Positions 1 to 24,557 of a stretch of DNA of 24,557 bases are shown here, piece by piece. This DNA comes from Actinomycetota bacterium (GTDB lineage Bacteria > Actinomycetota > Actinomycetes > UBA12327): contig DPWC01000189.1 of the NCBI GenBank assembly GCA_003529305.1, positions 1 to 24,557 on the forward strand. The letters are read 5' to 3'. Under the pieces are notes generated by a model. It saw nothing but the letters and a program-made list of their open reading frames with translations, had not been told where the DNA came from and did no database searches. The translations under genes were made by a program, and so were the position numbers. The stretch's first letter is position 1. Each line of letters starts with the position of its first letter.

Positions 1-135
1 ATCGACCTGGGCCTGCAGTACGGCCAACCAGAGCTCACGCTCCATGATGATCTTGCGCTCGGGCGAGAAGAGATTGACCATCTCGGCGGAGGCATACCGC
101 TGCGCCAGCACATTGGGGACGGCGGCGCTGGTCAC
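1..135 (-). CDS. purB: Adenylosuccinate lyase, N-terminal 45 codons (continues beyond the window's left edge)
   Basis: Hand translation from GTG at 135: MTSAAVPNVLAQRYASAEMVNLFSPERKIIMERELWLAVLQAQVD, matching the actinobacterial PurB N-terminus (PNVLA.RYAS.EM...SPE.K...ER.LWLAVL). The GTG overlaps the upstream gene's TGA (GTGA). Not in the ORF track. Confidence 0.9.
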   Translation of the reverse strand, partial: MTSAAVPNVLAQRYASAEMVNLFSPERKIIMERELWLAVLQAQVD

Positions 136-917
136 CCGGTCATTCTCGCAGGTCGCTCCAGGCTCCCCCCGACACGCACCGAAACGACTGAGCCATCGGC
201 CTTAATCACGGTGCTGGCCTGAGCACCGACGCCGCTGAAGCATTCGCGGCCAGCGTCATCGCTACTGACGACGAGGCCGGATTCCTCCGGCAGACCCAAG
301 ACCCAGGTGTCGGGATTGAGGTTGGGTGTGGGCCCGAGGCGACTGATGGCGCCGGGGTGGAAGTGCGGCAGCACCAGTGCGTGAGGGACGAGGCCGAGGC
401 CGGCAGAGATCAAGCCAGAATCTGGCAGCCACAGTGACGAGCACAGCACCATGGCACCAGCACTGGCCCCCATGATTGGCCGACCGGAATTCAGGTGCTC
501 GTGAAGGACTTCGGCGACGCCGGTGTTCTGAAGAGCATTCAGTAGTCGAGACGGCGAACCACCCGGCAACACGATGGCGCTAGCCGAGCGCAGCATCGTC
601 ACGGCTCCGACTGGATCCCGACGAGCGTCGGGCGCAGCGACAACATCCACGAGGTGACGGCCCGACAGTGCTGGATGGGCACCGAGCAGGTCACGGAAGT
701 GCCGAACCCCGTTGGCATTGGCCGTGTCATATTCCCGACCCGGCGCCCCCGCCAACGCGGTGATTACAACAGGACCACCGTGACCGGTGGTAACGGCCTT
801 GGTCACAAACTGCGCGTCCATGTCGCGACACTGTGCGCCGAATTCGGCACCACCTTGCAGCAGCACCGTCCCGCGACCGGACCGGTCGAGACCAGAACCA
901 ACCAACGAACCAGTCAC
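132..917 (-). CDS. Peptidase S51 / cyanophycinase-like (class I glutamine amidotransferase-like) hydrolase
   Basis: 261 aa. Motifs LPGGSPSRL, nucleophile elbow GASAGAM, VLPHF and GLPEES. ATGA overlap with the purD stop and GTGA overlap with the purB start. Confidence 0.75.
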   Translation of the reverse strand: MTGSLVGSGLDRSGRGTVLLQGGAEFGAQCRDMDAQFVTKAVTTGHGGPVVITALAGAPGREYDTANANGVRHFRDLLGAHPALSGRHLVDVVAAPDARRDPVGAVTMLRSASAIVLPGGSPSRLLNALQNTGVAEVLHEHLNSGRPIMGASAGAMVLCSSLWLPDSGLISAGLGLVPHALVLPHFHPGAISRLGPTPNLNPDTWVLGLPEESGLVVSSDDAGRECFSGVGAQASTVIKADGSVVSVRVGGSLERPARMTG

Positions 918-2164
918 TCGCTCAGGGCCGCGCGCAAGGCGATGTCTGTGCGGTAGTGACCGCCCGCCAGATCAATGCGAGCGATCGCCTCGTAAGCCCG
1001 AGCTCTGGCCTGACTCAAGTTCTCGCCGATGGCCGTCACCGAAAGCACGCGTCCCCCGCTGCTGGTCAGAGTGCCATCGCTTGCTCGGTTGGTGCCGGCG
1101 TGCAGCACGCTGACACCCTCCATGGCTTGGGCATCCTCGATACCAGTGATGACAGTGCCGGTGATGGGCGCGTCGGGATATCCCGCGGCAGCCAAGACAA
1201 CGGTGACGGCAGAGCCCTGACTCCACAACAGAGCGGGGTGCTCGCCCAGTCTTCCGGTAGCAGCGGCCATCAGAAGTTCACCGAACGGTGACTCCAGTCG
1301 GGCTAGTACCGCTTGAGTTTCAGGATCACCGAATCGAGCATTGAACTCGACCACGCGAAGTCCTTGTGAGGTCAATGCCAGACCGACATAGAGCAAGCCG
1401 GTGAAGGCGGTGTCGCGCCGCCGCAGCTCCGCCAAAGTGGGGTGCACGACCGATGTGAGAACTTCATCGACAAGACCGGCGGGAGCCCACGGCAGTGGTG
1501 TGTAGGCACCCATGCCGCCGGTATTGGGCCCCTCATCACCATCGTTGATTCGTTTGAAGTCCTGCGCAGGACTAAGAGCCAAGGCGCTGTCGCCGTCGGT
1601 GAGCACGAAAAGCGACACCTCGGGGCCGTCCAAGTACTCCTCGATCACCACCCGCTCACATGCCGCGGCGTGGGCGAGCGCCTCATCGCGATCGGAAGTG
1701 ACGACAACACCTTTGCCGGCGGCCAGCCCATCGTCTTTGACCACATAGGGGGCACCGAAGTCGTCGAGAGCGGTTGCTGCCTCGGCCGCTGTGGTGCACA
1801 CAGCTGAGCGAGCCGTGGGAACTCCGGCAGCAGCCATCACTTCCTTGGCGAACGCTTTGCTGCCTTCTAGGACCGCGGCTTTGGCACTCGGGCCGAAGCA
1901 GGCAATGCCAGCCGAACGCACGGCGTCGGCAACCCCCGCAACAAGCGGTGCTTCAGGGCCAATCACCACGAGATCTACGCCAAGGGAGGTAGCAAGGGCT
2001 GCTACTTGGTCAGGATCCGTGGCCACAACGGGAAGACAAGTCGCGACATCGTCTGTTCCACCATTACCTGGTGCGCAGAACAGATCGGTGACTGCAGGAT
2101 CATCCGCAAGAGCACGCACAATGGCGTGTTCGCGTCCCCCACTGCCGATGACAAGAACCTTCAT
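914..2164 (-). CDS. purD: Phosphoribosylamine-glycine ligase
   Basis: MKVLVIGSGGREHA, APGNGG, GPEAPLV, EGSKAFAK, KDDGLAAGKGV, GPNTGGMGAY, EFNARFGDPETQ, GGRVL. Confidence 0.98.
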   Translation of the reverse strand: MKVLVIGSGGREHAIVRALADDPAVTDLFCAPGNGGTDDVATCLPVVATDPDQVAALATSLGVDLVVIGPEAPLVAGVADAVRSAGIACFGPSAKAAVLEGSKAFAKEVMAAAGVPTARSAVCTTAAEAATALDDFGAPYVVKDDGLAAGKGVVVTSDRDEALAHAAACERVVIEEYLDGPEVSLFVLTDGDSALALSPAQDFKRINDGDEGPNTGGMGAYTPLPWAPAGLVDEVLTSVVHPTLAELRRRDTAFTGLLYVGLALTSQGLRVVEFNARFGDPETQAVLARLESPFGELLMAAATGRLGEHPALLWSQGSAVTVVLAAAGYPDAPITGTVITGIEDAQAMEGVSVLHAGTNRASDGTLTSSGGRVLSVTAIGENLSQARARAYEAIARIDLAGGHYRTDIALRAALSE

Positions 2165-2177
2165 AAGTGTCAGGCTA
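2165..2177 (-). promoter_or_regulatory. Putative leaderless promoter for purD
   Basis: Minus strand reads TAGCCT-GACACTT-ATG: a TANNNT hexamer 7 nt before the start codon, with no SD. Confidence 0.6.
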
Positions 2178-2191
2178 GCGAGCGCGAGGTG

Positions 2192-3499
2192 CTACACACC
2201 TGCTGAGGTTTCCGTGGAGAGGAAGTCTGCGACGGCGATGGTGGCATCGCGGTCCTGCCCGACACCAATAGCAGAGATCGGTGCGCCCGAGACATCCTGA
2301 AGGAAGCGCACATAGGCACGAGCGTTCGCCGGAAGGTCATCCACCTCGCGAGCCGCTGAGATGTCGCTCTGCCAGCCTGGAAGTGTTTCGTAGATCGGGG
2401 TGGCGTGGTGGAAGTCGCTTTGTGAGGCCGGCATCTCTTCGACTCGCTCACCATCAATGTCGTAAGCCACGCACACCGGGATGTTCTCCCAGCTGCTGAG
2501 TACATCGAGTTTGGTGAGGAAGAAGTCTGTGAGGCCGTTGACCCGCACGGCATAGCGAGCGATGACGGCGTCGTACCAGCCGCAGCGTCGATTGCGACCC
2601 GTTGTGGTCCCGCGCTCGCCGCCGATCTCGCGAAGGGCGTCACCGTCGGCATTCAGCAGTTCGGTGGGGAAGGGTCCTGATCCAACCCGAGTGGTGTACG
2701 CCTTCACGATGCCGATGGAGCGCGTGATGCGAGTCGGCCCGATGCCAGAGCCGCTGCACGCGCCGCCGGCTGTGGGGTTGGACGATGTCACGAACGGGTA
2801 GGTGCCGTGATCAACATCAAGCAGCGTGCCTTGGCCGCCTTCGAGAAGAACGACAGCGCCCTCATCGAGCGCTCGGTTGAGCACCAACGATGTGTCGGTG
2901 ACAAACGGCCGGATGGGATCGGCGAAGGCCAGCAGGTGATCAGCGACATCGTTGGCCGACATGGCGCGGCGGTTAAACACCTTGACCAGCTGCTGATTCT
3001 TTCCCTCCAGCGCCCCTTCAACTTTCTGCCGAAGAATCTTCTCGTCGAAGAGGTCTTGCACCCGAATCCCGATTCGAGCAACTTTGTCGGCGTAGGCCGG
3101 GCCAATGCCACGGCCAGTGGTGCCGATCTTGGCTTTGCCTAAGAAGCGTTCGGTGACTTTGTCCAAGGTGACATGGAACGGGGTGATCACATGCGCATTG
3201 CTCGACACCAGCAGTCGTGAGGTGTCTACGCCACGCTCTTGCAACCCGGCGATTTCCTGCAGCATCACCGCAGGATCAATGACGACACCGTTGGCAATGA
3301 CGGGTGTGCAATCGGGCGTGAGGATGCCGGATGGCAGCAGATGCAAGGCGTATTTCTCGTCGCCGACGACAACCGTGTGCCCGGCGTTGTTGCCACCTTG
3401 ATAGCGCACGACATAGTCAACCGAGCTGCCGAGCAGGTCTGTTGCTTTGCCTTTGCCCTCGTCGCCCCATTGGGCGCCAAGCAGCACGATGGCTGGCAT
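2192..3499 (-). CDS. purA: Adenylosuccinate synthetase
   Basis: [87 protein letters not shown]. Confidence 0.99.
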
Positions 3500-3501
3500 T
3501 G

Positions 3502-3514
3502 GAGGGGTCCCCTC
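3502..3514. repeat. 13-bp palindrome GAGGGG-T-CCCCTC, 2 nt upstream of the purA ATG
   Basis: Read directly from the sequence. On the mRNA it includes the only SD-like run (GAGGGG). Confidence 0.6.
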
Positions 3515-3552
3515 GAACGATGGTCGTGGTCACGCTGATGCGCTGACCGACG

Positions 3553-3590
3553 GGAACCGGTGTGGTTCCGGCAAATGGTAGCCGACTACC
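3553..3590 (-). other. Two short hairpins between copZ and purA
   Basis: GGTAG-CCGA-CTACC (3577-3590) abuts the copZ stop, and GGAACC-GGTGT-GGTTCC lies at 3553-3569. There is no clear U-tract, so terminator function is uncertain. Confidence 0.35.
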
Positions 3591-3794
3591 TCAGGCGAGC
3601 TCGTAGCCCGCCTCGTCAACAGCCCGGGCAACAGCCTCGCGATCAACAGGCGCTCCGCTTGTCACTGTCACGGTTCCCGTTTCGAGGTCGACAGCGACCT
3701 CCTGCACTCCAGGCAGCGCGGAGACTTCTTGTGTGACGGCATTGACGCAGTGTTCGCAGGTCATCCCGGTGACGATGTAGTCGACAGTGGGCAT
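3591..3794 (-). CDS. copZ: Heavy-metal-associated (HMA) copper chaperone, CopZ-like
   Basis: 67 aa with GMTCEHC metal-binding motif and C-terminal AVDEAGYEL. SD AAGGAG upstream. Confidence 0.9.
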   Translation of the reverse strand: MPTVDYIVTGMTCEHCVNAVTQEVSALPGVQEVAVDLETGTVTVTSGAPVDREAVARAVDEAGYELA

Positions 3795-3805
3795 ATCCGC
3801 TCCTT

Positions 3806-3890
3806 TGGCAGTAATCGAGGTGGCAGTAATCGAGGTGGCAGTAGTCGAGGTGGCAGTAGTCGAGGTGGCAGTAGTCGAGGTGGCAGTAGT
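3806..3890. repeat. 15-bp tandem repeat TGGCAGTA(A/G)TCGAGG, 5 full copies plus a 10-nt partial copy
   Basis: Units start at 3806, 3821 (A variant) and 3836, 3851, 3866 (G variant); the partial unit spans 3881-3890. There are no spacers. Confidence 0.97.
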
Positions 3891-3904
3891 GGTGTCAGGG
3901 GCTG

Positions 3905-4681
3905 TCAGCCGAAGCGACCAGAGATGTAGTCCTCAGTCGCCTTCTCGGCCGGCTGACTGAAGATGGTCTTGGTCTCGTCCATCTCGATGAGGCGGCCAGG
4001 TTTCCCGGTGCCGGCAATATTGAAGAAGGCTGTTGTGTCCGAGACTCGGGCCGCCTGTTGCATGTTGTGCGTCACGATGACAATCGTGTATTGCTGCTTG
4101 AGTTCGTAGATCAATTCCTCAATAGCCAAGGTAGAGATGGGATCGAGAGCCGAACACGGCTCATCCATCAAGAGCACCTGTGGCTCAATGGCGATCGCTC
4201 GCGCAATGCAGAGGCGTTGCTGCTGCCCGCCGGAGAGCACGCTTCCGGGTCGGTCAAGGCGATCCTTGACTTCCTCCCACAGGTTGGCTCCTCGCAGCGA
4301 CGCCTCTACGACATCATCAAGTTCACTCTTACGAGTACGCCGCTTCAGGCGAATACCTGCCACCACATTGCCGTAGATCGACATCGTGGGAAATGGGTTG
4401 GGCTTCTGAAAGACCATCCCGATGGTGCTGCGCACATTGACTGGATCAACTTCGGGGGCGTAGATGTCTTGGCTATCCAGAAGCACCTTGCCCTCGATGC
4501 GAGCTCCGGGAGTGACCTCGTGCATGCGATTCAAGGTGCGCAAGACGGTGGACTTTCCGCAGCCCGAGGGACCGATGAAGGCGGTGACGGCCTTGGGCTC
4601 AATCGCCAGATTGACACCTTCGACCGCCAGAAATGCCCCGTAATACACATTGAGATGGAGTACATCGATGCGCTTGGCCAT
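3905..4681 (-). CDS. pstB: Phosphate ABC transporter ATP-binding protein
   Basis: Walker [72 protein letters not shown]. Confidence 0.98.
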
Positions 4682-4694
4682 GGGCGTAGTTCTC

Positions 4695-5750
4695 CTACTT
4701 CACCCGGGACAGCCGCGCGATACCGCGTGCGCCGATATTGAGGATCATCACAAGAACGATGAGCGTAAGGGCACCAGCCCAAGCCCGATCCACTGAGGCC
4801 GTGGTGCCGCTGCCGATCTGATCCCAGACAAAAGTGGGCAGGGAGGCCTGCGGGCCACTGAAGGGATTGGCGTTGATCGACTGGGTCAGGAAGGTCGTCA
4901 ACAGCAGCGGGGCGGTTTCTCCAGTAACGCGCGCCACGGCCAGCATCGAGCCAGTGATGATGCCCGTCGAGGCCGCTGGCAGAACCACCCGCAGGACGGT
5001 GAGGTACTTGGGCACGCTGAGTGCGTAGGAGGCTTCGCGAAGATCGCGCGGGACGAGTCGAAGCATTTCCTCAGTCGAGCGAACGACAACCGGAATCATC
5101 AAAATGGATAACGCAACTCCGCCGACAAATCCACTGCGTTCTAGACCAACAGTGAGGACCAAGGCGGTGTACACAAAAAGACCGGCCACGATCGATGGAA
5201 TGCCGGTCATGACATCGACGAAGAAAGACACGGTACGAGCCAAGCGACTGCGGTTGCCAAACTCCACGAGGTAGATCGCCGCCAAAATGCCCAGGGGAAT
5301 CCCAATGGCTGCCGCGATTGCCACCTGTTCGATCGTGCCGATCAGAGCGTGCACGATGCCGCCGCCAGGCTTTCGGGGGCTGACATTGCGCATCGTCGAA
5401 GTCAGGAAACTGGGGTCGAGCGCATGGAGTCCGCGCAGCAGAACGGTGAGCAGAATGGAGACCAACGGAATCAACGCCGCCACAAGGGCACCGACAAGCA
5501 ATGTGGTGGCCAACCGATCCACGGCGTAGCGCCGGCCCTCAACCGCTGTACTCACGGCGGTCTGCACGACCATGAAGGTCAACAATGCAGTGACAGCAGT
5601 GCCAGCCGTGCCGCTGATGGGCGTGGTGAGGGCGAACAAACCAGCGATGGCCACCGAGATCGCCGCCACCGCGGCGGTATTCCACCAAGGCAGCCGGCGT
5701 TGGGCCAGGAGGTCGTGGACCTGGCTTCCCGTCGGCGTGAGGGTGGCCAT
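4695..5750 (-). CDS. pstA: Phosphate ABC transporter permease PstA
   Basis: [33 protein letters not shown]. Start placed at ATG 5750, 1 nt after the pstC stop with GGAG upstream; ATG 5774 is the alternative. Confidence 0.95.
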
Positions 5751-5751
5751 C

Positions 5752-6738
5752 TCAGTTGGCTCCGGAGAACTCACGCCGGCGCTCTACAACGACGCGGGCG
5801 GCCATGTTTACGGCGAAGGTGATGATGTAGAGCACAAGTCCCGAGGCGATCAATGCACCCAGGCCCACGGAACCAGCTTCGTTCCACTTCAAGGCGATGT
5901 TCGCCGCGAAGGTATTTCCGCCAGGTTCAGTCAATTGCCAATTGATGGCGAAGGTGGCCGACAGAATCAATGCCACCGCAATGGTTTCGCCGAGTGCCCG
6001 ACCTAATCCGAGCATGGCGGCACTGACGACACCGGGCCGACTGAAGGGGAAGACGGCCGTGCGCATGGCTTCCCAGCGCGTCGCACCCAAAGCAAGCGCG
6101 GCTTCAAGGTGGCCCTTGGGGACCTGCATGAAGACTTCACGACTAATGGCAGACACCGTGGGCAACACCATGATTGCCAGCACAGTTCCGGCCAGCGCTA
6201 CCGATCGCGTGTAGGAGTCCAAGTCGTTGCGCAGCAGTGGGACGAAGCCCAGATGCTGGTCCAGCCACCGCCACAGCCCTTTGCTGTTGGGCATGAGCAC
6301 TTGCAATCCCCAGAGGCCAAAGATGATCGAGGGCACTGCTGCCAACAGATCAACGATGTACCCAAGTACTGGCGCGATGCGACGGCTCGCGTAGTGCGCG
6401 GTGTACAGGGCAACCCCCACCCCGATCGGTACGGCAACAGCGAGGGCGATCAATGAGCTCAACAAAGTGCCGAAAGCCAAAGCGGCGATACCAAAGCGTG
6501 GCGCTGGATCGTCGGGAAACCACTGCGAGGTGGTCAGGAAGGGCGCCGTGTTCGCTTGCAATGCTGGTAGCGCTTTCCACAACAGGAAGGCGCCGATGGC
6601 AGCCATGATGATCAGCACGGCGATGCCTGATCCGCGGGCAAGACCAGCAAAGTTGCGATCGGCTCGCCGTGTAGTGGTGACCGCCGGTGGGGTCGCTGAA
6701 GGCCCGTCCACGGGACGCTCGATCAAGCTGCTGGGCAC
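5752..6738 (-). CDS. pstC: Phosphate ABC transporter permease PstC
   Basis: DLLAAVPSIIFGLWG, EAALALGATRWE, LGLGRALGETIAV. Start placed at GTG 6738 (GGGAG 9 nt upstream) rather than 6837, which overlaps pstS. Confidence 0.95.
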   Translation of the reverse strand: MPSSLIERPVDGPSATPPAVTTTRRADRNFAGLARGSGIAVLIIMAAIGAFLLWKALPALQANTAPFLTTSQWFPDDPAPRFGIAALAFGTLLSSLIALAVAVPIGVGVALYTAHYASRRIAPVLGYIVDLLAAVPSIIFGLWGLQVLMPNSKGLWRWLDQHLGFVPLLRNDLDSYTRSVALAGTVLAIMVLPTVSAISREVFMQVPKGHLEAALALGATRWEAMRTAVFPFSRPGVVSAAMLGLGRALGETIAVALILSATFAINWQLTEPGGNTFAANIALKWNEAGSVGLGALIASGLVLYIITFAVNMAARVVVERRREFSGAN

Positions 6739-6755
6739 GGGTTGATGCTCCCATC

Positions 6756-6790
6756 GAACAGGCCCCCGCTCGGGGAGCGGGGGCCTGTTC
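6756..6790 (-). other. Perfect 16-bp stem-loop between pstS and pstC
   Basis: GAACAGGCCCCCGCTC-GGG-GAGCGGGGGCCTGTTC; all 16 pairs were checked by hand. No U-run follows on the coding strand. Confidence 0.85.
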
Positions 6791-6805
6791 TGTAACAGGT
6801 GTGAC

Positions 6806-7891
6806 TTATGCGAGAGAAGCCACTGCGGATCGAACATCGGTCAGCAGATCACCGGTGATCGGCACATAGCCGCTGTCGGTGAGTCCGTTTTGTGCAGCAT
6901 CCGATGCGGTGTAGGTGAGGAAGGACTTCGTCAGTGCCAGATCCTTCGACGGCAGGCCCTTCTGGCAGGTGATCTCGTAGGTCACCAGCACGATCGGGTA
7001 GGTGTTGGCCTCTTTGATCGTGTAGTCCAGATTGAGCTTGAGGTCATTGCCGGTGCCCGCCCGGGTGGCCTTGGTGATGGCCGCGGCCGCATTCTGGGAG
7101 GTCGGCTCAACAGCGCCAGCGCCGTTGTCAACCGACGCCACCTTCAGTGCCGCATCCTGAGCAAAGGACAACTCGATGTAACCGATGGCGTTGTCCGTGG
7201 ACTTGATGGCCGCAGCAACACCGTCATTGCCCTTGGCACCCAAGCCTCCAGGTGCCTTCCACTCTTTGGCATTGCCGTAGGTCCACTGCGCAGGAGCGGT
7301 GGCAGCGAGGTACTTCGTGAAGTTGTCCGTCGTTCCTGACCCGTCGCTGCGGTGGAAGGCAGAGATCGAAGCCGACGGCAGGCTGACACCGCTATTGAGT
7401 GCCTTGATCTTGGTGTCATCCCACTTGGTGATGGAGCCGTTGAAGATGCCAGCGATAACAGCGGGGGTCAGCGTCAACGAGTCGACACCGGACACATTGA
7501 AGGCGAGGGTGATCGCACCGCCCACCATGGGAATGTTGATGGCCTTGCCGGTCTTGCACCGCGCGTCAGCCCCCGGGGCGTCCTCGGGCTTGAGTGCGGA
7601 GTCGGAGCCAGCAAAGGCGGTCTGGTTGTTCTTGAAGTCGGTGATGCCTGCGGATGAACCAATGGCTTGGTAATCGATGGTGGCATCGGGGCAGGCGGAC
7701 TGATAGGCGTTGATCCAGTCGGCCATCGCGTTCTTCTGTGCGGTTGAGCCACTGGCCTTGATCGCACCGGTGGTGCAGTTGATGTCACTCTTGGCTGTTG
7801 TGCCACTGCTTCCGCCGCAGGCGCTGAGAGCAAGGCTCAAACCGAGCGCCAAGGCGATGCCGAGTGCTCGCGTGGGTGTCGTGATCCTCAT
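6806..7891 (-). CDS. pstS: Phosphate-binding lipoprotein PstS
   Basis: Signal peptide and lipobox LSAC from ATG 7891 (GAAGGG upstream). Motifs SGSTAQ, FAGSD, RSDGSGTT, GAKGNDGV, IGYIEL, YPIVLVTY. The ORF track's 8179 start is overextended. Confidence 0.96.
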   Translation of the reverse strand: MRITTPTRALGIALALGLSLALSACGGSSGTTAKSDINCTTGAIKASGSTAQKNAMADWINAYQSACPDATIDYQAIGSSAGITDFKNNQTAFAGSDSALKPEDAPGADARCKTGKAINIPMVGGAITLAFNVSGVDSLTLTPAVIAGIFNGSITKWDDTKIKALNSGVSLPSASISAFHRSDGSGTTDNFTKYLAATAPAQWTYGNAKEWKAPGGLGAKGNDGVAAAIKSTDNAIGYIELSFAQDAALKVASVDNGAGAVEPTSQNAAAAITKATRAGTGNDLKLNLDYTIKEANTYPIVLVTYEITCQKGLPSKDLALTKSFLTYTASDAAQNGLTDSGYVPITGDLLTDVRSAVASLA

Positions 7892-7963
7892 CGGAACCCT
7901 TCGGTGAACGGCCGCTGTCAGCAGCCGGATCGTTGGTGGCCGCTGTGCGGCCGATTGATGGAA

Positions 7964-8029
7964 AAGGTAGGCAGAGCGGGTGGCCAGAAGGCAGGAGCAA
8001 GGTGAACGGCAGGTGAACAAACGCTGAGC
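7964..8029 (-). promoter_or_regulatory. pstS promoter with PHO boxes (PhoP-type 11-nt direct repeats)
   Basis: Minus strand: degenerate GCTCAGCGTTT, then GTTCACCTGCC and GTTCACCTTGC (heptamers at 8012-8018 and 8001-8007, 11-nt period), then the candidate -10 TACCTT at 7969-7964. A further GTTCACC lies at 7903-7909. This matches the Streptomyces PhoP direct-repeat unit. Confidence 0.8.
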
Positions 8030-8039
8030 ATCCCGTGCC

Positions 8040-8921
8040 TTAAGGCAGGTGGCGCTCCAGGCTGATCGCCATTTGCGAAGTCGAGTCCACATGGGCAATC
8101 GCGAATTCGCCTTTGTCAAAAGTACCTGTGTCAGTGGACAGCCCAACGGCCTGCAGCAAGGCCGCCATGACATTGCCATGGGAGCACAGGAGCGTGCCGA
8201 CGCCGTGCTCGATGTTGTGGGCGATCAGGCCCGCGACCGTCTCTTGGGCCATTTCGGGGTCGTCATCGAATTCGCTCTCACCGAGGACATCCAGTTCCAT
8301 CAGGGGCTGTCGCACAAACCCGGCGTACGGGCTCACCGTCTGGAGACAGCGCAACCACGGTGAACTCACCACAGCCAACGGTGCGAAGGCGCACGACAGG
8401 GCGTGGGCGAGCGTTTCGGACTGGTGTCCGCCTTCCGGGGTGAGGGGGCGGAGCCGATCGTCCCCGGCAAAAGTTCCGCGAGGTTCGGCCAGTGCATGAC
8501 GCACCATCACCACCGGAACGGTCGTCAGAGTGGCTGCCGCGAACGCCTCGATGATGGGTTGATCGCCCGCGTGCGTCAATTGGTGCCGGGCTTGATCGAC
8601 CGACATCCACTCGAGTGCATCCACCTCGTCATTGGGTTCGAATGCGCCATCGAGGTATTCACCGCACCAGTAATCCACGCGTTTGTTGTCTGCGCCTTGC
8701 CGGTACTCGCGGCGCGGCAGTGGTGGTCCGAGGCGAATGCGACTGCCTGTCTCCTCCCAGACCTCGCGCACCGCAGCCACGATGGTGTGTTCACCGGGAT
8801 CGAGTTTGCCCTTGGGAAAAGTCCAGTCGTTGTAGCGGCCTCGATGAATCAGTGCGACTTCTGGAGCTTTGGGGCTGCCGCGCCAAAGGACGGCACCGGC
8901 GGCCTTGATGGTGTGACTCAT
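8040..8921 (-). CDS. mutT1: NUDIX hydrolase fused to a histidine-phosphatase domain (MutT1-like)
   Basis: NUDIX box PKGKLDPGE...[11 protein letters not shown]-terminal [17 protein letters not shown] and CSHG motifs. ATG 8921 overlaps the ppk1 stop (ATGA). It lies next to ppk1, as in mycobacteria. Confidence 0.85.
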
Positions 8922-11038
8922 GCGTGCTGCCGGCGCGTATGCAACGCGATGAGTTGCTCCTGCAGATCGTCCAAGATGAGGCCGTTGATTTCGTGGCGGC
9001 GTTGCCACTGGCCGTCACTGTGCAGCAGCCAGGCAGCGGTGGTCGGGGCGAATGCCAATTCGAAGGCTTGCTGCACTTCATCAATGTGGTTGGCATGGTC
9101 GAGGCGGACCAGCGCCTCAACTCGACGATCAAGATTTCGGTGCATCAAATCACTGCTGCCAATCCACACTTCCGGAGAACCTGCATTGGCGAAGGTGTAC
9201 ACACGCGAATGCTCCAAGAAGCGCCCCAACACACTGCGCACCTCAATGTTCTCCGAGAGGTCAGGAACTCCTGGCCGAAGAGCGCAAATGCCACGCACCC
9301 ACAGCTGCACCCGAACGCCAGCTTGCGATGCGCGGTACAGGGCGTCGATAAGTGCTTCATCAACGATCGCGTTGCACTTGACTCCGATTGCTGCCGGCAA
9401 GCCTTGGCGCACATTGGCGATCTCGCCCTCAATGCGACTCATCAAGCCGGTGCGTACCGATAGCGGGGCGACGAGTAGGCGTTCGTACTCGGTGGGGCGG
9501 GCATAGCCGCTGAGTTGATTGAACAACTCGGCAACATCCTCACCGACGCGCGGATCTGAAGTGAGCAGGCCGAAGTCTTCGTAAGCACGAGCGGTCTTTG
9601 GGTGATAGTTGCCAGTACCGATGTGGCTGTAGCGGCGCAGGCCGTCTTCATCACGGCGCACCACCATCGAGAGTTTGCAGTGGGTCTTCAAGCCGACCAG
9701 GCCATACACCACATGCACACCGGCCTGTTCGAGTTTGCGGGCCCAAGTGATGTTGGCTTCCTCGTCGAACCGCGCCTTGATCTCGACAACTGCCAACACC
9801 TGCTTTCCCGCCTCGGCCGCATCAACCAAGGCATCGACGATGGGGGAGTCACCGCTGGTGCGATACAGCGTTTGTTTGATGGCCAACACCGTTGGGTCAG
9901 CGGCCGCTTGCTCAAGAAAGCGCTGGACACTAGTGGCAAACGAGTCATAGGGGTGATGAAGAAGGATGTCGTGATGCCGCATCGCCCCCATCACATCGGG
10001 CGGTGACGAGGTTTCCACCTCAGCGAGCAGCGGATGAGTTTTGGGCAAGAACGCGGGGAACTTCAAGTCGTCGCGCGGCAGAGTATGCAGCGCCCGGAGG
10101 CCGGAAAGGTCCAGCGGACCGGCGATAGCGAAAACCTCATCGCGATCGATCTGCAGTTCACGAGTCAGTAGGTCCAGGACATGTTCATCAATGGTCGGCT
10201 TTACTTCGAGCCGTACGGGCGGCCCAAAGCGTCGCCGCGTCAACTCCCGTTCCAAAGCGATCAACAGGTTTTCGGCGTCGTCCTCTTCGACCTCAACATC
10301 TTCATTCCGCGTCACGCGGAAGGGGTGATGCTGCAGCACTTCCATACCGGGGAAGAGGTCTTGCAGATGCTCGGCGATGACATCTTCCAGAGGAACAAAG
10401 CGGGTGGGACTGACTTGGAGGAATCGCGGCAGCAGTGGTGGCACCTTGACGCGCGCAAAGTGCTCGGTGTCGGTGTGGGGATTGCGCACCACCACGGCAA
10501 GGTTGAGAGACAGCCCTGAGATGTAAGGGAACGGGTGGGCAGGATCCACCGCTAACGGTGTGAGGACGGGGAAGATCTCGCGAGTAAACAACTCGCCAGT
10601 GGCGTCGGCCTCTTCTGCCGTCAAACTCTGCCAACGCAGAATCTCGATGCCCTCTGATGCCAGCTGGGGAAGTAGTTGCTCATGCAGGCAGGCGGACTGC
10701 TGCTCGACGAGTTCGCGAGTGTGTGACCAAATGGATTCAAGAACGGCGCGTGGATGGAGACCGCTGGCTGAGCGCACCGCGATACCGGTTGCCATGCGGC
10801 GTTTGAGGCCCGCGACGCGCACCATGAAGAACTCATCGAGATTGCTCGAGAAGATAGCGAGATAACGGACCCGTTCTAGCAGTGGAACGCGTTCGTCCTG
10901 CGCGAGTTCGAGAACGCGTTGATTGAACGCGAGCCAGGACTCTTCGCGGTCGAGAAATCGATCAGGCGGCAGCGGTGTGACGGCTTCCGATGCCGCGACG
11001 CCGGCAGGCGTCTGATCGGGATTAAGCGGCGGACTCAT
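8918..11038 (-). CDS. ppk1: Polyphosphate kinase 1
   Basis: [83 protein letters not shown]. Start at ATG 11038 (ATGA overlap with the mshD stop). Confidence 0.98.
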
Positions 11039-12009
11039 GCTTCGACCCGGAACATCACATCGGTATCCCACCAAGTAAAGCCCAGTGATTCATAGAGCGC
11101 TCGCGCGGCGTGATTGTCGGCTTCCACATAGAGCATGGCATCAGAGAGCCCGGCACTGCGTAGGTGTCGCAGACCGACCAGAACCAATGCTTTCCCCAAG
11201 CCCTGGCCGACAGAGTCCGGGGCAACACCGACGACATAAACCTCACCAATGGGCTGATGCGCATGATCACTGCCGTCAGCGGCGTGGTGATGAGTGTGCC
11301 CACCGTGCACTTTCGTCCAATGAAATCCCACGATGCGTTCCGTGACGCCATTGGCGTTGTTGGCTTCGTCGCGCACTGCAAGAAAGAAACCTTCTGGATC
11401 GAACCATGACTCTGCCATCCGCAGTTCCAGTGATCGCTGAGTCCAGGAGCCTTGCTCGGGATGCTCGGCGAAGGCAGCGGCATTCACCGCTAACCAGTGG
11501 GCGTCATCAACGCCAGGTTGAAAGGTGCGCAGGCGCACGCCGTGCGGCAGCGTGGGAGCTGGCAGCGGCGTGAACAGGCTGCGACGCATCTGCAGCAAAG
11601 TGCGACTGCGGGTGTAGCCAAGACTGGTGGCCAGTGCCATGGCGCCGGACTTTTGTCCATGAGCCCAGAGGCGGAGACGGCCATCTGGTGAGCGATCTTG
11701 TGCATGGGTGACCAGAGCGGTACCAATGCCTTGGCCGCGCGCTTGGGGATCGACGCACAGTTCCACGCTCGATCCTTCCACCGGATCGGTGGTGTCAAGG
11801 TGCGCGTATCCGATCAGATGGCCACTGTCGTCCTGCGCCAGTACATGGACAACGCCGTGGTCGCCGCCGTGGCGCAGGTGCAGCCACGCGTGTTCTGACA
11901 AGGGGCGATCTCCGTCAGCGTCGCTGACCCGCTCAACCAGTTGTCGGACCTGGTTGATGTTCGCCGGAGCCAAGTGCTCAACGGCGGTGAGGGCAACGGC
12001 GGCGTTCAC
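11035..12009 (-). CDS. mshD: Mycothiol synthase (tandem GNAT)
   Basis: [64 protein letters not shown]. The GTG overlaps the glnR stop. Confidence 0.95.
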
Positions 12010-12716
12010 ACCAGAGCTGGTTCGGGAAGGACGGCATCGTCACTGTGGGGAGGAATGACAAATCGATAGCCCACATTGCGCACTGTTCCGATCAGCGACT
12101 CATGTTCGGTGCCGAGTTTGGCTCGCAACCGTCGCACATGCACATCGACGGTTCGGGTGCCACCGAAGTAGTCGTAGCCCCACACCTCTTGGAGCAGTTG
12201 TGCACGAGTGAACACTCGCCCGGGGTGCTGGGCCAGGTGCTTCAGAAGTTCGAACTCTTTGAAGGTCAGATCAAGGACACGCCCGCGCAGCTTTGCGGTA
12301 TAGGTGGCCTCATCAATGGTGACCGGTCCACTCGAGATCTCCTGACCGGTGGCTTTGGCGGCCTGGTCAAGGCGACCAAGGGCTAGCCGGATCCGGGCAT
12401 CAACCTCTGCCGGTCCGGCGGAGTCCAGGACGATGTCATCAAGGCCCCATTCATCGCTGAATGCCACCAACCCGCCTTCGGTGGCAATGGCGATGACTGG
12501 TGAACTCACGCCGGTGGTGCGCAGGAGTCGGCAAAGACCTTTCGCGGCGGGTAGTTCTTGGCGCGCATCGACCAAGATCAGGTCGCACTCCGGAGCGTTC
12601 ACCAGCAGTGAGGGTTCCGTTCCGATCACCCGCACGGTGTGGGCCAGCAGGCCTAGAGCAGGGAGCACCTCAGAGGAGGGGCTCAGTCGCGGCGTGAGCA
12701 GCAAGAGTCGAGCCAT
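12006..12716 (-). CDS. glnR: OmpR-family nitrogen regulator GlnR
   Basis: LLLLT...[84 protein letters not shown]: closely resembles actinobacterial GlnR. Adjacent to mshD, as Rv0818-Rv0819. SD GGAGG. Confidence 0.9.
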
Positions 12717-12758
12717 TGCGCCTCCGTCCGCGAGGGTCCGTGGGGAATCGGACGACTC

Positions 12759-12764
12759 ATTCTA
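12759..12764 (-). promoter_or_regulatory. Candidate -10 element for the glnR operon
   Basis: TAGAAT on the minus strand, about 42 nt upstream of the glnR ATG. Confidence 0.55.
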
Positions 12765-12845
12765 CCCGGACTCCATGGGCGGCCCGCCGGCCAACGAGGG
12801 GGCCGGAACTGCGAGCCGTGATCGGGGTGCTGGCACCATGCGGAC

Positions 12846-13601
12846 ATGACGCGCGCCGCTGCCTACACCGTGGTCGCGCTTGTGCTGGGCGTCGTTGGCT
12901 GGTCCGGGCCGGGGGCGGTCATTGCCGCAGTGGCCTTGGCATCGATTGCGCTGGCCATGCTCGTGCCGGCTCTTCCACATACTGAGGGCTTCTCGGGTGT
13001 CGCGGCGGTCGGTGTGTGTTGGTGCGCACTCTTCTTGGTGTGCATCGAAGATGTGCGCCCAGGCGGTTTACCGGGGGGAATCGGCTTCGCGCTCTTTCCT
13101 GTTGCGGCAATTTTCGTGGTGGTCACGGTGCTGCAACTGTGGGATCGCCGAGACCGTCGTGCGGTCATCAATGCCATGTCATCAACAGCCCTGATCAGTG
13201 TGGTGGTGGTGGCCGGAACGGTGTGGGTGCCGATTTCGCGTAACTCCTACGGCACCACCGTGTTGGTGACCGCAGCGTTGGCACTGGCTGTTGCGGGTCG
13301 CGCAGTAACGACGGTCAGCGCGAAACGGGTCGGTGGTCGTGCATGGTGGATTGTTCGGGCGGCCGCCATTTGCATTTCCGCTGGACTGGGTGTGCTTGGG
13401 CCGTTGATTCTTGGCGCCCTGCCGTGGTGGTGGGGAGCGGCTGCAGGAGCTCTCATCGCCGTTGTCGTGATTGCTGGTGATGAGTTGGTGACCGCGTTAG
13501 CTCCCGAGCGCGGATCAGCAGCGGCATTGGTGGCACCGGTGTGCGCATCGGCACTCGCAGCAGCCCCCATCTTTGTTCTCACAGCCGTCGTGGTGGGCTA
13601 G
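12846..13601 (+). CDS. Uncharacterised multi-pass membrane protein (about 8 hydrophobic segments)
   Basis: 251 aa, strongly hydrophobic. Fills the gap between glnR and the thioredoxin. No recognisable motif. Confidence 0.75.
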   Translation: MTRAAAYTVVALVLGVVGWSGPGAVIAAVALASIALAMLVPALPHTEGFSGVAAVGVCWCALFLVCIEDVRPGGLPGGIGFALFPVAAIFVVVTVLQLWDRRDRRAVINAMSSTALISVVVVAGTVWVPISRNSYGTTVLVTAALALAVAGRAVTTVSAKRVGGRAWWIVRAAAICISAGLGVLGPLILGALPWWWGAAAGALIAVVVIAGDELVTALAPERGSAAALVAPVCASALAAAPIFVLTAVVVG

Positions 13602-13605
13602 TGCC

Positions 13606-14112
13606 ATGGATCGAACAAGCCTGATCGTGCTGGTTGTGGTGCTGCTCGCCGCGACCGCGTTCGGGCTGTATCGACGCCGGACCGATGGCCGCCTTCAGGT
13701 GGTGGGGCGTCGTCGGGTGGTTCGGGCGGTGGCTGACGATGCGCCACCGGCAAAACTGGTGGATCCCGATGCGCCTTCGATCCGACGAACTGGTCCACAC
13801 GGAGATGTGGTGGCCACGGATCTGGGTACTGAACTCGGGTCCCAGGCCACTTTGGTGCAGTTCTCCTCAGCGTTTTGTGCTCCGTGTCGAGCAACGCGCC
13901 GCATCCTTGAAGAGGTCACCGCCATGGTCGACGGCGTGGTTCATGTCGAGATCGATGCCGAAGCCCATCTAGATCTTGTCCGCCGACTCGATATTCGACG
14001 CACCCCTACCGTGCTGGTGCTGAACCAGCAGGGTCACATCGTTCGACGGGCCGTGGGTGCACCGCGCAAAGCCGATGTGATCGCCGCATTAGGCGAGGTC
14101 ATCAACGCTTAA
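13606..14112 (+). CDS. Membrane-anchored thioredoxin-family protein (ThiX/Rv0816c-like)
   Basis: N-terminal TM helix, FSSAFCAPC (CxxC), HVEIDAE, RRTPTVLVL. Start at ATG 13606. Confidence 0.88.
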   Translation: MDRTSLIVLVVVLLAATAFGLYRRRTDGRLQVVGRRRVVRAVADDAPPAKLVDPDAPSIRRTGPHGDVVATDLGTELGSQATLVQFSSAFCAPCRATRRILEEVTAMVDGVVHVEIDAEAHLDLVRRLDIRRTPTVLVLNQQGHIVRRAVGAPRKADVIAALGEVINA

Positions 14113-14187
14113 TGCCAGTCATTGGCGATGCACTTGCGAATGCTGTGCAGCAAGCACACCAGTGTGACGACAGGGCGTGTGATGGCG

Positions 14188-14200
14188 TACCCTTTGGCGC
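14188..14200 (+). promoter_or_regulatory. Leaderless promoter for the Cys leader peptide
   Basis: TACCCT (14188-14193), 7 nt, then ATG 14201. GTGACG at about -35. Confidence 0.65.
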
Positions 14201-14281
14201 ATGCAAAGGCGGGTGTATCTCACCAAACGGCGCGCGGTCGACCTGTGTCGCGTGGCCACCTGCCTGTGTCGCGCTCACTGA
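14201..14281 (+). CDS. Cys-containing leader peptide, Ms5788A-like (26 aa)
   Basis: MQRRVYLTKRRAVDLCRVATCLCRAH*. It carries the LTKRRAVDLCRV signature of actinobacterial cysteine-attenuator peptides and sits upstream of DUF4395-sulfurtransferase-DUF1416. Below the ORF-track cutoff. Confidence 0.9.
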   Translation: MQRRVYLTKRRAVDLCRVATCLCRAH

Positions 14282-14415
14282 TCGGGCGATGACCCTCGCA
14301 GCCGCACACCAGTGCCGCTGACGACCCACTCCCCGCCAACCGGGCTGCTGCCCCTCGACGCACAGCGTCACCAGTTTTTCCCTTCCCCTCGCACTGTGAA
14401 CATCTGGAGAGAACC

Positions 14416-14865
14416 ATGTACTTCGACCCTCGTGGACTTCGCTTCGGCGCAACACTGACCACTGTTGTGCTGGCGATTGCCCTGATCACCCAGTCCGTCT
14501 GGGTGATCGGCTTCCAGACCGTGGTCTTCGCCATCGGCGCCATTGCCGGACTGAAGGCTGCGCCCTATGGGGTGATCTTCAAGTCAGTGATCCGCCCCCG
14601 ACTATCGGCCCCTGCGGATCTCGAAGCTGAGGCACCACCGCGTTTTGCCCAGGCTGTTGGTCTGATCTTCGCGCTCGTGGCGACGATCGGCTTTGCCTCT
14701 GGTGCCGCTGTCATCGGCGTCGTTGCGACCGCTATTGCCTTGGCAGCAGCGTTCCTGAATGCCGCCTTCGGCTTCTGCTTGGGCTGTGAGGTGTTCCTGG
14801 TCATTCGCCGGATCACGGGTGGCTCGACTGAGCGATTGGTTCCAGTGGGCAGCATCACGAACTAA
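14416..14865 (+). CDS. DUF4395-family membrane protein
   Basis: DPRGLRFGA, PPRFAQAVGL, AAFLNAAFGFCLGCE. SD GGAGAG. Confidence 0.9.
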   Translation: MYFDPRGLRFGATLTTVVLAIALITQSVWVIGFQTVVFAIGAIAGLKAAPYGVIFKSVIRPRLSAPADLEAEAPPRFAQAVGLIFALVATIGFASGAAVIGVVATAIALAAAFLNAAFGFCLGCEVFLVIRRITGGSTERLVPVGSITN

Positions 14866-14938
14866 GCACCAAGTAATCCCCGGTCGTTCATCCCGATCGG
14901 CCTTCCCTGCACAACAACCGAAACAAGGAGAAAAGAGC

Positions 14939-15802
14939 ATGAGCCGCACCGACGCACTTGTCGATGCCGACTGGGTTGAAACCCACTTGGACGACCCCAA
15001 GGTCGTCCTGGTCGAGGTTGACGAAGACACCGCCGCCTACGAGAAGAACCACATTCGTGGCGCTGTCCGCATTGACTGGAAGACGGACCTGCAAGATCAG
15101 GTTCGCCGTGATTTCGTTAATAAGGAGCAGTTCGAAGCACTGTTGTCGTCCAAGGGCATTGCCAATGACGACACCGTCATCATCTACGGCGGAAACAACA
15201 ACTGGTTTGCCTCATACGCCTACTGGTACTTCAAGCTGTACGGCCATGGTGATGTCCGCCTGCTCGACGGTGGCCGCAAGAAGTGGGAACTCGACAGCCG
15301 TGAACTGGTCTCCGAGGTTCCGCAGCGCGCTGTGACGCAGTACAAGGCGTCGGGCCCAGACACCGCCATTCGCGCTTTCCGCGACGATGTTGTCTCGGCC
15401 ATTGGCGTGCAGAACTTGGTCGATGTCCGCTCGCCTGATGAGTACGCCGGCCGCCTGTTGGCTCCGGCCCACTTGCCGCAGGAGCAGTCGCAGCGTCCGG
15501 GTCATGTGCCCACTGCGGCGAACATTCCGTGGAGCCAGGCTGCTAACGACGATGGCACCTTCAAGTCCGACGATGAGCTCAAGGCCCTGTACGAGGGCAA
15601 GGGCGTGGACTTGTCTAAGGACACCATCGCGTACTGCCGTATCGGTGAGCGTTCCGCGCACACCTGGTTCGTGTTGCACGAGCTGCTCGGCGTGAGCAAT
15701 GTGAAGAACTACGACGGTTCGTGGACCGAGTACGGCTCGCTCGTGGGCGTGCCCGTGCAACTGGGTGACAACCCCGGCACTCCGCTGGGTGGCGCTGCCT
15801 GA
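14939..15802 (+). CDS. sseA: Thiosulfate sulfurtransferase (two-domain rhodanese, CysA2/SseA-type)
   Basis: MSRTDALVDADW, LLDGGRKKW, GHVPTAANIPW, active-site YCRIGERS, NYDGSWTEYG. SD AAGGAG before ATG 14939. Confidence 0.95.
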   Translation: MSRTDALVDADWVETHLDDPKVVLVEVDEDTAAYEKNHIRGAVRIDWKTDLQDQVRRDFVNKEQFEALLSSKGIANDDTVIIYGGNNNWFASYAYWYFKLYGHGDVRLLDGGRKKWELDSRELVSEVPQRAVTQYKASGPDTAIRAFRDDVVSAIGVQNLVDVRSPDEYAGRLLAPAHLPQEQSQRPGHVPTAANIPWSQAANDDGTFKSDDELKALYEGKGVDLSKDTIAYCRIGERSAHTWFVLHELLGVSNVKNYDGSWTEYGSLVGVPVQLGDNPGTPLGGAA

Positions 15803-16101
15803 TGTGTGGCGCAGTGGCGGGTGGACCTTCAATCGAAGGGATCGACATGACCAAGGAAGCCGTGATTCAAGGAATCGTCACCCGAGGTGGCGAGCCAGTG
15901 AGCGGCGCCTATGTGCGACTTCTCGATGGCACGGGTGAGTTCACGGCTGAGGTTCCGACTTCGGCGACGGGCCAGTTCCGTTTCTTTGCCGCACCGGGGT
16001 CCTGGACGCTGCGTGCCCTTGCTCCAGGTGGTCAAGCAGATCGACAGGTCGTCGCCGAACAGGGCGCGGTCGCTGATGTCGAGGTGGCCATCACCGCCTA
16101 G
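15802..16101 (+). CDS. DUF1416-family protein (SseC-like)
   Basis: MCGA start, GAYVRLLDGTGEFTAEVPTSATGQFRFFAAPGSWTLRAL. TGATG overlap with the sulfurtransferase. Confidence 0.9.
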   Translation: MCGAVAGGPSIEGIDMTKEAVIQGIVTRGGEPVSGAYVRLLDGTGEFTAEVPTSATGQFRFFAAPGSWTLRALAPGGQADRQVVAEQGAVADVEVAITA

Positions 16102-16120
16102 CTCCGAAAGCAATGCACGA

Positions 16121-16195
16121 GGCACGGTAAGTGTCATACGCCAAGCGTGACTATCAAGAAGCGCGGCGCATGGCACTTACCGTGTTCTTGTTTGT
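16121..16195 (+). terminator. Long imperfect hairpin with U-rich tail between convergent DUF1416 and dsrE
   Basis: GGCACGGTAAGTGTCAT (16121-16137) pairs with ATGGCACTTACCGTGTT (16170-16186) with G-U pairs. The inner CGCC/GGCG also pair. Followed by CTTGTTTGT. Confidence 0.6.
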
Positions 16196-16202
16196 CGAGG
16201 CT

Positions 16203-16580
16203 CTAGTAGACGAGCGCTTGCGTATGCGGGGCGAGGATTTCTTCCACCTGCGCTGTGCTCCCGGCGATGCGAACGCCAGGGAGAAGGTCGGCGGGCGTGA
16301 GGCCGCGGCGAGTCGCGCACTGTGTGCACACCGTCAGCGTTCCGCCATCAAGCACACGGTCGAGAAGGTCGGCCAAGTTCGGCGCATGGTCCAGCGCGAT
16401 GGTGGCCGCCGTTTCAGGAACAGCCAGTCGAACAGCATCACCGAAGAGCCACACCGAGACTTCGGCTCCAGAGGCCAACGCGGTGACAGCCACAGTGATC
16501 GCTTGATGGCACCGCTCGGCCTCCGTGAGGCTGGCGCCAAGAGTCACCACCAGACGCCGTTGGTCAGGGTTCTCAGACAC
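16203..16580 (-). CDS. DsrE/DsrF-like family protein
   Basis: LVVTLGAS.TEAERCHQAITVA..ALASGAEVSVWLFGDAVRLA, VCTQCATRRG, GVRIAG. Confidence 0.85.
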   Translation of the reverse strand: MSENPDQRRLVVTLGASLTEAERCHQAITVAVTALASGAEVSVWLFGDAVRLAVPETAATIALDHAPNLADLLDRVLDGGTLTVCTQCATRRGLTPADLLPGVRIAGSTAQVEEILAPHTQALVY

Positions 16581-16637
16581 ATTGCGACCTTAGCGGCGGA
16601 ACCGTCAGCGCAGGTTGTGCGCGGCTAGGGTGAGGGT
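16581..16637. promoter_or_regulatory. Pair of divergent leaderless promoters (dsrE and small membrane ORF)
   Basis: Minus: TAAGGT (16592-16587)-N6-GTG 16580. Plus: TAGGGT (16626-16631)-N6-GTG 16638. Confidence 0.6.
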
Positions 16638-16736
16638 GTGGGTGCCTTAGGTGTGGGCGTACTGCTGGCGGGCTTCACGGCTGTGGCATTGACCGGGGGC
16701 TGGATTGTGGTGCGCACCCTGCGCAGAAGCAACTGA
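16638..16736 (+). CDS. Small single-pass membrane protein (32 aa)
   Basis: MGALGVGVLLAGFTAVALTGGWIVVRTLRRSN*: a hydrophobic helix with a basic tail. Leaderless -10 geometry, co-directional with nitrobindin. Confidence 0.6.
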   Translation: MGALGVGVLLAGFTAVALTGGWIVVRTLRRSN

Positions 16737-16790
16737 CTGCTGGTTGGATGAAAGGGCCGCACGGCGGCCAGCCTCAAGGAGGATTCGATC

Positions 16791-17282
16791 GTGGAGTTGA
16801 CCCCTGACCTTCCCAGCGAGCTTGTTCCCTACGGCTGGTTGATCGGCACATGGGCGGGCGCTGGTGTGGGGGGCTATCCCGGAACCGAGTCGTTCCAATT
16901 CGGTCAGGAACTCACCTTCGCGCACGATGGTCGTCCGTTCTTGTCGTACTGGAGTCGCACCTGGCGCATTGATGACGACGGCAACCCACTCGAGCCGTTG
17001 GCCGCTGAGGCCGGCTTCTGGCGGCCACAGCCTGATAACCGGGTGGAGGTGACGATGGCGCACCCCACTGGCGTGGTGGAGATCTATGTTGGCGAGGTTC
17101 GTGGCGCGCAGATTGAAATTCAGACCGATGTTGTGGCCCGCACGGTGTCGGCCAAGGAGTACACCGCCGCTGTCCGGCTTTACGGGTTGGTCAACGGAGA
17201 ACTCATGTGGGCCTATGACATGGCGGGTATGGGTCAGTCATTGCAATCCCATGTGTCAGCTCGGCTGAAGCGCATCGGGTAG
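16791..17282 (+). CDS. Nitrobindin/FABP-like beta-barrel protein (DUF1794)
   Basis: GTWAGAG (GxWxGxG), FGQELTF, EAGFWR, C-terminal SHVSARLKR with the candidate heme His. SD AAGGAGG. Confidence 0.88.
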   Translation: MELTPDLPSELVPYGWLIGTWAGAGVGGYPGTESFQFGQELTFAHDGRPFLSYWSRTWRIDDDGNPLEPLAAEAGFWRPQPDNRVEVTMAHPTGVVEIYVGEVRGAQIEIQTDVVARTVSAKEYTAAVRLYGLVNGELMWAYDMAGMGQSLQSHVSARLKRIG

Positions 17283-17288
17283 TCATCG

Positions 17289-17705
17289 ATGTCCGCCGGT
17301 GATCTGCTGAGCGATCGGCTGCGTGATCGTGGCTTTCGCGTCACGATGCAGCGCCGGGCGGTCTTCGACGCCGTGGTTGCTCTAGGACATGGAACGCCGG
17401 AATCGATTCTGCGCAAAGCACAAGAAGTTGATGCGACCTTGAATCTCTCAACGGTGTACCGCAATCTTGAAGTTCTCGAAGATATCGACTTGGTGCGGCA
17501 TGCACACCTTGGGCACGGCTCGCCGACCTACCATGTGGCCCACGAACACCGGCATCTGCATTTGGTGTGTTCGGTGTGCAACTCCATTGTGGAGGTGCCG
17601 GTGGAAACGGCAGACTCTCTGGTCGAACTTCTCGCCGATCGGCATCAGTTCGCGGTGGATATCGATCACTTCGCCATTCAGGGCCGCTGCGCCCAATGCC
17701 GGTGA
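17289..17705 (+). CDS. nur: Fur-family regulator, nickel-responsive Nur type
   Basis: GH.TP, STVYRNL, HAHLGHGSPTYH, HRHLHLVCSVC, DHFAIQGRCAQC. The His pattern and the position between the FABP-like gene and ygfZ match Streptomyces Nur. Confidence 0.8.
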   Translation: MSAGDLLSDRLRDRGFRVTMQRRAVFDAVVALGHGTPESILRKAQEVDATLNLSTVYRNLEVLEDIDLVRHAHLGHGSPTYHVAHEHRHLHLVCSVCNSIVEVPVETADSLVELLADRHQFAVDIDHFAIQGRCAQCR

Positions 17706-17757
17706 CCCAGTTCAGGCAACGCAGTGCAGGTGACCGAGTGTCGGAGACTCGGTACCC

Positions 17758-18738
17758 ATGAGCACTAGCGCCAGCCCGCTTCTGAGCCTTCCCGGCGCCG
17801 TCGAGGTCGAGTCAGCACTGAACCCACTCGATGCGGGTCTGGTGTGGCACTTCGGTGATCCGTTCGCTGAACAACGACGGCTCGCCGATGGTGTCGGTTT
17901 TGCCGATGCCTCTAACCGTGGCGTTCTGCGTATCTCGGGAGCAGACCGATTGTCGTGGCTGCAATCTTTGGTCACGCAAGATGTTGACCCCTTGCCACCG
18001 GGGCATGAAGTGGAAGCCTTGCTGCTGTCTGCGCAAGGGCGTGTGGAGCACGCCTTTTTTCTTCGAGACGATGGCGATGTCACTTGGCTGCATTGCGAAG
18101 CCCATGACAAGGAACCGCTGATTGCGTTCTTGGATTCCATGCGCTTTCTGCTTGATGTGCAGGTCAGTGATGTCAGTGATCTCTGGCTGTGCGTGTGGCG
18201 AGCTGAGCAGTACGAGTTGTGTGAGCGGTCCGGATTTGATGCAGCGACGCTGATCGACCGTTGGGGCCCGCCGGCTGGAGTGTGGGCACGCGAGGCGTTG
18301 CGCATCGCCAGTGGGCAGCCTCGGTTGGGCCTGGAAACGGATCACCGCACCATTCCCCACGAGGTGGGGTGGATCGGATCGGCCGTTCATCTGAATAAGG
18401 GGTGTTACCGGGGACAAGAAACCGTGGCGCGCGTGCACAACCTTGGCCACCCGCCCCGTCGCCTGGTGTTGCTGCACCTGGATGGCTCAGCCGACGATGC
18501 GCTTCCCGCTCATGCCACTGCGATCACTATGGACGGCGATGAAGTGGGGTGGATTGGCAGTGCTGAGCAACACTTTGAGCTCGGCCCCATCGCTCTAGGT
18601 GTTGTGCGTCGAACCGTTCCGCTTGAGGCCTCGCTGCTGGTGGGCGCGGTGTCTGCATCACAGGAGGAAGTCGTTGCTGTTGACGCGGGAAACGCCCGCG
18701 CCCGGGAAACGGTGCGTGAGTTCAAGCGCCGGGTCTAG
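17758..18738 (+). CDS. ygfZ: YgfZ/GcvT-like folate-binding protein
   Basis: WHFGDPFAEQR, GADRLSWL, signature KGCYRGQETVARVHNLGHPPRRLVLLHLDGS. Confidence 0.93.
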   Translation: MSTSASPLLSLPGAVEVESALNPLDAGLVWHFGDPFAEQRRLADGVGFADASNRGVLRISGADRLSWLQSLVTQDVDPLPPGHEVEALLLSAQGRVEHAFFLRDDGDVTWLHCEAHDKEPLIAFLDSMRFLLDVQVSDVSDLWLCVWRAEQYELCERSGFDAATLIDRWGPPAGVWAREALRIASGQPRLGLETDHRTIPHEVGWIGSAVHLNKGCYRGQETVARVHNLGHPPRRLVLLHLDGSADDALPAHATAITMDGDEVGWIGSAEQHFELGPIALGVVRRTVPLEASLLVGAVSASQEEVVAVDAGNARARETVREFKRRV

Positions 18739-18760
18739 CACGAGGAGCTGACGAGAACCG

Positions 18761-19711
18761 CTATCCCCTGAGGTTCTCACGGTGGCTCTCGTACCACTGG
18801 TAGGTCGAGGCCAGGCCCTCGTCGAGGGAGATGCGCGCAGACCATCCGGTCTCCTTGATCCGCGAGACATCGAGGAGTTTTCGCGGGGTGCCGTCGGGGC
18901 GTGAGGTGTCCCAGACGATCGAGCCGGTGAATCCAGTGACCGCGGCGATGTTCTTGGCCAACTCTTTGATCGTGACATCGACACCAGTGCCAACATTGAT
19001 GGCCGTGTCGTCGTTGTAGTGCCTCAGCAGGTGCACACAGGCCTCGGCAAGGTCGTCGACATGCAAGAACTCGCGCCTAGGGCTGCCGGTGCCCCAGACA
19101 ACGACCTCGGTGGCGCCGGAGCGCGCAGCCTCATCGAATCGGCGCAGTAATCCCGGCAACACATGGGAATGCTCGGGGTCAAAGTTGTCGCCGGGTCCAT
19201 ACAGGTTGGTGGGCATCGCACTAATCCATGGCAAGCCATATTCGCTGCGCACCGATTGCACCTGCACGATGCCGGCGATCTTGGCCAAGGCATACGCGCG
19301 GTTAGTGGGTTCAAGTGGGCCGGTCAGGAGGGCGTCCTCATTGATGGGTTGCGCAGCGAGTTTGGGGTAGATGCAACTACTCCCGAGAAAGAGGACTCGA
19401 GGAATTCGGTGCTTCAGTGCCGCATCAAGTACTGCGGTCTGGATGCGCAGGTTGTCACTGATGAACTCCACCGGGTGCTCGCTGTTGGCAGCAATGCCGC
19501 CGACTTTGGCAGCCGCCAGCACAACGGCATCCGGCTGGTGCCTCTGGATAAATGCATCCACCGCATCGTGATCGCGCAGGTCCAATTCACCCGAGCGCCG
19601 GCCGATGAGGTTGTCATAACCCGCGGCTGCTAGTGCCCGCCAGATGGCGCTGCCGACGAGTCCGCTGTGCCCGGCCACATAGATCCGGTGCTGCGGCTGT
19701 AACAAGTCCAT
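18761..19711 (-). CDS. fcl: GDP-L-fucose synthase (epimerase/reductase)
   Basis: [81 protein letters not shown]. Confidence 0.97.
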
Positions 19712-19735
19712 GGCATCAGCCTAGGCTGTGCGCTT
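19712..19735. promoter_or_regulatory. Bidirectional leaderless promoter; palindrome CAGCCTAGGCTG
   Basis: The 24-nt spacer holds a 12-bp palindrome (19717-19728) giving TAGGCT on both strands: N6 to the fcl ATG and N8 to the gmd GTG. Neither side has an SD. Confidence 0.7.
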
Positions 19736-20716
19736 GTGGCCCCCGTAGCGCTCATCACCGGAATCACTGGTCAAGACGGCTCCTATCTGGCAGAGCTGCT
19801 CTTGGGCAAGGGCTATGAGGTGCATGGATTGATTCGCCGCGCATCGACTTTCAATACTCAGAGGATTGATCACCTTTACACCGACCCGCACGAAAGCGGA
19901 CGCCTTCACCTGCACTACGCGGATCTAACCGATGGCTCTCGCCTGACCACTTTGTTGGCACGCATCGAACCCAATGAGGTGTATAACCTCGCCGCGCAGT
20001 CGCATGTGCGAGTGTCCTTTGACGAACCCGAATACACCGGCGATGTCACTGGCATTGGGGCTACTCGGCTGTTGGAAGCTCTACGAATCACCGGAGTTCC
20101 TGCGCGCTACTACCAAGCCTCAAGCAGCGAGATGTTTGGAGCCACTCCACCGCCGCAAAACGAATCGACGCCCTTCTATCCGAGATCGCCCTACGGTGCC
20201 GCCAAGCTCTATGCCTACTGGATGACGCGCAACTATCGCGAGGCCTATGGCCTCTTCGCGGTGAACGGGATCTTGTTCAACCATGAGTCACCGCGTCGTG
20301 GCGAAACTTTCGTCACCCGAAAGATCACGCGTGCTGTCGCCGCGATCAAGGCAGGTCGCCAGAGCGAGGTCTATCTGGGCAATCTGGAGGCGGTTCGCGA
20401 CTGGGGATATGCGCCCGAATATGTCGAGGCGATGTGGTTGATGCTTCAAGCTGATTCGCCTGATGACTTCGTGGTGGCGACTGGAACGGCGTACTCGGTG
20501 CGCGACTTTGTCCAATTCGCCTTTGAACATGCCGGACTCGATTGGCAGGACTTCGTCAAGTACGACGAGCGATATGAACGGCCTACTGAAGTCGATGCCT
20601 TGATCGGTGACCCTTCACACGCGGGCGAGGTTCTGGGCTGGCGGCCCACGGTGCTGACTCCCGAGCTTGCACGCATCATGGTGGACGCGGACACGGCGTT
20701 ACTTCTGGGCGACTAG
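19736..20716 (+). CDS. gmd: GDP-mannose 4,6-dehydratase
   Basis: [80 protein letters not shown]. Confidence 0.98.
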
Positions 20717-20728
20717 GCGGCTGTCATC

Positions 20729-21907
20729 GTGGCGGTGTCCGCGTCTCTTCGGCAGGCCGTTCGTTGGTTCTCCGCAATTCCGACGCCGATCGTGCTGGGC
20801 ATTGGTGCGGCGCTGTGTTCATCTCAGCGATTGGCGAACCCGGTTGGACGCGACACTGCACTGACGGCGGTGACTGTCTGGGGCCTGATCATCTTGGCGG
20901 CAGTGATCTATTCGGCAGTCTTTGCTGTTGTGCTACCGGTCCTTGCGAGGCAGTCTGATCGATTGGCACTTGTGGCCGTAGGTGTGATTGTCGTTGCGTT
21001 AGTGGTTGCGTTCATCGTGGTGTATCCGCGCTATGGGCTACCCACTGTTGGTGGCTTTGGTGATCGTGATGATGCGTTGACGATCATGTGGAAAGCGCTA
21101 CTTAGCGGCGACAACCCCTTCGACCAGAAGACTTACCTGGGAGATCAGGTATCGCCTTTGCTCGGTGGCGTCGTGCTCTACGCACCCTTTGTGGCTGTGA
21201 CAGGTTCAGCCGGTTGGGGCGCGCCTGTGCTGCTGGTTCTGGCGACCCTTGCCGCCTGGCGGCTGCTATCGCCTCGCGTGTTGCTGCTGAGCGGGTTCGT
21301 AATCGTCGTGAACATCGGCTTTCTGGAAGACTTCCTTCTGGGTGGCGATGCCTTCATCGTGCCTTTGCTACTGGCCGTTGCCATCGGGCTTCTCTGCGAC
21401 GCCCGATCGCCCCTGATCGTGGCAATCCTTGCTGTCGTGTTGGGGGCCTTAGCGGGCTCGGCGCGCGCCAATGTGGTGCCCGTCGCTGTTGCCGCAGGAC
21501 TCTTCGCTCTCCTGCAACGCCGCGCTACAACGAGACGCCTCGCGCTGCTGGTGATGACACTAGGAAGCCTGACGCTGGTGGGCATCTCCTGGGTGTGGGC
21601 TGGCGGTAGTTCGGCGTGGCCCTTCACGGGCGACCTGACGCCGGCGCTGCGCCACGCCATCTCTGCGCTGCTCGTCGTCGCACTAGTCGGAGCAGGAGTC
21701 CGCTGGCAACGATCAAGAACTTCAACGCCCTGTGTGGACTTGGCGAAGGGAACGGCGCTTCTGGGATTCTCAATCGTTCCGCTAGTCGTTGTGCCGGCTG
21801 CCCTCTTTCGACTCTGGCCCACCGTCGTCCTAGTTCTTCCTCTGCTCCTTCGCCGCTACGCTGACCAAGTCGGGTCGCGTGATCGCTTCGACTCGTTGGT
21901 GAACTGA
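20729..21907 (+). CDS. Polytopic membrane protein, putative GT-C glycosyltransferase (GT87/DUF2029-like motifs)
   Basis: 392 aa, about 10 hydrophobic segments. The first outer loop reads GDRDDAL...LLSGDNPF...LYAPF: an acidic motif followed by G.NP[F/Y]. Confidence 0.55.
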   Translation: MAVSASLRQAVRWFSAIPTPIVLGIGAALCSSQRLANPVGRDTALTAVTVWGLIILAAVIYSAVFAVVLPVLARQSDRLALVAVGVIVVALVVAFIVVYPRYGLPTVGGFGDRDDALTIMWKALLSGDNPFDQKTYLGDQVSPLLGGVVLYAPFVAVTGSAGWGAPVLLVLATLAAWRLLSPRVLLLSGFVIVVNIGFLEDFLLGGDAFIVPLLLAVAIGLLCDARSPLIVAILAVVLGALAGSARANVVPVAVAAGLFALLQRRATTRRLALLVMTLGSLTLVGISWVWAGGSSAWPFTGDLTPALRHAISALLVVALVGAGVRWQRSRTSTPCVDLAKGTALLGFSIVPLVVVPAALFRLWPTVVLVLPLLLRRYADQVGSRDRFDSLVN

Positions 21908-21927
21908 GCATGAAAGCTGGTTGAGGC

Positions 21928-23433
21928 ATGGGTAAGCAGAGCCGCTCGAAGGCCACTGCTCAATCGCGTGCGTCGTCAATGTCGAAACAGGCCTCGGCTC
22001 GTTCAAACAAGGGCCGGCAATCTGCTGGTATGTCGCTGGCTCGTTGGTTGACGATGCCGTCAGCGGCTTTTGCGATGTTCGGAGTGCTGTTCGCGGTTTT
22101 CGCGGTTACGGCTGACTTCAGTGGTACGGAGCGGCCCAATGATGTGCACTGGTCGGTCATCGTTGCATGGAGTTTGGCCAAACTGCATAGTCTCGATCTA
22201 GAGAACTGGCAATTCACCTTACAAGGCCCGCGAACTTGGTTGTTCAATGTGGGCCCACTCAAATCAGGGTTCTGTGAAGCCGGTAATGCTGTTGTACTTC
22301 CAGGCTCGCATTGCCGATCGGATCGATTTCCGGGCTCGATTTTCCTGGCCTACCCTTTTTATCTTGTCTTTGGTCGCTCACAACTATCCATCGTCCCAGG
22401 CACTTTCTCTGCCGTAGTGGGTTCTGCGGCTGGTCTGGCATTCATGTATCGCTCTTTTATCAAGCTGGTTGCCCCAGCCGTGGCAGTTGGCGCAGTGGCT
22501 CTACTCGCTTTCACGACGGGTGTGTGGACTGTGTCTGCCAATCTGCCGTGGACACATGCGGCGGTACTTCTGGGACTGGGCTTCGCGACATGGTCTGTGT
22601 CGCGTGATCGTCCGTTTGGAGCCGGACTGGGATATGGCTTCGCGATTCTGAGTCGACCACAGGCAGCAGTGGTGCCGCTGGTTGTGGGCATTTGGGAATC
22701 AGCTCGCCGCCGTTCCCTTATTCCCGCCTTGAAGATTGGAATTGCTAGCGCCCTGGGAGTGGTGGCTTTACTTGTATATAACCGCCTTAATAGCGGCGAA
22801 TGGGCCCTGTTGACGGGGTCCTACGCCGGCAGAGGTGCAGCAGCCGTTTCACCAATCGTCGATCAGGAATCGTCCTACCTCGGACCATTGCGCCCCCTGT
22901 ATGACATATGGGGCACTTTTTTGAGCCCATCACGCGGCCTCTTCATTTTGTCCCCGTACTTGCTCCTAGTCATTCCCGGCCTGCGTGCGGGTTGGCGGGC
23001 AGCGCCCGATTGGGTTCGGGCGAGTGCGATAGGCGGCCTGTGCTATCTGATTTTGCAGCTATCCGGAAACCGATTCACCGGAGGTTTGGGGTACTTCGGT
23101 TATCGCGTGACCATGGAACCCCTGGTGCTTTGGTCTCCTTTGATGGCGTTGGCGTTCCAACACTGGACGGCGTTGGTCAAGTGGCGGCTCCAGGCTTTCA
23201 GTGTTCTGGCTATCGCTTCTTTGTGGTGGTTTTCTTGGGGCGCGATTTTCTACAAACTGCAACTAGGTAAAGAATTCGACGCTTGGACATATGACTTTGC
23301 AGCGCCTTGGCAGCAAGCTCAAATCGGTCAGTTGGCCATCTCACTGGCCATAGCGTTGGCGATTGCGGCGTCGGTTCGCTGGATCTGGCGGCAGGCAGGT
23401 GCAACTTCACCGCACGAGGTCGTGAGCAGGTGA
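21928..23433 (+). CDS. Polytopic membrane protein, putative GT-C (PMT/ArnT-like) glycosyltransferase
   Basis: 501 aa with a basic N-terminal tail. Motifs PNDV, RFPG..FLAYPFY, WTH, LSRPQ, SPSRGLFILSP and GYR, a pattern seen in uncharacterised GT-C-like proteins. Confidence 0.6.
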   Translation: MGKQSRSKATAQSRASSMSKQASARSNKGRQSAGMSLARWLTMPSAAFAMFGVLFAVFAVTADFSGTERPNDVHWSVIVAWSLAKLHSLDLENWQFTLQGPRTWLFNVGPLKSGFCEAGNAVVLPGSHCRSDRFPGSIFLAYPFYLVFGRSQLSIVPGTFSAVVGSAAGLAFMYRSFIKLVAPAVAVGAVALLAFTTGVWTVSANLPWTHAAVLLGLGFATWSVSRDRPFGAGLGYGFAILSRPQAAVVPLVVGIWESARRRSLIPALKIGIASALGVVALLVYNRLNSGEWALLTGSYAGRGAAAVSPIVDQESSYLGPLRPLYDIWGTFLSPSRGLFILSPYLLLVIPGLRAGWRAAPDWVRASAIGGLCYLILQLSGNRFTGGLGYFGYRVTMEPLVLWSPLMALAFQHWTALVKWRLQAFSVLAIASLWWFSWGAIFYKLQLGKEFDAWTYDFAAPWQQAQIGQLAISLAIALAIAASVRWIWRQAGATSPHEVVSR

Positions 23434-24557
23434 TTCGATTGCTGAGCGGTGCGACAGGGGAGGCGCCGCAACAGCCCGGATCTAAATCGGTGGTGTCCAA
23501 GGCGCTGGTATTCAGTTGTCTGATGCTCGGTCTTGCCACATGGTTCCTTGTTTTTGCCCGACACGGTTTTAATCCGACCGATGATGGCTTCGTTCTCGCG
23601 CAGTCTTGGCGAATTCTGCAAGGCGAGGTCCCTCATGCTGACTTTGTCTCTCCGCGCCCATTGGGCAGTGCCGTTCTCCATGTTCTAGATGTGCTGCCTC
23701 CGTGGCCTACATTGCTGTGGTCGCGTCTTCTCGTCACCCTACAGATGGCCTGGATAACCTTCGCGCTGCTGGATATTGGCGTACCCCGCATTCCGAAAAG
23801 ATTCACATTGGTGGGAGCTTTGTTCCCGCTGGCATTTGTGACCAACTGGAACACATTTCCGCTGATGGCGTGGCATGCCATTGATGGTGTCTTCGTGGGT
23901 GCACTCGGTTTGTGGTTTGTCATCCGTGGCCCTCGTCGGTTCAGTGTTGAGAAATCGGTCATCATTGGCCTGACGATTTGTGGATGTAGTCCGCTGATGA
24001 AGCAGGGTTTCCTCATAATCCCTGCGGTAGGAATTTTGCTGGCCGTAAACCGATTGACTCGTCGCAGATTGCTCATATCTATGACGGCGCTGATTGGTCC
24101 CGCTGTTTTTGCCGTATATCTGCTCGCCGTTGCTGGTTTAAACAGCCTGCTTCAGACCCTTCGGGGAGCACCAGGCCCTACGCCGTTTCCACCAAAAGGA
24201 CAAGGGCTGCTGCCCTTTGTCGCTCCGGCATTGGAGGCGCTGATTTCTCGGCCGGCCGCCTTGCTTTGTGCTGTCGCACTCCTGGCAGCCCTCATGAGCA
24301 GAAGTTCGCAGTTCTGGCTACGGTTCGCTTCAATCGCCCTCGCGACAGTCAGCTTCATCATCCTGATGTGGCAATCCAAATTCGTGTATGACGGCAATTG
24401 GACATATCTCGTCGTTGCCTCGATGTGGATTATCGGCGGACTCGGCCGATCCTTGCGCATGGTGTGGCCAGCCTATGTCGCGATCACAGCGTTGGCGATC
24501 GGAGCAGCGACTAGTTGGGGAGTTCCTTATCCAGCTATCGTCGCTGGGTCAGCTTTG
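23430..24557 (+). CDS. Polytopic membrane protein, putative GT-C glycosyltransferase (partial, runs off the window)
   Basis: Hand translation is open for 376 codons from GTG 23430 (GTGA overlap with the previous stop): MIRLLSG...GFNPTDDGFVLAQSWRILQGEVPHADFVSPRPLGS...WHAIDG...MKQGF. Absent from the ORF track, presumably because it has no stop codon in the window. Confidence 0.7.
   Translation, partial: MIRLLSGATGEAPQQPGSKSVVSKALVFSCLMLGLATWFLVFARHGFNPTDDGFVLAQSWRILQGEVPHADFVSPRPLGSAVLHVLDVLPPWPTLLWSRLLVTLQMAWITFALLDIGVPRIPKRFTLVGALFPLAFVTNWNTFPLMAWHAIDGVFVGALGLWFVIRGPRRFSVEKSVIIGLTICGCSPLMKQGFLIIPAVGILLAVNRLTRRRLLISMTALIGPAVFAVYLLAVAGLNSLLQTLRGAPGPTPFPPKGQGLLPFVAPALEALISRPAALLCAVALLAALMSRSSQFWLRFASIALATVSFIILMWQSKFVYDGNWTYLVVASMWIIGGLGRSLRMVWPAYVAITALAIGAATSWGVPYPAIVAGSAL

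Follow-up and report, generated by a model that had tools for sequence, protein, structure and literature searches.

Bidirectional promoters based on the symmetry of the -10 element were described by Warman, Forrest, Wade and Grainger (bioRxiv 10.1101/2020.01.31.928960; later Nat Microbiol 2021), who reported that this symmetry gives rise to divergent transcription start sites (TSSs) at preferred separations, 18 bp being the commonest, with others of 29, 23, 12, 10, and 7 bp. The 23-bp separation is also common in Escherichia coli (PMC12825309), and the 23-bp form, in which -12T and -11A are reciprocally co-located, predominates in Rhodobacter sphaeroides (PMC12976309). In regard to leaderless genes, Mycobacterium tuberculosis displays TANNNT 7–12 bp upstream of the TSS without a -35 element, and 26% of its genes with a primary TSS are leaderless (Cortes et al. 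2013, PMC3898074). Closely juxtaposed divergent promoters are common in this organism, including the divergent pair prpD/Rv1129c, both members of which are leaderless (PMC3898074). A literature search revealed no paper devoted to bidirectional leaderless promoters as such.

In this study, we analysed a stretch of 24,557 nt (the window) from a freshwater/aquatic metagenome-assembled genome (MAG) of 1.37 Mb (71% complete, 61% G+C), in which the genes for two GDP-fucose enzymes, fcl and gmd, lie head-to-head. Our main reading, to which we assign a probability of roughly 0.65, is that the 24 bp between them act as one compact two-way promoter, from which both messages would start at or beside their start codons. 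None of our conclusions draws on the unpublished genome G035.

The fcl/gmd pair and its spacer

Annotation of the locus led to the following features:

18761–19711, minus strand: fcl, GDP-L-fucose synthase, 316 aa, ATG start at 19711 (NCBIfam profile and sister-genus N-terminus)
19736–20716, plus strand: gmd, GDP-mannose 4,6-dehydratase, 326 aa, GTG start (TIGR01472 and sister-genus start)
19712–19735: intergenic spacer, 24 bp between the start codons, no Shine-Dalgarno (SD) sequence on either strand
19717–19728: perfect 12-bp palindrome CAGCCTAGGCTG, equal to its own reverse complement
19722–19727, plus strand: predicted gmd -10 hexamer TAGGCT, gap of 8 nt (19728–19735) to the GTG, predicted TSS 19734–19736
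19718–19723, minus strand: predicted fcl -10 hexamer TAGGCT, gap of 6 nt (19717–19712) to the ATG, predicted TSS 19711, the A of the ATG

Residues 7–312 of Fcl aligned to positions 2–306 of the NCBIfam GDP-L-fucose synthase profile NF047922 with 455 bits, a score under the family's curated cut-off of 500, and residues 4–320 of Gmd to positions 2–339 of TIGR01472 with 506 bits; both matches start only a few residues from the proposed N-termini. The fcl start appears as CAT at 19709–19711 of the plus strand, and the gmd GTG at 19736–19738 is the first in-frame start downstream of a stop at 19700. Since both N-termini match those of a sister genus (the counterparts read MDLLKPSDRIYVAGH in one case and VSKVALITGI in the other) and the sequence upstream of each start is unrelated between the two genera, the fcl and gmd starts were confirmed. 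The spacer itself was found identical in 10 contigs from separate ENA, JGI, and Logan assemblies and thus is not an assembly artefact. Downstream, gmd heads a co-directional run with three membrane-protein ORFs at 20729–21907, 21928–23433, and from 23430 to the end of the window, the first two of which (392 and 501 aa) revealed no NCBIfam or Pfam match at E ≤ 0.001.

The geometry of the spacer is established. As the first-pass annotation had described, a 24-bp head-to-head spacer carrying TAGGCT on each strand with a shared TA, gaps of 6 and 8 nt, and no SD can be read directly from the sequence. The two opposite-strand TANNNT hexamers overlap by this TA, giving AGCCTAGGCT at 19718–19727, which is the shared-TA layout of the 23-bp class. 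No GGAG-like motif or pentamer was found anywhere in the 24 bp, so that both genes show the SD absence of leaderless genes. In predicted folds, the first 9–15 nt of both predicted mRNAs were unpaired, which is compatible with leaderless translation but weak evidence for it.

GTAACA, located 17 bp upstream within fcl codons 3–4, was discarded as a gmd -35 element because its bases vary among close variants, and a scan with the sigma-70 consensus found no promoter, which is uninformative as the genome is without any -35 signal.

Leaderless -10 boxes in the host genome

A codon-usage model called 1277 coding-like ORFs in the genome, of which 1269 had enough upstream sequence for motif profiling. 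In 101 of the 1269 ORFs, the distance from the end of TANNNT to the longest start was exactly 6 nt, compared with about 2 ORFs at other offsets and 14, 5, and 9 at gaps of 7, 8, and 9 nt, while scrambled control motifs reached at most about 15 at any offset. This peak coexists with an SD-like signal, which peaks at 4–9 nt upstream of other genes. The 101 gap-6 genes start mainly with GTG (56) or ATG (43), and their commonest hexamers are TAGGGT (16), TAGCCT (14), and, in third place, TAGGCT (13). Their flanks favour C at -14, C at -13, and G at -6, and no conservation was detected around -35 in these 101 promoters, just as a -35 signal was undetectable in the genome. Together, the sharp peak at gap 6 and the consensus of hexamer and flanks indicate that the genome uses the actinobacterial leaderless architecture on a large scale. 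The premise that TANNNT leaderless geometry is common in actinobacteria thus held for the host genome, and the same geometry was mapped in M. tuberculosis (PMC3898074).

TAGGCT/CCTAGGCT is among the commonest leaderless -10 boxes of this genome, and of the 22 genomic sites of CCTAGGCT, most have ATG or GTG 5–9 nt downstream. With respect to spacing, CCTAGSST was found 15 times at gap 6, once at gap 8, and four times at gap 9, against a background of 0.03 per position. Three side observations concern these boxes. At the four gap-9 sites, the position 6 nt downstream reads ATC, ATC, CTC, or GAG, so that these genes may have 3-nt leaders or non-canonical starts. Over the whole genome, 65 of 352 TAGSST sites fall 5–9 nt upstream of a called start. 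Finally, CTAG occurs genome-wide at 0.30 of the expectation from base composition, yet the -10 boxes are mostly of the TAG type.

The sister genus, gene order, and parallel loci

The same fcl/gmd pair is present in the sister genus (five genomes and one metagenome contig), in the same gene context as in the window (Fur-ygfZ-fcl<>gmd-membrane), with a spacer of 144–146 bp. Each of these spacers carries exactly one plus-strand TANNNT, namely TAGGCT within CCTAGGCTG; a conserved GCAGACA-N18 precedes it, and the gmd GTG, equipped with a GGGAG SD, lies 35 nt downstream. Likewise, each carries exactly one minus-strand TANNNT, namely TAAGAT, 30 nt before the fcl ATG and accompanied by a GGAG SD. One hexamer per strand, each with a leader and an SD, points to two separate conventional promoters lying back-to-back in the sister genus. 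Most of these spacers (L002–L006, L070) also contain an inverted repeat with arms of 8 bp, CTTATGCC ... GGCATAAG, on either side of about 26 bp. This repeat, which has not been retained in the more diverged spacer of G003, overlaps with the predicted fcl -10 (TAAGAT) and could be an operator or a hairpin.

CCTAGGCTG is common to both genera, and the next two bases (TG) match as well, except at the G003 locus (L005). By this comparison, the plus-strand TAGGCT of the window is homologous to the conserved predicted gmd -10 of the sister genus. Short and long spacers were compared manually, anchored on CCTAGGCTGTG, as a MAFFT alignment misplaced the large gap. Relative to the sister genus, the window retains CCTAGGCTGTG but has lost about 93 bp towards fcl and another 27 bp towards gmd. 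In the sister genus, GCCTAGGCT is preceded by T or G, so that the minus strand shows TAGGCA or TAGGCC, neither of them a -10; the window has an A at this position (19718), resulting in a minus-strand TAGGCT exactly 6 nt from the fcl ATG.

Since the spacer measures 144–146 bp in the sister genus and is also long, about 82 to 234 bp, in other relatives with the divergent pair, we read the 24-bp form as derived and infer the following order of events. An ancestral spacer of about 145 bp would have held two separate promoters with two SD-bearing leaders; it would then have collapsed onto the old gmd -10, and a change from T or G to A at 19718 would have made this box readable on the fcl strand as well. 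With the longer ancestral state still visible in the sister genus, the steps can be read as the loss of about 120 bp plus one base change.

Within the genus, both the palindrome and the spacer length of 24 bp have been retained in two variants (96% Fcl identity), with a single change at 19715. Zero and one changes in 24 bp are no better than the divergence of about 5% in the flanking genes predicts for two variants, so that conservation of the spacer by itself is no sign of constraint. These close relatives came from exact-protein look-ups, as an Fcl search of metagenome contigs yielded only relatives of at most 62% identity. One close variant (96% Fcl identity) carries a family-2 glycosyltransferase gene between fcl and the ygfZ-like gene (L068, 1144–1914), which the window does not have.

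The survey of orientations and spacers that the first-pass annotation had proposed covered 80 loci with close Fcl relatives, mostly from Actinomycetota. The order gmd>fcl was found in 34 and the divergent arrangement in 24 of them, followed by fcl>gmd (5) and a convergent pair (1), while gmd was not within 1.6 kb in 16. The statement that gmd and fcl are usually co-directional needs to be toned down accordingly: gmd>fcl is the largest class, but only as a plurality. With 24 of 80 loci, the divergent arrangement is common in the phylum and unremarkable as an orientation.

Besides the fcl/gmd spacer, the genome has a second candidate for a shared-TA two-way leaderless promoter. On contig C25 (G000, about 2670–2694; locus L154, 1271–1295), a 23-bp spacer, GGGATC-AGGCTAGGGT-CGCCAGC, with gaps of 6 and 7 nt separates the head-to-head genes for a DAGK_cat-family (diacylglycerol-kinase-like) lipid kinase of 347 aa and a 126-aa ORF without a Pfam match. 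Elsewhere in the genome, divergent pairs with spacers of 33, 36, 50, and 63 bp carry two separate leaderless boxes, and the shared-TA form appears as the extreme of a series of leaderless divergent spacers. This layout is infrequent, with two to three cases in the genome compared with one to four in relaxed scans with control motifs; when the scan accepted any two long ORFs as neighbours, whether real genes or not, enrichment of AnnnTAnnnT was indistinguishable from control motifs.

A parallel for the same gene pair was identified in Acidothermus cellulolyticus 11B (L008, 2043–2070), which belongs to a different family and in which 22 bp (GCCCCA-AGGTTAGCCT-TGCCGC, gaps of 6 and 6 nt) separate the gmd GTG from the fcl ATG. 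This GTG is the only canonical in-frame gmd start upstream of the Rossmann motif. The GenBank proteins of 380 aa (Gmd) and 333 aa (Fcl) use exactly these starts, while RefSeq lists 331 and 319 aa, and the 331-aa Gmd model lacks a canonical in-frame start codon. The leaderless geometry therefore favours the long forms of Gmd and Fcl in A. cellulolyticus and bears on start-codon annotation. A further locus from an Acidothermaceae MAG (L109), with AGGCTAGCAT 8 nt before the fcl ATG, was not counted as its gmd start is ambiguous.

The short gmd/fcl spacer of Acidothermus is probably of independent origin. We would only tentatively extend this to the idea that collapse of a spacer onto one -10 box plus one base change is a recurrent route of genome streamlining, which possibly hit gmd/fcl independently in at least two actinobacterial lineages, the freshwater genus and Acidothermus. 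If true, such independent collapses would suggest selection for tightly coupled, SD-free expression of both GDP-fucose enzymes.

Predicted use of the two directions and comparison with known systems

We propose that the 24-bp spacer as a whole acts as one compact core promoter, bidirectional and of the housekeeping-sigma type, in which two opposite-strand TAGGCT hexamers share the T-12/A-11 base pairs (AGCC-TA-GGCT). From this geometry, we infer the transcript starts and the use of both directions. In one orientation, RNA polymerase would open the minus-strand hexamer and start at the A of the fcl ATG (19711), giving a leaderless fcl mRNA; in the other, it would open the plus-strand hexamer and start at 19734–19736, giving a gmd mRNA with a leader of 0–2 nt that would run on into the three downstream membrane-protein genes. 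Neither mRNA would have an SD, so that translation would begin from a 5'-terminal AUG or GUG, as is usual in Actinobacteria. A search of RNA runs found none containing the window DNA, and four metatranscriptomes searched at 80% likeness gave only fragments of less than 95% identity (most less than 90%) from conserved gmd and fcl parts of other organisms, none of them across the spacer. The minimal bidirectional leaderless promoter of the first-pass annotation gains support as a prediction from the genome-wide geometry, the common box, the homology to the sister genus, and the published layout, with a caveat on the gmd side. In regard to the annotation's expectation that the two directions probably compete for RNA polymerase, competition is possible but should not be expected by default, as steric competition at E. 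coli bidirectional promoters was found only where one direction is strongly activated (PMC12825309).

The caveat concerns spacing. While fcl has the modal leaderless spacing of 6 nt, a gap of 8 nt as in gmd was found for any TANNNT in only five of the 1269 ORFs, and gmd is the sole CCTAGSST case at this distance. The gap-8 class is thus rare but real in this genome, and because of its rarity the gmd side appears weaker: the gmd transcript would begin either at position 9 after the box or with a leader of 1–2 nt (0–2 nt overall), and of the two directions gmd may be the weaker one. On the gmd side, an out-of-frame TTG (19734) sits at the modal distance of 6 nt, and a transcript from there would not be a clean leaderless gmd mRNA. 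This TTG opens a four-codon ORF, TTG TGG CCC CCG TAG (19734–19748, with the TAG at 19746–19748), which overlaps the gmd start and could be a decoy or meaningless.

The alternative with the most in its favour is that the box is used in one direction: fcl would be leaderless, whereas most gmd transcription would come from a promoter within the fcl coding sequence, or gmd would be transcribed inefficiently with a leader of 1–2 nt, making the site in effect a one-way promoter beside a poorly served gene. Gaps of 6 nt outnumber those of 8 nt about 20-fold, and the TTG would capture transcripts that start at the modal position. We still regard this alternative as unlikely, as the plus-strand TAGGCT is the very hexamer that the sister genus conserves as its predicted gmd -10, and the spacer offers no SD to a gmd mRNA with a long leader. 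Moreover, the five cases of CCTAGSST at gaps 8–9 argue that short offsets are tolerated. In M. tuberculosis, 85% of the TSSs are purines, usually with a pyrimidine at -1 (PMC3898074), and the same preference would favour initiation at G19736, which is preceded by T, over T19734 or T19735.

A two-way promoter would also account for the palindrome, which the first-pass annotation had named as a possible regulator site. On each strand, it reads C-14 C-13 TAGGCT G-6, which is the extended -10 consensus of the genome (CC-TAGGCT-G). In terms of sequence, CAGCCTAGGCTG is two copies of this consensus overlapping by the central TA, and from two back-to-back consensus boxes that share a TA the 12-bp dyad follows necessarily, with no operator needed. 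That it mainly, or in addition, serves as operator for a dimeric regulator of both GDP-fucose genes might be suggested by a perfect 12-bp dyad located between two genes of one pathway and present only once in the 1.37-Mb genome (0.15 expected), but every position of the dyad is already explained by the promoter copies. In the sister genus, only GCCTAGGC plus TAGGCT on one strand is present and the dyad is not conserved, nor does it recur elsewhere in the genome or show conservation beyond promoter need. The C25 and Acidothermus spacers reveal no palindrome beyond A/TA/T, which argues for a promoter over an operator, and the ORF map of the window together with a profile search showed no regulator gene adjoining the pair. 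We therefore found no support for a regulator site and consider this alternative improbable.

A chance juxtaposition without promoter function is scarcely credible. Relaxed control-motif scans do produce a few matches between long ORFs, but TAGGCT, with 68 sites versus 577 expected, is depleted 8.5-fold over the genome and still stands at promoter distance from two verified starts; in addition, relatives have a conserved promoter to which the box is homologous.

Read as a two-way promoter, the spacer would be a natural example of a minimal control region: 24 bp serve two genes, and a palindromic core of 12 bp, with a few bases on either side, takes the place of two promoters along with both leaders and both ribosome-binding sites. 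The mechanism is already known from its two components, bidirectional promoters based on -10 symmetry and actinobacterial leaderless genes, and involves no new principle. The first-pass annotation had rightly stated that symmetric overlapping -10 elements can drive divergent transcription, as AnnnTAnnnT is an established, published promoter class (PMC12825309, PMC12976309). Like this 23-bp class, fcl/gmd displays AnnnTAnnnT with -12T/-11A co-located in a site between divergent genes, and its predicted TSSs are 23–25 bp apart. Unlike it, both transcripts are predicted to be leaderless, the promoter would be the entire intergenic region, and no -35 is detectable.

Compared to leaderless genes of M. 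tuberculosis, the locus shares a TANNNT near a (here predicted) TSS that coincides with ATG or GTG, and neither has a -35 or an SD. It differs in that the hexamers overlap by two bases instead of being merely juxtaposed, in the gmd gap of 8 rather than 6 nt, and in its host, an uncultured freshwater Actinomycetes MAG. Acidothermus cellulolyticus 11B (ABK52223/ABK52224) has the same genes head-to-head, with a short spacer and a shared TA, but its hexamers are TAACCT and TAGCCT, an extended palindrome is missing, and its Gmd has a 43-aa Ala/Pro-rich N-terminal extension. Finally, in contrast to the AT-rich AGTATACT-type boxes of CPR genomes, the fcl/gmd box is a GC-rich TAGGCT pair with a traceable long-spacer ancestor.
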